In this document: positions 1 to 64,000 of the stretch, piece by piece
How the letters are laid out: the number at the start of each line of letters is the position of its first letter
Position numbering within the stretch: position 1 is the stretch's first letter
DNA from: a virus
Virus record (IMG/VR): IMGVR_UViG_3300032093_000074
Location: 1 to 64,000 of that record
Reading direction: 5' to 3' (one strand)
Length of the DNA stretch: 64,000 bases
Made by a program: the position numbers and the translations under genes
The notes under the pieces: generated by a model
Told to the model about the DNA's origin: nothing
Databases searched by the model: none
What the model saw: only the letters and a program-made list of their open reading frames with translations

Positions 1-119
1 CAACAGCAACCAACATTGCTACTACCGCAACTAACCAAAACACGGGTGGCGGTGGGGCGCACAACAACGTGCAGCCGACGATGGTTATGAACTACATCAT
101 CAAAGCGAGCAACTACTGA
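1..119 (+). CDS. 3' end of tail-collar/short fibre protein (partial; allelic to 37804..38439)
   Basis: Near-identical to 38321..38439; encodes GGGGAHNNVQPTMVMNYIIKASNY*. Confidence 0.85.
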   Translation, partial: TATNIATTATNQNTGGGGAHNNVQPTMVMNYIIKASNY

Positions 120-700
120 TGCCCATCTCTAACTATGTTCCGACCTCTGCGATTGCCCGTCCTGGGGTGTGTACCAGCACGACTCGTCCTGCCAGCCCGT
201 ATGAGGGGCAGGTTATTTATGAGACTGACACGGACAAGATTCTTGTTTGGCGTGGGGCTGCATGGAACCCGCCGTGGAACACAGCATGGGGGATTGTTGA
301 TACCACTTCGGGAGGGACAAGCGGAAAAGGTTACGCAGTAGCAACAGGTGGTGATGTAACTGTTACAACCAGTATCACGGATGTTTACTCGTTTACATTC
401 AACGCAGTTGCAAATAGAGTTTATTCGTTTACATTTTCTGCGACCACAACCAAACTTACTGCAGATGGCTACATAGTTGCGTATATCCGTGATGGTTCAA
501 ATAATGTGTTAGGGCAATGGGTGTGGCACGTTTTGAATGGCAAATACTTTTTAAGTGCTGGAACGTGCTTGTATAAAGCCACCAGTACAGGTTCATTTAC
601 ATTGAAACTTAGTGGTTTGGCAGAAAATAATACAGCAAGATTTTTTGCCAACTCTCCATATTCTTTGCAGGTCAAGTTGGAAGATGTAGGTCCGGCATGA
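119..700 (+). CDS. Putative tail adhesin/minor virion protein, constant N-terminal anchor (PGVCTSTTRP..GQVIYETDT) plus variable C-terminus
   Basis: ORF; first ~40 aa shared with 697, 38439 and 39161; AT-rich, beta-rich C-terminus. Confidence 0.65.
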   Translation: MPISNYVPTSAIARPGVCTSTTRPASPYEGQVIYETDTDKILVWRGAAWNPPWNTAWGIVDTTSGGTSGKGYAVATGGDVTVTTSITDVYSFTFNAVANRVYSFTFSATTTKLTADGYIVAYIRDGSNNVLGQWVWHVLNGKYFLSAGTCLYKATSTGSFTLKLSGLAENNTARFFANSPYSLQVKLEDVGPA

Positions 701-1254
701 GTATTTCGTCGTCTGCTACAGGGCTACGTCCAGGGGTTTGCACCTCGACCACCCGACCCACCAACCCGTACCTCGGACAGATTATCTACGAGACTGACAC
801 GGGTTATCTGCGGGTGTGGGACGGAGCCAACTGGGACTACTTCTCCCCGAAACAAGACACGATTCCTGGCGAATGGATTTCGTGGACCCCGACCGTATCG
901 CAATCTTCAAACGTGACATTCACTACCGTGTATGCAAAGTACACCCGTTTTGGGAAAACGATTGTTGCCCAAGCGCATCTGTCAGTCACCGGAACAGGGT
1001 CAGCAGGCACCGGAATAACGGTATCGGCCCCAGTACAAATAGTTGTCGCTAACGGGCCTGTTTTGGGAAGCGGGTTTTTCTATGATGCTTCAGCCAACAA
1101 CGTCTACAACCTGACGACACTTGCATCTACTACGTCTGTTTTTGCTTTTTACTCCGACCTAACTGGCGCTTCGTCGGTATTCGGGTCAACCCCGTCAATC
1201 GGCGCAGCAGCGAGTGACCAAATACGTTTCACCGCAATGTACGAAGCCGCATGA
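697..1254 (+). CDS. Putative tail adhesin/minor virion protein, same anchor family
   Basis: ORF coupled by ATGA overlap; anchor motif; C-terminal W.SWTP..Y.R.GK...YEAA domain. Confidence 0.65.
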   Translation: MSISSSATGLRPGVCTSTTRPTNPYLGQIIYETDTGYLRVWDGANWDYFSPKQDTIPGEWISWTPTVSQSSNVTFTTVYAKYTRFGKTIVAQAHLSVTGTGSAGTGITVSAPVQIVVANGPVLGSGFFYDASANNVYNLTTLASTTSVFAFYSDLTGASSVFGSTPSIGAAASDQIRFTAMYEAA

Positions 1255-2027
1255 TTTCTGTAGTCACCTGCACCCACAACACCCCGCCAGACGTACTCGC
1301 CCGCACCTGGGCCTCCCTCAAAAACCAAACCCACCAAGACTGGGAATGGGTCATCATCGACGACAGCCCAGGCTGGGAAACCCACCGCCAACTCTACGGA
1401 TACTGCGCCGACGAACGATACCGAATCCGCATCTACCGGCCCCACACCCCCAGCAACGGCAACATCGGAGCCACCAAACACGATGCCTTCATGCTCGGCA
1501 GAGGCGAACTCCTAGCCGAACTAGACCACGACGACGAACTCACCCCCGACGCACTCACCACCATCCAACAATACGCCGACAAAGCCCCCTACTCAGGCTT
1601 CTTCTACTCCGACTGGTGCGAAATCCTCCCAGACGGACAATCAGGCCGCTACCCAGACGGCTGGGCCTTCGGATACGGCGACCACTACTGGGACGAAACC
1701 CACCAAGTCTGGGCAATGAAAGCCCCCGAAATCAACCGCACCACCCTCTCCCACATCGTCTCAGCCCCCAACCATGTACGAGTCTGGCGCAGCGATGTCT
1801 ACCACCGGCTCGGAGGACACAACCCAGACCTCCCCATAGCCGACGACTACGAACTCTGCGTACGCACAGCCCTCGCCACCCGCATGACCCACATCCCCAA
1901 AATGCTGTACAAGCAACACATCGGGAACCACACCGCCCAACGGCAACGCAACGGCCTGATACAACAGCTGGTGGAGGAAACCCACCGCAAGTTCGCTGAC
2001 CAGTTGGACGACCGATACGGGGCCTGA
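1251..2027 (+). CDS. Glycosyltransferase family 2
   Basis: ISVVTCTHN, SLKNQT..WEWVIIDD, ELDHDD (DxD), DDYEL motifs. Confidence 0.9.
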   Translation: MISVVTCTHNTPPDVLARTWASLKNQTHQDWEWVIIDDSPGWETHRQLYGYCADERYRIRIYRPHTPSNGNIGATKHDAFMLGRGELLAELDHDDELTPDALTTIQQYADKAPYSGFFYSDWCEILPDGQSGRYPDGWAFGYGDHYWDETHQVWAMKAPEINRTTLSHIVSAPNHVRVWRSDVYHRLGGHNPDLPIADDYELCVRTALATRMTHIPKMLYKQHIGNHTAQRQRNGLIQQLVEETHRKFADQLDDRYGA

Positions 2028-2050
2028 ACCGCATGGGCTATGATGTGCCT

Positions 2051-2182
2051 ATGAAAAAAATGTCTGGCAAGAAGCACGAAATGATGGAAGGCCCCAAGGA
2101 GCGTATGAAGGAATACGGTTCCAGCAAGGCGGGCATGAAGAAGAAAGCAGCCAAGAAGATGGCTGCTAAAAAGAAGAAGTAA
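2051..2182 (+). CDS. Small Lys-rich protein (43 aa), leaderless
   Basis: Manual translation MKKMSGKKHEMMEGPKERMKEY...KKKK; TATGAT -10 box 6 nt before ATG. Confidence 0.7.
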   Translation: MKKMSGKKHEMMEGPKERMKEYGSSKAGMKKKAAKKMAAKKKK

Positions 2183-2334
2183 TGCCCTCCAAGAAGCAGG
2201 CTGCTAAGAAGGTTTCGAAGGTGATGCGGGAGTTCAAGTCCGGCACGCTTCATTCCGGCAAGGGCGGGCCTGTTGTCAAGTCTAAGAAGCAGGCTGTTGC
2301 TATTGCTCTCAGTCAGGCCAGGAAGAAGAAGTAG
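2182..2334 (+). CDS. Small basic protein, DUF6496-like
   Basis: Manual translation KVMREFKSGTLHSGKGGPVVKSKKQAVAIALSQAR; TAATG coupling. Confidence 0.8.
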   Translation: MPSKKQAAKKVSKVMREFKSGTLHSGKGGPVVKSKKQAVAIALSQARKKK

Positions 2335-3222
2335 ATGTCTACTGTTGCCAATGTCATTAACCGTGTCCAACGCCAACTCCTGTCGGGGGTTGTGGAGGAA
2401 CGGAACAAACTTTCTGCCCCTATGACAGCCACGGCTTTGACCTGTGTGCTGACTTACGACTTGGGTTCGGTGCGTTCCGGTTCGGTTATTGAGATTGGTT
2501 CGGAGCAGATGTATGTTTGGGAGGTGGTGGAGTCCACGAAAACTCTCACCGTCGAACGGGCGTTTAACGGTACGGTTGCTGCTGCCCACACCAACGGCAC
2601 GGTCTGTATCGCCAACCCCCGTTTCCCCCGCTCACAAATCCTTGAATCAATTAACGACGAGCTGGCTGACCTTGCCTCCCCGATGAACGGCCTGTTCCAA
2701 GTGAAGATTCTTGACCTCCAATACAACGGGTCGAACCGCCAAATCAACTTGCCGACTATCGGCACAGTCATTGACATTGTTGAAGTGCGTTCAAGATACA
2801 AGTCTGACGACTACCAACAGGTACACAAAATCAAACTTTTGCGGGATATGCCGACAAAAGATTTCGGTTCCGGTCTAGCTCTACAAATCGACCAAGACGT
2901 ACGCAACGGTGACCTGCGGGTGTCTTACAAGGCCCCGTTCACACGGGTCGCTACAGAGAATGACAGTTTGCAGTCTATTGCAGGGTTCCCTGAGTCGGCT
3001 GAAGACATCCTGATTATCGGGTCGCAGATTCGTCTCATCGCCCCCCGTGAGGTGAAGCGGAACTTTACCGAGTCGCAGGGCGACACCCGCCGTTCGGATG
3101 AGGTTCCTCCTGGCGCTGTTGGGAACAGCATCACGAACTTGTTGCGTTTGCGTCGTGACCGTATTACGGCTGAGGCTGCGAAACTTACCCGCCAGTACCC
3201 AACCTTTTTGCAAAGGGCGTAA
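2335..3222 (+). CDS. Putative head-tail adaptor (podovirus tail adaptor-like)
   Basis: ORF; position before nozzle-like gene; helical ends with internal ERAFNGTVAAAH beta insert. Confidence 0.55.
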   Translation: MSTVANVINRVQRQLLSGVVEERNKLSAPMTATALTCVLTYDLGSVRSGSVIEIGSEQMYVWEVVESTKTLTVERAFNGTVAAAHTNGTVCIANPRFPRSQILESINDELADLASPMNGLFQVKILDLQYNGSNRQINLPTIGTVIDIVEVRSRYKSDDYQQVHKIKLLRDMPTKDFGSGLALQIDQDVRNGDLRVSYKAPFTRVATENDSLQSIAGFPESAEDILIIGSQIRLIAPREVKRNFTESQGDTRRSDEVPPGAVGNSITNLLRLRRDRITAEAAKLTRQYPTFLQRA

Positions 3223-5070
3223 ATGCCAGTCGCAAACTTCACGCTCCCGTTCCTGAACACCCCTGCATATTTTACGGGTACGGGCACTACGTCCCTTGTG
3301 CCTTCGGTGTATCCGGTCGCTATCAACGGTCGGCCCTACATGGTGGACCAAAAGAGTGGCAGGTTCCAGCGGGGGTATGAGCAGCGTGTCCGTGATTCGC
3401 AGGACATTTCGACTGCTCCTGGCGAGGCGGCTATTAACCCTGGCGGGTTGTGGCGGCGTGGTCAGGATTCGTGGCATTTGGGTGCAGGGCAGGAGTATGC
3501 GGATATCGGTGGGTCTTTGGATTTCCGGTTCTACAAGTCGAAGGGTATTGACCCTTGGACTAAGGGGCAGGTAAGCCTGCTGAATACCACGAAGGTGTCT
3601 TTAGCGTCTTCTGCCACTTCGCAGCACATGGTTGTTCAAGATGGCCGTGTCTATGTTTCGTTGAACGGCGATGTGAAGTTCACCGCTGACCCGTATGCGT
3701 CTAGCCCGACATGGACAGACTGCACCGGAGAACCAGGCGGGACCTGTGCGGCTATGGCCACAGACGGTTACAAGATTTACCTAGCGTTCCCCAGCGATGG
3801 TGTCCGTCAGATTATCCCGAACACTTCTATCTCTGCCATCAGCACCACTAAGTATGTCAACTCATCAGATTCGTACTATATGTTGGGGTTCGCTAAACAG
3901 TTCATGTTCGGTTCGCATGACCATATTTTGAACACGATTTCTTCCGGTGGTTCAAAATCTGCCCATATCACCCCAGCCGATACAGAGTTCCGATGGGTTG
4001 GTGTAGCCACAGGGCAGAACGCTGCATATGCGGCAGGGTACTCAGGCAAAAAGTCTCTTATCTACAAGATTACGGTTGCCTCAAACGGTGCGTTGGACGC
4101 TGGCGTGGTCGCCCTCGAACTCCCAACAGGGGAAGTTGTTACAGCCATAAGCGGGTACCTCGGCTTTATTGTCTTAGGAACAGACAAAGGTGTCCGGTTC
4201 TGTTCAACAGATAGCAACTCGAACCTTGTTGCTGGCCAGTTGATTCCCACTAGCGGGCCGGTCAAAAAGTTCACCTCGACTGGACGTTTCACATATTTCA
4301 CTTGGTCCAACTATGACGGTACTTCTAGTGGTCTTGGCCGCATGGACCTATCTGTGTTTACCGCCCCGAACACTCCGGCTTACGCCACCGATTTGATGTA
4401 TACGTCATCAAACAATGATGTGTTGTCTGTTGTCACGTTTGACGACAAACATTGTTTTGCTATTTCTGGTGTGGGCATTGTGGCTGAAGACACATCCAGC
4501 CTTGTCGCCTCAGGCGAGGTGGAGTTGGGCACCTACCGTTGGGGTATCCCCGACCGCAAGTTCGTCGCCAAAGTCGATGTCCGGTCAGAGCCACTCAAAG
4601 GTTCCGTCACCGCCTACCTGTCAAACGACACCGAAGACTACGACAACCTTGGCGAATGGGACGACGAAGATGGCACAGAGTTCACCTACGCAGGGTCCGA
4701 CAACAGGGCTATTGAGGCACGGTTCAAACTGGTGTTGGAACGCAGCGCCACCGTCACCGAAGGACCCGTTGTCACCCGTTGGATGGCCCGAGCCTACGCC
4801 GCCCCATTCCGGTCACAGGTTTTCGTTGTGCCTGTCTTACTCCACAACAAAATCAAGGTACGGAACAAGGACATCTATCTTGATGTGCAGGAAGAAACCG
4901 ACCTGTTGGACGACCTGATTGCTAACCCTCGCATCATCGTGTTGCAGATTGGCGAGTCCCGCCATTCGGTGATTGTTGAGGATGTGGAGTGGACCCCTGT
5001 GGATTCCTATGGCAACGCCTGGGATTGGGAAGGAACCGCTACTGTTACTATGAGAAGCGTCGAAAACTAG
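3223..5070 (+). CDS. Putative tail nozzle/stabilisation protein (beta-propeller-like)
   Basis: 615-aa beta-rich ORF between adaptor and fibre. Confidence 0.55.
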   Translation: MPVANFTLPFLNTPAYFTGTGTTSLVPSVYPVAINGRPYMVDQKSGRFQRGYEQRVRDSQDISTAPGEAAINPGGLWRRGQDSWHLGAGQEYADIGGSLDFRFYKSKGIDPWTKGQVSLLNTTKVSLASSATSQHMVVQDGRVYVSLNGDVKFTADPYASSPTWTDCTGEPGGTCAAMATDGYKIYLAFPSDGVRQIIPNTSISAISTTKYVNSSDSYYMLGFAKQFMFGSHDHILNTISSGGSKSAHITPADTEFRWVGVATGQNAAYAAGYSGKKSLIYKITVASNGALDAGVVALELPTGEVVTAISGYLGFIVLGTDKGVRFCSTDSNSNLVAGQLIPTSGPVKKFTSTGRFTYFTWSNYDGTSSGLGRMDLSVFTAPNTPAYATDLMYTSSNNDVLSVVTFDDKHCFAISGVGIVAEDTSSLVASGEVELGTYRWGIPDRKFVAKVDVRSEPLKGSVTAYLSNDTEDYDNLGEWDDEDGTEFTYAGSDNRAIEARFKLVLERSATVTEGPVVTRWMARAYAAPFRSQVFVVPVLLHNKIKVRNKDIYLDVQEETDLLDDLIANPRIIVLQIGESRHSVIVEDVEWTPVDSYGNAWDWEGTATVTMRSVEN

Positions 5071-5079
5071 GAGTAACCA

Positions 5080-6339
5080 ATGGCTTTACCAGTTCGCAGA
5101 GGATACAAGGGTGCCCCAGTCAGCACCACTTTGTCGTCCAATATCTCCAACTCGGCAACTTCAGCAACCGTGGTATCTGTCACAGGTTGGCCGACCACCT
5201 TCCCATTCTTTGCTGTCTTAAGCCCTGGCACCTCGAAGGAAGAAAAGGTGTCCGTGACGGGCATCACTTCTACCACGCTCACGATTGAGCGAGCAAAAGA
5301 TGACACCTCAGCCTCGGCTCATGACGCTGGCGCAACTATCTACCCTGTGTTCACCGCTGTTGAAGCGAACGAAGCGAACCTTGTTGCATCCGCAATGACC
5401 ACCAAGGGCGACCTCATCGCCACGGACGGTACAACTATTAACCGTTTGGGTGTCGGTACCAACACCCACGTTTTGCAGGCAGACTCGACCGCCGCCAACG
5501 GATTCAAGTGGGGGCAGGTAGCCACAGCAGGTATCGCTGACTCGGCTGTCACCTCAGCCAAGATTGCTGACGGAACGATTGTACTGGGCGACTTGGCTGC
5601 TGCTTTGCAGGCGTTCCTTGTCCCGACTGGTTCTATCAACGCATGGTCCACGAACACCGCCCCTACCGGCTGGCAGTTGTGTGACGGTACAGCAGTATCC
5701 CGTACCACCTACGCAGCCCTGTTCGCTGTCATCGGTGAAACATATGGTGCGGGCGACGGTACAACCACGTTCAACCTGCCGAACCTGAAGGGCCGTGCGA
5801 TTGTCGGTCGGGACTCAGCCCAAACAGAGTTCGACACGTTGGCTGAGACGGGTGGAGCAAAGACACACACGCTGACTAGCGCAGAGATTCCTGTCCACCT
5901 TCACACCATCTCCGCATACAGCCATGCCAGCACCAGCACCGCAGACTTGGCCCACACCCACACCTTCAGCGGTTCCGTTACTGGTTCTGGTACGGGTATC
6001 AGCGCATCAACCGATACGGTCGGTGACCACGTTCACACCAGAGCCTACGGAAGCGTTAACCGACAAGCGACCGGCACCGCAACTACTGTTCCTGTTAACG
6101 GTGGAGGGGTCCCCAACCACGACTCGGGCGGGGCAGGAAGCCACAGCCACGCCGTTTCAATCAGCGACCCTGGCCACGGCCACACCTACTCAGGGACAAC
6201 CAGCGGTATGTCTGCAAACGGGACACACAGCCACACCATCGCCCAACACGATGCCAAAGACACAGGTCAAACAGGTGGCGGTGGGGCGCACAACAACCTG
6301 CAACCGTACATCGTCCTCAACTACATCATTAAGCACTAG
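5080..6339 (+). CDS. Tail fibre with phage tail-collar domain
   Basis: PTGWQLCDGTAVSRTTYAALFAVIG..GDGTTTFNLPNLKGR collar motif, HxH repeats, AHNNLQPYIVLNYIIK end. Confidence 0.9.
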   Translation: MALPVRRGYKGAPVSTTLSSNISNSATSATVVSVTGWPTTFPFFAVLSPGTSKEEKVSVTGITSTTLTIERAKDDTSASAHDAGATIYPVFTAVEANEANLVASAMTTKGDLIATDGTTINRLGVGTNTHVLQADSTAANGFKWGQVATAGIADSAVTSAKIADGTIVLGDLAAALQAFLVPTGSINAWSTNTAPTGWQLCDGTAVSRTTYAALFAVIGETYGAGDGTTTFNLPNLKGRAIVGRDSAQTEFDTLAETGGAKTHTLTSAEIPVHLHTISAYSHASTSTADLAHTHTFSGSVTGSGTGISASTDTVGDHVHTRAYGSVNRQATGTATTVPVNGGGVPNHDSGGAGSHSHAVSISDPGHGHTYSGTTSGMSANGTHSHTIAQHDAKDTGQTGGGGAHNNLQPYIVLNYIIKH

Positions 6340-6347
6340 GAGTAATC

Positions 6348-6599
6348 ATGGTAAAGATTCAAACAGTCATCGGACGCATCTTCGCAGTCTTCGGTTCAAC
6401 CGCTCTCGGCGCACTTGCCGGTGGAGCAGTCATCGGAGTAGAACTGTGGAAAGCCGCAGCCCTCGCAGGCTTCATGGCCGCAGCCAAAGTCACCGAACAA
6501 CTGCTCCGTTTCTGGGCAGAAGACGGCGTGCTGACCAAGGAAGAAGTTGCTGAAGCCTTTGGCAAGAAGGCCGTTGCCCCTGCTACGCCAAGCGAGTAA
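6348..6599 (+). CDS. Putative holin
   Basis: 83 aa, two hydrophobic segments, AGGAG RBS, lysis-cassette position. Confidence 0.6.
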   Translation: MVKIQTVIGRIFAVFGSTALGALAGGAVIGVELWKAAALAGFMAAAKVTEQLLRFWAEDGVLTKEEVAEAFGKKAVAPATPSE

Positions 6600-7749
6600 A
6601 GCCCTCGTAGCCCTGTCGGGGCTGGCACTCATCTTCGTTGCCACCACAGCAAACGCAGAGAACATTCGGGTGACCAGCCCCACAGATTTTTGGTTCGAGT
6701 TCAACACCACCACCACGTTCACCGCCCGCACCTACAATGTGGAGAACGAGTGGTCGGACCCGATGTTGTGGTTCTACAACTCTGACGGTCAACTACTGGT
6801 ACAGAACGACGACTGGTTCGGGCTGCAATCAAACATCGTTATCGAAGTCCAACCAGGATGGTACCGGCTGAGGGCCGGTGTGTGTTGCGGGAACCCTGAG
6901 GCTTGGTACAACGGGGTGCTGTATGACCTGTACGCATCGGCCACTCAGGTTGTGCCGACACTCCCCCCATCTACTACCATGCCTGCATGGGACAGTACGA
7001 CGACGACGAGCACGGTGCCGCCTACGAGCGAGCCAGAGACTACGCAGAGTTCGCCAACATCGTCCACAACTACGACGACACAGCCCGAGGAAACCACGAC
7101 GACATCGACTTCAACGACATCGACCACGATGGAGCCGAGTACGACGACAACGGAAACCCCGTTATTCCCATCGACCTTGCCGACTACATTGCCGCTAACC
7201 CCGCCGTTGGAATCATCATCGCCGTCTGCGACTCCATCGACCAGTTCGGAACCACCGCCGACGACTACGAGTTCTGCACCGCCGACAACTTCTACGAGGC
7301 CATCAACTACGACTACGACCACCCTTGCCTCCGCCAGCTCAACCACGGCACAGAACCCTTCCACAACCCCTACAAGCCCCTCAGAGGCTTCTACGGGGCA
7401 GACGGCAACATCTACCCCCCCGGACTCCCCGACGCCTTCTGAGGCGATTGTGGAGGTTCTCACAGCCATCGGGGACAACCCCACCCCCGAACAGGTCCAG
7501 GAGGCTGTCGCAGAGATTGTCGCCAACCTAGAAACCCTCACCAGCACCGAACTGGACGCTATCGCCGCCACCTTCAGCGCCGCCCCACCCGAAGTGAAAC
7601 GGGAGTTTGAGAACCAAGTCAACATTTTTGGGGGCGGGCTAGACACCTACATCCCGCTGGATTCCACCGTGACGGTAGGGCAACGCCGTGCCCTTGTCGC
7701 TGTCGGAGCAGTCATGGTTGCCGCCCCCGCCGTCGTCCGGCGCAAATGA
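6547..7749 (+). CDS. Secreted/membrane-anchored protein: signal peptide, small beta domain (DPMLW..QNDDW..S.I), Ser/Thr/Pro-rich stalk, C-terminal TM
   Basis: ANA signal-peptidase motif; ~170-aa T/S/P tract; LVAVGAVMVAAPAVVRRK tail; start codon uncertain. Confidence 0.7.
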   Translation: MLKPLARRPLPLLRQASKALVALSGLALIFVATTANAENIRVTSPTDFWFEFNTTTTFTARTYNVENEWSDPMLWFYNSDGQLLVQNDDWFGLQSNIVIEVQPGWYRLRAGVCCGNPEAWYNGVLYDLYASATQVVPTLPPSTTMPAWDSTTTTSTVPPTSEPETTQSSPTSSTTTTTQPEETTTTSTSTTSTTMEPSTTTTETPLFPSTLPTTLPLTPPLESSSPSATPSTSSEPPPTTTSSAPPTTSTRPSTTTTTTLASASSTTAQNPSTTPTSPSEASTGQTATSTPPDSPTPSEAIVEVLTAIGDNPTPEQVQEAVAEIVANLETLTSTELDAIAATFSAAPPEVKREFENQVNIFGGGLDTYIPLDSTVTVGQRRALVAVGAVMVAAPAVVRRK

Positions 7750-7762
7750 TATTCTCGTTAAG

Positions 7763-7936
7763 ATGAAAAAGTACCTGAGCCAACTAGCAGCCATCGTCGT
7801 CGCTATGTGCGGTTCGGCGTACATTCTTATTACCCTGTCGGGGGCTACCCGCAGGCAGGCACTTTGGATTACAGGTGTCATGCTTGCGGCAGTAGTGTTG
7901 ACCGCCTACTTTGACGTTAAAGGAGACGACGAATGA
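7763..7936 (+). CDS. Small two-TM membrane protein (lysis cassette), leaderless
   Basis: MKKYLSQLAAIVVAMCG...; TATTCT -10 box 7 nt before ATG. Confidence 0.6.
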   Translation: MKKYLSQLAAIVVAMCGSAYILITLSGATRRQALWITGVMLAAVVLTAYFDVKGDDE

Positions 7937-8571
7937 TGTACCCCGTCCAAAAGTTTCTTATCCCTGGGGAACTAGAAAAGTTCCCGAACGGGGACATCCC
8001 AGCGCATCTCCTGTCCAACATGAAACCTTACGGCCAGTTGTATTGGAAGGCCGGTTGTGCATGGGAGGCGATGCTGGAAGCGGCGAAGGCTGACGGGTTG
8101 GAATACTCCCATGTTGGGATGTTCCGCTCGTTGAAGGAACAAATCTCCCTGTTCGAGTCCCGTTACACGACGAAACCAACGAAACGTGTCCCTCAGGTGA
8201 CCCGCATCTACAAGGGCAAGACGTTCTTCCTGAAAGATGGCATGGCCCCAGCTGGTACACCTGGCACCTCCAAGCACGGCAACGGCTGTGCCTCGGACAT
8301 TGCGGCTCTCATCAACAAGAAGGTTGTCAGCGTCGGCTCCAGCCAAAAGCACGTTGACTGGCTTGTCAAAAACGCCCACCGTTTCGGCTGGTCATGGGAA
8401 GTAGCCGACCCGAAGAACCCCAACTTCGAGATTTGGCACCTCATCTGCTTCGACGCAGACAGTCTCCCCCAAGAAATCTTGAACCGGTCCGTGTCGCAGG
8501 CTGCGAAGATTGCGAAACCTACCCGCAAAGAGAAGAAGGGACGCAAAAACAAGATGGGTGGGGCTGGGTGA
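7933..8571 (+). CDS. Endolysin, M15/VanY-type zinc peptidase
   Basis: FRSLKEQ, PGTSKHGNGCASD (SxHxxGxAxD), EIWH motifs. Confidence 0.85.
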   Translation: MMYPVQKFLIPGELEKFPNGDIPAHLLSNMKPYGQLYWKAGCAWEAMLEAAKADGLEYSHVGMFRSLKEQISLFESRYTTKPTKRVPQVTRIYKGKTFFLKDGMAPAGTPGTSKHGNGCASDIAALINKKVVSVGSSQKHVDWLVKNAHRFGWSWEVADPKNPNFEIWHLICFDADSLPQEILNRSVSQAAKIAKPTRKEKKGRKNKMGGAG

Positions 8572-8685
8572 AATGGGTTCTCGCTTTAGCCGTCTTCTCG
8601 TCGGGGTTTGTGTTGGCACCGTTGCTGCTGTTGTTTACTCTGTTTGTTACCCATCGGAACGATTCGTCCGAGGGATGTGGTACGA

Positions 8686-8862
8686 GTGAGCGAGGCAATC
8701 ATTGTGGCCACTATCGCTGCGGTGGGCGGCATCTTGGCGGCGCTGTTTCAAGGGATGCGGAAAGAGAACCGTGAAGACCACAATGTTGTGGCCAGCGGGT
8801 TGAACCGTATCGAAACAAAGATAGACACCCACATCCGGGACCATGCGAAAGGCGACCTGTAA
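8686..8862 (+). CDS. Small membrane protein (N-terminal TM plus coiled coil)
   Basis: GTG start SEAIIVATIAAVGGILAALF..LNRIETKIDTHIRDH. Confidence 0.6.
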   Translation: MSEAIIVATIAAVGGILAALFQGMRKENREDHNVVASGLNRIETKIDTHIRDHAKGDL

Positions 8863-8882
8863 CTGCTACAGTCGCAGGTCCT

Positions 8883-9017
8883 ATGACAGACGCCGAACTT
8901 GAAATCCTCATCAAATACCTGCAAAAAGCGGTCGTCCCAGCCACCGAACACGAAACCTTTCTCCGAGCATTTGAACGTCTCATAGCCTTGAAAAATAAGG
9001 GTTTGCTGGCTGCGTAG
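8883..9017 (+). CDS. Hypothetical protein (44 aa)
   Basis: Manual translation MTDAELEILIKYLQKAVV... Confidence 0.5.
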   Translation: MTDAELEILIKYLQKAVVPATEHETFLRAFERLIALKNKGLLAA

Positions 9018-9029
9018 TAGTGTCTAGGT

Positions 9030-9155
9030 ATGACAGACAACAGCTGGCTGTACTGCACCGCATGTGGGACGGCTTGGAAAACCAGTGAATCCCGTTACTG
9101 TTGGGAATGCAAGCAGGAAGGGGAACCCGAATATGACCGAATCGGTGACTCCTGA
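9030..9155 (+). CDS. Small Zn-ribbon-like protein, leaderless
   Basis: CTACG...CWEC motifs; TAGTGT -10 box 6 nt before ATG. Confidence 0.5.
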   Translation: MTDNSWLYCTACGTAWKTSESRYCWECKQEGEPEYDRIGDS

Positions 9156-9420
9156 ACCTCAACCTGTGCTGGTGAAATGGGCTGACGCCCACGCCGGAAG
9201 CGGGCATTGGGATGAGCTTGACACAGACGATATGGATGAACACATCGTTGTCACAGTCGGCGTGTTGGTGACACAAGATGAAGGTGGCAAACCGAAACAT
9301 TTGACGGTTGCCCAATCGAAATCCCCGGACGGTTTCTACGACCACGTTATCTATATCCCGCAAGGGATGGTGCGGACCGTAACATTCTTGCAACCGTTCA
9401 CAACAGAAATATCTGTGTAG
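9133..9420 (+). CDS. Hypothetical phage protein (VKWADAH..VGVL..IPQGMV family)
   Basis: ORF; motif pattern typical of small phage beta-barrel proteins. Confidence 0.65.
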   Translation: MTESVTPEPQPVLVKWADAHAGSGHWDELDTDDMDEHIVVTVGVLVTQDEGGKPKHLTVAQSKSPDGFYDHVIYIPQGMVRTVTFLQPFTTEISV

Positions 9421-9425
9421 GGTCC

Positions 9426-9454
9426 TTGCAGAAGTAACACCCCCTCGTTATAGT
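9426..9454 (+). promoter_or_regulatory. Sigma70/SigA-type promoter for recombination operon
   Basis: TTGCAG-17 nt-TATAGT. Confidence 0.7.
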
Positions 9455-9486
9455 GTCCGCTAGACCAACTAAACGAAGGGAATGTT

Positions 9487-10449
9487 ATGAGTTTCAAACG
9501 TTATCGCCTAGCCAAACCTGAACACGGAGGCCAAGACTGGCTGAACATCCGGTTCCGTGACGAGAACGGCAACAAGCGCATCAGCGCCTCAGCTGCCGCA
9601 GCCATCTACGGGTTGCACAGGTTCGTCCCACCCGACAAGTTCGCTGCCGAGCTACTGTCCGACATCGCCCCCATCCCAACCGAACCGACTTGGGCTATGA
9701 AACGGGGCAACGACCTTGAACCCATCTGCATCACATGGGTGTCGGAACGTCTCGGCATCGAGTTCTACACCCCTGAAGAAATGTTCTGCTACGACGACCC
9801 ACGGGGCGCACGGCTCATCTCCACTATCGACGGATTTTACGAGGACGGCGACACCCGCAAAATCGTAGAAATCAAAACCTACAACCGTCCGTGGGACCCC
9901 GGCCATTTCTTTGACTACTGGCGCATCCAAGGAATCCAGCAAGCAATCTGCGCAGACACCGACGAAATCACTTGGGGAATCTTTGATGGCTCCCACCAAC
10001 TCCACATCCATGTGCAGGAAGTGTCAGCCGCCGAAAAAGAGGAACACATCGAGAAAGCCTCCGAATGGCTGTCCGCCATCGACATGGGCATGACCCCACC
10101 AGGCGTCACATGGTCTTTCGCCTCCATCCAGGAACGTTACCCCGAACCGGAAACAGACAAGCTGGTGGAGATAGGCGAAGAATACAAGGACCTTGTATCC
10201 CAGTTGAAGCATGTCAAATCGGAACTCAACTCGTACAAAGAACTTGAAGACAAGTTGAAAGCGCAACTGTGCGAACTTATCGGCCCCAACGACGGGGCGA
10301 CCATCGGCGGCAACACTATCGCCACATGGAAAGGGCAAGCCCGCACATCGTTTGATGCGAAAGCTCTCAAAGCCGACCACCCAGAGTTGGCAGAGAAATA
10401 CAGCAAGCAAATCACCGTCCGCACTTTGCTTTTGAAAGGGGCTAAGTAA
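9487..10449 (+). CDS. YqaJ-like recombination exonuclease
   Basis: ISASAAAAI, RGNDLEP, STIDG, EIKT, Q..Q PD-(D/E)xK motifs. Confidence 0.9.
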   Translation: MSFKRYRLAKPEHGGQDWLNIRFRDENGNKRISASAAAAIYGLHRFVPPDKFAAELLSDIAPIPTEPTWAMKRGNDLEPICITWVSERLGIEFYTPEEMFCYDDPRGARLISTIDGFYEDGDTRKIVEIKTYNRPWDPGHFFDYWRIQGIQQAICADTDEITWGIFDGSHQLHIHVQEVSAAEKEEHIEKASEWLSAIDMGMTPPGVTWSFASIQERYPEPETDKLVEIGEEYKDLVSQLKHVKSELNSYKELEDKLKAQLCELIGPNDGATIGGNTIATWKGQARTSFDAKALKADHPELAEKYSKQITVRTLLLKGAK

Positions 10450-11093
10450 TGGAAGAAAACAACAGTAAACAACTTCTGCAAGTGTTGAAAGACCACGCAG
10501 TACCGGACCCGAAGATTGTTGGCAAACTCCCGAAAGGGAACATGCAACTCGACTTCGTTGGCCATGCCGACATCACCCGGCTCTTGATTGAGATTGACCC
10601 GACATGGCGTTGGGTCCCTATCGCCTGGGACGAGGGCCGACCCAAGGTTCATGTTGAGAACGGGATGGCAACCATGTGGGGGGAACTCCAGTTGCTCGGC
10701 CATGCCCGTCTAGGTGTCGGCTCGGTGCGGGCAGACAAAGCAGATTTGGACAAGGAACTTGTCTCCGATTTTCTGCGCAACGCCGCCATGCGATTCGGCA
10801 TCTGCCTGTCCCTGTGGACGAAGCAAGAGTGGGAAGATTTGGGTGGCAAACCCGAACCGCAGAAGCAGGTCGGCTCGAAAGCGAAACCGGCACCGAAACC
10901 GGAGCAGACTGACGGAAACCTGTCTGACCAGCAACGCAAACAGTTCGAGAAAGCCTGCACCGACAGCGGACTCTCATTCATGCTTGTCGCTGCGAACGCC
11001 CAGGTTGACTGGGATAAGCCTGTCCCCGCATCACAACTGCCTGCGCTCCGTGCCGCATACAAGGAACTTCTAGAGTTCAGGGAATCTGAGTGA
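10449..11093 (+). CDS. Single-strand annealing protein, Rad52/Sak-like
   Basis: LDFVGHADITRLL..DPTW.W, K...SDFLRNAAMRFGI motifs; follows exonuclease. Confidence 0.75.
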   Translation: MEENNSKQLLQVLKDHAVPDPKIVGKLPKGNMQLDFVGHADITRLLIEIDPTWRWVPIAWDEGRPKVHVENGMATMWGELQLLGHARLGVGSVRADKADLDKELVSDFLRNAAMRFGICLSLWTKQEWEDLGGKPEPQKQVGSKAKPAPKPEQTDGNLSDQQRKQFEKACTDSGLSFMLVAANAQVDWDKPVPASQLPALRAAYKELLEFRESE

Positions 11094-11425
11094 GTGTCAA
11101 CAGGGGGCGGGGCACAGCGTTCGAAACGCTCGTTGTTCGGTTCCTGCAATCTAAAGGCTGGATTCATGCAGAGCGCCGCGCCCTCCACGGCACCCTGGAT
11201 AAAGGTGACATCACCGGAACCGGCCCGCTGGTGTGGGAATGCAAAAACCACAAGACACTTGACATCTCCGGCTGGTTGAAAGAAACCGAACAGGAACGGC
11301 AGAACGCTAAAGCGGACCACGGCATTCTTGTTGTGAAACGACGCTCCTACGGGGAACCTTCAGACCAGTACGCCATCATGCGGCTAGACGATTTATGTAA
11401 CCTTTTGAAGGAAGCGGGATACTGA
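11090..11425 (+). CDS. Holliday junction resolvase (Hjc-like)
   Basis: RGTAFE..V..FL, DKGDI, WECKN motifs. Confidence 0.8.
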   Translation: MSVNRGRGTAFETLVVRFLQSKGWIHAERRALHGTLDKGDITGTGPLVWECKNHKTLDISGWLKETEQERQNAKADHGILVVKRRSYGEPSDQYAIMRLDDLCNLLKEAGY

Positions 11426-11721
11426 TGCGTTGGAAACCGATACAAACAGGCGGGTCAACCCAATGCGACACCTGCCCCGAAGTGGTGGGCTTGCGCCGCA
11501 CCGTCGAATCGTTGCAGGTTCTTGTGTCCGAAGTGAAACGCCCCGACGTTAGCGCCGAGCTGTACAACGAAATGGGTGAGCGGTGGACCGAGGCTGTGTT
11601 GGAAGCGAAACGGTGGCGTGAGATTGCCGATGCTTTGTACACCCATTTGCCTTGGGGCACATCTGCTGGCGCTGGTGATGCTCGACGCAAATACAACAAG
11701 GCGGTGGCTGATGAGCGGTAA
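11425..11721 (+). CDS. Hypothetical protein
   Basis: Coupled ORF; RWREIADAL motif shared with 11872 and 12110. Confidence 0.6.
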   Translation: MRWKPIQTGGSTQCDTCPEVVGLRRTVESLQVLVSEVKRPDVSAELYNEMGERWTEAVLEAKRWREIADALYTHLPWGTSAGAGDARRKYNKAVADER

Positions 11722-11875
11722 CGAATACAACCCGTGGGTGGTCACCCATGAAGACGGCTCGCAGACATTGTTGAGCATTTTTGTGGAGGACGGCGAGATT
11801 ACTGCGGTGCAGTATGCGACCCGCTCCGACAGGTGGGGTTCCTGGGGGGTTCCTGAGGATGCGGTGAAAGGATGA
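11711..11875 (+). CDS. Hypothetical protein
   Basis: Coupled ORF MSGNEYNPWVVTHEDG... Confidence 0.55.
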   Translation: MSGNEYNPWVVTHEDGSQTLLSIFVEDGEITAVQYATRSDRWGSWGVPEDAVKG

Positions 11876-12117
11876 CCGACGACATTGTGAAGTACTTGCG
11901 TTTGAGTAGAACACGGTTCAACCGCCACGCTGAAGCCGCCGACGAGATTGAACGGCTGCTGGCACAAGTTGAACGCTGGAAAGAAATAGCAAACAACCTT
12001 CTCATCGCTGGCGAATACCAGCTGGATAAGCTGACAGGCGGGGCAAGCAAAAAAGACCTGCACCCAATGTGGGTTATCGCATGGGAAGAACATGACAAGG
12101 CGGTGCGTGGTGATTGA
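11872..12117 (+). CDS. Hypothetical protein (EAADEIERL motif)
   Basis: ATGA-coupled ORF. Confidence 0.65.
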   Translation: MTDDIVKYLRLSRTRFNRHAEAADEIERLLAQVERWKEIANNLLIAGEYQLDKLTGGASKKDLHPMWVIAWEEHDKAVRGD

Positions 12118-12394
12118 CGACGCAAGAAGGGTTTCTGAAACCCTAGGCACTGGACAGCATATTGATGCTCCGTTTGGCGGAACCGTGAAAGATGTTCATG
12201 CATCATGTCGTGATGAGATTGAACGCCTACGGGAAGACCGTGACTGGTGGAAAAACGTAGCAACAGACCTGTTTTGGGCAGACAGCCCATGCAACTGCCC
12301 TGCCTGCGACCAAATCAGAGACAAAATCCGAGACGATTTGGACATCAAAAAGTACACCGTCCACAAAGAAAGCGATGCGTATGGCGATAGGTAG
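12110..12394 (+). CDS. Hypothetical protein (DEIERLR motif, CxCxxC)
   Basis: Coupled GTG ORF. Confidence 0.6.
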   Translation: MIDDARRVSETLGTGQHIDAPFGGTVKDVHASCRDEIERLREDRDWWKNVATDLFWADSPCNCPACDQIRDKIRDDLDIKKYTVHKESDAYGDR

Positions 12395-12551
12395 CGGCGC
12401 AGAAATCGGCATCGTCTTCGGCCAATGGAAAGACATGACCCCAACAGACCGAGACATATGGTGCGCCACCTTCCGAGACAGGTTCGGAGACAATCTGCTG
12501 AAAGGCTATGCAACCCTCGCATACCCCAAAAGGGAACAGGAAAACGACTGA
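12381..12551 (+). CDS. Hypothetical protein (56 aa)
   Basis: Manual translation MAIGSGAEIGIVFGQW...; fills gap with overlaps at both ends. Confidence 0.5.
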   Translation: MAIGSGAEIGIVFGQWKDMTPTDRDIWCATFRDRFGDNLLKGYATLAYPKREQEND

Positions 12552-12973
12552 TGCCATACAACCCGCAACACGACATCCCAGCACACAACTTCAAAAAAGA
12601 CTTGGAATACGGTGAGCAAGGCGAACAAATCGTCCACCAGTTCCTCACCGCCCTACACGACGGGTCTTTCGAAGTGAAACGGGACCGCTACCGCAACGGC
12701 CGAATGGTCATAGAAACCCACCAAAACCCACGGGGCGAAGGCTGGAAACCATCCGGCATCAACGTCACCGAAGCATCCTGGTGGGTGTACCTGTTCTCCG
12801 ACGACGCCTTCATCATCGTCTCCGTGCAACGAATCAAAAACTTCCTGAAACGCCACGGATTCGACGACATAGAGAAACGTGTCATGGCTGCAACCGGAGA
12901 CAACCCAGCTAAAGGGTTCCTTCTGTTCCCGAAACATGTACAGGACCTGCTGGTCAACGAACTATACGACTAG
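12551..12973 (+). CDS. PD-(D/E)xK-like nuclease-fold protein
   Basis: FKKDLEYGEQGE, FEVKRD, G.MVIE, KPSGINVT motifs. Confidence 0.6.
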   Translation: MPYNPQHDIPAHNFKKDLEYGEQGEQIVHQFLTALHDGSFEVKRDRYRNGRMVIETHQNPRGEGWKPSGINVTEASWWVYLFSDDAFIIVSVQRIKNFLKRHGFDDIEKRVMAATGDNPAKGFLLFPKHVQDLLVNELYD

Positions 12974-13050
12974 ACTCACCTAACCCGTCCCAACAAGGAG
13001 GCACAGCCACGAAAAACACCACCTAATGCCAAAACTGAAAGGAGAACATC

Positions 13051-13500
13051 ATGCGCAAATCGGCGCTCTTGGCATCCATCATCATTATCAGTCTCGCCCC
13101 CACCCGTGTGGAGGCCAAACCAAACATCCCGGAACCATGCCGGAAATACGTCAACATGGCACTCGAAGTAGGTTTCCGAAGGGGCGAACTACCAGAACTG
13201 TTCCGTCTCGCTATGCGTGAATCCAGGTGCATACCGCACAACAAAGGACTCAACAAGCGGGCAGACGGCTCTGTATGGTCAACCGATATGGGGTTGCTCC
13301 AAATTAATAATTACAGTTGGGTGACCTATCTACGGGGACTCAACATCATCAAAAGTAGCGAAGACCTTCTAAATGCACGAACCAACCTGCGGGCTGCGTT
13401 AGCATTAGTGAAATATTCGGAGAAGAAAGGGTACTCGAAATGGCATCAATGGCGGACCGGAAATCCGAATGGTTCTGCCGGAGTTGCGGCCAAAGGATAA
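13051..13500 (+). CDS. Secreted lytic transglycosylase (SLT/lysozyme-like)
   Basis: Signal peptide, RESRC catalytic ES, GLLQIN, L.PRTN-like motif. Confidence 0.85.
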   Translation: MRKSALLASIIIISLAPTRVEAKPNIPEPCRKYVNMALEVGFRRGELPELFRLAMRESRCIPHNKGLNKRADGSVWSTDMGLLQINNYSWVTYLRGLNIIKSSEDLLNARTNLRAALALVKYSEKKGYSKWHQWRTGNPNGSAGVAAKG

Positions 13501-13597
13501 CCCTCTTTATCAAACCGTTGGAACCACCACACCATCTCTGCCAAAAGAGACTCAACAGAAACCTTCCGCTACAGCTGAAGGGGAAAGAAGAAACAGA

Positions 13598-13993
13598 ATG
13601 AACAACATCACCATCATCGGCAACGTCGGCAAACAGCCCGAACTGCGGTACACAGGCTCCCAAATGGCTGTGTGCGAGTTCACCGTAGCCACCACCCGAG
13701 GCAAAGACGACAAGAAACAAACCACCTGGCACAACGTCACATGCTTCGGCAAACTGGCAGAAAACGTGGCAGGGTCCCTCGCTAAAGGCAACCGTGTCAT
13801 CGTCGTCGGACGTATCGACATCACGACCAGCGAAAAAAACGATGTCAAAAAGACATACACCAAGATTGTGGCCGAAAACGTCGGCATGGACATGACCTAC
13901 GACATCGTTCTCATCGACAAGTCGGAGCAGGTTGTGAAACAGGTCGCCAAAACCTTCGGCGGCACCATCCTTGACGACGAGGAAGCGTTCTAA
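13598..13993 (+). CDS. ssb: Single-stranded DNA-binding protein
   Basis: NNITIIGNVGKQPELRYT, TTWHNVTCFGKLAENV, KGNRVIVVGR, acidic DDEEAF tail. Confidence 0.95.
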   Translation: MNNITIIGNVGKQPELRYTGSQMAVCEFTVATTRGKDDKKQTTWHNVTCFGKLAENVAGSLAKGNRVIVVGRIDITTSEKNDVKKTYTKIVAENVGMDMTYDIVLIDKSEQVVKQVAKTFGGTILDDEEAF

Positions 13994-13995
13994 CC

Positions 13996-14280
13996 ATGAC
14001 CGTTTTGAAGGGGGCCGAAATCCTGGGTGAAGCACACCAGCTCATCACCGGTCCAAGACAACAACAATACGCACACCCGTACGAGGACTACAGCAAAGTT
14101 GTGGACATCTTCTACGGGCTAACCGGCGTCCGTCTCACCGTCCATGAAGCACTCTGTTTCATGGTGTCAGTCAAAATGGCACGGCTACGCACAGCCGTGG
14201 AACGTGGAGGCTGGCACCATGATTCGCTGGTGGACGCCATCGGATATTTGGGGTGCATCAACATGGTGGAGAAACGATGA
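13996..14280 (+). CDS. DUF6378-like protein
   Basis: IL.EA..LITG.RQ..Y.HP, M..VK.AR, H.DS.VD.IGY motifs. Confidence 0.75.
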   Translation: MTVLKGAEILGEAHQLITGPRQQQYAHPYEDYSKVVDIFYGLTGVRLTVHEALCFMVSVKMARLRTAVERGGWHHDSLVDAIGYLGCINMVEKR

Positions 14281-15553
14281 GATTCGGAAGTTTGTTCGCA
14301 GGAGTAGGCGGATTCGATATCGGGTTGGAAGCAGCCGGATGGGAATGCGCATGGCAAGTCGAATGGGACAAACATTGCCAACAAACACTTCAACACCATT
14401 GGCCGGACGTACCGAAATGGTGGGATGTGTCCGACGTAAACGGTGCAGAACTACCACCGGTAGACGTCATCACGTTCGGTTCACCATGCCAAGACCTGTC
14501 TGTCGCAGGCAAAAGGGCAGGTCTAGACGGCGGACGTTCCAACCTATTTTTTGAAGCAACAAGAATCATCAAGGAGATGCGAGATGCAACAAACGGAACC
14601 TATCCAAGATGGGCTATTTGGGAGAACGTACCAGGAGCCTTATCCAGCAACAACGGTGCAGACTTTGAGAGGGTCCTCGAAGAAATGGTTGACCTCGGGG
14701 GTCATCACATCGAATGGAGCATCCTTGATGCGCAGTTCTTCGGAGTCCCCTAACGGCGTAGACGAGTGTTCGTCCTCGCTTGTTTCGATGCTTCAATCCT
14801 CCAACGAGGTGGCAGACCGGTACTTGCTGTCGGGGAAAGCCGCAGAAGGAATCCTGCGAAGGGCAAACAAGCGGGGCAAAACACTTCCCCCACAACTCCA
14901 GCAGGCTTTGGAGATAGTGGTTTTGCACGGTGGCAGGAACGGGAAGTAACAGTCACACTCGCAGCCCGAGACTACAAATCCCCCAACACGGTTGTTGTTG
15001 AAGAACAATGGCCAGCTGGGACAACAGAAGACGACGTTCTCGCCACCTCTATATGCAGCAAATGGGCTAAAGGCACAGGCGGACCGTCAGGGAGCGAATA
15101 TTACAACCTGGTGGTGGACAGCCATGTGGTTCACGAAAAGTAGGCGTGCCCAAAATGTTGACGATTACGAAACATGGAATATGGGGGGGGGTGTCACCGA
15201 CATTGAACGCTTTTGACAACACCGGGGATAGCCGTGCAACCGTCCTCATCATTGATGGGACCCGTGTCAACGATGTCCGAATCTACGACGACGAAATCAC
15301 CCCATGCTTGAAAAACAGGATGGGGACAGGAGGCAACAACGTGCCACTCATACAGGAGCAAGAAATGCAAGTACGCAGACTCACCCCCGTCGAATGTGAA
15401 CGACTCATGGGATGGCCCGACAACCACACACTCCCCCGAGCAGACGGCAAAACAAACAGCGACACCACCCGCTACAAAATGTGCGGCAACGGAGTCGCAT
15501 CACCAGTAGCCCAATGGATAGCAGAACAAATCAACAATGCAGAACATCTGTGA
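14277..15553 (+). pseudogene. C5-cytosine DNA methyltransferase, interrupted (in-frame TAA at 14751; frame changes near 15120 and at G9 tract 15183-15191)
   Basis: SLFAGVGG, GSPCQDLS, WENVPG, GVP*RRRRVF, RRLTPVECERLMGWP, YKMCGNGV motifs spread over three reading segments. Confidence 0.85.
14584..14949 (+). CDS. Overlapping-frame methyltransferase beta subunit (M.EcoHK31I beta-like)
   Basis: Own AAGGAG RBS; SL.SML....RYLLSGKAAEGILRRANKRGKTLP motif; +1 frame inside the MTase. Confidence 0.75.
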   Translation: MQQTEPIQDGLFGRTYQEPYPATTVQTLRGSSKKWLTSGVITSNGASLMRSSSESPNGVDECSSSLVSMLQSSNEVADRYLLSGKAAEGILRRANKRGKTLPPQLQQALEIVVLHGGRNGK

Positions 15554-15686
15554 CCATTGCGGAACCGTCAACCTCGCCCTCACAACCTGGACACGGCAAC
15601 AAATCGAAGGATGCGAATGCGGATGCCACCAAGCACAGGCATACCGGATAGCGAAAAAAACCAAATCAAAGAAATGGAAAAAATGA
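15537..15686 (+). CDS. Small Cys-rich protein (CDHC..CECGCH)
   Basis: Manual translation; ATGA-coupled to whiB. Confidence 0.55.
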   Translation: MQNICDHCGTVNLALTTWTRQQIEGCECGCHQAQAYRIAKKTKSKKWKK

Positions 15687-15949
15687 GAAACAAAAACTGG
15701 AGAAACGAAGCAGCATGCCGCGGGGTGGACATCGCCATCTTCTACCAAGGGCGAGGAAGCGGACCCCGCATGTACGACAAAGCCCGAGAATACTGCAACC
15801 AATGCCCAGTCCTAGCTGACTGTTTCGAGTTCATCATGGAAATAGAACTAGACCCACACAACCACCGCTGCGGAATGTTCGCAGGACTCACCCCCAAGCA
15901 ACGTGCCGCATACCAAGCACAAAGAGACACCAATGTTTCTGCCTCTTAA
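15683..15949 (+). CDS. whiB: WhiB-family transcription factor
   Basis: W...AAC..IF...AREYCNQCPVLADC...GMFAGLTPKQR. Confidence 0.9.
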   Translation: MRNKNWRNEAACRGVDIAIFYQGRGSGPRMYDKAREYCNQCPVLADCFEFIMEIELDPHNHRCGMFAGLTPKQRAAYQAQRDTNVSAS

Positions 15950-16187
15950 ATGGATGAGCGAAGCAGCATGTGTCGGTGCCCCAACAGAAATCTTCTTCCC
16001 CGAAATCAACGGTGGCAACACCGAAGAAGGCTGGGTTGAAGCCCGAAAATACTGCGCTGAATGCACCGTCCGAAAAGAATGTTTGGCGCTAGTCCAACAA
16101 TGGGAAAGCCCGGACGTCCGCCGCAACGGAATGTGGGGCGGGATGACACCAACCGAACGTGACAGGCATTTCTCCCGCAAAAGATGA
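15933..16187 (+). CDS. whiB: WhiB-family transcription factor
   Basis: W...AAC..IFFP..ARKYCAECTVRKEC..GMWGGMTPTER. Confidence 0.93.
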   Translation: MFLPLKWMSEAACVGAPTEIFFPEINGGNTEEGWVEARKYCAECTVRKECLALVQQWESPDVRRNGMWGGMTPTERDRHFSRKR

Positions 16188-16256
16188 CGCACGAAGGCGT
16201 CGGATGTTGGCGCACGGACCCGTCCCATTGCAAACAGGGCCGGTTGGGGAATGCAA

Positions 16257-16306
16257 TAGCCTGCGCTCAACTGCCAGGAAGGGGATACCGACAGGAGCGC
16301 AGGCTA
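16257..16306 (-). terminator. Long hairpin at the convergence of early (-) and middle (+) transcription; minus-strand loop UAUCCCCUU
   Basis: 12-bp perfect arms TAGCCTGCGCTC/GAGCGCAGGCTA; inner stem has a G-U pair only on the minus strand. Confidence 0.6.
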
Positions 16307-16332
16307 CGAAGAAGACTCTACAAGGTTCGAAG

Positions 16333-16632
16333 CTATCTGCGCAACACTCCACGCCTAACCCCAACAACAATACAGTCAGACGGCAACCCGCATCCCGCAA
16401 CCGCCGCTAACGCAGCTTGGCGGGACCCATGCGGATACGCACCCGCCAACGCCCCCCACGGTTGACCGGTTCGAACATGCGGACCCAACCAAAACACTTG
16501 AACCGAACCGAACCGCCGAAACACTACGAAAACAACACGGCGGGACCGGGCACGGGGCAAAAGCAGATGGCGGACCTTTCGGCCCGCCACCTCCCCAACA
16601 TGCTTGACGACAGATAAGGCGTCAGATGTCAT
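16333..16632 (-). CDS. Hypothetical early protein
   Basis: ATGA-coupled to upstream minus-strand gene. Confidence 0.5.
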   Translation of the reverse strand: MTSDALSVVKHVGEVAGRKVRHLLLPRARSRRVVFVVFRRFGSVQVFWLGPHVRTGQPWGALAGAYPHGSRQAALAAVAGCGLPSDCIVVGVRRGVLRR

Positions 16633-16904
16633 CCGCCCACCTGTATTTCCCACTCGGCCACCAAAGCAGCCACCGCTATACGTTGCGTATCGGGGCGTGA
16701 AGACAAAACCAGCGGGGAATATTCAGACACGGCTACCCGCACGGACCCGTCCGACTCACCGAAACAAATACCCCGTGCCCACCTCTCCACATATTCGACG
16801 ACAGGGGCAGGGACCTTCCCACGGCGAACCCCCCGATTGTCCGCCAAGACAACAACCTCCGCATAAGCGGTGCCCAAGTCACATTTGAGGAGATATGTTT
16901 TCAT
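16629..16904 (-). CDS. Hypothetical early protein
   Basis: ATGA-coupled, MKTYLLKCDLG... Confidence 0.6.
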   Translation of the reverse strand: MKTYLLKCDLGTAYAEVVVLADNRGVRRGKVPAPVVEYVERWARGICFGESDGSVRVAVSEYSPLVLSSRPDTQRIAVAALVAEWEIQVGG

Positions 16905-17074
16905 CTCGGCACCCGTGCAGCCAGCAGGACCGCCGTCCAAAGACGGTCAGAGTCGGGGGCATTGTCGACGGCGTGCCAATCCTCCGCCGTCCAAAGTGAA
17001 GTATTGACAACAACGAAGCGCCCAGGAGTGGCATCCCCAAAAGTGCCGTCGTCGGTAAAGAATGTCAAAGACAT
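16901..17074 (-). CDS. Hypothetical early protein (57 aa)
   Basis: AGAAAGGG RBS before ATG 17074. Confidence 0.65.
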   Translation of the reverse strand: MSLTFFTDDGTFGDATPGRFVVVNTSLWTAEDWHAVDNAPDSDRLWTAVLLAARVPR

Positions 17075-17118
17075 ATGAACCCTTTCTATGTTTAACCTTC
17101 CGGCACGGTGCCGAAAAG

Positions 17119-17169
17119 TAGCGGACGGGGTGGGAATCGAACCCACCGAAGGCACCAACGCCCCCGCCC
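17119..17169 (-). ncRNA. Mini-tRNA-like element 1 (acceptor stem, mini D-like arm, T-arm; no anticodon arm)
   Basis: GGGCGGG GGC-GTTGGT-GCC TTCG GTGGG-TTCGATT-CCCAC CCCGTCC GCTA. Confidence 0.8.
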
Positions 17170-17176
17170 TGTAGGA

Positions 17177-17401
17177 CTATCGCCGTCCCGCCATCATCAA
17201 AGTGAACGCACCCCCCAACATTCCAAGACCCGCAGGCAGGCCCCACCCTTCAGACTCGCCCGCAGCGTACGCAACAAACGCCCCGCAGACGGTGGCAAGG
17301 GCGAACATGGCCCGCCACCGCCCGCCGATACGTTCACGCTCCGCCCATTGCTCCGCCGTAAACGTGCGTGAAGGCGTCTCACGGTAATGCCCCCGCATCA
17401 C
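17177..17401 (-). CDS. Hypothetical early membrane protein
   Basis: GTGA-coupled; two hydrophobic segments. Confidence 0.6.
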   Translation of the reverse strand: MMRGHYRETPSRTFTAEQWAERERIGGRWRAMFALATVCGAFVAYAAGESEGWGLPAGLGMLGGAFTLMMAGRR

Positions 17402-17778
17402 TCGGCCCCCCTGTAGCTGTCACGCTCCGCCGCATCCATAGCGGACCATAGGCCCGCCTGCACGCCACGGAGTGCCCGCATAGCCTCCGCCTTGGTGGAA
17501 CCCAAATAGCCCGAACCCAAACGGAGCGGGTCGAAGTGTGCCGTGCGGTATTTGTCCCCGCCGGAACCATTCAACCGCCACGCCCGCCCATACGTCACCG
17601 AGCCTTCATCTAAAACCAAATGGGGGAACCGGTAACGGCTGTCCGCCAAATGTTCCGGCATAGGCTCCGCAGAATCGGCGGACCACTCGCCCCCCTCCAA
17701 TATCCCTAGCGCCTTGCACATTCTTTCAATATCGGCCGCAAGCTTGCGCAGGTCCCCTACTGTCACTCTCTCAGACAT
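17398..17778 (-). CDS. Hypothetical early protein
   Basis: GAAGGGG RBS; ORF 126 aa. Confidence 0.7.
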   Translation of the reverse strand: MSERVTVGDLRKLAADIERMCKALGILEGGEWSADSAEPMPEHLADSRYRFPHLVLDEGSVTYGRAWRLNGSGGDKYRTAHFDPLRLGSGYLGSTKAEAMRALRGVQAGLWSAMDAAERDSYRGAE

Positions 17779-17825
17779 TCTTTACCCCTTCATTATGTTC
17801 AACCCCCCCGCCCCATGCGGGGAGG

Positions 17826-17872
17826 TAGCGGACGGCGGGGGAATCGAACCCCCGCAAGGCACCTGCCCGCCC
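17826..17872 (-). ncRNA. Mini-tRNA-like element 2
   Basis: GGGCGG GC-AGGT-GC CTTG CGGGGG-TTCGATT-CCCCCG CCGTCC GCTA (6+6 bp coaxial stack). Confidence 0.8.
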
Positions 17873-17878
17873 CACCTT

Positions 17879-18502
17879 CTAGCGCTTCGGTTGACGCTGG
17901 GGCATCAGAACCCCTACGAACCGGTGCGGACCTTGCACCGACTCAACCCGTGTCGGTTTCGTATCGTGAACCGCCACCATCACCGCCCCGTCGGTTTTGC
18001 CGGCGAAAACCTGGGCAGACTTGAAAAGGTCCGCCATGTGGCCCCCGTTAAAACATGCGGGGAGTGTCGGCGGGTTGTCTGCCATTGCAAGAATCGAAGC
18101 GCAGTTAGGCGACTCACCCCACAAAAGCGGGAGAGTGCAGGACGCTTTGAAAGTGGAAAGAGCCACGAACCCTTCCGATTCATCCACCGCAAAACCTACC
18201 GGCGTGTCACGCTTTTCCGGATTCTTTAAAGCAGCTTTCACGAAGGCGCTCAGAGTCTTCACCGCATCGGCGGGCAAAACCATAGAACCGTTACGGTTCA
18301 TAAAAGCATCGTGCGCCGATGTCTCTAGTTCTACTGAATGCAGACGGTACGAATCGGTAGCCCACACTCTCGCCGTCTCTGCTGGATGCATCTCAAAGTG
18401 AAGCGCATTCAACATGGGCCGATTCTTTTCCGAAGACATGGCAGGCGTGACCGCTCCCAAAATGTCGGACAGTAGCCCCGCCCGAAAATCGATAACCAAC
18501 AT
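17879..18502 (-). CDS. Truncated (two-domain) DNA polymerase III beta-clamp-like protein
   Basis: RPMLNALHFE, WATDSYRL, PNCASIL, CFNGGHMADL, VGVLMPQR match DnaN domain II-III motifs; AAAGGGG RBS. Confidence 0.8.
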   Translation of the reverse strand: MLVIDFRAGLLSDILGAVTPAMSSEKNRPMLNALHFEMHPAETARVWATDSYRLHSVELETSAHDAFMNRNGSMVLPADAVKTLSAFVKAALKNPEKRDTPVGFAVDESEGFVALSTFKASCTLPLLWGESPNCASILAMADNPPTLPACFNGGHMADLFKSAQVFAGKTDGAVMVAVHDTKPTRVESVQGPHRFVGVLMPQRQPKR

Positions 18503-18542
18503 TGTTAACCCCTTTACTTTCATGTAGTGCCCACGGTGGGCA

Positions 18543-18586
18543 CCGTCCCTGTCCCGAATCGAATCGGCACGCCCAAGGCGACAGGG
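18543..18586 (-). ncRNA. Mini-tRNA-like element 3 (degenerate T-arm)
   Basis: CCCTGTC GCC-TTG-GGC GTG CCGA-TTCGAT-TCGG GACAGGG ACGG; 7-bp acceptor of different sequence but fully paired. Confidence 0.7.
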
Positions 18587-18724
18587 GGAGCGGGTCTGTT
18601 ATTCGGCAGTGAACCCTACCGAATCCCCACACGATGCGCACACGGTAGCGGGTGCATCACCGTGACACCCATCCCATCCACCGTAAATGGCTCCTGTATC
18701 GGCCACTCATTGCCGACACCCCCA

Positions 18725-18753
18725 ACAATACCGAATAGTCGGACTATTGACAA
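18725..18753 (-). promoter_or_regulatory. Early promoter with palindromic operator in the spacer
   Basis: TTGTCA-17 nt-TATTGT on minus strand; AATAGTC-G-GACTATT palindrome at 18734-18748. Confidence 0.7.
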
Positions 18754-19254
18754 GGGGGAAATAGCAAATATTCCCCACCCCAAAAACCAGGATTTTGCCC
18801 CCCAAGATTCGAACCCCCCACCCTCCCGCACCCCCACCTGCCTGCCTTCCCACCTTGTAGGCGCACCTTCCCGAAACATACGCACCCCCTCCGCCGGTAC
18901 CTTTCTGATTGTTGCCGTCCCCGTGTCCCCCGCTACCTGTGCCCGCCTGCCTTTTGTTTCGGACCCGCCCTGCCTGTCCCCGTTGCCTGTCTGCCGGAGC
19001 GCTCGGGCTGCACACGCAACCGGCCAAGTGCCGAGGCACCCCCCTGCCAATATACTTATTATCGGTTCTGTATGTGTTCACACTAGGTTTGGTATCAACG
19101 AAGTTGATACCCTGGGGGGTTTGTGGTTGGTTTTGTGGTGTTGTATTGCTTGGTCGAGTTTGTATTAGTGGGTTTTGTATTAGCTTGCGGGCGTGACGGC
19201 TGTCACGTGGTTGGGTGGCCGGGGTGTCGAACATGCGGCTTATTGGCAGAAAAA

Positions 19255-19745
19255 GAAAAAGTTGCCAAAAAGAAAAAGGTTGTATCCGACCCGGCGTTGT
19301 CGGCCAGCCTGCTTTGTTGCATCCTGGTAGCAACCGAGCTTGCGAGGGCGGTAGCCAGCGGCATTCATGCTGTTCGGCTTGCGTCTTGCCCGCTGGAACA
19401 GCAGACAGGCTTCTGCTCCCCCCACGCTTCGACACTCTTTTGAGAGCATCCGGTGGCCGTTAGCTATCTTCAAGCCGACACCGTACAAATCCTTTTTCTC
19501 CCCCTCGACGTATCTGTTGCGCTACCGTTCTATGTCTCGGTACTAGGTTCTTCAACAGGCGTTTTTTGCATGGGAGGGCGGTCCCCGTTTCCGGCCATAT
19601 ACACCCTTCCCACCTCCATGCTCTGCGATGGGGTCCGGGTCATGCTTGCCCTGTCGCTTCCCAGCGAGGGGGACTTACTCGATTAGATGACCGACACTTG
19701 AGACGTAAGCCAGATGGCTGTCACAGAGGTGCCGGTCGTACCGAC
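19255..19745 (-). ncRNA. Candidate ~490-nt structured non-coding RNA
   Basis: TGC-TACTAT extended -10 at 19758-19750; GNRA-capped hairpins; 9-bp long-range helix; ends at hairpin plus U-rich tracts; no convincing ORF. Confidence 0.45.
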
Positions 19746-19786
19746 ATTGATAGTAGCAGAACCGTATGGTATGTTGTCAACTACAC

Positions 19787-21763
19787 ATGGGGACTAGACG
19801 GATAGTTTCAGACGCAGACAAAGCCCGCTACTGGGCTGCACGACAGTCCGGCATGTCACAGAAAGATGCCTCCAGAATCGCAGGCATCCACTTCAACACC
19901 GCCTCCAACTGGGAAAAGAAACGCTCCGAAACAAAAGCAGCTCTAGAACTAGCACAAGTTGAAGGGAAACAACACCGCAAAAATCAGGGTGGGAACCAAA
20001 ACGATTCAATGAAACTGTTGGCAGACTCACTCGAACTGCCCCCAGCTATACCCCACGACCGGCTCTGCCCCGAAGCAAAACGAGGGTTGGAGGACTTCGA
20101 CTTTTTCAGAACCTACTATTTGGGGCGTGTCCCATCCCCTTGGCAGGTTGAAGCCGCATACAAGATTGTTCAATATCTAGAATCCCCTGAGAAAGAGTTT
20201 TTGGTGCTGAACGTCGCACCAGGCGCAGGCAAATCCACCCTATTCCACGATGTTGCTGTGTGGTGCATCGTCCGAAACCGTGCGATTCGAGTCCTCTACG
20301 GCTCTATCTCCCAAAACCTTGCGAAAATGTATTCAAGACGTATCCGAGACACGTTGGAACGCCCAACAGCTTTGGAACCCGACCCCGAACTGGTGAAGAA
20401 GGGGCTGGCAGTCAACGCTAAAGGCTGCCTATCTCTTGACTATGGCAGGTTCAAACCGGCATCGACAGGTGCTTTGTGGAGGGCAGATGAGTTCATTGTG
20501 GAACAGGACATTGTGGGCAACCTTGACAACAAGGAACCGACAGTCCGAGCGTACGGTATTGACGCCGAGTTCATCGGTCACCGAGCAGATTTGTGTCTTT
20601 TCGATGACGTTGCCTCTACAGAGAACGCCCGAGAATCAACTGCCCGAGACAAACTGTTGGAACGTTGGGATTCGATGGCGGAAGCCCGAGTTGACCCAGG
20701 CGGTCTGCTTGCCGTCATCGGACAGCGGTTGGGGCCGGGCGACCTGTACGCACATTGCCTATCTAAAGTCACATATGATGACGACGACTACGAATATGAT
20801 GGTTCAGACGTAGAAAACCCGGAGGATATCCGTGCGGAACCCACTAAAAGGTCCAAATATCATCACATCATCTATCAGGCGTATTACCCCGAGCTTGATA
20901 CGGGCAAAGAATCTCGTAGTGTTTCTGCCCTACCGTTTCCGAAAGGACCCCTTCTAGACCCTGTACGTCTTTCTTGGAAAGATTTGTCGTACATCAAATA
21001 CTCTAACCCCACCACTTTCAGGGTTGTGTACCAGCAGGAGGATGCGGCTGACGAATCCTATTTGGTGACACGCACCATGCTGACCGGTGGGATGGGCGAC
21101 GACGGGGTTCTCTACCAGGGCTGTATCGACAATGACCGGATGCCGGGGCAAATACCGTACGGGTTGGCCCCCCCGATTATTTCTATTGTCTCAGTAGACC
21201 CGTCACCCACCCAGTTTTGGGCTTTGACATGGATGCTGTACCAGCCTGACACCAACCTGTACCACATCATCGACGTTGAACGAACCAAACTGACTGCTGA
21301 AGGATTGTTGGGGTTCAACACAACCACCGGTGTGTATAGCGGGATGATGGAGGAATGGCAGAACCGGTCATGGTCTTTGGGGTATCCGATATCGCATTGG
21401 GTGGTGGAAATCAACGCCGCCCAGCGGTTCCTGCTCGCCCACGACTTCATCCGCAAATGGCAGTCTTTGCATGGGGTGAACGTGGTCCCGCACACCACTT
21501 CTAGAAACAAGCTTGACGAAAACCTAGGTGTGGAGGCTCTGCTCCCCCCGTTGGTGCGTACCGGCGCTATGCGGTTCCCGTCGATGCGGGGCAACTGGAA
21601 GACGATGGCTGCGGTTGACGAACTATGCAAGTGGACCCGTGACAAAAAGAACGGCACCGACATTGTGATGAGTCTTTGGATGGGTGTACTCAACCTGCCG
21701 AACCTGACCCAAACGAAGGCTCCGCCCCGTCTGTGGCGTCCGTCGTGGATGCTTGAACGCTGA
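19787..21763 (+). CDS. terL: Terminase large subunit with N-terminal HTH
   Basis: GMSQKDASRIAGIHFNTASNWE HTH; APGAGKST Walker A; LCLFDDV Walker B; SVDPSP and DIVMSLW nuclease motifs. Confidence 0.9.
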   Translation: MGTRRIVSDADKARYWAARQSGMSQKDASRIAGIHFNTASNWEKKRSETKAALELAQVEGKQHRKNQGGNQNDSMKLLADSLELPPAIPHDRLCPEAKRGLEDFDFFRTYYLGRVPSPWQVEAAYKIVQYLESPEKEFLVLNVAPGAGKSTLFHDVAVWCIVRNRAIRVLYGSISQNLAKMYSRRIRDTLERPTALEPDPELVKKGLAVNAKGCLSLDYGRFKPASTGALWRADEFIVEQDIVGNLDNKEPTVRAYGIDAEFIGHRADLCLFDDVASTENARESTARDKLLERWDSMAEARVDPGGLLAVIGQRLGPGDLYAHCLSKVTYDDDDYEYDGSDVENPEDIRAEPTKRSKYHHIIYQAYYPELDTGKESRSVSALPFPKGPLLDPVRLSWKDLSYIKYSNPTTFRVVYQQEDAADESYLVTRTMLTGGMGDDGVLYQGCIDNDRMPGQIPYGLAPPIISIVSVDPSPTQFWALTWMLYQPDTNLYHIIDVERTKLTAEGLLGFNTTTGVYSGMMEEWQNRSWSLGYPISHWVVEINAAQRFLLAHDFIRKWQSLHGVNVVPHTTSRNKLDENLGVEALLPPLVRTGAMRFPSMRGNWKTMAAVDELCKWTRDKKNGTDIVMSLWMGVLNLPNLTQTKAPPRLWRPSWMLER

Positions 21764-21804
21764 TTGTGTTACATTAAACAGCGAACCCGTCTCTAAGGAG
21801 TGTC

Positions 21805-22203
21805 ATGGCCGCTAAAAAGATGCCCGCAAAAAAGGTTGCAGCAAAAAAGTCTGCTGGACCGGTGAATCCGATTATTTCGGAAATCAAGAAAGCCATTGAA
21901 AAGGAAGGCGGTTTCCCCCGCTCTAAAGGCAAGAGCCGCAAAGAATATGTGCAGTCTGTCCAGGACGAAGGTTACGCTGGCGAAGTGAAGGTTGGGAACA
22001 AGTATTTTTCTGGTACTTCCAACCTTGTGCAACTTGCATACAAAGAGGTTGCAGGCAAGAAGTGGGACAGCATGAACAACTACTACAAAGCCACCGGCAC
22101 GAAGCCTAAGAAGATGTCTGCTGAACAAAACAAGCAGTTCCAAGCTGAACGTGCATACACCGGCAAGTCGGGTTCGGCAACAAAGAAGAAGCCTAAGAAG
22201 TAG
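21805..22203 (+). CDS. Lys-rich hypothetical protein
   Basis: AAGGAG RBS; AAKK repeats. Confidence 0.7.
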   Translation: MAAKKMPAKKVAAKKSAGPVNPIISEIKKAIEKEGGFPRSKGKSRKEYVQSVQDEGYAGEVKVGNKYFSGTSNLVQLAYKEVAGKKWDSMNNYYKATGTKPKKMSAEQNKQFQAERAYTGKSGSATKKKPKK

Positions 22204-22206
22204 TTG

Positions 22207-24036
22207 ATGCGCACAGTTGAAGAAATCCTTGCCATCTACCGTGAACGGTTCGATGCCCAAGGACCCATCTTGCAGCAGATGCGGGAGGTACGCACCCTCG
22301 CCAACGGCGATATTGTTGTACCGCTCAACGAACTGGACCGGTCTGCACGTTCATCTGTAGCCAACCTTTTGGTTCAAGGGTTGGACCAGATGAGTATGCG
22401 TGTCGCCTCCACCATGCCGGTCCCATATTTCCCTGCTATGCGGGAAGGCAACGACCGGAGCATGAAACTTGCCCGTGAACGCAAGAAAGCAATGCTGTCT
22501 ATTTGGGACCAAAACAGGTTGTCGCAAAAAATGCGCCGCCGTGCCCGCCACCTGCTCGCATATTCTTCAGCGCCAGTTTTCATCAAACCCAACTTTGATA
22601 AGCGTCTCCCCGAATGGCATCTCCGCAACCCGCTCGACACGTTCGCAGCACCACAAGTAGACCTAGACAACCCTGTCCCCGACGACGTTATCTTCACCTA
22701 CAACCGCACCTACAAGTGGCTGATGAGCAACTACGGCTCCGTACTGAACGGTGTTCTGCGTGTCGGTGAACCCCGCCCCGACGACATGTTCACGATTCTT
22801 GAATATGTTTGCGCCAACGAGATTGTCACCGCCGTTGTTGGCACCGACAAAGACCGCAACCAGGTCACCGGCCAAAACTATGCTGGTGCAAAAATCGTTG
22901 AGATAGAACGAATCCCGAACCGCACCGGTATGCCTCTAGTGGTTGTACCGCAACGCATCACGCTCGACCGCCCACACGGACAGTTTGATGGTCTGCTCGG
23001 CATGTACTACACCCGTGCAAGGTTGCAGGCACTTACCGAAATCGCTATCGAACGGGGCATCTTCCCCGACGAATATCTTATCGCCCGCCCAGGTGAGAAC
23101 CCTGAAGTGATTCAGATTGCCGACGGCAAAACCGGACAGTTGGGTGTGGTCAAGGGTGGCGACATTCAGCAGTTGCAACAGAACCCAGGGTATAAGACAG
23201 ATGTTGCGTTGGACCGTTTGGAACGTCAGGAACGTCTAGAGGGTGCTATCCCGGCAGAGTTCGGTGGCGAATCCGGTTCAAATATTCGTACAGGTCGCCG
23301 CGGCGACTCCATCCTGTCCGCAACCGTAGATTTCCGTGTACAAGAATCCCAAGAAATTTTCGCAGCAGCACTCATTGAAGAAGACAAGATTGCTATTGCG
23401 CTCGAAAAAACGTATTGGGGTAACAACGCCAAATCGTTCTTTATCCCCGGTATGGGCGGTGGCGTGAAAGACTACACACCTAACAAACTGTGGGAAACCG
23501 ATTTCCACTATGTCGCATATTCGGCGGCAGGTTCCGATGTGAACAGTCTTATTGTTGGACTCGGCCAGCGTCTCGGCACCGGCCTCATGTCTAAAGAATC
23601 TGCCCGTGAAGCCGACCCGCTCATCTCCGACCCCGAGTTGGAACGTGACCGCATCGTCGCTGAAGGAATCGAATCGGCGCTTCTCGCATCCATCCAATCA
23701 CAGGCTGCTGACCCGAACGGGCCGTACCAGCCGGAAGATTTGGCATACATCGCCATGCTGGTGCAAACCAACAAGATGTCGTTGCCTGAAGCGATTCAGG
23801 ACGCTCAACGCCGTGCGCAGGAACGTCAAGCTGCGGAAGCCCCGCAGGGCGCACCCGAAACGATGCCAGGTTTGTCACCGGCAGGTATGGGCATGGAGCA
23901 ACCTGTTGCACAGGCCGGTCCGCCCGACATCCAAGGTTTGTTGGCAAGTTTGCAAGGCGGTGGTGGCGCTGGTGCTGCCGCACCCCCAGGAACACCGGGT
24001 TCTGTTCTCAGTCTCGCAGGGAGGCTAGGTGGCTAA
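22207..24036 (+). CDS. Portal protein
   Basis: Size (~610 aa), position after terminase, helical, Q/P/G-rich tail. Confidence 0.8.
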   Translation: MRTVEEILAIYRERFDAQGPILQQMREVRTLANGDIVVPLNELDRSARSSVANLLVQGLDQMSMRVASTMPVPYFPAMREGNDRSMKLARERKKAMLSIWDQNRLSQKMRRRARHLLAYSSAPVFIKPNFDKRLPEWHLRNPLDTFAAPQVDLDNPVPDDVIFTYNRTYKWLMSNYGSVLNGVLRVGEPRPDDMFTILEYVCANEIVTAVVGTDKDRNQVTGQNYAGAKIVEIERIPNRTGMPLVVVPQRITLDRPHGQFDGLLGMYYTRARLQALTEIAIERGIFPDEYLIARPGENPEVIQIADGKTGQLGVVKGGDIQQLQQNPGYKTDVALDRLERQERLEGAIPAEFGGESGSNIRTGRRGDSILSATVDFRVQESQEIFAAALIEEDKIAIALEKTYWGNNAKSFFIPGMGGGVKDYTPNKLWETDFHYVAYSAAGSDVNSLIVGLGQRLGTGLMSKESAREADPLISDPELERDRIVAEGIESALLASIQSQAADPNGPYQPEDLAYIAMLVQTNKMSLPEAIQDAQRRAQERQAAEAPQGAPETMPGLSPAGMGMEQPVAQAGPPDIQGLLASLQGGGGAGAAAPPGTPGSVLSLAGRLGG

Positions 24037-24418
24037 GCAATATTCGAACCGCACCGATTTGCGTGACCCAACCCGCAAAGTTGCAAAAATGGCTGCACCC
24101 AACCAAACGTATGGTGAAGCCGGTAAACAGATGGCTGGGCAACGTGCCGTCCCTGTCGCCCCCCAGCCAACTACTGTCGCCCCGACACGCCCTGCACCGG
24201 CACCAGGTTCAATGGGTGCGTTTGACCGCCCCACCGAGTTCCCTGATGAACCGTTGACAGCAGGCGTAGATTTTGGCGCAGGTATGGGTTCCCGTGCCGC
24301 AGGAATCAAACCGACAATGCAGTTGGGCGACCCCGTGTTGCAAGAACTGCTCGCCCTCTACCGTTCGTACCCTAACGACGATTTGGCAAACCTTATTTCT
24401 GCGATGGTTGAAAGGTAA
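24029..24418 (+). CDS. Hypothetical virion-associated protein (PT..PDEPLTAG motif)
   Basis: Coupled ORF after portal. Confidence 0.7.
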   Translation: MAKQYSNRTDLRDPTRKVAKMAAPNQTYGEAGKQMAGQRAVPVAPQPTTVAPTRPAPAPGSMGAFDRPTEFPDEPLTAGVDFGAGMGSRAAGIKPTMQLGDPVLQELLALYRSYPNDDLANLISAMVER

Positions 24419-24421
24419 CCC

Positions 24422-27400
24422 GTGGCGTTTCGCATAGCCCCAGACGAGGAAGAAGCAATCCTTCGGGGGATGAGAAGGGAAGCGGAATCCAAAAACCAAA
24501 TCCGCACCAATATCCGCCCCGAAACTTCAGACAAAATCTCTGAACTTCACAAGAAATATCCGTGGCTTTCCCCCGGTGTTTTGCTTGCCGCATCTAAAGG
24601 CAATGTGTCGCAAGAACTTTTGGATGCGATGTCTGCCTCTATCGCTACGATGGCGAACGAGGACCCCGATAAGGCGAACGGTAAAGATAAAGGCAACTGG
24701 TTTAGTAGTGCTGTGAAAGGTGCGACACGTTTGACGTTCGCAGCTTTTGACACATCTAAAGAACTGTTTCAAAACATTGTTGCCAAAACCCCTATCCCTG
24801 TCGCAACAGAATATGTTGGGGCGAAAGTCCAGCAGGCAACCGGTCAAACTGAGGCAGGTTACGGCGGTCCGAAAGCTTCCGATATTGCGATAGTGAACGA
24901 TGCCGCTTCACGGCAAGGCGAAGGCGGTTTCGGAGAGTTCATCGGCTCAACCACTTTGGCGTCTCTTGCCCGCAACTGGGAGAATCAAGGTAGCGGATAT
25001 TTTGTGTCCGAAAACATTGTGCAGGAACAGCGGGAACGTGCCAAAAAGTTTCGTGGCACAACCCAAGGAGGCCACGCATGGACCCCTGGCCGCGGGTTCG
25101 CTGGCATGGTTTTCAACGAGGACAGTTACGCATACAACCTGATGTCAGGTTTCGTTGACGGGGCTGTCGCAGTCAAAATCCCTGTCGCCCCAGGTGTCGC
25201 TTTCGGGTTGACGAAAGTCAGCGAACTCGCCGCAGCTGACGACGCCGGAGATGTTTTGAGGCAGGCTGGCCGTGTCGCAGACACTCTGCAAGGCCGTGGG
25301 CAGGTCATCAAAATATCGGACATGACTGGCGAAGAACTGCGTGAGGCTCGACGCTTGGCAGGTTTGGTTGGCGACACGGTAGATGTTGAACAAGCCAACG
25401 CTTTCCTCGGCACCCGTGCCGGTCGCCGTCTTGTTGAACGTCTTGTAGACGCAAACACCACAGACGACGTTCGACGGCTTTTGGGACGCAACCTGTATGC
25501 AGACACGGTAAAACAGTTGCGTGACGCCAAAAACGAGTTTGAGGTGCAAGCAGTTTTGGCCGACGTTTTGGGCAAACCGCAGGCAGGTTTGGCAAGCACT
25601 AAAGGCGTTAAAGGTGTCAAAAAGGTTGCTTTATCTAACGCCCGCAGGTTGAAGATGATGGAGTCTTTAGACACTCAGGTCGGGTTGAAAATCAAACGTG
25701 GACTCGGCTACAAACCTGGGCGCATGTTTGACATGTCTTCCACCAACCCTGCCGACGTTCGACGCACTTTGAACCAAATAGATGACTGGGCTAAAACCAC
25801 GTTAATGGACGAGGAAACCCGTCGCACGTTGCTAGACAAGGCTGTTGATGCGATGGTTGGGGACACCGCTACCCCCACCGCCCGTAAAGCGTTCAAAGAA
25901 GAATTTGAGCAAATCGCTGTTGATTCTTTGGTGAAAAATAGCAATGTTGACAAAAATGTTGCTGCTGTTGTTTTGCTGACTATGCCCACAAGAATGAAAA
26001 AGGTCACCAAATGGGCGCTCGGCCCTGACGGTGTGCCGGACGACGCAGGGTTTCTTAAGAATGCGACACGGGTAGGCGACGACGTTGTTGACGACGCATC
26101 TTTCGGTGGGGCGATGCTGAGTTCTGAACTCGCAGATGTCATTGTAGAGATGCCGGACCCACGGCAGGTTCGAGCAATCAGTAACCGCTTCAACAAGATT
26201 TGGCGGTACAAGCCAAAAGATGTTGGCCCGTTGAAGGACGCAAACCTTGAAAGACTTGCGAAGGCTGGCACGTTGCGTCCCCCGTTTTCAGCGGTGATGT
26301 GGGCGCAAGACAAACTGTTCCGCCGACTCATCTTGATGACCGGTGGCTATTCGGTGCGCAACCTTACCGAAGCCCAACTCCGCATCGCTTTGTCTTACCG
26401 AAACGTGGAAGGCGTTTTTGACCACCCCGCATCATGGCTTGGCTGGGCCACCCACAAAAAGGGCGCTTTCGACATCACCGGCGAAGCGTTTGACTACAAC
26501 ACTCTTACCGACAATATGCGCACATTCCGTGAAGCGGTGCAGGCAGAAAACTTCACAGACTTCGGTGACCCCACTATCGCTTACCGTCGAGGAAAAAGAA
26601 TCGGCTACTTTGACGAGGTTGACCGCACCGACCCCCAGCAGTTCGACTTGGTTGTTGAGGCGCACGGTGACCAAATCGGGTTGCTTAACGCCGACCCTGT
26701 AGCCCGCCGTGTTGCTGGCGGGGCAACAGACGAAGAAATCCTTGTGTTTCTGCGCACCGACCCTGAAGGTAAGGCTTGGTTCCGTAACCAGCAGGACTAT
26801 CACATTAACGGTCGTCCAACATTTGAAAAGACAACCCGTGGCTACAAGCATGTCGGCAACCAGCAAGTTGACCTGAATGTTGAAGAAAACCTTTTGCTTC
26901 ACATCAAAGAGATTCGCACCCGAATCGAATACCAAACTGGTGGCGATACCCGCCTAAAGAACGTCATCGCCCAAGGCCAGTTGCCTGTTGAAACGGTTGT
27001 TATCGCTAACCAAACTGTTGCTGGGCGACCTCTCGGTGCGCTTATCAACAAAAACGATGAGGGCCAAGCCCTCATGCTGGAATACAAGGTCCCTGGAAGC
27101 AACCGTCCAGGCACCCGACAGGTTCGAGTTCAGTCGGTGGACGAAGCAACCGGCGAAGCGGTTGTAGTCCCATTCGCTTTTGAAAGAGGCGAAGCAAGCC
27201 TTGACCTTCGCAAACTGCTGGAAGCAGACGACGTTTACTACAACCCGAAACTCACAGAAATCCTGCCACATGAGATTCGAGTTGATTCTTTGAAGGAACG
27301 CCCGTGGGACGCTGGGTGGGACGATATGACCGACAGAGCGTTCGCTTTCCTTTACGGCAAACCTTCCCGCTACTTGGACCGGTCACCGCTGTTCCGCCAG

Positions 27401-29209
27401 TTCTACTACAGCATGGCTATAGACCAGTTGCTCACCTCACTAAGCATCGACGACGCAATCCGTTTGCACGACAACATTGTGGAATCCGCCGCAAAAGTGG
27501 GACGCAAACCCGAGTTTTATTTGGGTGACAAGAAACGCTGGCAACGCATCCAAGACGCCAAAGACGGCAAACTCCCTATGCAGGGCACATTGACTTTAGA
27601 AGAAGTAGACGACTTTGCTAAAGGTCAGGCTTTGGACGAACTCAAAGGTTTGCTTTACGACGCCAGCAACGTGCGAAACTCTATGGACGCCGCCCGAGTC
27701 GTGTTCCCGTTCGCTAACGCTTTCGTAGAGTTCTACAAATCTATTGGCCGTGCCTACACAATGCCGACGCTGACCGGTGTCCCTCTGCCAAACCTAAAGT
27801 CTCTCCGCAAAACCCAGTTGGTTGTTGACGGCGGGCGTGATGCAGACCCAGACGGTGACGGTCGAGGGTACTTCTTTGTGGACCCCGAAACACAGGAATG
27901 GTCATTCACCTACCCAGGCTCAGGGTTTATTACTAAAAGCCTACTGGGTTTGACAGCCCCTCTGACCGCCCCTATCGCTGGCGCTTTGCAAGGTGTCGGG
28001 TTGAGCGAAGGCGACTTTTTCGGTTTGAAAACTAACCCAGGTTTGGGGCCGGTAGTTAACGTCCCAGCATCCTTCATGTTTTCAAAGGTTCTCCCCGACA
28101 CAGATTTTGTTCGGTCTGTAGAAAAGTTTTTTCTCCCATTCGGCAAAACCGAGTTCACCACAGAAACAGGTGGGGTTGCTTCCGGGGTTGTCAAATCTTT
28201 TCTCCCAGCTTGGTCCACCAAAATCATGTCAGCGGTGTTTGACGACCCGCAAAGCCTTACCGCTTTTGGCAACGCCGCATTCGAAACCCGCCAAGCGTTG
28301 CTTGCTACCGGCGAATACGACTTGAACAACTTTGAATCCATGAAACAGTTGGAGGAAGACACCAACTACAAGGCCCGCTGGTTGACGGTTATTCGTGCAG
28401 CAGGCCAGTTCACCGGTCCTTCCCGCCCAAGTTCAGAGTTCAAAACCAAGGTGATGGACGGCGATGTCTACATCAACCAAGCCATCGCAGACCTTCGTCG
28501 TTGGCAGTTGGAAGATTATGATTCTGCAATCTTGCGGTTCTTGGACACATACGGAGACGACTTTTGGGCATATCTCGCTCGCAAAACTTCTACCGGAGAG
28601 TTTGAAGCATTGGGCACCAGCGCCGACTTCGGTTCATGGGAACGAGACAACCCCGATTTTCTTCGAGAGTTCCCGAACGTCGCATCATATTTCGCCCCTG
28701 TCGGAACCGGCTTTGACTATTTTGTCTACACCGGCCAAATCGGTAAAGGTATGCGCCGCCGAGAAACTAACAAGGCATCGTTTAACGCAGCCCAATACTA
28801 TGTGGTTGGTGCGCAGATGCGTCTCGCCAACAAGCTCATCGGAGACAACCCGACCCCTGAGCAAGAAGAAGAACTAGACGCATACCGTAAAGCCCTCGAA
28901 TCCGATTACCCTGGGGCAAAATCGTATCCTTTCAACCCCAACAAACTACCCAACCAAATTGAGGCTTTATACAGCGCTGCTTTCGTATCAAGCATGGACG
29001 GCAACCCTGTAGCGGAAGGCACCCGCCTCTATCTGCAACAGCGGACCAACGTCTTGGCGCAGGTTGAATCAACCGGTCAAGGTTTGGGTGCTAAAAAGAA
29101 CCTTGAATACCGCAACCTTTTGCGGGCTTCAGCAAACATTATTATTGAAGAATACCCAGAGTTTGAACGTCTTTGGGAACGTGTACTTTCTAGAGAACTG
29201 GACCGCTGA
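24422..29209 (+). CDS. Large internal virion/ejection protein (1595 aa)
   Basis: Very long helical ORF in head module of a genome with no tape measure; function inferred from context. Confidence 0.6.
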   Translation: MAFRIAPDEEEAILRGMRREAESKNQIRTNIRPETSDKISELHKKYPWLSPGVLLAASKGNVSQELLDAMSASIATMANEDPDKANGKDKGNWFSSAVKGATRLTFAAFDTSKELFQNIVAKTPIPVATEYVGAKVQQATGQTEAGYGGPKASDIAIVNDAASRQGEGGFGEFIGSTTLASLARNWENQGSGYFVSENIVQEQRERAKKFRGTTQGGHAWTPGRGFAGMVFNEDSYAYNLMSGFVDGAVAVKIPVAPGVAFGLTKVSELAAADDAGDVLRQAGRVADTLQGRGQVIKISDMTGEELREARRLAGLVGDTVDVEQANAFLGTRAGRRLVERLVDANTTDDVRRLLGRNLYADTVKQLRDAKNEFEVQAVLADVLGKPQAGLASTKGVKGVKKVALSNARRLKMMESLDTQVGLKIKRGLGYKPGRMFDMSSTNPADVRRTLNQIDDWAKTTLMDEETRRTLLDKAVDAMVGDTATPTARKAFKEEFEQIAVDSLVKNSNVDKNVAAVVLLTMPTRMKKVTKWALGPDGVPDDAGFLKNATRVGDDVVDDASFGGAMLSSELADVIVEMPDPRQVRAISNRFNKIWRYKPKDVGPLKDANLERLAKAGTLRPPFSAVMWAQDKLFRRLILMTGGYSVRNLTEAQLRIALSYRNVEGVFDHPASWLGWATHKKGAFDITGEAFDYNTLTDNMRTFREAVQAENFTDFGDPTIAYRRGKRIGYFDEVDRTDPQQFDLVVEAHGDQIGLLNADPVARRVAGGATDEEILVFLRTDPEGKAWFRNQQDYHINGRPTFEKTTRGYKHVGNQQVDLNVEENLLLHIKEIRTRIEYQTGGDTRLKNVIAQGQLPVETVVIANQTVAGRPLGALINKNDEGQALMLEYKVPGSNRPGTRQVRVQSVDEATGEAVVVPFAFERGEASLDLRKLLEADDVYYNPKLTEILPHEIRVDSLKERPWDAGWDDMTDRAFAFLYGKPSRYLDRSPLFRQFYYSMAIDQLLTSLSIDDAIRLHDNIVESAAKVGRKPEFYLGDKKRWQRIQDAKDGKLPMQGTLTLEEVDDFAKGQALDELKGLLYDASNVRNSMDAARVVFPFANAFVEFYKSIGRAYTMPTLTGVPLPNLKSLRKTQLVVDGGRDADPDGDGRGYFFVDPETQEWSFTYPGSGFITKSLLGLTAPLTAPIAGALQGVGLSEGDFFGLKTNPGLGPVVNVPASFMFSKVLPDTDFVRSVEKFFLPFGKTEFTTETGGVASGVVKSFLPAWSTKIMSAVFDDPQSLTAFGNAAFETRQALLATGEYDLNNFESMKQLEEDTNYKARWLTVIRAAGQFTGPSRPSSEFKTKVMDGDVYINQAIADLRRWQLEDYDSAILRFLDTYGDDFWAYLARKTSTGEFEALGTSADFGSWERDNPDFLREFPNVASYFAPVGTGFDYFVYTGQIGKGMRRRETNKASFNAAQYYVVGAQMRLANKLIGDNPTPEQEEELDAYRKALESDYPGAKSYPFNPNKLPNQIEALYSAAFVSSMDGNPVAEGTRLYLQQRTNVLAQVESTGQGLGAKKNLEYRNLLRASANIIIEEYPEFERLWERVLSRELDR

Positions 29210-29991
29210 TGGCAGAAAAAAACATTGAAGAAGTAGACGCCCTACCCGCAAACCGTCCGGCAGGCACCCGCCTTGAATACAAGGGTGGCGAATGGGTGTT
29301 TGACGGCGCTGAATGGCTCCGTGGACAAGATTGGGATGCGCTCACCCCGCAACAAAAAAATGAACGAATCTCTGCCGCTTTCCAAGCAAACGTGGACGCT
29401 GCAGGAAACAACGATTTGTATGACCCGAACGACGAAGAAAAGGTCCGGGCCGAACTGTTGAGACTGAAACCTGTGGAACGGGAGAACGTCTTGAAAAAAC
29501 TGTACGAAGCCGGACAGTACGGCGGGTCTTCTAGAGGGAACGGTTTCAACCCCGCAGATATCTCTGCTTTTTCCAGCCTTCTATGGTATGCAAACTATAA
29601 AAAGAAAGATTTCAAATCTGCTCTTATCGATTATGAGCGGGACTTTGCGAAACGCCCCGACCTTCTGCAAGGGGTTGGTCGCAAACCGCCACGGCAGGTC
29701 ACAAACACCGACGAGATTCGAGCCGTGTTCAACAAGACAGCCCAAAACATGTTGGGGCGCAAACTCCCCGACAATGTTGCGGAACAGTTCGTTCGCACCA
29801 TCCAAACCCAGCAGGCCACATTCCAGCAACAGTTGGCTACCCAGTCAGGCGGGACTCTCATGCAACCGGCAGATGTCGGGTTGTCTGCGGAGAAGCAGAT
29901 TGAGGAACGTTTCCAAGAAGAACTGCGGGTGCAGAACGCTGCGACGTTTGCGGGTACTATGGACCAAATGATTAAAGGTTTGGCACAATGA
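29209..29991 (+). CDS. Putative internal virion protein
   Basis: Coupled ORF, context. Confidence 0.55.
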   Translation: MAEKNIEEVDALPANRPAGTRLEYKGGEWVFDGAEWLRGQDWDALTPQQKNERISAAFQANVDAAGNNDLYDPNDEEKVRAELLRLKPVERENVLKKLYEAGQYGGSSRGNGFNPADISAFSSLLWYANYKKKDFKSALIDYERDFAKRPDLLQGVGRKPPRQVTNTDEIRAVFNKTAQNMLGRKLPDNVAEQFVRTIQTQQATFQQQLATQSGGTLMQPADVGLSAEKQIEERFQEELRVQNAATFAGTMDQMIKGLAQ

Positions 29992-31016
29992 GCGATACAG
30001 GACCGGCACTTGACCCCCGTGAACAGATGCTTGTTTCCCAAGCAGATAAAACAGCCCAAGAAAAATCTTCTCGGGATGCTGCGGCTCGGCAAAAAAAGGA
30101 GGCTGAAGCCGCCAAAAAAGCCGAGACAGAGAAACGCCGGAAGGCTCGCCAAACCGCCCAGCAGGAACGCCAAGCCGCCAAAACCGCTCGATGGGAACAA
30201 ACCTTCCAAACCCAATATCCGCAGTATGCGTGGATGTTCACCGAGTTGGACCGCACCAAATATGCTGACGTATTCAACCTTTTCAACAAGGCTGTAGACC
30301 CGAAGACAGGTTACACGGCGGACCGTTTCCAAACAGAGTTCGCAGCGACATCCTGGTACCGTGAAATCCAGTCGTCCAACAAGATTCAAGAAATCCGTGA
30401 CACAGTTGGGACACTCGACTGGGACGCTGGGAGCCTCTCCAAGTTTGTGACCCGTGCAGTCGGCCAAGGCTGGTCCGGCGACCAACTCGGGCAGGAAGCC
30501 TATAAAGAGATTTTTGCTAAAGGACTCAACAACCAGTACATCAACCAAAAAGCGGTTGAACAGATTCGCAAAACCGCACCGTATCTGCGTTACCAAAACG
30601 CCGCTAAATCGTATTTTACGACACTCCCCGAAGACAAGATTCAACGTGTCCTCACCGGGGCTTTGACTGAGGAAGACGTTCTTGCCAGTCTGCGTGAATC
30701 AACAAAACTGAAATACAGCCATCTGTCGGCGGCTATCGACGCCGGTCAAACCTTGGAAGATTTGTCTGCTGACTACAAGAAGACTGCGGCAGGATTGTTG
30801 GAACGCAACGAAAACGACATTGACATGACCAGCCCCGATTTTGAGGTTGCGCTCGCCTACACGGATGGTTCCACTAAGCGCATGTTGACAACCGGCGAAT
30901 GGGCAAAACTGTTGAGAACAGACAAAAGGTATGGTTGGGAACGTACCGAGCAGGCCCGTGAAATCGGGTCACGCATCGCCACCAATATTGTTCAGCAGTT
31001 CCAGAGAGGATTCTGA
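29988..31016 (+). CDS. Putative internal virion protein
   Basis: Coupled ORF, context. Confidence 0.55.
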   Translation: MSDTGPALDPREQMLVSQADKTAQEKSSRDAAARQKKEAEAAKKAETEKRRKARQTAQQERQAAKTARWEQTFQTQYPQYAWMFTELDRTKYADVFNLFNKAVDPKTGYTADRFQTEFAATSWYREIQSSNKIQEIRDTVGTLDWDAGSLSKFVTRAVGQGWSGDQLGQEAYKEIFAKGLNNQYINQKAVEQIRKTAPYLRYQNAAKSYFTTLPEDKIQRVLTGALTEEDVLASLRESTKLKYSHLSAAIDAGQTLEDLSADYKKTAAGLLERNENDIDMTSPDFEVALAYTDGSTKRMLTTGEWAKLLRTDKRYGWERTEQAREIGSRIATNIVQQFQRGF

Positions 31017-32083
31017 TGGCCGCCGCACGACGCCGAGTAACACAACCATCCCCAAGCACCGGTGTCACCGATGTCAACTGGGATATGCTCCCAGCAGATG
31101 TTGTGGCACAGGTCACAGGACAGCCTGTTGCACAACCAATAAACCCTGCCCTGCCCCCTGTAGAACCGTCTTTTGAACCAACCACCCCCGCCCCAGGCGA
31201 CCAAAACCTGCCTGCTGCTATCACCGACCCAAACGACACCCTCACCAACCGCATCCTCACCGGCCTTCGTGGGTTCGGTATCGGGGACGCCACCTTCGCA
31301 TCCGAGATAGCGACAGCGATAGCGGACGGTCGGCTCAACGAAAACTCGGGCAGTTTCCTAGACGATGTTGGTGTGGTCCTCTCCGAATCCACCTACCTCA
31401 AAACCCGCTTCCCAGCGAACGTCACCCGCAAACAAGCAGGTCTACAACCGTTGCCACTCTCCGAAATCCTAGGGCTGGAGAACGGCTACATCACCGCTAT
31501 GCAAGCTGCGAACCTGCCCGCAGGTTTCTACGACGACCCCCAAACAGATTTGCAGAACCTCATCGCCCGCAACGTATCGGTCGCTGAAGTCCAGCGTCGA
31601 ATCAACCAAGGCTATTCAGCGGTACGCAACGCCGACCCCGAGATTCGTCGCCAGTTCAAAGAACTGTACGGGGTGGACGACGGCACTCTTGCAGCCTACT
31701 TTTTGGACCCTGTACGGATGGAAGCCCAACTCACCAGCCAAATGGAATCCGCCCAGCTCGCCGCTGAAGCCCGCCGTGTCGCAGACATGCAACTCACCAC
31801 AGCCCAGGCTGAAGCGTTGCAACAGGCAGGAATCTCCACCGCTGCAGCCCGTGAAGGGTTCGGCGCTATCAGCGAACAGCAAGGACTGTTCCAAGGACAG
31901 ATGGCCGGTGAGCAGGCGATTAGCACCGAGGAACAGATTGCGGGCACATTCGGCACATCTGCTGCGGCAGCGCAACGCATCGCCCAACGCCGACGCCAAC
32001 GCCAAGCCGCATTCGAAACCGGTGGCGGATTCTCCCAAGTCAACCAGTACGGCATCTCAGGTTTGGGAACCGCCGCACAATAA
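31016..32083 (+). CDS. Putative internal virion protein
   Basis: Coupled ORF, A/Q-rich C-terminus. Confidence 0.55.
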   Translation: MAAARRRVTQPSPSTGVTDVNWDMLPADVVAQVTGQPVAQPINPALPPVEPSFEPTTPAPGDQNLPAAITDPNDTLTNRILTGLRGFGIGDATFASEIATAIADGRLNENSGSFLDDVGVVLSESTYLKTRFPANVTRKQAGLQPLPLSEILGLENGYITAMQAANLPAGFYDDPQTDLQNLIARNVSVAEVQRRINQGYSAVRNADPEIRRQFKELYGVDDGTLAAYFLDPVRMEAQLTSQMESAQLAAEARRVADMQLTTAQAEALQQAGISTAAAREGFGAISEQQGLFQGQMAGEQAISTEEQIAGTFGTSAAAAQRIAQRRRQRQAAFETGGGFSQVNQYGISGLGTAAQ

Positions 32084-32096
32084 CCACGGTAAGTGG

Positions 32097-32125
32097 TTGA
32101 CAAAACACAGACGTTCCATTACTGT
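32097..32125 (+). promoter_or_regulatory. Promoter for scaffold/capsid operon
   Basis: TTGACA-17 nt-TACTGT. Confidence 0.8.
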
Positions 32126-32131
32126 AACTTT

Positions 32132-32254
32132 CTGAGGCCGAGTGCCGGAACCCACGGGTAGCCCCCGTAACCGTGGCGTACATATCGGGGTGTAACCAAC
32201 AAAGCAGCCACCCGAGTCCTCCGCTTGGGTGTGGGCAGAAACGGAGAGTGCCAT
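32132..32254 (+). promoter_or_regulatory. Structured 5' UTR of scaffold gene (two potential pseudoknots)
   Basis: Stems CCACGG/CCGTGG and CACCCGAG/CTTGGGTG; loops can pair with downstream CGGGG and with the RBS CGGAG. Confidence 0.5.
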
Positions 32255-32713
32255 ATGTCAAATTTCGAGGATTTCGATTCGGAAGACGACGACCAGCAAA
32301 CTGAAACCAACCCCATGCGGGCGAGGATGAAGCAACTGGAGAAAGAGAACCGTGAATACAAGAAGGTTCTAGCCGAAACACAGCAGGCTGCTAAAGAGCT
32401 TGCTTTCGTGAAAGCCGGAATCAACTTGGATAACCCGATGGCAAAATATTTTGTCAAAGGCTACGACGGTGAACTCACCCCGGAAGCAATCAGAGCAGCT
32501 GGCGAAGAAGCACAGTTGATTACACCCCAAACAACGGTGATGGACAGCGACAGGCAAGGCTGGCAGACAACCAACAGGATTGCTGCCGGAAGCGAAACCG
32601 CCCCACCGCCCCCGTCTTGGGCTGCTCGAATCAACGAAGCTAACTCCGAATCGGAACTTATTGCGATTTTTGCAGAGGCACAAGCACAAGGATTAGACCT
32701 CAACAACCTCTGA
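32255..32713 (+). CDS. Capsid scaffolding protein
   Basis: Acidic N-terminus plus coiled coil, directly upstream of capsid gene. Confidence 0.75.
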   Translation: MSNFEDFDSEDDDQQTETNPMRARMKQLEKENREYKKVLAETQQAAKELAFVKAGINLDNPMAKYFVKGYDGELTPEAIRAAGEEAQLITPQTTVMDSDRQGWQTTNRIAAGSETAPPPPSWAARINEANSESELIAIFAEAQAQGLDLNNL

Positions 32714-32729
32714 ATAGGAGAACACCCCA

Positions 32730-33710
32730 ATGGCTGATTATTACGCAGCAGAAACCGGCACCGCAAACCTCTCAACCGACCAGATTGCGTTTGAGAAACT
32801 TGCGTACTTCGCCCTTCGCCCCGAAATGTACTACGACCAGTTCGCAGACGTTCAGGCAACCAACGCCACCAACCCTGGCGCATCCATCAAGTTCACCATT
32901 TTCGCAGACCTTGCTGAAGCCACCACCGAACTCGGTGAGGCTGAGGATGTCACCCCTGTCGCCATGAGCGACTCGCAGGTGACGGTCACCCTGCGTGAAT
33001 ACGGTAACGCTACGGTCACCACCGCCAAGCTCCGTGCCTCGTCGTTCCTGCCGGTTGACCCGGTGGCTGCGAACGCTGTCGGATACAACGCCGGTATCTC
33101 GATTGACTCGATTTGCCGCAACGTGCTTCAGGCCGGTGACAACGTGATTTACGCTACGGGCGGTGCAACCGACCCGTCGAGCCGTACCACAATCAACACC
33201 GACGACCTGTTGGTGGCGAACGATGTTCGTCGTGTTGTGGCCCAGCTCCGTGGCGCAAACGTCCCCACCCTCGGCGGTTCGTACGTCGGCTTCATCCACC
33301 CGGATGTGTCCTACGACTTCCGTAGCAACACCGACGCCGCCGCATGGCGTACCCCGGCGAACTACGTCAACCCCGAAGGCATCTACAACGGTGAAATCGG
33401 AATGTTTGAAGGAGTCCGCTTCATGGAGTCGTCCCGTGCCCCGAAGTTTGTGGACGCATCCAACAACTCCGGTTCGTCCGGCACGATTGACGTCTACGGC
33501 ACCCTCATCATGGGCCGTCAGGCTCTTGCCAAGGGCGTGTCGCTCGGCGGCGAGTACGGCGCACAGCCGACCATCGTGTACGGCACCGTCACCGACTTGC
33601 TGAAGCGTTTCCGCCCGGTTGGTTGGAAGCACTTCGTCGGCTACGGCGTGTTCCGTCAGGAAGCCCTGCGCCGCATCGAGTCGGCATCCAGCATCGGCAC
33701 CAACGCCTAG
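32730..33710 (+). CDS. Major capsid protein (N4-gp56-like family)
   Basis: LGEAEDV, VTLREYGN, YVGFIHPDVSYD, GEIGMFEGVRF, DLLKRFRPVGWK motifs; strong codon bias; AGGAG RBS. Confidence 0.92.
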   Translation: MADYYAAETGTANLSTDQIAFEKLAYFALRPEMYYDQFADVQATNATNPGASIKFTIFADLAEATTELGEAEDVTPVAMSDSQVTVTLREYGNATVTTAKLRASSFLPVDPVAANAVGYNAGISIDSICRNVLQAGDNVIYATGGATDPSSRTTINTDDLLVANDVRRVVAQLRGANVPTLGGSYVGFIHPDVSYDFRSNTDAAAWRTPANYVNPEGIYNGEIGMFEGVRFMESSRAPKFVDASNNSGSSGTIDVYGTLIMGRQALAKGVSLGGEYGAQPTIVYGTVTDLLKRFRPVGWKHFVGYGVFRQEALRRIESASSIGTNA

Positions 33711-33731
33711 TCCTACCGACAAGGAAGCATT

Positions 33732-33763
33732 GCCCTCTCCGACTTGCGTCGGAGGGGGCTTTT
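33732..33763 (+). terminator. Intrinsic terminator after capsid gene
   Basis: GCCCTCTCCGAC-TTGC-GTCGGAGGGGGC-TTTT. Confidence 0.85.
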
Positions 33764-33814
33764 GCTTTATGGTGCCATCGGACGTTGTTGGAGAACTACG
33801 GTCCAACTGGTAAT

Positions 33815-33851
33815 AAAAACCCCTCGTCACTTACTGTTTCGGGGGGTTTTT
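33815..33851 (+). terminator. Second hairpin/terminator
   Basis: AAAAACCCCTCG...CGGGGGGTTTTT. Confidence 0.6.
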
Positions 33852-33865
33852 GTTATTATCTGCAC

Positions 33866-34120
33866 ATGGCTGTTTTTCGCCCACCCACAGACCCTTTCGT
33901 AACTTTTGATGATGGTTCGGGGGAAGGCATTTTTTCGTATTTGAACGGCTGGCCTCGGGGCCGGAACGTGTTCAAAATGACGGACGGCTCGTTTCAGGAA
34001 TCGGAACCGAGCGACCCTTCAACTATCGCCCACACCTACCACGGCGGGCATATCCATGAGTTGACCGCCCAAGAGGAAGCGGACCTTATCGCCGCGGGCT
34101 ACGGCGACTACATTGAGTGA
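33866..34120 (+). CDS. Hypothetical virion protein, leaderless
   Basis: TATTAT -10 box 6 nt before ATG; YHGGH..LT..E...L.AAGY. Confidence 0.7.
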   Translation: MAVFRPPTDPFVTFDDGSGEGIFSYLNGWPRGRNVFKMTDGSFQESEPSDPSTIAHTYHGGHIHELTAQEEADLIAAGYGDYIE

Positions 34121-34147
34121 CACGCAGAAACGTAGGGGTTTGACAAT

Positions 34148-34435
34148 ATGAAACACGCAGAAGTGCATCCCAGCCTTGACGTTGACGGCTGTTTCGGGTG
34201 CAAGGTGGCTGGTGTCCGTATGGGGTTCAACACGACAACCACCCGTGGGGCGAAGGTTGCTGAGGTAAACCAGCGGGAGAAAGGCTGGGGGAAAGACATG
34301 CCAGCCTATAAACGTCTCCGCCAGCAAGGGTTGCAACCGAGACAGATAGATGGTTCGGCGCTGTTGGAGTCCCGAGCTACTGAACGGTGGCAGATAGAGG
34401 GCGCACCGGTAGCAACCCCGACACCGGTCGAATGA
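34148..34435 (+). CDS. Hypothetical protein (H..VH....GCFGCK)
   Basis: ORF with AGGGG RBS. Confidence 0.7.
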   Translation: MKHAEVHPSLDVDGCFGCKVAGVRMGFNTTTTRGAKVAEVNQREKGWGKDMPAYKRLRQQGLQPRQIDGSALLESRATERWQIEGAPVATPTPVE

Positions 34436-35499
34436 ACCACCAAAACTGGGTCGGGCACAACGACCCGAAACTTGGCTACGGTTCGATGCTGGACGGTTTC
34501 AAAACCGCTGCACCGAAAACGGTTGTGTTTACAGACAAGGCTTCTGTGTCGGTGCATATGCAGGTGCCGGAAGCGGTGAAAGGGTGGTGGCGTGACGCCC
34601 ACCGAGTCCTGTTTACGATGTGGGAAACAGACACGATGCCGGACCGGTTCAAACCGTGGCTCAACCAGTTTGACCAAATCCTTGTCCCATGCGAAGACAA
34701 TGTTGAACTGTTCAGCCCGTACCATCCGGTTGTCCGCCATGTCCCGTTGGGGGTGGACACAAAGTTTTGGTGCGCCCAACCGAAACAACCAGGGCCGTAT
34801 CGGTTCCATGCTGGGGGGTCTTTGTGGAAGCGTAAAGGCTTAGATGTGGTTGTGCAAGCGTTCAAAAACCTGCGGTTGGCTGACGCCGAACTACATATCA
34901 AAGCGGCACCCCACGCATTTGACGCCCCGACAGGCCGGCTGGGGGACAACATTTTTGTGAACCGGAACTGGATGACCCGCACCGAACAACGGGACTGGTA
35001 CGCCCAAGCTGACTGTTTTGTAGCCCCAGCCCGAGGCGAAGGGTTCGGGTTGATGCCTCTCCAAGCTATCTCTATGGGCATCCCCACTATCGTTTCGGCT
35101 AGCACCGGTCAGAAACAGTTTGCGCATCTAGCTACAGGTGTGGTCGGGTGCAGAAAATCTAGGGCAGAAACTTGCGGTCACTGGGATGAACCTAGCCTTG
35201 CCGAGTTGGAGGAACAGATGATGCGCCACTACACGGACCGGCTAACGGTGCCGAGCGGGGTTCAACAGTTTTCGTGGACGGCTTCAACCAAGAAACTTGT
35301 CGCAGCGGTACCTAAAGGCGACGTTTTGGACACCGACGAGTGGGTGTTGCCGGAGGTGGATGTCCGGGTGAAAGCGTTGCGGACCGTGAATGCGACTGTC
35401 GGGAAAGAAACGTATCGGTTCAAAACGGGGGAGGAAGGCAAAGTTCCGCTCGGGGTTTTTGAAGTATTATCAGGGTCAGGAGCTTTGGAGGTTCTATGA
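34432..35499 (+). CDS. Glycosyltransferase family 4 (GT-B)
   Basis: TMWET, VPLGVD, RKGLD, ADCFVAPARGEGFGLMPLQA motifs. Confidence 0.9.
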   Translation: MNHQNWVGHNDPKLGYGSMLDGFKTAAPKTVVFTDKASVSVHMQVPEAVKGWWRDAHRVLFTMWETDTMPDRFKPWLNQFDQILVPCEDNVELFSPYHPVVRHVPLGVDTKFWCAQPKQPGPYRFHAGGSLWKRKGLDVVVQAFKNLRLADAELHIKAAPHAFDAPTGRLGDNIFVNRNWMTRTEQRDWYAQADCFVAPARGEGFGLMPLQAISMGIPTIVSASTGQKQFAHLATGVVGCRKSRAETCGHWDEPSLAELEEQMMRHYTDRLTVPSGVQQFSWTASTKKLVAAVPKGDVLDTDEWVLPEVDVRVKALRTVNATVGKETYRFKTGEEGKVPLGVFEVLSGSGALEVL

Positions 35500-35768
35500 C
35501 TATCGAATATCGGGGCGAAAAGTTCGCCGGTTACAACAAGCCGAAACGGACACCGAACGCCAACAAATCTCATGCTGTCTTAGCCAAGGAGGGCAGCAAG
35601 GTGAAGTTGATTCGTTTCGGTCAGCAGGGTGTGTCTGGTTCCCCGAAGAAGGCTGGGGAATCTGAGGCGTACCGGAAGCGTCGTGAATCGTTCAAGGCCC
35701 GCCACGCTTCGAACATCGCCAAGGGCAAGATGTCTGCGGCTTACTGGGCTGACAAAGTAAAGTGGTAA
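35496..35768 (+). CDS. Small basic phage protein (KLIRFGQQG..ARH..SAAYWADKVKW)
   Basis: Coupled ORF with recurrent phage motif. Confidence 0.75.
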   Translation: MTIEYRGEKFAGYNKPKRTPNANKSHAVLAKEGSKVKLIRFGQQGVSGSPKKAGESEAYRKRRESFKARHASNIAKGKMSAAYWADKVKW

Positions 35769-35780
35769 GGTACTAGAGAT

Positions 35781-36122
35781 ATGGCTGCTCCCGCTAAACA
35801 AGACTTGACTATCGTTCGTGGTGACACCGAGATTGTCGACGTGACCCTCACCACCGATGGGTCTACCCCTATCAATATCACGGGCCGCACCTATGCCTCG
35901 CAGATGCGTACCACCCCCGACATTGCTGCTATCGCCATTACGGGTACTTGCACGATTGTGGACGGCGCAGCAGGCGAGATGCGTGTCACGTTTTCTGCTA
36001 CGGACACCGCTGACCTTGACCCAGGCTACCTGTATTGGGACTTGCAGGAAACGGCTGGCAGCACGGTTTCCACGATTCTTGCTGGGACTGTCACCGTTCT
36101 TGCCGATGTAACGAGGCTGTAG
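35781..36122 (+). CDS. BppU-N-like tail/fibre attachment protein
   Basis: LTIVRGDT, PINITG, YWDLQ..TILAGTVTV motifs. Confidence 0.7.
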   Translation: MAAPAKQDLTIVRGDTEIVDVTLTTDGSTPINITGRTYASQMRTTPDIAAIAITGTCTIVDGAAGEMRVTFSATDTADLDPGYLYWDLQETAGSTVSTILAGTVTVLADVTRL

Positions 36123-36123
36123 C

Positions 36124-37464
36124 ATGACCACTACTCAGGTGGTTGTCGCTGTCGAAAGCGAACCAGTTACCCTCACGAAAACTGGCAACACCTATTTGGT
36201 TTCTTTGGCTGACCCTGCTGTTCCGGTTGAGGTTGGTACGAAGGTTACGATTATTGCGTCTGAGAACACGGGGCCTCAGGGTGTGCAGGGACCGCAGGGC
36301 GCTACTGGTGCTACCGGCTCGCAGGGTTTCACGGGCGCTCAGGGCGCTCAGGGGCCTCAGGGCGCACAAGGTACGCAGGGTCCACAAGGTACGCAAGGTA
36401 CGCAAGGTACACAAGGACCCCAGGGTGCGCAGGGTTCGACAGGGCCACAGGGTTCTACCGGCGCTCAGGGACCTCAGGGGGCGCAGGGAGATATCGGCCC
36501 GCAAGGTTTGACCGGCCCGCAAGGTTCTACCGGAGCAACAGGCGCACAAGGCGACATCGGACCCCAAGGAGCGCAAGGCCCGCAAGGTACGCAAGGCCCG
36601 CAGGGGGCACAAGGCCCGCAAGGTGATGTGGGGCCTCAAGGCGCTACCGGCCCCCAAGGACCTCAAGGTGTACAAGGCCCACAAGGAACAACAGGAGCGC
36701 AAGGCCCGCAAGGTTCGGATGGGCAGTCGGCAAGTTTCTACGACTACCTAGCCAAAACGTCGCTCATCGGCGGCGACCCGCTGTCTGGGTTCATCATCTG
36801 GAACAGCGCCACCCAATCTGCCGCAACACAAATCAACGTCAGCCACACCGACCAAGACGGCTACGACATTGACATCTTCTTGGCGACAATCAAAGCCAAC
36901 GACACAATCATTCTCCAAGACAAGTCTCTGCACACGAACTACCAGAAATGGACTGTCTCGTCGGCCCCTGTCGTGCAGGTTGACTACATCGAGATTCCCG
37001 TCACGCTCGTTACTTCGACGTACAGTTTCCCGAACAACCAGCCGATGCTGTTTGTCATCTCGGCTATCGGTGCCCAAGGCCCGCAAGGTGCACAGGGTGC
37101 TACTGGCCCGCAGGGAGCGCAGGGTGCTACTGGTTCGCAGGGTCCTCAGGGTGACATCGGCCCGCAGGGGGCGCAGGGACCTCAGGGTGCAACAGGTCCT
37201 CAGGGACCACAAGGAGATATCGGCCCTCAAGGTGCTACAGGTCCCCAAGGTTCGACTGGTGCTACTGGTGCCCAAGGCCCGCAGGGACCGCAAGGTTTCA
37301 CCACTTTGTCTGCTGCTACCGATGTCGCTATCTCGTCCCCGTTGACGGGTCAGGCCCTTGTGTACAATCAAACCCTGAGCAAATGGGTGAACACGACAGC
37401 ATCCACCGACCCGATGAACGACTCGAAGTTCACGGCGATTATCACGACAGATGTAGGAGCATGA
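36124..37464 (+). CDS. Collagen-like fibre protein
   Basis: Two long G-X-Y (GPQ/GAQ/GAT) repeat tracts. Confidence 0.9.
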
Positions 37465-37465
37465 C

Positions 37466-37804
37466 ATGGCTGTAGGCGACAGGACTGAGAAACGGCTTGT
37501 CGGGCCGGTTGCTTTGACGAACGCTAATGCTTCGGTTGGTTCGGCTGTGCCTTCGGCAAGGGTGTGGGTTATCAAGCAGTTCGCTATCTGCAACACGGAT
37601 GGTTCGGACAGAGTGTTTTATTTGGCGGTGGGGTCGGCTGCGACGGCTGCGAACCGGATTTTTTCTGCGTTGCCGATTGCTGCGGGTGACACGATTATTT
37701 GGGATACGGCGTTGACGATGACGGCGACTGAGCAGTTGTTCGGGTATGCGGATACTGGGTCGGTTGTGACTGTGACTGCTGTGGGTTGGGAGAAGGAAGT
37801 CTAG
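37466..37804 (+). CDS. Small beta-sandwich virion protein
   Basis: AGGAG RBS; VIKQFAICN..VTVTAVG.E pattern. Confidence 0.65.
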   Translation: MAVGDRTEKRLVGPVALTNANASVGSAVPSARVWVIKQFAICNTDGSDRVFYLAVGSAATAANRIFSALPIAAGDTIIWDTALTMTATEQLFGYADTGSVVTVTAVGWEKEV

Positions 37805-38439
37805 TGGGGGTTTCTAACGGTATTGGCGGCACTATCGGGGCGTTGCCTCCTGGTGTTGTGATGCCGTATGCGGGTCCTTCTGCTCCTGCGAACTGGTTGT
37901 TGTGTGGCGGGCAGGCGGTGTCTCGCACGGATTATGGCTCGTTGTTTGCTGTTATTGGGACAACGTATGGTTCAGGCGATGGCTCGACCACGTTCAATGT
38001 TCCTGACCTTCGTGGTCGTGTTGTTGCTGGCGAAGACGACATGGGTGGGACTGCCGCCAACCGTTTGACTTCAGGTGGTTCCGGTATTACGGGGACAACA
38101 TTGGGGGCTAGTGGTGGTGCCCAAACGCATACGCTGACCTCGGCAGAGATGCCAAGCCATACGCACGTTCAAGATTCGCACAACCACACCCAAAACGCCC
38201 ATAGCCACGGACCAGGAAACGAAACAAGATTCGTCACTAACAGCGGGCAACTTATTGCCGGTTTGACTGCGGGGAACGCTCTGTACAGCCCATTTAATGC
38301 TTCCACATCAACAGCAAACGCAACAGCAACCAACATTGCTACTACCGCAACTAACCAAAACACGGGTGGCGGTGGGGCGCACAACAACGTGCAGCCGACG
38401 ATGGTTATGAACTACATCATTAAAGCGAGCAACTACTGA
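37804..38439 (+). CDS. Tail-collar domain short fibre
   Basis: PGVVMPYAG..PANWLLCGGQAVSRT..GDGSTTFNVPDLRGR. Confidence 0.9.
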   Translation: MGVSNGIGGTIGALPPGVVMPYAGPSAPANWLLCGGQAVSRTDYGSLFAVIGTTYGSGDGSTTFNVPDLRGRVVAGEDDMGGTAANRLTSGGSGITGTTLGASGGAQTHTLTSAEMPSHTHVQDSHNHTQNAHSHGPGNETRFVTNSGQLIAGLTAGNALYSPFNASTSTANATATNIATTATNQNTGGGGAHNNVQPTMVMNYIIKASNY

Positions 38440-39164
38440 TGCCCATCTCTAACTATGTTCCGACCTCTGCGATTGCCCGTCCTGGGGTGTGCACCAGCAC
38501 GACTCGTCCTGCCAGCCCTTTTGAGGGGCAGGTTATTTATGAGACTGACACGGACCTGATTCGGGTGTGGACTGGTGCGTTGTGGGAAATCGTTATCAAC
38601 ACAACAAAAACGTATGCGAATGAAGCAGCCCGTAACGCTGCAATCCCGACTCCGTACGAGGGCTTGGAAGTGTATTTGACAGCACCTACTGCCCCTGCTG
38701 CTACGGGTGGTTCTACGTTTATCCCTGCTGGCATCAAGACTGTGTATGACGGGTCTAACTGGGTATGCGTAACCGAGGTGTCTGCCCGAACCGACACGTC
38801 AGGCACAGTTGATGTGAACCCTTGGGTTGCTCTCACGGGTGGTGGTACGGCTCCTACTGTCACGCTCACGACGGGGACAAAGGCGTTGGTTACCTTGCAA
38901 TCACGGGTTGTTTGTTCCGTCACATCAACGCAGTTGTTTTACCTTGGCGTTGTCGTTACGGGAGCAAGCACAATCGGTGTCAATAGTTATTGGTCAACAG
39001 GCAGACCGTCGTCAAATACCAGTGACCAGTATATTAATGGGAGTTTTATTGTGACAGGTTTGACCCCTGGCTCTAACACATTTGGTATTCAATATGGGCG
39101 CACCAATGTTGGTGGTGCTGTTACTTTTGCTGACCGACAGATTACGGCTGTGGGGTTGTTGTGA
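38439..39164 (+). CDS. Putative adhesin, allele of 119..700 with different C-terminus
   Basis: First 39 aa near-identical, then unrelated; second anchor-like repeat AARNAAIPTPYEG. Confidence 0.7.
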   Translation: MPISNYVPTSAIARPGVCTSTTRPASPFEGQVIYETDTDLIRVWTGALWEIVINTTKTYANEAARNAAIPTPYEGLEVYLTAPTAPAATGGSTFIPAGIKTVYDGSNWVCVTEVSARTDTSGTVDVNPWVALTGGGTAPTVTLTTGTKALVTLQSRVVCSVTSTQLFYLGVVVTGASTIGVNSYWSTGRPSSNTSDQYINGSFIVTGLTPGSNTFGIQYGRTNVGGAVTFADRQITAVGLL

Positions 39165-39850
39165 GTATTTCGTCGTCTGCTACAGGGCTAAAGCCTGGGG
39201 TTTGCACCTCGACCACCCGACCCACCAACCCGTACCTCGGACAGATTATCTACGAGACTGACACGGGCTATCTGCGGGTGTGGGACGGGGCAAACTGGGA
39301 CTATCTTAGCCAGAAGCAAGACGACACCGTTGGTCTTGGACCTGTCGGCGGCTTGGTGTATATCAACACGCTCACACTTTCCAGCGTGGCTACAGGGTCA
39401 ATCAACTCCGTTTTCAGTTCCACATACCAAAACTACCGCCTCGTCATTCGGTCAGGAGCGGCAAGCGCAAACACGGCGCTTTTCATCCAGTTCCGAGCCG
39501 GGGCCACCGCCTACACCACAGCCGACCAAGACTATGGCTTAGTGGGAATCAACATGGCGACCGGCGCAGCCGACAACGCATCCAGCGGCACAGCCGTAGG
39601 AATGTACATCGGCAACGTGCCAACCACAGCCGGACGGCACCTAGCAATCGTTGATATTACAAACCCATTTGAAACAACCTTCACCGTCTCATCCATTGAC
39701 GCAATCTTCCAAGACTCCGGTGGCGCTCTTTCTAGAAGGGGCGGCGGGATAGTGCCAACCAGCACAAGTTACGATGGCTTTCAAATCACAACAAACGGAG
39801 CGCCGACCGTTTCAACCGTGTGCCGCATTTACGGTTACCGCAACTCGTGA
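39161..39850 (+). CDS. Putative adhesin, allele of 697..1254 with different C-terminus
   Basis: First ~48 aa near-identical, then unrelated (VFSSTYQNYRL..SYDGF..RIYGY type). Confidence 0.7.
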   Translation: MSISSSATGLKPGVCTSTTRPTNPYLGQIIYETDTGYLRVWDGANWDYLSQKQDDTVGLGPVGGLVYINTLTLSSVATGSINSVFSSTYQNYRLVIRSGAASANTALFIQFRAGATAYTTADQDYGLVGINMATGAADNASSGTAVGMYIGNVPTTAGRHLAIVDITNPFETTFTVSSIDAIFQDSGGALSRRGGGIVPTSTSYDGFQITTNGAPTVSTVCRIYGYRNS

Positions 39851-40650
39851 TTTCTGTAATCACCTGCACCTATAACACCCCACCAGACGTACTCGCCCGC
39901 ACCTGGGCCTCCCTCAAAAACCAAACCCACACAGACTGGGAATGGGTCATCCTCGACGACAGCCCAGGCTGGGAAACCCACCGCCAACTCTACGGATACT
40001 GCGCCGACGAACGCTACCAAATCCGCATCTACCGGCCCCACACCCCCAGCAACGGCAACATCGGAGCCGTCAAACACGATGCCTTCATGCTCGGCAGAGG
40101 CGAACTCCTAGTCGAACTAGACCACGACGACGAGTTGACCCCCGACGCACTCACCACCATCCAACAATACGCAGACAAAGTACCCTACTCAGGCTTCTTC
40201 TACTCCGACTGGTGCGAAATCCTCCCAGACGGACAATCAGGCCGCTACCCCGACGGCTGGGCCTTCGGATACGGCGACCACTACTGGGACGAAACCCACC
40301 AAGTCTGGGCAATGAAAGCCCCCGAAATCAACCGCACCACCCTCTCCCACATCGTCTCAGCCCCCAACCATGTACGAGTCTGGCGCAGCGATGTCTACCA
40401 CCGGCTCGGAGGACACAACCCAGACCTCCCCATAGCCGACGACTACGAACTCTGCGTACGCACAGCCCTCGCCACCCGCATGACCCACATCCCCAAAATG
40501 CTGTACAAGCAACACATCGGGAACCACACCGCCCAACGCCAACGCAACGGCCTGATACAACAACTTGTCGCCGAGATCAGCTCGACCCATGCAGCTGACA
40601 TCGCCCAGATATACCGCGATGTAGAGACGCCGGCCCCCTCAAAAGAGTAG
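39847..40650 (+). CDS. Glycosyltransferase family 2 (allele of 1251..2027 with new C-terminal tail)
   Basis: Near-identical to copy 1 until 40562. Confidence 0.9.
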   Translation: MISVITCTYNTPPDVLARTWASLKNQTHTDWEWVILDDSPGWETHRQLYGYCADERYQIRIYRPHTPSNGNIGAVKHDAFMLGRGELLVELDHDDELTPDALTTIQQYADKVPYSGFFYSDWCEILPDGQSGRYPDGWAFGYGDHYWDETHQVWAMKAPEINRTTLSHIVSAPNHVRVWRSDVYHRLGGHNPDLPIADDYELCVRTALATRMTHIPKMLYKQHIGNHTAQRQRNGLIQQLVAEISSTHAADIAQIYRDVETPAPSKE

Positions 40651-40660
40651 ACTCCGACCC

Positions 40661-41284
40661 ATGAACCGTGGCGAGCTCCGCACCGAAATCAAAAACCGGT
40701 TAGCGATCCCCTCCTCCGGCGACGGACTCATCACCGACACCGTCGTCAACCAGGCGATCACCGACGCCCTGAACGTCATGGTCACCACCCGAGACTGGCC
40801 GTGGCTTGTCGCCAGCCAACAACTCGCCTTCCCCGCCAACATCAACTCTGCCGAACTGCCCTGCGACTTCGTCCGAGCGAAAGAGCTTGTCGTCAACGGC
40901 CAACCCGTCCCATACGTCGACCTCAACCAGTTCATCAACACCGCCGACTACTCCGGCTGGCCCTACCAGTGGACAATCGTCGGCAACCAGGTGCAGATAT
41001 CGCCGACATCGAGCCAAATGATTCTGGCGACCATGTACTACTACAAGACCGAACCCGAAATGACCGTAGATTCTCAAGAACCGGTCATGCCAGGCTTCCT
41101 CCACCAGTGGATCGTCGCCTACGGAGCGTACCTGTGCGCCCTACGCCGGCAAGACGAGGGCCGCGCAGCTGTCTACATGGCCCAATCCAACGATCTGATG
41201 AACCGGATGCGGGACGATGTCCGACGCAAAACTGGCCGGAAGATCCAAGTCGCGCCCCGCGTCTCCTACGCTAACTGGCAGTAA
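40661..41284 (+). CDS. Head-tail adaptor of phage B, leaderless
   Basis: MNRGELRTEI, INQA-like helix, DWPWL, LPCDF motifs; TAGACT -10 box 7 nt before ATG. Confidence 0.7.
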   Translation: MNRGELRTEIKNRLAIPSSGDGLITDTVVNQAITDALNVMVTTRDWPWLVASQQLAFPANINSAELPCDFVRAKELVVNGQPVPYVDLNQFINTADYSGWPYQWTIVGNQVQISPTSSQMILATMYYYKTEPEMTVDSQEPVMPGFLHQWIVAYGAYLCALRRQDEGRAAVYMAQSNDLMNRMRDDVRRKTGRKIQVAPRVSYANWQ

Positions 41285-42921
41285 TGGCTACCCGCATCGT
41301 CGAATGGGACGACTTCACGGGCGGCTTCTATGTTGGGCCGTCAGCTACGAAGCAGCCCCGCAACACGTTCACCGGCGACAACGTGGCGGTCGCTATGGAC
41401 GACGCGACCCTGATCCCGATGTACGAGCCAACGCAGCTCACCCTGACCGGCACCGACACCGCCTCGGGCCTGATAAACAACACTGGCCTCACTGAGATCA
41501 GCAAGCCGGCCTGCTTGGACCGGATGATGGTGTTCACCGCCAAAACCGCGTCAGTTGCCTACCTGTATGCGATCAACACCGAGACTAGCGCCGTCACCCG
41601 TTTCACCCTCACGCTGGCAGGCAGCGTTGCCGATTTTGTTATCTCCACCCCAGTAATGATTAACAAACTGGGGAGCACCAACATTGACATCTACGTTCCT
41701 GGCGACCTCAACCGGATCATGCTTGTCGGCATTGGTGGAACCGGCACATTTGGCACCCAAGTCAACGTTGACATCACTGCGCTCATGACCGCGACCGGCC
41801 AAACGAGGCTCACCAACCTTGTCATTTGGGGAGCCCGGATGATCGGCTGGACAACCTCCGCATACCTGTTCTTCAGCGGAGCAGCAGCTTTCAGCACCAC
41901 ATGGGCGGCCACGAACTACATCATCATCGGATACGCCGAAGATTCCATCTCGACAATCACTGCCCGCAACTACGACCTGATCGTCGGCAAACCCTCCGGC
42001 TGGTTCTCCGTCACCGGCGTCCTCTCCTACTCGGCAGCAGTACGCCAGATCAACAACGGCCTCGGCGTCATCCCCACCGACCCCGTCGCCGAATGGAACA
42101 ACAGCGTCGTATTCAACGCTGACACCGGCACCGTCAACTACCCCGTCAACCTGTACACCGTCAACGGGGCCCGCGTCACCCCCATGATGTTCCAACGCTT
42201 CAGCACGTTGACCCAAGAGCTCAACATGTCCAAAGGCCCCCTCGGAACATTGCAGGTTTGCCTCACCAACCAAGACTCGTCGACCGCGCTGTCCGGCAGA
42301 ATGTGGCTTCTCAACCAGCAAAACCGTTGGACGAAAACGCAGATCCCGAACGTCACTGGCATCACCCCAGCGACCGGCACACTGTCCTACTACCCAGGCC
42401 TCGCCTACGTTTCGCGGAGCACCGTCTCCATCCAACGCCCCATCCTTGTCATGCAGGTCAGCAAAACTACAGCAGGGGCACTCAAGGTCGGCGTCCACAC
42501 CGTCAAGCTCCCCACCTTTGAACCAGGCCAGACAGCATCCCGCGCCCCGTCAACCGCTACCGCGCTCCTATCCGACTTCAGTTCGCAGGTCCCGATCACC
42601 GTCAAAGACGTATTCGTGGAAGTAGAAGTAGTCGAGCTGGAAACTGCTAGCGCCTACACAGCGGCCAGTTCCGTCGCGGTACGCACCAACATGAAATATC
42701 CCATTGGGGACCTTGCCGTATCGGTCGGTGACGTGTCGTCTACCAACATGACGACATCCATCACCAATAGCGACATCCCAGGCACCGGCACCCGTTTCAT
42801 GGGCCGTGTCTACCGTTTCAGGCCCGACAACCCTGGCTACGGCTACGGGATCGAGATCCAGATCACGTTCTCCGGCGTCAAGGTCCGGCGCGTCATGGCC
42901 GTCATTGAGGAATACAAGTGA
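41284..42921 (+). CDS. Putative tail nozzle/stabilisation protein
   Basis: DFTGG..NV N-terminal motif; beta-rich; follows adaptor. Confidence 0.6.
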   Translation: MATRIVEWDDFTGGFYVGPSATKQPRNTFTGDNVAVAMDDATLIPMYEPTQLTLTGTDTASGLINNTGLTEISKPACLDRMMVFTAKTASVAYLYAINTETSAVTRFTLTLAGSVADFVISTPVMINKLGSTNIDIYVPGDLNRIMLVGIGGTGTFGTQVNVDITALMTATGQTRLTNLVIWGARMIGWTTSAYLFFSGAAAFSTTWAATNYIIIGYAEDSISTITARNYDLIVGKPSGWFSVTGVLSYSAAVRQINNGLGVIPTDPVAEWNNSVVFNADTGTVNYPVNLYTVNGARVTPMMFQRFSTLTQELNMSKGPLGTLQVCLTNQDSSTALSGRMWLLNQQNRWTKTQIPNVTGITPATGTLSYYPGLAYVSRSTVSIQRPILVMQVSKTTAGALKVGVHTVKLPTFEPGQTASRAPSTATALLSDFSSQVPITVKDVFVEVEVVELETASAYTAASSVAVRTNMKYPIGDLAVSVGDVSSTNMTTSITNSDIPGTGTRFMGRVYRFRPDNPGYGYGIEIQITFSGVKVRRVMAVIEEYK

Positions 42922-43649
42922 CCGAAAGGTTCAACGCCAACTCCGAAGGCACCAACATCAGTTCGTCGGGCATTGGCCCCGCAGGCTCTGGCAGCAGCCT
43001 TGTCGCGTTGGGCCTCGGCCAAGGGCCAGGGCAGACCGCCAACAATCAGGAAAACAACCAGTTCGCCCAGTTTGAGTACCCGATTAAATGGGATGACGTC
43101 GCTAACGCCCTCGGCCGGCTCGGCGAGAAACAGAAGGTTGACGAGTTACTGGACGACATGTCGACCCGCGACCGCGTGTTGGAGGACTTTCTCAACACCA
43201 ACGTAGTGAATGGTATTGTCGCAGGATCGCGGGTGACCATTGACCGAGCCGCAGGCGTCGTCACAATCACCGCCACCGATCAGATCGCAGCTCTCGGCGC
43301 ATGGACAACTTTCACGCCAGGCCTCACTGGGCAGCTCGGCGGCGTCGCCACGATCACAAACAACGCATCGGCTTACATCAAGCTTGGGTCCATTGTCATT
43401 GCGCGGGCATCCTTCACAGCAACGTTTGCTGTAGCGCAATACCCCACAACGATGACGAACTTCCCGTTCAGCATCAAAGCAGCCGGCGCAGCAGGCACAA
43501 CCATCGGCACAGGCTACTCCCGTTTTGACATCACCATGTTTGCGCCAGCATCAGCAAGCACCACCGCCTCAATCACAATCAACCCCGGCACACCGTCAAA
43601 CCAGCTCGTTTGGAACACGACAGCAATCACCACCTACGAAGCCGCTTAG
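42918..43649 (+). CDS. Putative tail fibre/adhesin
   Basis: C-terminal W..FTP..YIKLG..TYEAA domain resembles C-terminus of 697..1254. Confidence 0.55.
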   Translation: MTERFNANSEGTNISSSGIGPAGSGSSLVALGLGQGPGQTANNQENNQFAQFEYPIKWDDVANALGRLGEKQKVDELLDDMSTRDRVLEDFLNTNVVNGIVAGSRVTIDRAAGVVTITATDQIAALGAWTTFTPGLTGQLGGVATITNNASAYIKLGSIVIARASFTATFAVAQYPTTMTNFPFSIKAAGAAGTTIGTGYSRFDITMFAPASASTTASITINPGTPSNQLVWNTTAITTYEAA

Positions 43650-43689
43650 CCCGTAGAAAAGTCCTCGCCTTTGTGCAACGATTACCCCC

Positions 43690-43920
43690 ATGTTGTTCAG
43701 GACAGCCTTCGTTGCCATCCTTTTCGCCGCCATCCTCGTCGCCTGCGGTGACCGCTACCGCTACCCCTGCCAAGACCCTGCTAACGCCAACACCCCAGCC
43801 TGCGCCGGCCTCGTCATCGCCCCGCCAACCACCTGCCCTACCCCGACCACGCTCCGCACCAAAAACAAGGCACTAGGCGTCACCGGCAGCACCATCTACG
43901 GGCCCGCAGCACCATGCTGA
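43690..43920 (+). CDS. Small lipoprotein
   Basis: Signal peptide with lipobox LVAC; Cys/Pro-rich (RYRYPCQDP). Confidence 0.7.
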   Translation: MLFRTAFVAILFAAILVACGDRYRYPCQDPANANTPACAGLVIAPPTTCPTPTTLRTKNKALGVTGSTIYGPAAPC

Positions 43921-44198
43921 ACCGCGACCGAACCCGCCTCACCCCCGAGGATCTCAACGCTCGACTCCGATTCGCAGTCGGCCTCACCCTCGCCGGAGTC
44001 CTCGCCTTCACAATGGGCGCTGTGCTCTACTCGTTGATCTACGTTACGCAGCCAATGGAGCAAAGCCCCAACGACAAAGCGTTCTTCGATCTCATCACCC
44101 CGATAGCCACGTTCCTCGTAGGCACCCTGTCAGGCGTGATGGTCGCTGGCAATAACAACCGGAAGGACAAAACCAATGAAACTGACAGCAGCACATAA
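43914..44198 (+). CDS. Two-TM membrane protein
   Basis: Two hydrophobic helices flanking QPMEQSPND. Confidence 0.7.
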   Translation: MLNRDRTRLTPEDLNARLRFAVGLTLAGVLAFTMGAVLYSLIYVTQPMEQSPNDKAFFDLITPIATFLVGTLSGVMVAGNNNRKDKTNETDSST

Positions 44199-44382
44199 AG
44201 CCCTAGTGGCCTCCTACGCCCGATCCGTAGTCGGAGCTGGCGTCGCCGCCTACATCGCTTCCGGCCAAGACTGGAAAGCCGCCCTCAACGCCCTGTGGGC
44301 TGCCGCGCTGCCAGTCATCATGCGCTACCTGAACCCCGCCGACACCGCGTTCGGAAAGGGCTCAGCCAATGGCAACGGGTAA
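44176..44382 (+). CDS. Putative holin
   Basis: SYARS..AALPVIMRYLNP.D.AFG actinophage holin-like pattern. Confidence 0.7.
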   Translation: MKLTAAHKALVASYARSVVGAGVAAYIASGQDWKAALNALWAAALPVIMRYLNPADTAFGKGSANGNG

Positions 44383-44962
44383 GCAGCCGCTGCGTCGCAA
44401 ACTCCGGCTCGCCGTCGGGAAAAACAAAGGCATCCCAGCCCGGAGCCTTGTCATCCCAAAAGAGTTAGAAAAATACCCGAGAGGCGAAATCCCCGAGGAA
44501 TACCTGAAGAAAGTCAAAACCGGCGGGAAGCTCTACCACCACGCCGCCGACGCCTTCAACAACATGTACGACCATGCGATGTCCGAAGGGATCAAGTTCC
44601 GTAACATCGGCGACTACCGCCCCAAAGCCCAAGTCGAGGCCCTGTTTCTTCAGCGGTACAGCCTCAAAGATCAGGGACGCAAACCGCAGATCACTCGCAA
44701 ATACCAAGGCAAAACATGGTATTTGAAGCCTGGCATGGCCCCGTCTGCGTCACCCGATAGCGGAAGCCCCCACGATGTCGGCGTCGCCATTGACCTCGGC
44801 GAAGACAAGAAAGGCCAGCTGGTGCCCCTCACCGAAAAGGCCCGCCTCTGGTTGTGCGCCAACGCCCCGGCTTACGGCTTCACACTTCAAAGCCTGCCCT
44901 ACCTAGACAACGGGCAAGCCAACCCCGAACACGAATGGTGGCATTGGCAGTGGGCGAAATGA
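44369..44962 (+). CDS. Endolysin, M15/VanY-type peptidase
   Basis: YRP..Q, SPHDVGVAID, EWWHW motifs; homolog of 7933..8571. Confidence 0.85.
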   Translation: MATGKQPLRRKLRLAVGKNKGIPARSLVIPKELEKYPRGEIPEEYLKKVKTGGKLYHHAADAFNNMYDHAMSEGIKFRNIGDYRPKAQVEALFLQRYSLKDQGRKPQITRKYQGKTWYLKPGMAPSASPDSGSPHDVGVAIDLGEDKKGQLVPLTEKARLWLCANAPAYGFTLQSLPYLDNGQANPEHEWWHWQWAK

Positions 44963-45210
44963 ACGCCGCATGGTCTGCTATTGTAGTAGCAGTCATAGGC
45001 GGCCCCCTGATGTGGCTGTTGTATCGCTTGGATAGGCGCAACACTCAGCAACACGGCGAGTCAATCAAAATCATCCAAGAGGTTCAACGCGACGTGAAAG
45101 ACGTAAAAGGCGACATGCACGACGTCAAAGCTGACGTACGCGATTTGAAGTCTGACGTGCGACGCCTCGACAAAACCGTCAAGCCCACCAGGATCAAGAA
45201 AACCGCCTGA
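44959..45210 (+). CDS. Membrane protein with heptad coiled coil
   Basis: N-terminal TM; DVKGDMHDVKADVRDLKSDV repeats. Confidence 0.7.
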   Translation: MNAAWSAIVVAVIGGPLMWLLYRLDRRNTQQHGESIKIIQEVQRDVKDVKGDMHDVKADVRDLKSDVRRLDKTVKPTRIKKTA

Positions 45211-46007
45211 TGTCCGCGTCGTCCGACTACCTCGCCGCGCTGGAAAAGCTTGCCAAAGACAGCTACGACGCTAAGCAGGCGCAGCTCGCCCAGCAGCTCA
45301 AAGCCGGCGCTTCAGGCACGTTCGCCAAAGACGAATCCGGTAAGACCACCTACACCCCTGGCACCACCGGCGTCCTTGACGTCGGGTACCAGCGTGGCAA
45401 AGAACGGCTGTCAGCAGGCGCGGAAGCAGCAGGGATGCTCCGTTCGGGGCAGGCAGCTGTCGGTCAGCAGAACCTCGCCGGCGACTACTACCAGTCGGTC
45501 ATGGACCTGTACAACCAGATCGCAGGCCAAGAGGCGACGAACACCGCCGACTACAACAAGCAGCTCGCCGACTACCGGATCAAGTACGGCACCGTCCCCG
45601 AACCCGCTCGGGATACAACCGCCGACAGCGGCAACCGCATGACACTGCCGCCAGGCACATCGACCGCGATGCCGGCCCCGTCGTTCACCCCAGCGACACA
45701 GGCACAGGCCCCTGGCGTCAACAAGGCTACGCGCACCGGCGTCAACCTTGACCAGCAGGTCGGGGCAACCTTGTTCGGGTCACAGGGCCCTTACAGCACT
45801 GGCGACGCGACAGTCCAGCAGGCGATCAACGACGTATTCAGCGGCCGCACAATGGCCCCTGCTCCCGCCCCTGCCCCACGTCCTGCCGCTCCGCGCACAC
45901 CGACGCCACCCAAAGCGCCAACGGCCCCCAAGCCACCCACACCACCGAAGCCACCGACACCGCCCAAGCCCCCAGCAGCTAAAACCCCAGCAAAGAAGCT
46001 CCGCTAA
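45210..46007 (+). CDS. Putative internal virion protein, Pro-rich tail
   Basis: Coupled ORF; GMLRSG motif; context. Confidence 0.55.
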   Translation: MSASSDYLAALEKLAKDSYDAKQAQLAQQLKAGASGTFAKDESGKTTYTPGTTGVLDVGYQRGKERLSAGAEAAGMLRSGQAAVGQQNLAGDYYQSVMDLYNQIAGQEATNTADYNKQLADYRIKYGTVPEPARDTTADSGNRMTLPPGTSTAMPAPSFTPATQAQAPGVNKATRTGVNLDQQVGATLFGSQGPYSTGDATVQQAINDVFSGRTMAPAPAPAPRPAAPRTPTPPKAPTAPKPPTPPKPPTPPKPPAAKTPAKKLR

Positions 46008-46492
46008 TGGCATTTAACCCTTTGACGAACCTCGCCGAAACCGGCGTAGCTAACTTGAAGCGCCGGCGCGGCGAAGTTGGTGGCATCGCAGAAGCGGTCA
46101 ACCCGACGCTCCGTGGCATTGAAACCGCATCAGGCATGGTCCCTGGCGCAAACGTGCTGCAAGCCAACTTGCGGAATGTAGACGCGCTTGCCCCACAGCA
46201 GGCGTATATGGAGTCGCAGGCCTCAAGCCTGCCGAACTACGTCAACGCTGCCCGCGCCTACCAAAAGTTCTTGGAAGACGAAGCTGAGAAGAAACGCAAA
46301 GCGGGGAGCGGCAGCGGCGATGGTGTGGGCGGTATGGGCATGACCGGCAACGAACAGCCAGACTTCAACCTGCCAGATCCAACCGACTACATGGCGGTTA
46401 TAAACGCGATCATTGACGCTCGCCGACGCCTTGGAACCGGACGCCGCTCAACATACACTCCCTCAACCTCACGAATGGCGAGCGAATACTGA
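46007..46492 (+). CDS. Putative internal virion protein
   Basis: Coupled ORF. Confidence 0.55.
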   Translation: MAFNPLTNLAETGVANLKRRRGEVGGIAEAVNPTLRGIETASGMVPGANVLQANLRNVDALAPQQAYMESQASSLPNYVNAARAYQKFLEDEAEKKRKAGSGSGDGVGGMGMTGNEQPDFNLPDPTDYMAVINAIIDARRRLGTGRRSTYTPSTSRMASEY

Positions 46493-47700
46493 TGGTTATT
46501 TCACGGCAGAAACTGATCGAGAAGGCAACAGGCGCAGCCCCCGTCGAACCCGAATCACCGTTGGCGAGCCCATATGGCAAAGCCCTGCTCAACACTCTCC
46601 CGACACCGGCGTCGTACACCGACTTCCTTGGCGCAACAAACCTCGCCACCCCAGCCCCGATGGGCCAAGGCCTGTCCAGCAAGGGCAAGTACGGCGGCTT
46701 CTACACCACCAGCGACCTTGAAACAGCGATCAGAGGCGAGGCAGAACAACGCAACGCGGCGTCTAACGCTTGGGCCGAGAGCCTGCGTAACCTTGCGGCC
46801 AAGGCAACCGGCACGTCCCGCCAAACAGGGCGGAATCGGTACATGGCCGAGGACATCGGCGAGCTCGGCGGGTACGCACGGGAAGTGTTCCCCACCAGCC
46901 TGCGGGCCCCAGCAAAAGCCTTGTTCGGAGGCTACGACGCGCCTGAACAGACGATGGCACCAGCCGAACGACGCGCAGAAGAACAGACATACGGCGCACT
47001 CGCAGGCGAAACCCTGCGCCAGAAAGTGGGCGCGGAAGAAACAGCTTCAATGGTCGAGGACACCCCGATGTCCGTCTACGCACGGGCCGTGGCCACCCAA
47101 CGCTACGGCATGAACCCCGCACTGGCCGCCGGCATCTTCGGCACCGAATATGACGTGGAATCTGCAAAGGCGCTCCGCGACCAGCAAGCTTTGCAGTCTG
47201 GATTCGTGGACTACGCCGAGTACGAGCGGGTCATGCAAGAACAAGAAGCTGCCGAAGAAGACGTACTTGACCGCGCACTGGGGACAGGCGATGTCGGTTC
47301 AATCGACGCCGCGATGGCAGAATACGACCTGGAACCAGCGCAGTTGCCGAAACAAGCCCGTGATTTGTATTACTTGGGCAAGTCTTCGCAAGCCCTCGGC
47401 TTTAGTGCCTCCAGGTTGCCGACGGAAACGGGCATGACCCCCGACGAAATCTACGCAACGATTGCCGACCCCAACCTGGGCCCACAACTCCAGCTCGACC
47501 TTGACGAAATCCAGGCCCTTATCAACGATGGCGACGACGCCGGTGCTTACAATTACGTCGACACCCGAATCCGCGACGCGCAAACGGAACCTATTGGGCG
47601 CATCCTTAGCGCCTACGTCACCCGCATCCTTAAATCAGCTCGGAACCCAGCCCAAAGTGCGTTGCAATTGCAGCGTACAGGACGCCTCATCGGCAAGTAA
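46492..47700 (+). CDS. Putative internal virion protein
   Basis: Coupled ORF. Confidence 0.55.
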   Translation: MVISRQKLIEKATGAAPVEPESPLASPYGKALLNTLPTPASYTDFLGATNLATPAPMGQGLSSKGKYGGFYTTSDLETAIRGEAEQRNAASNAWAESLRNLAAKATGTSRQTGRNRYMAEDIGELGGYAREVFPTSLRAPAKALFGGYDAPEQTMAPAERRAEEQTYGALAGETLRQKVGAEETASMVEDTPMSVYARAVATQRYGMNPALAAGIFGTEYDVESAKALRDQQALQSGFVDYAEYERVMQEQEAAEEDVLDRALGTGDVGSIDAAMAEYDLEPAQLPKQARDLYYLGKSSQALGFSASRLPTETGMTPDEIYATIADPNLGPQLQLDLDEIQALINDGDDAGAYNYVDTRIRDAQTEPIGRILSAYVTRILKSARNPAQSALQLQRTGRLIGK

Positions 47701-47709
47701 AGTCTACGC

Positions 47710-50700
47710 ATGGCCCAGTACACGCCGCCCCCCACCGCCCTGCCTGTTGGGCCGGAAGGGGGGAAAGGTAAGAAGCGTCTTAAGCCTCTGACCACTGGCC
47801 CCGCCGCCCCGCCAGCACAACCAGTCACCACGGTCCCAACGGTCCCTGGGTCTGCGCCACAGTTGCGGCCACCAGTTGCCCCCGCAAAAAAAGAAGACGA
47901 AGGCGAATGGTCTTGGGAAAATGTTGGCAAAGCTTTCAGTCCACAGAAATCTGCCGACTTCTTGGCCAACGCCATTATTGCGGCCCCCGCAGCTGTCTTC
48001 GGCCTTGGCACGGGGCTGTTCAAGGGCGGGGATAAAAAAGGGACAGAAGGCGGCAGCCTGTCGATCCCAACAAAGGTCTTCCAAGCTCTTTTGGGGACGT
48101 CCTTCGGTCCCATCGCTTTAAGCGAAACTGGCGAAGAATACTCCGAATCTCTTGCTAATACTTTTACTGGCAAAAATATCCGTCTTGCTGGGCAAGCGAT
48201 CAAACGCGGCGAAACACCGCTCCCATACCTTATGGAAGACGCAGGTAACGCTGCGATTGTTTTGGGCGGTACAGGAGCCGTGCTGAAGGGAGCTAGCGCC
48301 GGCGGCCGCATTTCGGCAGCAGGGGCTGCCCGTCTCAATCGTGTTGGCGCAAAGGTCAGCAAGGCAGCCAATGTTGCTGACTGGATTGGCGATGCCCCGA
48401 TTCGTTTGCCCATCGAAGCAGTCAGCAAATCCGTTAGCACAGCGGGCAAATACGGGCGTTACAAAGCTAATAATCTCCGCGCCGAAGCAGCCCGGCGCGA
48501 GGCGCTTGACCCGATGGACCCCGAGGTCATGAGCAAACGAGCAAAAGCGAACCGGCTTGAAGCCCGTTGGGGTAAAGAAATTGATCGTGGCGGGATAGTG
48601 ACCGTCGTAACCCAAAAGTTGCTTGGCACCGGCGTTGGCAGGGCTGTCCTTAGAGCGAACAAAAACGGCACAAAGATCGTTCGTGAAATGACTGAAGTAG
48701 CGGACAAGCCCTTGTTTTGGGAAGACCTCGGGCCAATGACGCCCGAAGAAAATCAAGCAGTCTTCGCAATCATCAATGGCCGGGCTGCGCTGATTGAGGA
48801 AGTCGCCCAACGAACCGGGCAAAGCGTTGAGTACATCGCCGAAATTGGGCGGTACAACTTCGAGCCAGGCTATTCGTTGACGCCAGCAGGGGCCCGCATG
48901 GCATCCGATTATCTCAATGGCCGCCTGTCCCCCCAGCAAAGTTCACGCATCCAGGATGCTGCCCAAAAAGTGTCGGCACGTTTGGAAATCCAAACCGAGC
49001 AGGCCCGTGGGGGGTATGGCCGCAAAACCCCACTGACCCCTTCGTACGATATTCCGTTCCCTAGCCCCGACAAGTTCGCGGATGCGATGGCCCGCATTGG
49101 TCGCTCCGACGTAGCAGAAGAAATCGGGGCGTTGTATGAATCAGGCTTCTTCAGCGATCTCCAAGATCCGCGTGTCATTGAATACATGAGGGCCCGAGTT
49201 GAGGCAGCGCCAGAATCCGTGGCCCTTGACTCGACGCTGTACCCACCCAAAGAGCGCAACAACGTCGAGTTTTACAAACGCGTCCGAGAGGCCCTACTCG
49301 CTCAAGGCGAAGCGACTATTGCTGGCTTCCCCCGGCCGCCAGGCGACATGGGCGGCCCGTCAACGGGTGTCCCGCCGCAAGACTTTTATACAACCAACAA
49401 ATATCCTGGCGACCTCGTTCGGACCCCAGCACAGAACATCAAACGCAGTATCAAAATCTTGGAGCGTTTGCGTGGCAAGAATCGCAAACTGGCCGAACAG
49501 ATTGTCGACGCCGAGCTGCGTATCCGCAAGCTTGAGTTCATAGTCATCAAAGCCCAATACAAAATCGGGCAGCTTGCCGGCTACTACACCGACGCTGACG
49601 GCAACCTCGTCAGCCCGGATTCCCCGGAAGCCACCAACTATGTGCCTGGCATGTTGGAAAAACTCCAAGCCGAACGCAATCGGCTCAAAGCAATCGACGA
49701 CGAAATGCGGGCTACGCAATCCGACAGCACTGTCGTCAACGGGGTCATTGTCAACCGCGAACTTGTAGAAGAAAATCTTGCTGTCGTCGAAGATGGCATT
49801 GCTGCTGTTGAGGCTGGCATTGCGGAGCTCGAAGACCAAATCGACACCGCAACCGCAGAAATCGACGCCGAAGAAGGCCGCCAGATCGACGCTGGTGACC
49901 AGCTCGATGAAGCGGGGGAGAACCCTGATGAGATCATCGCGGCGGCCAAAGCCGACGTTGAAGAAATCCCTGGCGACCCGGACGCCTACTCCGAACTAGC
50001 TCCGACCGACGAGCAGATCGCCGCGCTGCAAGATGAAATCCTCGACTTGGAATCGGCGATCAGCACGAACGTGGTCGACCTGCGAAAACTCGACATAGAG
50101 ATCACTAACGCCAAGCTCACCCGTGATGACGCCAGCAAAACGGTTGAACCGGAAACCTTGGCCGCAGCCCCGGCAGCCGAAGGCTTCATTTCCGCTGACC
50201 AACTACTTGCGATTCTTGAAAAGGCTGTCGCAGATAAAACGCTTCCAGCAGAAGTCATCGACGACGTCAAACAACATCTCGACACAACCTATGTAGCCCC
50301 GACAAAAGACAAAGAGATTGCCAAAGCAGCAGACGAGGTCCTGTTGTCTGCAAAAAACGGCGGGTACAGAAACTCCGGCGGCTACCCCGCATTGGTTTCT
50401 AACGTCAATGGCGAACTTTGGTTCAGTAACGGCTACATGGCAACGAAAATCCCCGGTGGCTCCAAAGCAGCAGAACTGTTCAAAGAACCTGGCAGGTACA
50501 CCGACCCGTGGGGACAGACCCTCGGGTTCAAAACTGTCGGCGGCCGCACAACTATGGAGCGCACGATAGGCGACACGACCTATCGCATCGAAGAAAACGT
50601 CGTTGGCAAAACTAAAGACGGCAAAGACAAGAAAAAATACACGTTGTCGCAACTCGACGCGGACGGAAATGTCGTTGCGGGGACGCAGCAGACGTACGGT

Positions 50701-53700
50701 TCTTTCAGTGCAGCGAAGGACGCGGCCCCCAAAGCCCCAACGTCCGAAGGCCCAGACTTCCAAAAGCTCATTGACCTGGCTAAAAAAGCCAAAACAGACA
50801 AACAGCCCCCTGCGAAGATCGAAGGCCAACGTATTGCAACGGTTACGTTGGACGGCAAGCCCACGCAAATAACATTCGTGTTTTTGCGACGGCCGGACGG
50901 CCAGCTTATGTTCGCCGACCAGCAACAGTTCAACGTCGTGTATAAGGCCGGCGACACTGTTCACCTCCCGATAGAAGACAAAGCGTCGATCATCATCAAG
51001 CGGGATGGCAACATTATCGGCTTGGTGATGCCGTTCCGCAACCAAGAGCTATTCACCAAGGTTGAGAACCCGCTGTCGCCGGACACAATCGCAACTCAAA
51101 TCGTCCGAGAAGGCAACCTCCCTGATGACATTGTCGCGGCATTGTCAAGGACAGCTGAAGGCCCACGTTTGGCAGAACCAAAAGCAGTTGGAGCCACCGA
51201 TGCCGAAATAGCTGCTTTGGAACAAAAGATCGCCGACCTTGAACAAATCAGGACTAACCTCGTCGCCGATACAGTCAGCCTGCGCGATGCCCTCGACCAG
51301 ACTCGCTCCGAACTTGAAATCATGCGCGAGGAAGCTGCTGCGGCAACGCAAATACAGGGTGCGTTAGCGCCGCGCCTAAAGCCTGTCGAAGCACCTACCG
51401 ACGTTAGAATCGCGGAAGCCCAGGCCCGCGTCGACCAACTAAAGCAGGATCTCGACGCTAAAGAAGCGGCCGCAGTAGAAGCGCAAAAGAAAGCTGATAA
51501 CCTAGCCAACCTCAGCGACGAGGAAGGCCTCAGCGTTGCAGAACGCCAAAAGCGGCTAGCCAAGAGTGTCAAAGCCGACAACGCTGCAAAAAAGCTAGAA
51601 AATGCTGCTGACGAGGCTTGGGTAACGCACCGTGACGCAGTTGCCGAACTTGAGGCGTTGAAAGCAGGAAGCGCCGCCGGCCCTGTTGGGCCGCCACAAG
51701 GGTTTGTGCAAGTTGATTCGGTAATCGCGGGCACCGAGTTGCCTGAAGCATTGGACCCACCAGCACTCGAATCAACCGGGCCTGCTCCTAGCGCCCTCAA
51801 CGAATCCGACTGGACCAAGATCGACGACAACAACTGGTCGATCAACACTGGCTATCGTTCGTACCTAGCCACGCGCCGCCAAGTCGGTACGACGAAAGCC
51901 GGCAAACCCCAATACCGCTTCATACTTAAGCGTTACGGCAGCGACGGCCTGCCCATCGAATCGACAGCGCAAGAGTTCACGAACTTCAAACAGGCCCGCA
52001 AGGTTGTCGACGAAGGCCTGCAATATGACCTAGCAAACCCCGTCGCGGAACGGCCAATCTTCCGGCCAGGCCGCGAGCTCACAGCCGGCAGCGGCAATGT
52101 CCTGTCTACGGCACCCGAATTGATCCGCGCCGAACAAAAACTTGCGTCAGGAATCCAACGCCTAAAAAGCCTGGAACGTACCAAAGAGCGTGCGACCGCC
52201 AAGGTCGACAAACTCCGCGTCGACCAGGCAGCTCGTCGCGCCCGACTCAGCCTTCTTACCTCGGCTGAAGTGCGAGCCGAAGCTCGCCTCGGGAAAGAAA
52301 TCGTCACCCAGCCGGATGTCGCCGTTACGGGCCAAGGTCCAACCGGCCGCGTGTTCATCGGCCAAGAAACAGGGGCCCCAAGTGTTGCAAGGCCGCTGTC
52401 GGAATCAGGAGTCCCCGTTGCTCCTGGAGAAGGTTTCCCAGCGATGCTTCGGCCGACAGCGCAGACTGTCCGTTTCGTCGACGAGACAACTCGCCAGATC
52501 AATGAGGTTGAAGCTGCACAGGGCGCAGCCATCGAGGATCGCACTCGCAATGTTGATGTGGTTGTCCAATCAATCGATGCAGCGAACCTGCGCCGGAGGA
52601 CACAGTTGCCGCCAGGGTTGCCCCTCCGTTCCGCGCTCAACATGCCCCGTGCTGAAGGTCAACCATTTATTGGCAGCCAATATGCCCCCGCCGGCCGCCC
52701 CACCAACCGGACGCAAGGTGCAATCGTCGAGATCCAGGAAGGCTTGATCGGCGACACAAAGGCAAGTAGCGAATACTTCCGCGAAGGAACTACTGAAGAA
52801 ATCTACGATCCGATTGTCCTCGCCAACCGTCTCGTTGCCGAACAAATGAACCTCGACATGACCGAAGCCTTCCGGTCACTGATGCGTTCAGCTATCACAG
52901 TCAACGCAGAGGAACTGCTCGGGCGTGACGTTGTGCAAAACCTGCGTAAGGAAGCATACGACCGTGCCTACAGCTGGGCTGGCGGCCGGCCGGCCACCCC
53001 CGAGGGTGTTGCTGCGTATGCCGAAGGGCTGCCGAACCGCGCTGCTGTTGCCGCACGAAAAGAAGCAGAAATCTATGGCGACCTCATCAACAAGGAAATG
53101 GAAAAGCAAGGCTTTGTCACGCTGCCGCTAACTGGGCGCATCGAACGCGGTGTGCCGACCTACGAAATCGACGAAAGCACACCTTACCTTCCTAAATACA
53201 CCCGTGAGCGCGTCATGCGGAAAGCGACCGTCTACAACCCTGATGACATGGGCATCTATTTGAGGACTGCTTCGCGCGTTACGACCGGCTTCAAAAATCT
53301 GACATTGCCATTTTCGTTCCAATGGCAAATCGGCGACATCCTCGGCATTTTCATTTCGGCTGCCGTGTCTGGCGTTAACCCGCTAACACTTGGCAACTAC
53401 ATGGTCGACTCGCTGCGGGCTAACTACGGTGGCCCGAACGCAACGCGCGGCGAAATAATCCGCAACGTTTTCCGCGAAGCTGACAAACGGGGCACCACGC
53501 GCATTGGCGAAATCCTTGCCGAATCGGGCCTCCAGGACGTCGGCCTTCGCATTGGCGAACAACAACGCCTGCGTGGGTACCGTGACGCACCCGAGCGGAT
53601 GACAGTTCCCCAGCAGTTTTTACGGGATTACACGCCAAACATCAAAGGCGACTTTAATGTCGGCGACATCATCCCAACCTGGCGCAAAGGGATGTACCGC

Positions 53701-54678
53701 GTCAACGAAGCGATCAACCGCGTCGGCCGTCACGCGTTTTTCCTTGCCAAGTTCCAAGAAGCCATTGACGGGTACAACGCCCGCAACGGGACGAGTCTGA
53801 CTGCCGAAAGTGCGCTTGAGGCGGGGCTCCACGAAAAGCCCGGCCCCATCCGTGATGCCTTTGAAGATACTGTCGACAGCGCAAACGACGTCATGGGTGA
53901 CTGGATGGGGTTGTCACCGCGCGAACGTAAGTACATCCTGCCGAACGCCACCTTTTACGCATGGATCAAACACATCCACAAGCTGTTCCTAAAAGTCGCC
54001 AAGGAAAACCCGAGTGCGATCAAGTGGTACGTCTATTTGGGCAACTTTGCATACGACCCCGATACCGACCCGTTTGACCTGTACACCGACAAAATCTCTT
54101 TGCCTGGCGGTTTCCTGGCCGGCAGCAACTTCATGAACCCGTTTGCCGACGTAGTCGGCGGCCCGATTGGCCGCGCCATTGTGAAGGGCGACCCATCGTC
54201 ACTCCTGTCCCCACTGTCCCCACTTCCCCGCATCCTGGGAGCAGGATTCCTTGGTGAAAACTTGCCACGACTCAAGGATGTGTCGAGGCCCTACGGGACG
54301 GGATCGGTTGGGTCCACCGGGACCGAGCGCAACACGATGTTGTTCCGTCGTCCCGAAGAACTACTGGGCTTCTCGTTGCAACAGTTCCCCATCGCCACCC
54401 GAGTCTTGGACATTCTGCCCACTGGCACCATCCCAGGGACAAATATCCAAACCGGCCCATACCAACGATACGACACCGGCCAGGCGCGGCTGCGGCCAGG
54501 CACTTTGGACATGGTGCCCAAAGCCGGTGGGCGCGCCGTTGCAGCAGCTCGTCTTCTTGGCCTGCCCTTCCTGCCCACGGCGACAAGGCAGCAAATGTCT
54601 GACATCGAACGCACCGCTAAGGAACGCTTGGTCGCGTTCGAAGAAGCACAAAAACGTGCCAAAGCACTCCAGGGGTAA
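47710..54678 (+). CDS. Giant multidomain internal virion/ejection (polyvalent-like) protein, 2322 aa
   Basis: Long ORF with coiled coils and inserted globular domains; TAAAGT -10 box 6 nt before ATG. Confidence 0.7.
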   Translation: MAQYTPPPTALPVGPEGGKGKKRLKPLTTGPAAPPAQPVTTVPTVPGSAPQLRPPVAPAKKEDEGEWSWENVGKAFSPQKSADFLANAIIAAPAAVFGLGTGLFKGGDKKGTEGGSLSIPTKVFQALLGTSFGPIALSETGEEYSESLANTFTGKNIRLAGQAIKRGETPLPYLMEDAGNAAIVLGGTGAVLKGASAGGRISAAGAARLNRVGAKVSKAANVADWIGDAPIRLPIEAVSKSVSTAGKYGRYKANNLRAEAARREALDPMDPEVMSKRAKANRLEARWGKEIDRGGIVTVVTQKLLGTGVGRAVLRANKNGTKIVREMTEVADKPLFWEDLGPMTPEENQAVFAIINGRAALIEEVAQRTGQSVEYIAEIGRYNFEPGYSLTPAGARMASDYLNGRLSPQQSSRIQDAAQKVSARLEIQTEQARGGYGRKTPLTPSYDIPFPSPDKFADAMARIGRSDVAEEIGALYESGFFSDLQDPRVIEYMRARVEAAPESVALDSTLYPPKERNNVEFYKRVREALLAQGEATIAGFPRPPGDMGGPSTGVPPQDFYTTNKYPGDLVRTPAQNIKRSIKILERLRGKNRKLAEQIVDAELRIRKLEFIVIKAQYKIGQLAGYYTDADGNLVSPDSPEATNYVPGMLEKLQAERNRLKAIDDEMRATQSDSTVVNGVIVNRELVEENLAVVEDGIAAVEAGIAELEDQIDTATAEIDAEEGRQIDAGDQLDEAGENPDEIIAAAKADVEEIPGDPDAYSELAPTDEQIAALQDEILDLESAISTNVVDLRKLDIEITNAKLTRDDASKTVEPETLAAAPAAEGFISADQLLAILEKAVADKTLPAEVIDDVKQHLDTTYVAPTKDKEIAKAADEVLLSAKNGGYRNSGGYPALVSNVNGELWFSNGYMATKIPGGSKAAELFKEPGRYTDPWGQTLGFKTVGGRTTMERTIGDTTYRIEENVVGKTKDGKDKKKYTLSQLDADGNVVAGTQQTYGSFSAAKDAAPKAPTSEGPDFQKLIDLAKKAKTDKQPPAKIEGQRIATVTLDGKPTQITFVFLRRPDGQLMFADQQQFNVVYKAGDTVHLPIEDKASIIIKRDGNIIGLVMPFRNQELFTKVENPLSPDTIATQIVREGNLPDDIVAALSRTAEGPRLAEPKAVGATDAEIAALEQKIADLEQIRTNLVADTVSLRDALDQTRSELEIMREEAAAATQIQGALAPRLKPVEAPTDVRIAEAQARVDQLKQDLDAKEAAAVEAQKKADNLANLSDEEGLSVAERQKRLAKSVKADNAAKKLENAADEAWVTHRDAVAELEALKAGSAAGPVGPPQGFVQVDSVIAGTELPEALDPPALESTGPAPSALNESDWTKIDDNNWSINTGYRSYLATRRQVGTTKAGKPQYRFILKRYGSDGLPIESTAQEFTNFKQARKVVDEGLQYDLANPVAERPIFRPGRELTAGSGNVLSTAPELIRAEQKLASGIQRLKSLERTKERATAKVDKLRVDQAARRARLSLLTSAEVRAEARLGKEIVTQPDVAVTGQGPTGRVFIGQETGAPSVARPLSESGVPVAPGEGFPAMLRPTAQTVRFVDETTRQINEVEAAQGAAIEDRTRNVDVVVQSIDAANLRRRTQLPPGLPLRSALNMPRAEGQPFIGSQYAPAGRPTNRTQGAIVEIQEGLIGDTKASSEYFREGTTEEIYDPIVLANRLVAEQMNLDMTEAFRSLMRSAITVNAEELLGRDVVQNLRKEAYDRAYSWAGGRPATPEGVAAYAEGLPNRAAVAARKEAEIYGDLINKEMEKQGFVTLPLTGRIERGVPTYEIDESTPYLPKYTRERVMRKATVYNPDDMGIYLRTASRVTTGFKNLTLPFSFQWQIGDILGIFISAAVSGVNPLTLGNYMVDSLRANYGGPNATRGEIIRNVFREADKRGTTRIGEILAESGLQDVGLRIGEQQRLRGYRDAPERMTVPQQFLRDYTPNIKGDFNVGDIIPTWRKGMYRVNEAINRVGRHAFFLAKFQEAIDGYNARNGTSLTAESALEAGLHEKPGPIRDAFEDTVDSANDVMGDWMGLSPRERKYILPNATFYAWIKHIHKLFLKVAKENPSAIKWYVYLGNFAYDPDTDPFDLYTDKISLPGGFLAGSNFMNPFADVVGGPIGRAIVKGDPSSLLSPLSPLPRILGAGFLGENLPRLKDVSRPYGTGSVGSTGTERNTMLFRRPEELLGFSLQQFPIATRVLDILPTGTIPGTNIQTGPYQRYDTGQARLRPGTLDMVPKAGGRAVAAARLLGLPFLPTATRQQMSDIERTAKERLVAFEEAQKRAKALQG

Positions 54679-54703
54679 CCGGATCGCGGTCGAGCTGGCC
54701 CTT

Positions 54704-55183
54704 ATGGGCCGTCGCCCCACCAGCCTGAACCAGGAACGCACTAGGCATTACCGTGTCCGAGCTGAGGATACGAAATGGTGGCGCGAAGGGTTTTGTTGGG
54801 CGGCCGTTGAAGCTGGGATGCCCCACCTGGAAGCAGCTGAGATCATTGTCCAGCCGGTGCTGAACACCCGCAACTGGCAGGACACGGCGGCCTGTTTCCC
54901 GTCTGCGAAGGCAGCTATTGACGGGTTGATTGACGCGAATGTTTTGGATGACGACACCCCAGACATTATCCCTACCATCACATTCAAGCGCCCTATACTT
55001 GGCAAGCAGGCAGGACTACGATTGACGATTATTGCGCTACCAGAAAGGGTGCCAGGTGAAGAAAGCATTTTGGGATACTCCGAGCCCCAAGGGGAAATCG
55101 CAGCCTCTCACACCCACACAAAAGCTGGCGGCAAAGAAGCGAGCCGCCGACGCCGGCCGGCCGTATCCGAACCTCGTAGATAA
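54704..55183 (+). CDS. RusA-like Holliday junction resolvase
   Basis: PTSLN, QD.AAC.PSAKAAIDGLIDANVLDDD motifs; start uncertain. Confidence 0.7.
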   Translation: MGRRPTSLNQERTRHYRVRAEDTKWWREGFCWAAVEAGMPHLEAAEIIVQPVLNTRNWQDTAACFPSAKAAIDGLIDANVLDDDTPDIIPTITFKRPILGKQAGLRLTIIALPERVPGEESILGYSEPQGEIAASHTHTKAGGKEASRRRRPAVSEPRR

Positions 55184-55201
55184 CGCATGGGCAGGTAAAC
55201 A

Positions 55202-55393
55202 ATGAAGCCAATCCAACAACTTGCACAAGCTAAGGCGAAAAAGGGCAAGACCCCGCCCAAGCCGTTAGGCCCGCTTCAAACGTTGCCTGAGGGCACGAAG
55301 AAGCGAGAAGCAAAGGCATACCCACTTTTGCCGAACCCATATTCATACCAACATCGAAAGTCAAGTGCTCGGATAAAGATGGTCGATAGATGA
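55202..55393 (+). CDS. Small basic protein
   Basis: ORF with AGGT RBS. Confidence 0.5.
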   Translation: MKPIQQLAQAKAKKGKTPPKPLGPLQTLPEGTKKREAKAYPLLPNPYSYQHRKSSARIKMVDR

Positions 55394-55560
55394 CTCCTGC
55401 TAAGAAACTTGCGGCCAAGATGGCCAAGAAGAAGGCTTACGACCGTCACGAAGAAGGCGAGTCCAAGTACACCGAGCGTGAAGAAACCCGCATGGAAAAC
55501 AAGGGCTGGTCAGAGGAACGCTCCGAACGTCGCGCCCATAGGCTGTCCAAGAGGCGCTGA
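55390..55560 (+). CDS. Small charged protein (56 aa)
   Basis: Manual translation MTPAKKLAAKMAKKKAYDRHEEGES...; coupled at both ends. Confidence 0.6.
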   Translation: MTPAKKLAAKMAKKKAYDRHEEGESKYTEREETRMENKGWSEERSERRAHRLSKRR

Positions 55561-55829
55561 TGGCATCGCCAGCGTGGCAACGTAGCGAAGGCAAAAACCC
55601 TGAAGGTGGGCTGAACGCTAAGGGGCGGGCCTCGTACAACCGTGCCACTGGGGGCAAGTTGAAGCCGCCGGTGTCCAAGAAGCAGGCCTCGTCGTCGCCT
55701 GCGGCAGCTGCCCGACGCCGGTCTTTCTGCGCCCGTATGGAGGGGATGAAGCGCCTGTTGACGTCCGAGAAAACGAAACGTGATCCCGATAGCCGGATCA
55801 ACAAAGCCCTACGCAAGTGGGATTGTTGA
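55560..55829 (+). CDS. Small basic protein, DUF6321-like
   Basis: AWQRSEGKNPEGGLNAKGRASY..RRRSFCARM..SRINKALRKW. Confidence 0.8.
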   Translation: MASPAWQRSEGKNPEGGLNAKGRASYNRATGGKLKPPVSKKQASSSPAAAARRRSFCARMEGMKRLLTSEKTKRDPDSRINKALRKWDC

Positions 55830-57382
55830 TGGCGGCCGACCCGACGAAGCAACTGGCCGAGAAGAAAGCCAAGAAAAGCCAGCTCGCTGTTGGTGTCCCC
55901 GAGCCTGAGACTGCCCCTGAGAGGGGGTGGGGCTGGTTCGGTGACTTTGTTGGCGATCTGAAAGACGCTGTGACGAATCCTGTGGCGACGGCCAAGCAGA
56001 TGCCAGGCGAGTTTCGTCGCACGTTTATTGACCCGATCTACGGCCTCGGCGAGTCGGTCAACCCGTTGGTTAAGCAGAGCCCGATGGAGCGGGTGAACAA
56101 GGCTGCCGGCGGTCTACTTACGGCTGCGGATTTGTTGACGCCGGCGATACCCGAAGGAGCTATTGCTAACCAGGCGACGCGTAAAATAGCTGGGGCCGTT
56201 GACGACATCGGTCTGAACGCCCCAGCGATCCGACCCGTGATAAGCCCGTCTGGGCTTGAGTTCCCCCGAAACTCGGCGACGACGCGATACGAGAGTGCGA
56301 TGAAAGATTTGGCGCGGGTCTACGGAAACCGTAGTGCCGTCCCAAGTATCCAGGTGCAGGGCAGCCAGATTCCAAAGATTTTGTCGGCTGGGCAATACGC
56401 TCCAGGGTTAGACCCCACATCTGGTTATATCGGGCTAGCTAACAGGTTGGCCGCAGAAAAGGGTGTTGACGCGAGGTCTGGCTATGCCGCGATCCGAAAC
56501 GAGCTGGAACAAAGTTTGGGCGGCCCCGTATATGGGCACATTAGAAACCCCCTCGACGTGCAGACTGCCAGCCAATACCGGACGCCCCGAGCGTTTATGA
56601 ACGCAGAAGAAGGCATGTCAAAACAGGCTATAGATGATTACTGGCGCGACTTCGCGGCTCAGGGCATTTTTGATTTCACTCCTAAGCCAGGCGCAACAGT
56701 CACCCCAGGTGACAGCTACATGATGTTCCGTAGATTTGATGACATCGGGCGCAAAAGTGATTTCCCTAAAATAGTCCAGCCCTATGACCCATCGTTGCCG
56801 CCGATTGCCTACAACGTCCCAACCCCAGAGGTGTACCAAAAACCGCTGCGTGATATAGGCGAGTATTTTGCGGAAAAAGCCGGCGCGTCACGGCTGCCGT
56901 ATGCCGAAATTCAAACGCCGCCAGTTGACGTTGCCGATATGCAAAGGCTTACCGTTATACGCGACGCCAATGAAATGACCCCCACATACGCCCCAGCCAC
57001 AGAGCAGATGGGCATGCGCCTCCGTCGCCAGAACGCTATGCAAACATTGGCAGCTAATAGGGCGCTGGCCGCTCAGGCCCGGGCAGCTGGACTGGACGTA
57101 GTCACGGGGCAAACAAAACGTGGGTCGGCAATGCTGACAGAGCGGAATCTTGAGCAGCTGCGCGAGAAACCTGGTTTTATGGATTTGTTGATGGAGGAGT
57201 TTTTTATTCCAGATCGACAAGCCCTTGACTTGGTAGATGAGGACCGGTACCGGGCTCAGCTACGCACGATGGCGCAGGAAATTGCGCGTCAGCGTCGTAG
57301 CCAACTAGCGGCCCGCGCAGCTGTCGCCCCAGAACGCGGGGCAAACGATTTGTTCCTAGCGCGGGAAAAGGATATCGCCTAA
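55829..57382 (+). CDS. Protein with DUF3626-like (putative ADP-ribosyltransferase-fold) domain
   Basis: IL..GQY, R..LE...G.PVYG.I, TVTPGDS, YAEIQ...V...D motifs. Confidence 0.5.
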   Translation: MAADPTKQLAEKKAKKSQLAVGVPEPETAPERGWGWFGDFVGDLKDAVTNPVATAKQMPGEFRRTFIDPIYGLGESVNPLVKQSPMERVNKAAGGLLTAADLLTPAIPEGAIANQATRKIAGAVDDIGLNAPAIRPVISPSGLEFPRNSATTRYESAMKDLARVYGNRSAVPSIQVQGSQIPKILSAGQYAPGLDPTSGYIGLANRLAAEKGVDARSGYAAIRNELEQSLGGPVYGHIRNPLDVQTASQYRTPRAFMNAEEGMSKQAIDDYWRDFAAQGIFDFTPKPGATVTPGDSYMMFRRFDDIGRKSDFPKIVQPYDPSLPPIAYNVPTPEVYQKPLRDIGEYFAEKAGASRLPYAEIQTPPVDVADMQRLTVIRDANEMTPTYAPATEQMGMRLRRQNAMQTLAANRALAAQARAAGLDVVTGQTKRGSAMLTERNLEQLREKPGFMDLLMEEFFIPDRQALDLVDEDRYRAQLRTMAQEIARQRRSQLAARAAVAPERGANDLFLAREKDIA

Positions 57383-57456
57383 CCCTTAAGGTTGTATTGA
57401 GGGTTGTTGCCGACTAGGGTAGTCGGAACATATCCGTAGACGCTTGGGAGCCGTAC

Positions 57457-57645
57457 ATGGGAACCACGAAAGAGTTTGAATACGGCGATGCCGTGAAGGT
57501 CAAAGGCCTGCATGGAGAGTTCGTCGTCCACAGCAAGAACCAGGACGGTTCATATTCGATTTATGGGGGGACGGTAAGTCACCGTCAGTTCAGGGATATC
57601 TATCCCGACCGGCTTACGCCGATCAAACGAAAGGAACGCCCATGA
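57457..57645 (+). CDS. Small SH3/KOW-like protein
   Basis: GDAVKVKG..GEF pattern; GGGAG RBS. Confidence 0.65.
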   Translation: MGTTKEFEYGDAVKVKGLHGEFVVHSKNQDGSYSIYGGTVSHRQFRDIYPDRLTPIKRKERP

Positions 57646-58061
57646 AGAAGATTCTCGTCGCCGCCTTTGCGGCCATGTCCTTGACCGCCAGCCCCGTCGG
57701 AGCGACCGAGTGGCGCTGCCCCAAATGGCACAAGCTCGCGCTTGACGTCGGGTTCAAACGGTCGGATCTCAAGACCCTTGACTACATTTTGTGGCGTGAG
57801 AGCCGATGCCGGCCAGAAGCCAAGGGCTACAACAAGCGGGCCGACGGCAGTGTCTGGTCGACCGACCTTGGGCTCAGCCAAATTAATAATTACAGCTGGG
57901 TTACCTACCTTCGGAACCTCGGGATCATCAAGCACTCCGAGGACCTGTTACACCCACGCACTAACTTGCGAGCTGCGAAAGCCTTGTATGACTACTCAAA
58001 GTCCAAGGGCTACTCACCGTGGCACCAATGGAGAATCAGTAGTAGCACATACCGAGGGTAA
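57642..58061 (+). CDS. Secreted lytic transglycosylase (homolog of 13051..13500)
   Basis: Signal peptide; RESRC; NKRADGSVWSTD.GL.QINNYSWVTYLR shared. Confidence 0.85.
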   Translation: MKKILVAAFAAMSLTASPVGATEWRCPKWHKLALDVGFKRSDLKTLDYILWRESRCRPEAKGYNKRADGSVWSTDLGLSQINNYSWVTYLRNLGIIKHSEDLLHPRTNLRAAKALYDYSKSKGYSPWHQWRISSSTYRG

Positions 58062-58090
58062 TGTGGTATAGTAGAATCATGGAGGATCAA

Positions 58091-58615
58091 ATGACCACAG
58101 AAATTGAGAAAACAACATTCGGTGTCGCCACAGGTGGCACCCCCGAGATCGTCAAAGTGTTCAACCGAGCACTCCTTGACGCTGACGAACTGCGCCAAGA
58201 GCTCGCAGACGCCGGTGACTACACGTCACTCGCCTACGGCCTCGTCGCGTTCAAAGACCTCAAAGCGAACCTGGACATCCTGGTCCGCGCAATCGAGGAC
58301 GACGTAGCTGCCCACCTGCCAGCAAAGAAACACACCATTGAAGGACTCGGCACCTTTGAGCGCCGATCCACCACGTCACGCAAATGGGACTCCGAAGGCC
58401 TCATGCAGTACATGGTGCGCGACGTCCTTGACCCCGACCGCACTGGTGAAGTCAACTACGACCGCATCTGGGATCTGATCGAGGCCCTCAAAGCCGTGCT
58501 GCCCCTCACCGCGTCGCTTGGCTGGCGTGTCACCGCACTCAAAGAGCTCGGCATGCCCGTGGACAACTTCGCCGAAACAACCTACGGCCGTCAAACAATC
58601 TCGGTGGTGAAGTGA
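58091..58615 (+). CDS. Hypothetical protein of recombination module
   Basis: GGAGG RBS; TATAGT promoter box at 58067; alternative leaderless start at 58079. Confidence 0.65.
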   Translation: MTTEIEKTTFGVATGGTPEIVKVFNRALLDADELRQELADAGDYTSLAYGLVAFKDLKANLDILVRAIEDDVAAHLPAKKHTIEGLGTFERRSTTSRKWDSEGLMQYMVRDVLDPDRTGEVNYDRIWDLIEALKAVLPLTASLGWRVTALKELGMPVDNFAETTYGRQTISVVK

Positions 58616-59544
58616 TGAGCGACGTAGAACTGTACGAACACACATGGAAACTCGCCCAACGTGTCAACCAGACACCGTTCGTGCCGAAGTCCATGATGGG
58701 CAAACCCGAACACGTCCTAGCCTGTGTGCTGTACGGGCGGGAGATCGGGCTCGGCCCAATGCAGGCGCTGAACAGCATCCACGTCATTGAAGGTCGCGCC
58801 GCTGCCAGCCCCGAACTGATGCGAGCACTCGTCGCCAAAGCCGGCCACCGCATCGACATCACCGAAAACACCAACGACGCATGCACCATGAAAGGCAGCC
58901 GGCAGGACACCGGCGCTGAAGCCGTGGTGCGCTGGTCAATGGACGACGCGAAGGCCGCAGGGCTGACGCACAAAGACAACTGGAAAAAGTATCCGCGAGC
59001 CATGCTGGCCGCGCGAGCGACAAGCGAACTGTGTCGCCTGCTTTTCCCAGACGTGATCGCTGGGCTTTCCTACACCCCTGAGGAGGTGGAAAGCATCTCT
59101 AACGAGAGGACCGTGACCCCGTCTCGCCAAGAGATCCAGGAAAGCCCAGCACCGACCGACGAACTGATCGTTGACGCTGTTATCGTGGCCGAGACGGATC
59201 AGTCCGTTGTGCAAGTGGAGGATGGGCCCGAGGTACCTGGGGAGGACATCGCGGGCCCATCCGAAACTGACCCAACCGAAGCCGCGCTGGAGCTCCTGAT
59301 GGAAGCGTTCCCCGGCAGTGAGCTCGTTGAAACCGGCGAACCAGTCGCCGAGGCTGAGCTGGTCGATAGCAAAACCGCTGACGAACGACGCAAAGAGATG
59401 AAAGCGTGGGGCAACTGGAACCGCATCCGTGCCGTAGCAATGCCCATTGCCCGAGGCGAAGGCATGGCCGTCCCACAGAACGTAGACGAGTTCATCAACA
59501 ACCACACCCTGTACACCCTCGTCGCAAAGCAGCTGAGCCGATGA
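58612..59544 (+). CDS. RecT-like single-strand annealing protein
   Basis: GKPE....G.EIGL.PMQAL..IHVIEGR, AKAAGL...NWKKYPRAML.ARA..PDV motifs. Confidence 0.8.
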   Translation: MMSDVELYEHTWKLAQRVNQTPFVPKSMMGKPEHVLACVLYGREIGLGPMQALNSIHVIEGRAAASPELMRALVAKAGHRIDITENTNDACTMKGSRQDTGAEAVVRWSMDDAKAAGLTHKDNWKKYPRAMLAARATSELCRLLFPDVIAGLSYTPEEVESISNERTVTPSRQEIQESPAPTDELIVDAVIVAETDQSVVQVEDGPEVPGEDIAGPSETDPTEAALELLMEAFPGSELVETGEPVAEAELVDSKTADERRKEMKAWGNWNRIRAVAMPIARGEGMAVPQNVDEFINNHTLYTLVAKQLSR

Positions 59545-59717
59545 TGCCGTTCGGATACGACATGTTCCAAGACCCCGACGTGGTCAAGGAAATGATGGAC
59601 AACATCGCCAAGATCATGAAACGCAACGGCGAGCTGTATGCGATGGTCGGCAAAATGGAACAAGAAATCGGCCAGCTAAGAATGGAGCTGTTACTTCGTG
59701 GCGACACACATAGCTGA
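59541..59717 (+). CDS. Small coiled-coil protein
   Basis: Coupled ORF. Confidence 0.55.
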   Translation: MMPFGYDMFQDPDVVKEMMDNIAKIMKRNGELYAMVGKMEQEIGQLRMELLLRGDTHS

Positions 59718-60324
59718 CATCCCTCGACCCATGTACGCGTACGTCAACACGGCGTACCTGTACGACCATCACCCTGACCACATCGCGTCATGGCAAGAGT
59801 GCCTGATCTACGGCATCTCCGCTATCCCCAGCCGCGCGTGGGGCCTATCCATCCTGATGAACAACGGCGCGATGGTGCAACACCTGCCACCCCAAGCCGT
59901 ATCGCTTCAAGGCCACAGCCAAGCCGGCGAGCTCGACCACTACCACGCACTGCCCGACCTGCAAGTCTGGTCATGCTACGGCTACGACTTCGCAGTCCAC
60001 GAATACGACGCCCTGTCCGAACTGCGGTGCCGCGTCTACCTCGGTGACGGCACATGGGAACCTGGCCGCTACTGGTTCACCGCCGCGCCCTACGGCGACC
60101 ACTACGCTCGCACACCCGACCAGCACAAGCATTTCAACTTCGTGTGGCTTGAGTGCGGCGCGCTCGCAGCCCTGCCGGGGAATCGAATGTTGATGAGCGA
60201 CCCGAGTTTCACCCACCTGCCCCCCGAAGGGGTGCGGCCGGACTACAGGGTCAACACGCGCTACTGGTACCCCGAAGACCCGTGGCTAAAGTTCGATAAA
60301 ACTATTACGGAGGTAACAGGATGA
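59698..60324 (+). CDS. Conserved hypothetical phage protein
   Basis: G..AIP.RA...NGA...HLP..WSCY..G.Y.FT..QHK..G..AA.P.NR pattern. Confidence 0.7.
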   Translation: MATHIADIPRPMYAYVNTAYLYDHHPDHIASWQECLIYGISAIPSRAWGLSILMNNGAMVQHLPPQAVSLQGHSQAGELDHYHALPDLQVWSCYGYDFAVHEYDALSELRCRVYLGDGTWEPGRYWFTAAPYGDHYARTPDQHKHFNFVWLECGALAALPGNRMLMSDPSFTHLPPEGVRPDYRVNTRYWYPEDPWLKFDKTITEVTG

Positions 60325-60536
60325 ACCGCGAAGAATGGCTTGACTTTGGTTTCGACCACGGTTTTTGTAGCAGGCCCGTGTGTGCCGTGCACGACTGGCT
60401 CCCGTCTACAGCTGAAGAAGAACAAGACTTCTGCGAAGGCTTGGACCCGTGCATTGTGGCGATCCGTGTCTACCACGACGACGCTGAGAAGCAGGCGGTC
60501 GAAGACAACGATGGCATCCTTAAGAGTGGTAGCTGA
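60321..60536 (+). CDS. Hypothetical protein (C..HD..GLDPC)
   Basis: GGAGG RBS; coupled. Confidence 0.7.
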   Translation: MNREEWLDFGFDHGFCSRPVCAVHDWLPSTAEEEQDFCEGLDPCIVAIRVYHDDAEKQAVEDNDGILKSGS

Positions 60537-60586
60537 TCGCCCACGATGGAGGACGCGAGCGACCAGCCGCGTCTAATCTACCCAAT

Positions 60587-60628
60587 AGAAAAGCCCGAGT
60601 CCGGGGTCACACTTCGGACTCGGGCTTT
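60587..60628 (-). terminator. Intrinsic terminator of divergent regulator gene; 11-nt loop AAGUGUGACCC
   Basis: 14-bp perfect arms 60590-60603/60615-60628; UUUUCUAUU tail on minus strand. Confidence 0.8.
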
Positions 60629-60655
60629 ACCGCGCTTGGGAGCGAGCGGAGACTA

Positions 60656-60919
60656 TCAGGGCAAGTGTGTGAAAGCAAGTTTGGGTGGCCGCTTGATTCC
60701 GTACACGGTGTGGCCCTTCGGTGTGTTCCTGGAGACAAAGTCGTAGCCCTGGGATTCGTAGCGCCGGCGCAGCCGTTTGCATCGGTGTTTGGCGATACTG
60801 CTGGAGGGGAACGACCCGAGCGCGGCCCACTGCCCTACGTTCGCGTCAAGGAAGGCGACGAACTCAGCGGCCTTGGCTGAGGCTTCGCGGGGTGGCCGTT
60901 CGAGGATGAAGTCAGACAT
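60656..60919 (-). CDS. Small putative DNA-binding regulator, leaderless, divergent from early operon
   Basis: TAAACT -10 box 7 nt before ATG; basic protein with GQWA..A...R..G.DF.SR..VYG pattern. Confidence 0.6.
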   Translation of the reverse strand: MSDFILERPPREASAKAAEFVAFLDANVGQWAALGSFPSSSIAKHRCKRLRRRYESQGYDFVSRNTPKGHTVYGIKRPPKLAFTHLP

Positions 60920-60926
60920 AGCTACG

Positions 60927-60973
60927 AGTTTAGTGCGCGAAGGGTTGCGCGTCGAGTTGGTTGGTGGTATTGT
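60927..60973. promoter_or_regulatory. Overlapping divergent promoters
   Basis: Plus strand TTGCGC-17-TATTGT (60945-60973); minus strand TCGACG-17-TAAACT. Confidence 0.65.
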
Positions 60974-61010
60974 CGAACACGTCGCCAACCGGCGACACCT
61001 TCACAACCTC

Positions 61011-61024
61011 GAAAGGGTCACACC
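61011..61024 (+). promoter_or_regulatory. Start-associated motif GAAAGGGTCACACC (copy 1; others at 62193, 63623, 63856)
   Basis: Motif 0-1 nt before four early start codons; copy 2 reads GAAAGAGGGTCACACC. Confidence 0.9.
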
Positions 61025-61579
61025 ATGAGCGCATATTTAGTTAATCAAGACACCATCAACCTATTGGCGTCGGCCGCCCTCGATCCCATGTGGCGAGGCC
61101 ACGGCGCGCACACTTCCGGCGTCAGCGTCTACGCCGAGACAGGCCACCTCAAGTGCCACACCCGCGAGGCCCGCGACTTAGTGCGGCCTGATGGTTGGTC
61201 AAAGCGTTTTGAGGTCTTCGAGGCCACCTATTCCGACGGCGACACCTTGGCCCGCGAACTGGCGGCCGCTAACTATTTTTCGATGATCGCCCGCTACCCC
61301 AAAGAACATGACCTCGCCACCATGTACGAGTACGCCGCCGGCCACTCCTTCCAGCGCATTAGCGCGGCCGAGGCCACGCGCCTCGACGTGCTCGGGGCCA
61401 TCAACTGCTACAGGTACCAAAGCTGCGAAGCGGGCGACGAATACGACCGACTTTGGGGCCGGTTCTGCCAGGCGCTAGAACGCCGCGTGGTGTCCGAGTT
61501 GCCTGGTGTTGGTTGGGAATACAAGCGCCCCGAGTCGGCCCCCGTGTCGATCTTCGAGCTGTCGCAGAAGGGCAAGTGA
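61025..61579 (+). CDS. Hypothetical early protein (MSAYLV..I..L, N..S..ARY, CYRYQSCE family)
   Basis: ORF with start-associated motif. Confidence 0.8.
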   Translation: MSAYLVNQDTINLLASAALDPMWRGHGAHTSGVSVYAETGHLKCHTREARDLVRPDGWSKRFEVFEATYSDGDTLARELAAANYFSMIARYPKEHDLATMYEYAAGHSFQRISAAEATRLDVLGAINCYRYQSCEAGDEYDRLWGRFCQALERRVVSELPGVGWEYKRPESAPVSIFELSQKGK

Positions 61580-62088
61580 TGAGGCCGACATTCACCCCCG
61601 AGCAACTCGACCACCTGGCCGCCGGCGAAACTGTCGAGGCTGGCGGCGTGGCCTGGACCGTCAACACGTCGGGCGATGCCGATACGCAGCTTGCCGACTT
61701 CGATTGCTACGGCCGCGTCGAGTGGATTGGCCGCCGCCCCGAGATGCAGCGGCCCGCAGGGTTTAGCGGCCGCGCCGAAAAGATCCACACCGGCAGGGAT
61801 GCTTACTGGTGGGAGCCGCCGGCAGACATCGCCCCCGCAGTGTGGCACAGTGACGCGCAGCTCCGACGCTCGTTGCGTCACAGTGTTTTAGACATTCTGG
61901 CGCATGGTTTCCAGATTGTGAGCCTGTCCGGCCGGCGGCGGTGCGAGTGTTGCGGCAGTGTGCGGGAGGTCACTGGGGCCGCGCTCGGCGGCGTCGATCC
62001 CTTCCCCGACGCCTCGTACCTGCGGGACATAATCCAGGACCTGGGCAGCATGGTCGACGTTCCCGAGACGGTGGCCGCAGCGCACTAA
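61579..62088 (+). CDS. Hypothetical early protein
   Basis: TGATG-coupled ORF. Confidence 0.65.
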   Translation: MRPTFTPEQLDHLAAGETVEAGGVAWTVNTSGDADTQLADFDCYGRVEWIGRRPEMQRPAGFSGRAEKIHTGRDAYWWEPPADIAPAVWHSDAQLRRSLRHSVLDILAHGFQIVSLSGRRRCECCGSVREVTGAALGGVDPFPDASYLRDIIQDLGSMVDVPETVAAAH

Positions 62089-62110
62089 CCTCGACAAAAC
62101 TACCCAACCG

Positions 62111-62158
62111 AAAGAGGCCCGCCCGATCACTTGCGGCGGGCCTCTTTTCGTGTATCAT
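62111..62158 (+). terminator. Terminator fused with downstream promoter
   Basis: AAAGAGGCCCGCC..GGCGGGCCTCTTTT; TTGCGG-16-TATCAT overlaps the 3' arm. Confidence 0.65.
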
Positions 62159-62208
62159 CACACCACGCGCGGCAACGGGCCGCACGTTCACAGAAAGAGG
62201 GTCACACC

Positions 62209-62871
62209 TTGAGAATAGTAGAAGTAACCAAGTACAAGGGCGGCCAGGGGGCAACACTTACCGCCGCCATGTTCGCGCTCGTCGCGCTCGAAGATTCCGG
62301 CCCGCTGGCCCAGGTGCTCATTGTGTCGGATTCGCTCGATATCTTTTCTGCCCTGGCGCTGCCCTCCCCCATTAACGGCAGCGGGGCCTACAGTAACGAG
62401 CGGCTGCACGTTGTGAAGGTCGACGACAAGGTGACGCGCAAAGAACTCGAAGACCTGGCCAAAGGGTTCGGCGCTTCGTATGTCGTCACTGACCTCGCCG
62501 AGATTATCCGAGACGTGAAGAATAGCCGCCCGCTATGGAGGTCGAAAGACGTAGCGCACGAACTGGTGACAGTTTGCCGGCCCTGCTATATGGCCATTCG
62601 CTCGACGCTGGCGGCAAAGAATCCGAACATTCACCACCTGGTGACGTTCGAGGAAGAAGGGCGCGCGCTCACCGTAAAGGACCTGCACACCGTGACGCGG
62701 CCCAACCGGATCACGGCGGCCAAGTGGGCCCCGACAGTGGCCCGCGCGCTCGATGCTGGCCTACTCCAGCACCGTAGGCCCGCCGAACTCGCCGGCCTGG
62801 AGGCTGGGGCCCGCACTACCTGGGCGGTCCTGGCACTGAAGGCGGCAGACTTGGCGGGGGCTTCGGCATGA
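62209..62871 (+). CDS. MinD/ParA-superfamily protein, Ssd/TadZ(CpaE)-like
   Basis: TTG start after motif; deviant Walker A KGGQGAT; RPCYMAIR, EEGRALT..DL, W.P.VARALDAGLL. Confidence 0.65.
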   Translation: MRIVEVTKYKGGQGATLTAAMFALVALEDSGPLAQVLIVSDSLDIFSALALPSPINGSGAYSNERLHVVKVDDKVTRKELEDLAKGFGASYVVTDLAEIIRDVKNSRPLWRSKDVAHELVTVCRPCYMAIRSTLAAKNPNIHHLVTFEEEGRALTVKDLHTVTRPNRITAAKWAPTVARALDAGLLQHRRPAELAGLEAGARTTWAVLALKAADLAGASA

Positions 62872-63143
62872 GCGAATACAACCGCATGACGCGCCGCGCG
62901 TTGCTCGACCACCTCGACAGTGTGGCGGCGGCCCTCCGAGAAAGTGACCGGCCCTCTGCCCTGGAGGTGGCTGCCCTTTGTGCTGCCATTGACCGCGCCG
63001 CGCTCGATCAAATCCGCGACATACTCGCCCAACCTGACGCCGGCCTCGATTCCCTCGATGAGGTGGCCGAGGTCCTCGAACTGGCAGCGGAACAAAACTT
63101 ACAAGCAGTCCGAGACGCGCGCCGAGGGGGTCCGACATGGTGA
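62868..63143 (+). CDS. Hypothetical early protein
   Basis: Coupled ORF. Confidence 0.6.
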   Translation: MSEYNRMTRRALLDHLDSVAAALRESDRPSALEVAALCAAIDRAALDQIRDILAQPDAGLDSLDEVAEVLELAAEQNLQAVRDARRGGPTW

Positions 63144-63532
63144 CGCCCTTTCAGGTGTGCCACTGCGGCGGCGCTCCAGGTATGCCGCACCCTTCGGCGT
63201 GCCCTTATCCGTACTACGGAGACGTGCCGCGCCTGGTCGACGAGTGGCAGCGGGCTAGTGACGAGCGGGCCGAACACTTGGCCAGTGAGCGCGAACTAGC
63301 CGGCCTCGACGGGTTCGGGGAAGTGTTCGCCCTGGCTGCGGCCGAGCGGGCTGCGCTCCTGGTGCGACTGGTGCACCGTCATTTACTCGACGCGTACACG
63401 GCCGGCGAGGTGGTGACCGACGCCGGCGAGATCCTCGACCACCTGCGCGAGGTTCGCAAAGTGTCGCGCGAGTCGATGACCTACGCCCAGGCCTTCGAGT
63501 TCGAGAACGCAACGCCGGCCCCCTGGCCGTAG
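63137..63532 (+). CDS. Hypothetical early protein
   Basis: GAGGGG RBS; overlaps upstream stop. Confidence 0.6.
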   Translation: MVTPFQVCHCGGAPGMPHPSACPYPYYGDVPRLVDEWQRASDERAEHLASERELAGLDGFGEVFALAAAERAALLVRLVHRHLLDAYTAGEVVTDAGEILDHLREVRKVSRESMTYAQAFEFENATPAPWP

Positions 63533-63543
63533 TGCTCGACGAT

Positions 63544-63591
63544 AAAGGCCCGCCAGGTATCCCCCGCCTGGCGGGCCTTTTCGCGTACTGT
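63544..63591 (+). terminator. Terminator fused with downstream promoter
   Basis: AAAGGCCCGCCAGG-TATCCCCCG-CCTGGCGGGCCTTTT then TACTGT -10; arms resemble 62111. Confidence 0.7.
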
Positions 63592-63637
63592 CACATGTGC
63601 CGCCGCTCCTGGCGGCCCGTAAGAAAGGGTCACACCA

Positions 63638-63874
63638 ATGAGAACACCACACGCCGCACCGTTCCCCGAAGGGTGCACACTGACGCCGCCCGAGTGCGAA
63701 GCCGTCGCCATTGTCGAGGCAGGTGCGCGCCATTACGAAGCCACGAAGAACGAGCCGGCCCCTACCTCGGCGCTCCTGGCCGTTGTCGTTGCCCTGGCCG
63801 GTTGCTTTGTGGTAATGTCCATCTTCACCGGCCGCACGTCGCGGCCCGTCACACCGAAAGGGTCACACCAATGA
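63638..63874 (+). CDS. Hypothetical early membrane protein
   Basis: Start-associated motif; one TM. Confidence 0.65.
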   Translation: MRTPHAAPFPEGCTLTPPECEAVAIVEAGARHYEATKNEPAPTSALLAVVVALAGCFVVMSIFTGRTSRPVTPKGSHQ

Positions 63875-64000
63875 GCAACGAAACAACAACCACCACCGGC
63901 ACAGCTGCGGCCGCCGCGTTCATCGAGCTTGTCACCAAGTGCAGGGAAACACAGGCGGCCGAGATCGAAGGAGGCGGCCAGGCCGAGGCCTGGGCCATTC
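63871..64000 (+). CDS. Hypothetical early protein (partial)
   Basis: Start-associated motif and TAATGT -10 at 63813; runs off the window. Confidence 0.6.
   Translation, partial: MSNETTTTTGTAAAAAFIELVTKCRETQAAEIEGGGQAEAWAI

Follow-up and report, generated by a model that had tools for sequence, protein, structure and literature searches.

Evidence for a Stand-Alone Structured RNA Gene Divergent from the Packaging Genes of Freshwater Actinobacterial Phages

Introduction

What is encoded in a 1.24-kb gap between two genes of a phage in which no replication initiator can be recognized? This question is raised by the first 64 kb of a 79,213-bp IMG/VR virus record (IMGVR_UViG_3300032093_000074), a stretch of 64,000 nt that we refer to as the window. 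On one side of the gap is the gene for a short sliding-clamp-like protein, and on the other is the gene for a large terminase subunit (TerL) with an N-terminal helix–turn–helix (HTH) motif (table 1). A sequence-only reading of this region had proposed a large non-coding RNA, possibly a replication primer like RNA II of ColE1 or a packaging or regulatory RNA. Here, we describe the anatomy, distribution, and genomic setting of this element. We conclude with high confidence that positions 19743–19250 of the minus strand form a stand-alone gene whose product is a highly structured, non-coding RNA of ~490 nt. A host-type promoter precedes a pseudoknotted core of ~290 nt, which is followed by a hairpin module conserved on the 3′ side and, at the end, by a U-rich mirror pair. 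In our best explanation, for which taken as a whole we see about an even chance of being right, this stand-alone gene produces an RNA that acts in trans together with a host factor.

Results

Gene Neighborhood in the Window

Self-comparison of the record reveals two phage genomes fused head to tail through a common tail-fibre sequence (1–258 resembles 38321–38578, and 36334–37880 resembles 77667–79213). The first genome, unit 1, comprises positions 1–38320 and has almost no proteins in common with unit 2; the tail-fibre genes and one 200-aa protein are shared and nothing else. Given that both units encode WhiB-like regulators, the hosts of both phages are very probably Actinomycetota. The public sequencing runs that contain the stretch are lake and freshwater metagenomes.

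The genes of unit 1 include those for a RecE-like exonuclease, an annealing protein, RusA, SSB, a split methyltransferase, two WhiB-like proteins, and the clamp-like protein. Scans with PHROG and Pfam models recognized no polymerase, primase, helicase, or initiator in this unit, in which several ORFs are without assignment; this agrees with the sequence-only reading, which had seen no helicase, primase, polymerase, or Rep protein in the 38.3-kb unit. A small terminase was likewise not recognized in unit 1, and ARAGORN predicted no tRNA or tmRNA. The TerL of the window shares just 25–31% identity with those of cultured phages. The RNA gene lies in the long non-coding control region immediately upstream of the packaging genes and is divergent from them.

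Table 1. Features of the RNA Gene and Its Surroundings, in Window Coordinates
Feature	Position	Strand	Remark
Large terminase subunit gene	19766–21763	+	phrog_38 at 4e-62; N-terminal HTH (Pfam HTH_3, residues 27–56)
RNA promoter	19750–19780	-	-35 TTGACA 19780–19775; 19-nt spacer; extended -10 TGCTACTAT 19758–19750 (TGC-TACTAT)
P0, extra 5′ leader hairpin	19689–19737	-	Window and L099 only; predicted from MFE fold and alignment A4
P1 hairpin	19649–19672	-	GGGA loop (UCGCU-GGGA-AGCGA 19667–19654); compensatory changes, A4 helices 1–2
P2 and P3 region	19603–19640	-	
P2	19640–37 with 19606–03	-	Double changes in 3/4 pairs
P3	19632–27 with 19614–09	-	Double changes in 6/6 pairs
PK1 pseudoknot	P3 loop 19621–19616 with 19573–19568	-	Double changes in 4/6 pairs
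P4 GNRA-capped hairpin	19580–19596	-	CCG-GAAA-CGG (19594–19585); near-invariant in all three subtypes
P5	19502–19578; 19578–74 with 19506–02	-	Encloses P6a, P6, and P7; double changes
P6	19558–53 with 19519–14	-	Double changes; inner pairs poorly aligned by MAFFT
P7	19542–38 with 19527–23	-	No covariation
Purine linker GAG-A5-GG	19491–19500	-	G-A5-G at 19498–19492
Invariant 3′ domain	19414–19483	-	Contains P8, P9, T1, G6, and AGC tail
P8	19483–76 with 19459–51	-	Bulged X at 19455
P9 variable hairpin	19450–31	-	
T1 tertiary pair	19455 with 19427	-	X:Y is GC 58, CG 38, UA 12
G6 run	19423–19418	-	Invariant
PK2 (tentative)	Tail AGC 19417–14 with loop 19464–61	-	
P10 hairpin module	19326–19354	-	CU-X1X2-CGCC...GGUUG-Y1Y2; one or two copies in relatives
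GC hairpin	19286–19303	-	CCGAC-N8-GUCGG; 8 nt before U tracts
Two U5CU5 homopyrimidine tracts	19277–19267 and 19260–19250	-	Mirror repeat around GGCAAC
Presumed 3′ end of the RNA	19250–19277	-	The U tracts
Residual non-coding stretch, 3′ side of RNA	18524–19249	.	CA-rich tract, G-rich runs
C6/G6 inverted repeat	19038–19057 / 19101–19120		Within 18524–19249
Promoter-like site before clamp-like gene	18753–18725	-	Promoter scan
Short sliding-clamp-like protein gene	17879–18523	-	Unit 1

A Conserved Host-Type Promoter

The promoter described in the sequence-only reading, with its hexamers and their unusually long spacing, is present on the minus strand exactly as reported, and transcription would start at ~19745. 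A simple promoter scan misses it because its spacer is 19 nt and the scan allows spacers of 16–18 nt only; the related locus L099 has the same promoter with a spacer of 17 nt. A TANNNT sequence is found 12–17 nt upstream of helix P1 in 53 of 64 homologues, and in 41 of those 53 it is accompanied by the TG of an extended -10 element (TGnTAnnnT). The conserved promoter is of the host type (sigma-A-like, extended -10 class). In the window and in L099 the promoter is ~55 nt further upstream than in the other homologues, and a predicted extra 5′ hairpin has been gained. The scan detected no promoter-like sites on the plus strand within 19250–19743; the sole plus-strand promoter-like site, at 19747–19775, lies upstream of where the RNA starts and is directed toward the terminase gene.

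A Phage-Specific RNA Family

The core of the RNA (19410–19693) has a second copy at 65809–66072 of the same record, in unit 2, with which it is 74–82% identical. The flanks of the two copies are unlike, and the unit 2 phage is otherwise unrelated. Relatives of the terminase led to 45 IMG/VR loci. In at least 27 of them, a profile built from the two record copies located the element on the upstream side of the terminase gene, in antisense orientation. A pattern derived from the invariant 3′ part of the RNA recovered at least 119 further IMG/VR contigs, nearly all of them confirmed with nhmmer; among the matches listed, 78 are distinct representatives at 90% identity. An exact 39-mer search of IMG/VR returned no match, and blastn found no match to the RNA in cultured phages. 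The element is common to two unrelated phage lineages, and some relatives of the terminase are without it: covariance model R1, built on the 3′ domain, found no copy in the group of terminase relatives of 64–66% identity, although divergent variants could escape this model.

In GTDB, which was represented by one genome per prokaryote species, the 3′-domain pattern has 68 matches. Judged by nhmmer and the covariance model, only L196 and L229 are real and the remainder are chance matches; these two are short phage-like contigs of one metagenome-assembled genome from Lake Mendota. Model R1 found nothing in a sample of 151 Microbacteriaceae genomes. Rfam 15 gave no matches at the gathering threshold in the 64-kb window and, at E ≤ 10 in positions 18500–19850, just an irrelevant 17-bit match outside the element; no matches were obtained at E ≤ 1 in seven loci that span all three subtypes described below. 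The Rfam comparison that the sequence-only reading had suggested thus yields no family that matches the element, and the families without a match include RNAI (RF00106), Phage_pRNA (RF00044), GOLLD, ROOL, 6S, RNase P, and tmRNA. We found no published description of this RNA in the literature. It represents a phage-specific, previously unclassified RNA family of freshwater actinobacterial phages, with members on well over a hundred contigs, and its distribution marks it as not cellular.

The family may be among the motifs of a screen of the same source database, IMG/VR, that yielded 10,006 unnamed candidate motifs, 14 of them consistently upstream of the large terminase (Fremin et al. 2023; PMC10690425). 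In its main text, that study does not describe such a motif in terms of anatomy, strand, promoter, or function.

Many contigs end 40–450 nt downstream of the RNA, and we considered whether these are physical genome ends. We dropped this reading because the RNA is a repeat between genomes that would break assemblies and because contigs of ~38 kb carry it in mid-contig.

Anatomy and Covariation of the Core

The family comprises three architectures, type A (that of the window), type B, and a short type C, which differ in the central domain and share the GNRA hairpin, the invariant 3′ domain, and the downstream hairpin module. Sixteen helices were placed on the window sequence, and the type A alignment has 25 sequences. 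Changes on both sides are seen in 44 of 69 type A pairs, compared with 27.1 ± 2.8 in shuffled alignments (0/500). The type A covariation score is 0.299 versus 0.120 in the shuffles, none of 500 reaching the observed value, and slid versions of the helices score at most 0.098. Best supported in type A are P3, P9, P2, P5, P6, PK1, and the GNRA hairpin P4; double changes are also present in P6a. The homologous pre-terminase regions, in which the sequence-only reading had expected covariation if the RNA is real, thus covary beyond both the shuffled and the slid controls.

Both GNRA-type hairpins singled out in that reading, those of P1 and P4, are present and covary. P4 is paired in 100% of sequences, with CCG/CGG replaced by CAG/CUG, CCA/UGG, or ACG/CGU; P1 is absent from some relatives (L005 and L040). 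The 9-bp long-range helix that had been proposed between 19665–19673 and 19499–19507 did not hold up: it is 60.8% paired versus 57.5% in shuffles, and slid versions do equally well. PK1, in which the loop of P3 pairs with a segment downstream of P4, is well supported as a pseudoknot by its compensatory changes.

The invariant 3′ domain has the consensus N-GGUGUCGGCU-loop-GGCU-ACGGC-X-ACC-N'-[variable hairpin]-RAA-Y-N-GUGGGGGG-AGC. Mutual information across 116 distinct sequences of this domain recovers P9, the closing pair of P8, and an isolated Watson–Crick pair, X:Y (T1). In the same 116 sequences, 88.7% of cells are paired and the score is 0.466 versus 0.154 in shuffles (0/500), with slid versions at 0.157 or below, and RNAalifold alone predicts the same bulged P8 and the same P9. 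The G6 run noted in the window by the sequence-only reading is there and is invariant in the family. For PK2, the loop sequence GGCU and the 3′ tail AGCU covary with double changes. A local extension of P8, itself 90% paired, is in competition with this pairing, and the two may be alternatives. Downstream of the core, P10 has a covariation score of 0.281 versus 0.082 in shuffles (0/500); its pair 6:33 is AU in 22 sequences, GC in 6, and CG in 5. Single-sequence folding gives z-scores of -1.8 (sense) and -1.1 (antisense), which are uninformative alone. The comparative evidence supports a core composed of the covarying helices P1–P9, PK1, T1, the GNRA hairpin, and the invariant G-run.

The Minus Strand Is the RNA Strand

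A U·G pair in P8 is invariant (116/116), as is a G·U pair in P10 (33/33). These pairs would be C·A mismatches on the other strand, and the RNA strand is therefore the minus strand. Alifold energies are lower on this sense strand in all three subtypes.

These observations bear on an explanation without a functional RNA, in which the region is a DNA-level element (a cos or pac site, an origin hairpin, or H-DNA) or a gene for a small protein. The homopurine/homopyrimidine mirror repeat at the end of the gene is a classic H-DNA motif, and both record copies have an uninterrupted antisense ORF of 77 aa. The invariant G·U pairs and the G·U-tolerant covariation are nevertheless strand-specific and point to RNA, and the promoter in the sense direction is conserved. 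The 77-aa ORF was rejected as a product: most homologues interrupt it (median length 13 aa over 67 homologues), and the triplet in the place of its start codon is usually GTC. Across the RNA homologues no reading frame is conserved, and the lengths of the indels that separate conserved blocks do not keep to multiples of three. We consider a DNA element or a small-protein gene extremely improbable. The sequence-only reading, which had found no credible ORF and had assigned a large non-coding RNA of this length to this strand, is borne out by the covariation, the G·U asymmetry, the conserved promoter, and the lack of a conserved ORF.

The 3′ End and a Possible Role in Replication

The terminal hairpin and U tracts from which the sequence-only reading had placed the end of the RNA are present (19303–19250), but a canonical terminator is not: a simple scan finds no intrinsic terminator-like sites in 18400–19900 because the U tract begins 8 nt past the stem. 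In relatives, comparable hairpins are located 3–5 nt before their tracts. The mirror symmetry of the tracts is kept in all three subtypes, with differing run lengths; U-rich mirror tracts are present in 25 of 103 sequences by a strict test and in more by eye. The G-A5-G of the purine linker accompanies C-U5-C in both tracts in seven of seven type A sequences, and G-A4-G accompanies C-U4-C in two of two type B sequences. As a general rule for subtypes B and C the match between linker and tracts fails. In the MFE fold the linker is predicted to pair with 19279–19272, a pairing that we regard as tentative. The tracts and the linker probably fold back on each other to lock or protect the 3′ end, which we propose tentatively, and a triple helix is a possible form of this lock. 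The two mirror U-rich strands with their central C, together with G-A5-G, could form U•A-U and C+•G-C triples, as in ENE/MALAT1 elements; this comparison covers subtype A and two subtype B sequences only, and the purine strand of the window RNA lies inside the transcript and is not a poly(A) tail. We know of no triple-helix element of the ENE/MALAT1 type in phages.

A strong promoter, the invariant G6 run, and an A/T-rich homopurine/homopyrimidine tract follow each other in this order along the gene, which is what an origin or primer RNA might look like. According to this explanation, the fold and the G-run would promote a persistent R-loop beside the A/T-rich mirror tract; extension of the RNA would fall to host enzymes, and RecE/RecT-type recombination genes of the phage would then take over. 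The RNA is located in the largest non-coding region and is followed by inverted repeats; relatives have a similar ACAGGACGGGUAUUA-C6-7/G6-7-CUCGGCA motif in the downstream non-coding stretch. The lack of a recognized polymerase, primase, helicase, or initiator in unit 1 extends to other loci, where the large conserved genes that surround the RNA are RecE-like, RecT-like, and exonuclease genes. The argument carries over to another, unrelated lineage of phages with the RNA: no initiator, polymerase, primase, or helicase was found, only recombination genes of the RecE/RecT type, SSB, RusA, and a short clamp-like protein. However, the G-run and the U-rich tract are separated by 2 to 229 nt, depending on the relative, and many relatives lack the tract by the strict test; GC skew shows no signal of an origin; the rU:dA hybrids expected at the U tract are weak, as is textbook knowledge; and the pseudoknots, the GNRA loop, and the conservation of the tertiary pair exceed what known primer RNAs need. 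We consider an origin or primer RNA unlikely.

The comparison with ColE1 RNA II made in the sequence-only reading is in part apt: both transcripts are promoter-driven, non-coding, and ~500 nt long and contain a G-run, both replicons are without an initiator of their own, and in both cases folding would matter. This circumstantial argument stands. The window RNA has no homology to RNA II, no promoter for an antisense control RNA such as RNA I, no match to Rfam RNAI, and no conserved geometry between the G-run and the putative start, and it is pseudoknotted with invariant tertiary features. In the R-loop origins of phage T4, ori(uvsY) and ori(34), and in the primary origin of T7, a promoter is followed by an unwinding element, and the transcript serves as the primer. 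The window RNA resembles these in its promoter and A/T-rich element and in the presence of recombination genes suited to recombination-dependent replication. The T4 and T7 origins need no elaborate RNA fold (textbook knowledge), and in many relatives of the window RNA the A/T-rich tract is absent or otherwise placed. A more elaborate version, in which the RNA is a replication-initiation device that seeds an R-loop or primer, hands over to RecE/RecT-type genes, and carries a triple-helical 3′ end, appears to us decidedly unlikely.

Gene Order across Loci: Packaging and Leader Functions

In 72 loci, a TerL gene of the same HTH-bearing family as in the window is located upstream of the RNA, no more than three ORFs away, and is transcribed divergently, with the portal gene next. 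Unit 2 and L054 have a different terminase, 2.4–2.9 kb away, in the same orientation relative to the RNA. This association would suit a role in packaging, in which the RNA, or its transcription toward the non-coding region, helps the HTH-bearing TerL to recognize or process the genome, either as a motor part like the pRNA of phi29 or as a substitute for the small terminase or pac function. The absence of a recognized small terminase from unit 1, combined with the HTH of its TerL, would be in keeping with such a role, and the pairing of loop and tail in PK2 could equally be intermolecular. Like phi29 pRNA, the window RNA is a structured RNA encoded by a phage, has an early host-type promoter and a genetic tie to DNA packaging, and contains covarying loop pairings that could form between molecules. 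On the other side, it does not match RF00044 and is two to three times larger than pRNA, and its phages use classical terminases, not a gp16 of the phi29 type with terminal protein. The distance to TerL varies across loci from about 40 nt to 2.9 kb, an early host-type promoter is ill-suited to a late function, unit 2 probably has a small ORF of its own directly before TerL, and adjacency may merely mark a module boundary. A packaging RNA is, in our view, very unlikely.

The genes next downstream of the RNA in unit 1, beginning with the clamp-like gene, are co-directional with it, and the RNA directly follows its promoter and ends in a terminator-like region. This arrangement could be that of a cis-acting leader that modifies RNA polymerase or controls read-through into the early genes of the minus strand, the clamp-like gene among them, after the model of the HK022 put RNA, a riboswitch, or an attenuator. 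Yet the genes downstream of the RNA in unit 2 run toward it, and the RNA therefore cannot be their leader there. Across loci, no gene is conserved downstream of the RNA; the nearest downstream ORF is co-directional in only 44 of 101, belongs to no conserved family, and is separated from the RNA by non-coding DNA with a median length of 406 nt or more. The clamp-like gene is, moreover, preceded by a separate promoter-like site. We judge a leader function highly improbable.

Expression

In two freshwater metatranscriptome studies, assembled contigs of 175–221 nt from relatives (80–90% alike) cover the core at 19492–19674. These few short contigs cover nothing else in 18500–20300, leaving the terminase gene uncovered, and carry-over of DNA is possible; in a library that is probably DNA, the terminase gene is covered as well as the RNA. 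Gaps in the cover of the RNA runs carry no information. The distribution of the contigs gives a weak hint that a discrete, abundant RNA is expressed.

Discussion

We hypothesize that the RNA accumulates as a discrete, stable species and that it would act in trans, through a precise three-dimensional fold, on a partner from the shared host. The partner could be a host protein that is sequestered or scaffolded by the RNA, or possibly a substrate on which the RNA acts. We favor this mechanism because the gene is an autonomous cassette, from promoter to end, that is common to phages without a shared partner gene, and because its architecture resembles those of ribozymes and protein-binding RNAs. 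A phage protein is less likely as the partner because the two lineages share no candidate gene for it. To our knowledge, few natural RNAs longer than ~250 nt combine several pseudoknots with invariant tertiary contacts, and those that are understood are mostly ribozymes or cores of ribonucleoproteins. We hold this trans-acting mechanism with a host partner to be possible, at a little short of an even chance. The strict link of the RNA to the terminase and the control region, and the missing initiator, fit a cis-acting or origin role at least as naturally.

We file the RNA with the large ornate non-coding RNAs of phages. Like GOLLD and ROOL, which are often borne by phages or prophages and for which cryo-EM structures have been described (bioRxiv 10.1101/2024.12.08.627333), it is a large, stand-alone, phage-borne RNA with many covarying helices, pseudoknots, and no obvious protein partner. 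It matches neither of them in sequence or structure (cmscan, E ≤ 10) and is smaller, with a core of ~290 nt and a transcript of ~490 nt versus roughly 580–800 nt. It adjoins packaging genes, whereas GOLLD and ROOL are near tRNA genes, and unlike them it has been found in freshwater actinobacterial phages only.

The RNA is abundant in lake viromes, is common to unrelated phages of the same host group, and is located at a junction of signals for replication, early transcription, and packaging in genomes without a recognizable initiator. Its partner, once worked out, would point to a new way in which phages manipulate actinobacteria or to an RNA-based start of replication or packaging. If the origin or primer explanation were true, a principle like that of RNA II would operate in lytic phages, across a group of actinobacterial phages without initiators. 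At ~160 kDa, the RNA is tractable for cryo-EM.

Variation and 3′ End of the Structured RNA

In the relative L099 (2792-3320), the promoter, 5′ leader, and P1, the 5′ hairpin of the RNA, are nearly identical base for base to window 19640-19790, whereas the central domain is unlike that of the window, a combination suggesting that the RNA gene has undergone internal recombination. A second relative (L041:2546-3103) carries an insertion of ~77 nt within the P1 hairpin (columns 221-297 of A4, the alignment of RNA homologues). Two further contigs contain second, partial matches to the part of the RNA that includes the GNRA hairpin (L051:12239-12301 and L059:866-923), each located ~11 kb away from the full RNA copy of the same contig.

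At the 3′ end, the two U5CU5 tracts (window 19250-19277) are mirror repeats of each other, and a G-A5-G linker located 220 nt upstream (within window 19491-19500) matches their C-U5-C cores; relatives in which the tract cores are C-U4-C have G-A4-G. The tracts and linker could fold back on each other or form a triple helix at the RNA 3′ terminus; H-DNA is another possibility.

Noncoding Gap Downstream of the RNA

The remainder of the gap between the clamp-like and terminase genes (table) is a candidate cos/pac or origin sequence. A motif of the form ACAGGACGGGUAUUA-C6-7/G6-7-CUCGGCA is common to relatives.

Features of the window and the full record
Feature	Position	Strand	Remarks
Repeated tail-fibre-linked segments	window 1-258 and 36334-38578; record 38321-38578 and 77667-79213		
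Remainder of gap	window 18524-19249		CA-rich tract, C6/G6 inverted repeat, several G-runs
C6/G6 inverted repeat	window 19038-19057 / 19101-19120		
Apparently split methyltransferase, three ORFs	window 14253-14753, 14766-15143, 15146-15553		
WhiB-like genes, two	window 15557-15949 and 15903-16187		adjacent, overlapping
Clamp-like protein, 214 aa	window 17879-18523	-	weak similarity
1595-aa ORF	window 24422-29209	+	directly after portal region
WhiB-like gene of unit 2 (second phage genome)	record 67510-68478		

Other Genes and Composition of the Record

A normal clamp is about twice as large as the 214-aa protein, which weakly resembles phage processivity factors and, within the DNA polymerase III beta clamp, the central domain. 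A DNA methyltransferase is seemingly split: separate ORFs correspond to two successive stretches of phrog_116 (positions 202-361 and 411-493), with an unassigned 125-aa ORF in the middle. This arrangement could reflect a frameshift, or else an inserted or intron-like element. The 1595-aa ORF has no match in Pfam, and a homologue of ~1576 aa is present in nine related loci.

The 79-kb virus record is made up of two different phage genomes of about 38.3 and 40.9 kb, joined at tail-fibre sequence common to both (91-97% identity), and is probably an assembly chimera despite a CheckV completeness of 100%.

Follow-up and report, generated by a model that had tools for sequence, protein, structure and literature searches.

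Hairpin locus and predicted small RNA

The DNA analysed here (the window) covers positions 1 to 64,000 of a 79,213-bp phage record. Near its end, a minus-strand gene for an 87-aa protein and a plus-strand operon containing RecT converge on one hairpin, around which we distinguished the following features.

60537..60572, plus strand: second hairpin, just upstream of the shared one
60584..60643, minus strand: predicted sRNA of ~58 nt, 5'-GCUCCCAAGCGCGGUAAAGCCCGAGUCCG-AAGUGUGACCC-CGGACUCGGGCUUUUCUAUU
60590..60628, both strands: hairpin flanked by an A-run and, on the opposite side, a T-run
60604..60614: hairpin loop of 11 nt, GGGTCACACTT in the plus-strand reading and AAGUGUGACCC in the minus-strand RNA
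60633..60643, minus strand: 5' seed GCUCCCAAGCG, which holds an anti-SD-like CUCCC and is complementary to 57441-57451
60650..60658, minus strand: extended -10 TGATAGTCT (hexamer TAGTCT at 60655-60650, TG at 60658-60657)
60656..60919, minus strand: gene for an 87-aa protein of no known family, always adjoining the sRNA

An earlier note on this DNA described a 14-bp stem whose loop is unpaired on the minus-strand RNA, downstream of a leaderless divergent mRNA, and our reading of the sequence agrees. The stem pairs 60590-60603 with 60615-60628, and folding of the minus-strand RNA leaves the loop essentially open; in the plus-strand RNA of the window phage, G-U pairs close most of it. The 87-aa gene, whose stop codon (60656-60658) lies 27 nt from the hairpin, probably has a leaderless mRNA, with a -10-like TAAACT 7 nt 5' of its ATG. 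From sequence and folding, the hairpin is probably a two-way terminator.

Judged from its sequence, the hairpin is not merely where the divergent gene's mRNA ends; it probably forms the body of a conserved phage sRNA of ~58 nt, predicted to run from 60643 (5' end) to ~60584-60587 (3' end). The extended -10 shares bases with the 87-aa gene's stop codon TGA (60658-60656) and is spaced 6 nt from the predicted GCUCC... start. The RNA has a folding energy of -29.3 kcal/mol (z = -4.74 against shuffles), and its 3' end consists of the 14-bp stem followed by the U-run CUUUUCUAUU; hairpin and U-run are present in all relatives. The whole unit, in the order -10, 6-7 nt, GCUCC..., A-rich linker, hairpin and U-run, recurs in ~14 related lineages. 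Among 15 aligned sRNA loci from high-GC and low-GC relatives, every sequence has TAnnnT, mostly with an upstream TG, at a fixed distance of 6-7 nt from an invariant GCU. In alignment A4, -10 positions T6, A7 and T11 are at least 90% conserved and G18, C19, T20, C22 and A24 are invariant, so that conservation sets in exactly at the predicted +1. In the low-GC relatives the -10 lies ~27 nt past the stop codon, so coding constraint does not account for it. The stem GGCCCGAGUC/GACUCGGGCC is identical in the window's clade and in the distant lineage L132; other orthologous terminators have diverged in stem and loop alike. No Rfam family matched the sRNA, a permissive scan of 60200-64000 returning four chance-level matches. 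We consider the sRNA gene probably real. The earlier note proposed a dual-function transcript or a 3'-derived sRNA; the conserved minus-strand unit comes close to the latter and has its own predicted -10.

Homologues of the 87-aa protein are present in all lineages that carry the sRNA. Its AlphaFold model (pLDDT 82) has an alpha-beta-alpha-beta-beta fold that is weakly similar to those of R3H, KhpB, IF3-C and YhbY (Z 4.5-5.8, TM 0.57), below the level that the tool treats as meaningful. The protein had no sequence match in Pfam, PHROG or PDB, and there was no HTH among its matches, the model being alpha/beta. With neither an HTH nor a known family, the designation of the divergent gene as a regulator is unproven.

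Seed pairing at the RecT operon

The 5' seed is complementary to the ribosome-binding site of the first gene of the operon that ends at the shared hairpin. This operon has overlapping stops and starts.

57441..57451, plus strand: seed target CGCTTGGGAGC, covering the SD GGGAG, 5 nt before ATG 57457
57457..57645, plus strand: first operon gene, an ORF of 62 aa, also first in L137 and L124
57642..58061, plus strand: transglycosylase-like gene
58061..58615, plus strand: operon gene
58612..59544, plus strand: RecT (PF03837, phrog_4171)
59698..60324, plus strand: operon gene
60321..60536, plus strand: last operon gene before the hairpin

The 11-mer CGCTTGGGAGC has only two sites in the 79-kb record, namely the sRNA locus and the RBS of 57457, and in the window phage the site at 57441-57451 ranked second of 1735 start regions for the seed. 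In 12 lineages (G000, L253, L115, L119, L132, L268, L269, L280, L125, L124, L137/L134 and L262) the phage's own seed pairs over ~9-12 bp with the SD of the orthologous first gene, with a one-nucleotide bulge in L132, and this site ranked first or second among the 150-1735 candidate start regions per phage. Seed and target co-vary: compensatory changes are found at positions 6 (C-G to U-A), 9 (G-C to C-G), 10 (C-G to A-U) and 11 (G-C to A-U), and by our reading of the alignment L115/L119 and L280 have wobble solutions. Predicted duplexes are stronger within a clade (~-18 kcal/mol) than across clades (~-11 kcal/mol). The related phages thus strongly support a block of this RBS by the 5' end of the sRNA. 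The predicted pairing with its compensatory changes is the strongest evidence, and we regard action of the seed on the 57457 RBS as likely. The antisense reading of the earlier note fits, but the best-supported pairing element is the 5' end and not the loop, and its partner is a different transcript, at the 57457 RBS.

Tagged cassettes and the hairpin loop

The loop is in turn complementary to a repeated motif at gene starts. The exact 9-mer GGGTCACAC occurs six times in the 79,213-bp record, always on the plus strand; the minus strand of the whole record has no copy, and a reversed-pattern control also gave none. Five copies lie in the window (60604, 61015, 62199, 63627 and 63860), and the sixth, at genome position 64493, is just beyond its end. 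All except one stand 0-1 nt 5' of a start codon, and the remaining copy fills the loop of the hairpin 60590-60628. One-mismatch variants were not enriched (15 observed vs 21.8 expected), so the signal is a tight cluster of exact copies. The tagged starts belong to the following cassettes.

60968..61027, plus strand: cassette 1; -10 TATTGT (60968-60973), hairpin GTCGCC-aacc-GGCGAC (60981-60996), a CA-rich spacer, tag GAAAGGGTCACACC (61011-61024) directly before ATG 61025
62153..62211, plus strand: cassette 2, downstream of a terminator (62110-62149); -10 TATCAT (62153-62158), hairpin GCGGC-aacgg-GCCGC (62169-62183), tag GAAAGAGGGTCACACC (62193-62208) directly before TTG 62209
63587..63640, plus strand: cassette 3, downstream of a terminator; -10 TACTGT (63587-63592), hairpin GCCGCC-gctcct-GGCGGC (63599-63616), tag (63623-63636), 1 nt, then ATG 63638
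63813..63873, plus strand: cassette 4, within the 3' end of ORF 63638-63874; -10 TAATGT (63813-63818), hairpin GGCCGC-acgtc-GCGGCC (63830-63846), tag (63856-63869), 1 nt, then ATG 63871
64489..64505 of the genome, plus strand: cassette 5, outside the window; tag (64489-64502), ATG 64503, same layout

The four tagged starts reported earlier (61011, 62193, 63623 and 63856) are all correct, and the fifth adds to them. With the loop as probe, these five starts, each at -16.9 kcal/mol, took ranks 1-5 among the genome's 1735 candidate start regions. The motif is also conserved beyond the SD, as had been claimed: by our reading of the sequence, GAAAGG(G) alone is able to base-pair with the 3' end of actinobacterial 16S rRNA, and the GGGTCAC core is kept in relatives.

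The minus-strand loop AAGUGUGACCC is antisense over 9 nt to the start tag GGGUCACAC, and loop-tag complementarity is present in most relatives. It is kept in five high-GC lineages; the match measures 9 nt in G000 and L281, and the loops of L046, L115/L251, L119/L260 and L281 all retain GUGACCC, with a varying inner or closing stem. L132 has the same outer stem with a different loop, UGUAGGG, and CCCTACA stands directly 5' of the SD at its two CCCTACAAAGGAGAAAA starts (ranks 1-2 of 269); because both starts share one 17-nt repeat, this amounts to effectively one event. The earlier note had put forward covariation of loop and start motif among related phages as a check; the close relative L253 has lost the pairing. 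L253 keeps GGGTCACACC or GGTCACACC at four starts, and its loop of the GUGCCA type cannot pair with them; the sense sequence of that loop, GTGGCACTG, has its sole other match within a coding region. The low-GC relatives have the sRNA and the cassettes with no clear tag or loop match, and L118 showed no such match either. Nine base pairs in an 11-nt loop under a 14-bp GC-rich stem would be sterically tight, and only ~6-7 bp may form. The predicted loop-tag pairing has weaker support than the seed pairing, and we give even chances to the loop acting on the tagged starts.

We lean towards a two-element sRNA, in which the hairpin would serve as body and terminator and the seed and the loop would each be antisense to RBS regions. 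An RNA of ~58 nt would be made from the minus strand via its own extended -10 overlapping the 87-aa stop codon, and the 3' end of the 87-aa gene's mRNA would carry the same sequence. Two exposed elements would each be complementary to plus-strand ribosome-binding regions. The 5' end would pair over the SD of 57457, first gene of the RecT operon that runs into the same hairpin, and blocking this RBS alone should turn down the whole operon. The loop would pair with the tag between GAAAGG (SD) and the start codon in five separately promoted cassettes, each having its own tag copy because it has its own promoter. We infer production of the RNA, repression rather than activation of translation by pairing, and the timing of expression; the labels "early genes" and "regulon silencing", which the tagged genes received in the earlier note, are likewise putative.

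Three other explanations were weighed against the two-element sRNA. A single sequence-specific phage protein may bind the repeats, either in DNA as a stoperator-like roadblock or in RNA as a repressor of translation (T4 RegA-like) or a RegB-like nuclease, with the 87-aa protein as one candidate and with the loop copy and the box beside the hairpin as further sites. All repeat copies have the same sense, repeats such as AGTGTGTG and AGTGCGCG flank the 87-aa gene, this gene is always linked to the element, and its model is weakly like the single-strand nucleic-acid-binding R3H/KhpB folds. Sites of one protein would also change together, as between clades, so co-changing same-sense repeats are expected here as well. 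We nevertheless consider a common binding protein unlikely. It leaves unexplained why one copy is framed by a conserved, correctly spaced and oriented -10 and an immediately following terminator, and why the tag copy exactly fills the hairpin loop in two clades; two specificities would be required for GCTTGGGAGC and GGGTCAC, which are unrelated motifs, and neither an HTH nor a known DNA-binding family turned up for the 87-aa protein, whose fold matches lie below the tool's meaningful level. A comparably low probability is assigned to a real sRNA with a 5' seed whose loop match is due to chance or hitch-hiking, GGGTCAC(ACC) being a start-associated translation element, that is, an unstructured CA-rich spacer or enhancer beside the GAAAGG SD, spread with the promoter cassettes and having no loop partner. 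L253 with its tag and no matching loop would agree with this, as would the variable bases after the tag in L115 and L119, the TCACA(CC)-like CA-rich stretch before the SD in many cassettes, and the low-GC cassettes lacking any loop match; by our estimate one extra chance 9-mer in 158 kb (both strands) is not rare (~0.6 expected). Against this stands the position of the extra copy, which is 400 bp from the cluster and in a loop that belongs to the only hairpin with a sequence conserved between clades. In addition, five lineages retain the 7-nt core although their inner stems have changed, and L132 is an independent loop-tag match; a given 7-mer in an 8-11-nt loop has a roughly estimated frequency of 1e-4 to 1e-3 per hairpin.

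A plus-strand decoy appears highly improbable. The RecT-operon mRNA would then end in a hairpin that shows the sense sequence GGGUCAC and titrates a tag-reading factor, in the manner of CsrB/CsrA. The A-run and T-run flank the hairpin so that both strands can terminate, and the upstream plus-strand hairpin (60537-60572) displays a GGAGGA loop in many relatives; yet in the window phage G-U pairs close most of the plus-strand loop and this strand has a poor T-run (CTTTACC), and both the conserved minus-strand -10 and the seed/target covariation would be left unexplained. Since termination is possible in both directions at this hairpin, its orientation does not tell the antisense model and such a decoy apart.

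The two-element sRNA can be extended, tentatively and with some doubt, to a two-headed master switch. Its 5' end would shut the translationally coupled RecT operon and its loop would read a "regulon tag" on every separately promoted cassette, loop and tag would be a fast-evolving, heteroimmunity-like specificity on a conserved scaffold, and the 87-aa R3H-like protein would be a dedicated RNA chaperone. The same anti-tag-in-loop logic would explain the start-associated sequences of cluster K phages.

Known systems

These start-associated sequences (SAS/ESAS) of cluster K mycobacteriophages are the closest known analogue (PMC3203893). Like the tag, SAS form an asymmetric motif in a single orientation that stands a few nucleotides 5' of the start codons of several non-structural genes, overlaps the SD and is conserved beyond 16S pairing. 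Many SAS copies are preceded by a promoter and an inverted repeat (ESAS), and the cassettes here have a -10 and a hairpin before the tag. K1 phages have one reverse-oriented SAS copy, which in Anaya lies in the 10-nt loop of a hairpin (GCGCGG/CCGCGC) in the gp96-gp97 gap. The two differ in motif (GAAAGGGTCAC here vs GGGATAGGAGCCC in SAS), in copy number (4-5 vs 11-19) and in hosts (phages of uncultured freshwater Actinomycetota here vs mycobacteriophages). The tag does not fall within the SAS consensus (up to 2 mismatches to GGGATAGGAGCCC, 3-8 nt before starts), as it reads GAAAG(A)GGGTCACACC at 0-1 nt. Upstream of the tags here, the inverted repeats form short GC stems of 5-8 bp, variable and compensating, which fits RNA hairpins, whereas those of ESAS are 17-bp, imperfect and conserved, and RNA pairing in them had little support in the work of Pope et al. 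(PMC3203893). The 2011 study did not settle whether SAS are read by an RNA or a protein, or whether this reader comes from phage or host (PMC3203893), and their role was still termed ill-defined in 2024-2025 (PMC11373665, PMC12699233). The literature searched held no published partner RNA for SAS.

Phage antisense RNAs that block an RBS include P1/P7 c4, P4 CI, P22 sar and lambda OOP, with no actinobacterial phage example in a review of them (PMC12197685). The predicted sRNA would resemble them as a short phage RNA that pairs with a ribosome-binding region and blocks translation. The c4 RNA is cut from a longer transcript, and both its loops target one transcript (ant). Unlike c4, the 5' end and the loop here would address different transcripts (57441-57451 vs five tags), the loop having five targets. 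The complementary stretches of c4 are thought to lie in loops, and small changes set heteroimmunity (PMC12197685), which resembles the present combination of a changeable loop and a conserved scaffold. While sar and OOP are cis-antisense, the predicted sRNA would be trans-acting, with sites at distances of 0.4-4 kb. The sRNA showed no homology to the C4 RNA family, C4 being absent from the Rfam matches in 60200-64000, and neither an antirepressor nor a tyrosine integrase was found in this phage.

Stoperators are DNA sites of an HTH immunity repressor, with tens of copies across the genome. Those of cluster A mycobacteriophages are named in the work on SAS (PMC3203893). The repeats here share with them a short, asymmetric sequence oriented with transcription near gene starts; unlike stoperators, the copies are confined to start regions and one hairpin loop, beside a gene for a protein whose matches included no HTH.

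A predicted small-RNA gene beside the 87-aa protein gene

About 20 related loci were gathered through a ferredoxin-like neighbour gene, motif scans, and the 87-aa protein encoded by the divergent minus-strand gene 60656..60919. In every relative, a conserved box (high-GC phages: GCTTGGGAGC; low-GC phages: GTTAGGAGC) lay beside a hairpin near the 87-aa gene. A scan of viral contigs for the stem pattern (CCCGAGTC..GACTCGGG) matched 102 stretches, among which the box was found only in relatives already known.

Two plus-strand readings of the box were rejected. As a sigma-70 promoter it would read TTGGGA-12 nt-TATCAG, with the wrong spacing and the final T missing. As the ribosome-binding site of a small ORF it had no conserved ORF to serve: the related locus L137 has a start-stop, L125 an ORF of 12 codons, and the window none. 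Minus-strand reading gave TGnTAnnnT or TAnnnT and, after 6–7 nt, an invariant GCUyCyA..., followed by a linker rich in A, the hairpin and a U-run; all 15 aligned sequences have this small RNA (sRNA) layout. The features in the window are as follows.

60655-60650, minus strand: predicted sRNA -10 element (TAGTCT), whose TG overlaps the stop codon of 60656..60919
60643, minus strand: predicted sRNA +1, coinciding with the onset of conservation
60590-60603 / 60615-60628: hairpin with a 14-bp stem and an 11-nt loop, 27 nt beyond the stop codon of 60656..60919
About 60584-60587, minus strand: predicted sRNA 3' end

Coding constraint does not explain the -10 element, because the -10 of the low-GC relatives lies well beyond the stop codon. 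The 60-nt RNA was predicted to fold at -29.3 kcal/mol (z = -4.74), leaving the 5' 12 nt and the loop mostly free. RNAalifold on a MAFFT alignment recovered the hairpin only in part, owing to differing loop lengths, and hairpins with loops above 8 nt, such as these, are overlooked by a simple promoter/terminator scan. A search of Rfam at permissive thresholds gave no family match for the sRNA. Other orthologous terminators in these phages differed in both stem and loop, so the sRNA hairpin is under sequence constraint beyond its structure. On this comparative evidence, the element is best described as a predicted conserved small-RNA gene.

The 87-aa protein gene always adjoins the sRNA. The earlier note had called its product a regulator; the protein has no match in Pfam, PHROGs, PDB sequence profiles or Foldseek, and is not evidently a repressor. 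Its structure was modelled confidently as alpha-beta-alpha-beta-beta, with a weak likeness to single-strand nucleic-acid binders of the R3H, KhpB, IF3-C and YhbY types (VIA-align, Atlas; Z up to 5.8, TM 0.57, below the level that the tools count as meaningful). That the protein is a partner of the sRNA is speculation. The gene is flanked by the plus-strand repeats AAGTGTGTG (60663-60671) and TAGTGCGCG (60931-60939), one upstream of the sRNA -10 and the other at the promoter of the 87-aa gene, and the low-GC relatives carry GAGAGTGAGCG-type repeats at both equivalent places. These repeats are candidate sites for a transcription factor governing both minus-strand promoters.

A second conserved hairpin (60537-60572, plus strand) lies downstream of the 60321..60536 stop codon and ahead of the terminator. 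Stem sequences differ among relatives with compensating changes, and the loop always contains an SD-like GGAGG (ATGGAGGAC in the window, AGGAGGAGG in L125 and L124, AAGGAGGGG in L132); in the minus-strand orientation the loop would show CCUCC. The hairpin was missing from the L137-type relatives.

The IMG/VR record is 79,213 bp long, with the window covering bases 1-64000. Megablast of 60300-64000 found no match among GenBank phage records, and the sequencing runs found to contain this stretch were all DNA metagenomes, mainly freshwater plus a 'fungus metagenome', with no RNA run among them. A search for tyrosine integrases of the PF00589 type found none across the 79-kb record. An actinobacterial host would fit the GAAAGG-type ribosome sites, judged against the 3' tail of the 16S rRNA. 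One 1.9-kb contig (L281, RFZO01000293.1) was binned with an Actinomycetota metagenome-assembled genome, a weak hint of the host; it carries close counterparts of the 87-aa gene, sRNA and first tagged cassette, and might be a piece of a prophage or a phage contig placed in the wrong bin.

Proposed pairing of the sRNA 5' seed with the RecT operon

The 11-mer CGCTTGGGAGC had two copies in the 79 kb, one of them in the sRNA locus and the other at the site below.

57441-57451, plus strand: seed target, five nt before ATG 57457
From 57457, plus strand: operon of genes for a 62-aa protein, a transglycosylase-like protein, a 184-aa protein and RecT, and two more genes

In every relative for which the upstream 2–3 kb were available, the relative's own seed, the sRNA 5' end, paired over the SD of the orthologous first gene, and this site ranked first or second among 150–1735 candidate start regions. 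Changes at seed positions 6, 9, 10 and 11 were found on both the seed and the target sides. The mean duplex energy was about -18 kcal/mol within clades, compared with about -11 kcal/mol across clades.

Seeds of the sRNA and their target sites in the window and relatives
Window: seed GCUCCCAAGCG; target CGCUUGGGAGC
L137 and L262: seed GCUCCUAACAG; target CUGUUAGGAGC
L124: seed GCUCCUAACAA; target UUGUUAGGAGC
L115: seed GCUUCCAAGCGU; target ACGCUUGGAGGC (one G-U pair)

This co-variation is the strongest argument that the predicted sRNA exists and pairs with mRNA, and pairing of its 5' seed with the 57457 ribosome-binding site has strong comparative support. The genes from 57457 form a run of overlapping stops and starts that finishes at the sRNA hairpin. 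Because the operon genes overlap, a single blocked start at 57457 could plausibly silence the entire run.

The target SD of the low-GC relatives directly follows a TATAAT-type -10 (TATAAT, TATACT). The candidate -10 of the high-GC relatives is a TAGGGT/TAAGGT hexamer ~35 nt upstream. A palindrome, CCGACTA-GGG-TAGTCGG (57410-57426, plus strand), overlaps the -10-like TAGGGT ~35 nt before ATG 57457. It is common to the window and L253, and L115 and L119 likewise have TAGGGT or TAAGGT. The palindrome looks like a putative operator over the promoter of the seed-targeted operon.

The hairpin loop and the tagged start sites

The earlier note had described a match between the hairpin loop and a motif at four early-gene starts. 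Its coordinates were correct, and we found one extra tagged start past the window end. Six exact copies of GGGTCACAC occur in the whole record, every one on the plus strand, with no enrichment of one-mismatch variants.

60604, plus strand: GGGTCACAC as bases 1–9 of the 11-nt loop in the 14-bp hairpin
61015, plus strand: GGGTCACAC before a start codon
62199, plus strand: GGGTCACAC before a start codon
63627, plus strand: GGGTCACAC before a start codon
63860, plus strand: GGGTCACAC before a start codon
64493, plus strand: GGGTCACAC before a start codon, past the window end

The last five copies finish 0–1 nt 5' of the start codon. Each tagged cassette is a module of ~60 bp, often preceded by a terminator, in which a -10 element, a short GC hairpin and CA-rich sequence lead up to GAAAG(A)GGGTCACACC and the start codon. 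The -10 elements are of the TAnnnT type (TATTGT, TATCAT, TACTGT, TAATGT), and the GC hairpins, near the predicted mRNA 5' end, vary in sequence among copies with pairing preserved. In the low-GC relatives the start is preceded by TTGACA/CATAAT, CGGCAAyAACGCCG and GAAAGAG, without GGGTCAC. By this comparison, the promoter-hairpin-GAAAG arrangement is ancient.

ORF 63638..63874 includes the fourth cassette (63813-63873: -10, hairpin and tag) at its 3' end, and the stop codon of the ORF overlaps the following ATG (ATGA); the tag is thus preserved even where it is also protein-coding. The terminator before the second cassette (62110-62149) has the loop GATCACTTG, like the sRNA hairpin loop GGTCACACTT, a likeness that could be due to chance or to common ancestry of both hairpins.

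The loop is the other exposed part of the sRNA besides the 5' end; it is open in the minus-strand fold and closed by G-U pairs in the plus-strand fold. It is complementary to 9 nt at each of the five separately promoted units (-16.9 kcal/mol each), which were the top five of 1735 start regions for a loop probe. Among the high-GC relatives (L046, L115/L250/L251, L117/L119/L260 and L281), GAAAGGGTCAC was found at three to five starts, with a single tagged start visible on the short L281 contig, and GGGGTCAC was found inside the homologous hairpin loops. GGGGTCAC was kept even where the inner stem differed (CG..CG in the window; GCG..CGC or CAGCG..CGCUG elsewhere), and the match in L281 was 9 nt, as in the window. 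A different match was found in L132 (GC 0.50), which shares the outer stem GGCCCGAGTC/GACTCGGGCC with the window and has the 7-nt loop CCCTACA. The same CCCTACA lies immediately 5' of the SD at two starts sharing CCCTACAAAGGAGAAAA, one of them the first gene beside the 87-aa gene, and these ranked 1–2 of 269 start regions for the L132 loop.

The exception was L253, which has four tagged starts, yet its loop is GTGGCACTG; the sole other match of that loop fell within a long ORF and was attributed to chance. Matches in low-GC relatives were purine-rich and, at 5–7 nt, too short (GAGAAAT in L137, GAGAAAA in L262), L134 lacked a match of even that length, and the loop 7-mer of L118 was absent from its cassette starts. 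The loop-to-tag match described in the earlier note was kept in the high-GC relatives listed above, existed with another sequence in L132, and was lost in L253.

Arguing against a function of the loop are L253, the thin basis in L132, the low-GC relatives and L118 with their lack of a loop/tag match, and the steric limits on pairing inside an 11-nt loop. The match is more credible because a predicted sRNA surrounds the loop. On balance, we consider a function of the loop at the tagged starts about as probable as its absence. The antisense reading of the earlier note is partly supported and shifts to a predicted sRNA gene, with the 5' seed as its best-supported part and the loop as a plausible second head that reads the tag. 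A single site for the coupled operon and a tag of its own for each separate cassette would make a coherent design, in which one RNA governs both.

Relation to known antisense RNAs and to cluster K start-associated sequences

The proposed mechanism resembles those of P22 sar, lambda OOP, P1/P7 c4 and P4 CI, which are anti-RBS antisense RNAs. The sRNA does not belong to these families (no match in the Rfam scan) and, by our proposal, would act in trans with two heads aimed at different transcripts. No actinobacterial example appears in a 2025 review on the sRNAs of phages (PMC12197685). If true, this would be the first trans-acting sRNA regulon described in Actinomycetota phages, within the literature searched.

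The tagged cassettes closely parallel the start-associated sequences (SAS) and their extended form (ESAS) in cluster K mycobacteriophages, in which the ESAS contains a promoter and an inverted repeat and the SAS overlaps the SD (PMC3203893). Position and logic are alike, whereas the sequence is different. The function of SAS has been a question since 2011 (PMC3203893) and was still called 'ill-defined' in 2024–2025 (PMC11373665, PMC12699233). To the question of why some actinobacteriophages tag the start sites of a gene subset, the present locus offers a concrete and mutable partner: an sRNA with a predicted promoter, predicted ends, and a seed and targets co-varying in a dozen relatives, whose loop mirrors the tag. 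The SAS question would thereby become one of simple compensatory-mutation experiments. L253, whose loop no longer matches, would be a natural test case, and a direct comparison is suggested in cluster K phages, where RNA-seq of Adephagia and ZoeJ has been published.

The cluster K1 Mycobacterium phage Anaya (L282) has sixteen SAS copies on the plus strand and one reverse copy, which makes up the 10-nt loop (CCUCCUAUCC) of a hairpin with the 6-bp stem GCGCGG/CCGCGC.

L282 39860-39895 (record about 59,860-59,895): reverse-SAS hairpin, within the 385 non-coding nt that separate gp96 from gp97

This local hairpin is suggestive, although the 121 nt around it folded no better than shuffled sequences (z = -0.68). 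The hairpin and the SAS genes share a strand, so a rightward transcript would display an anti-SAS loop.
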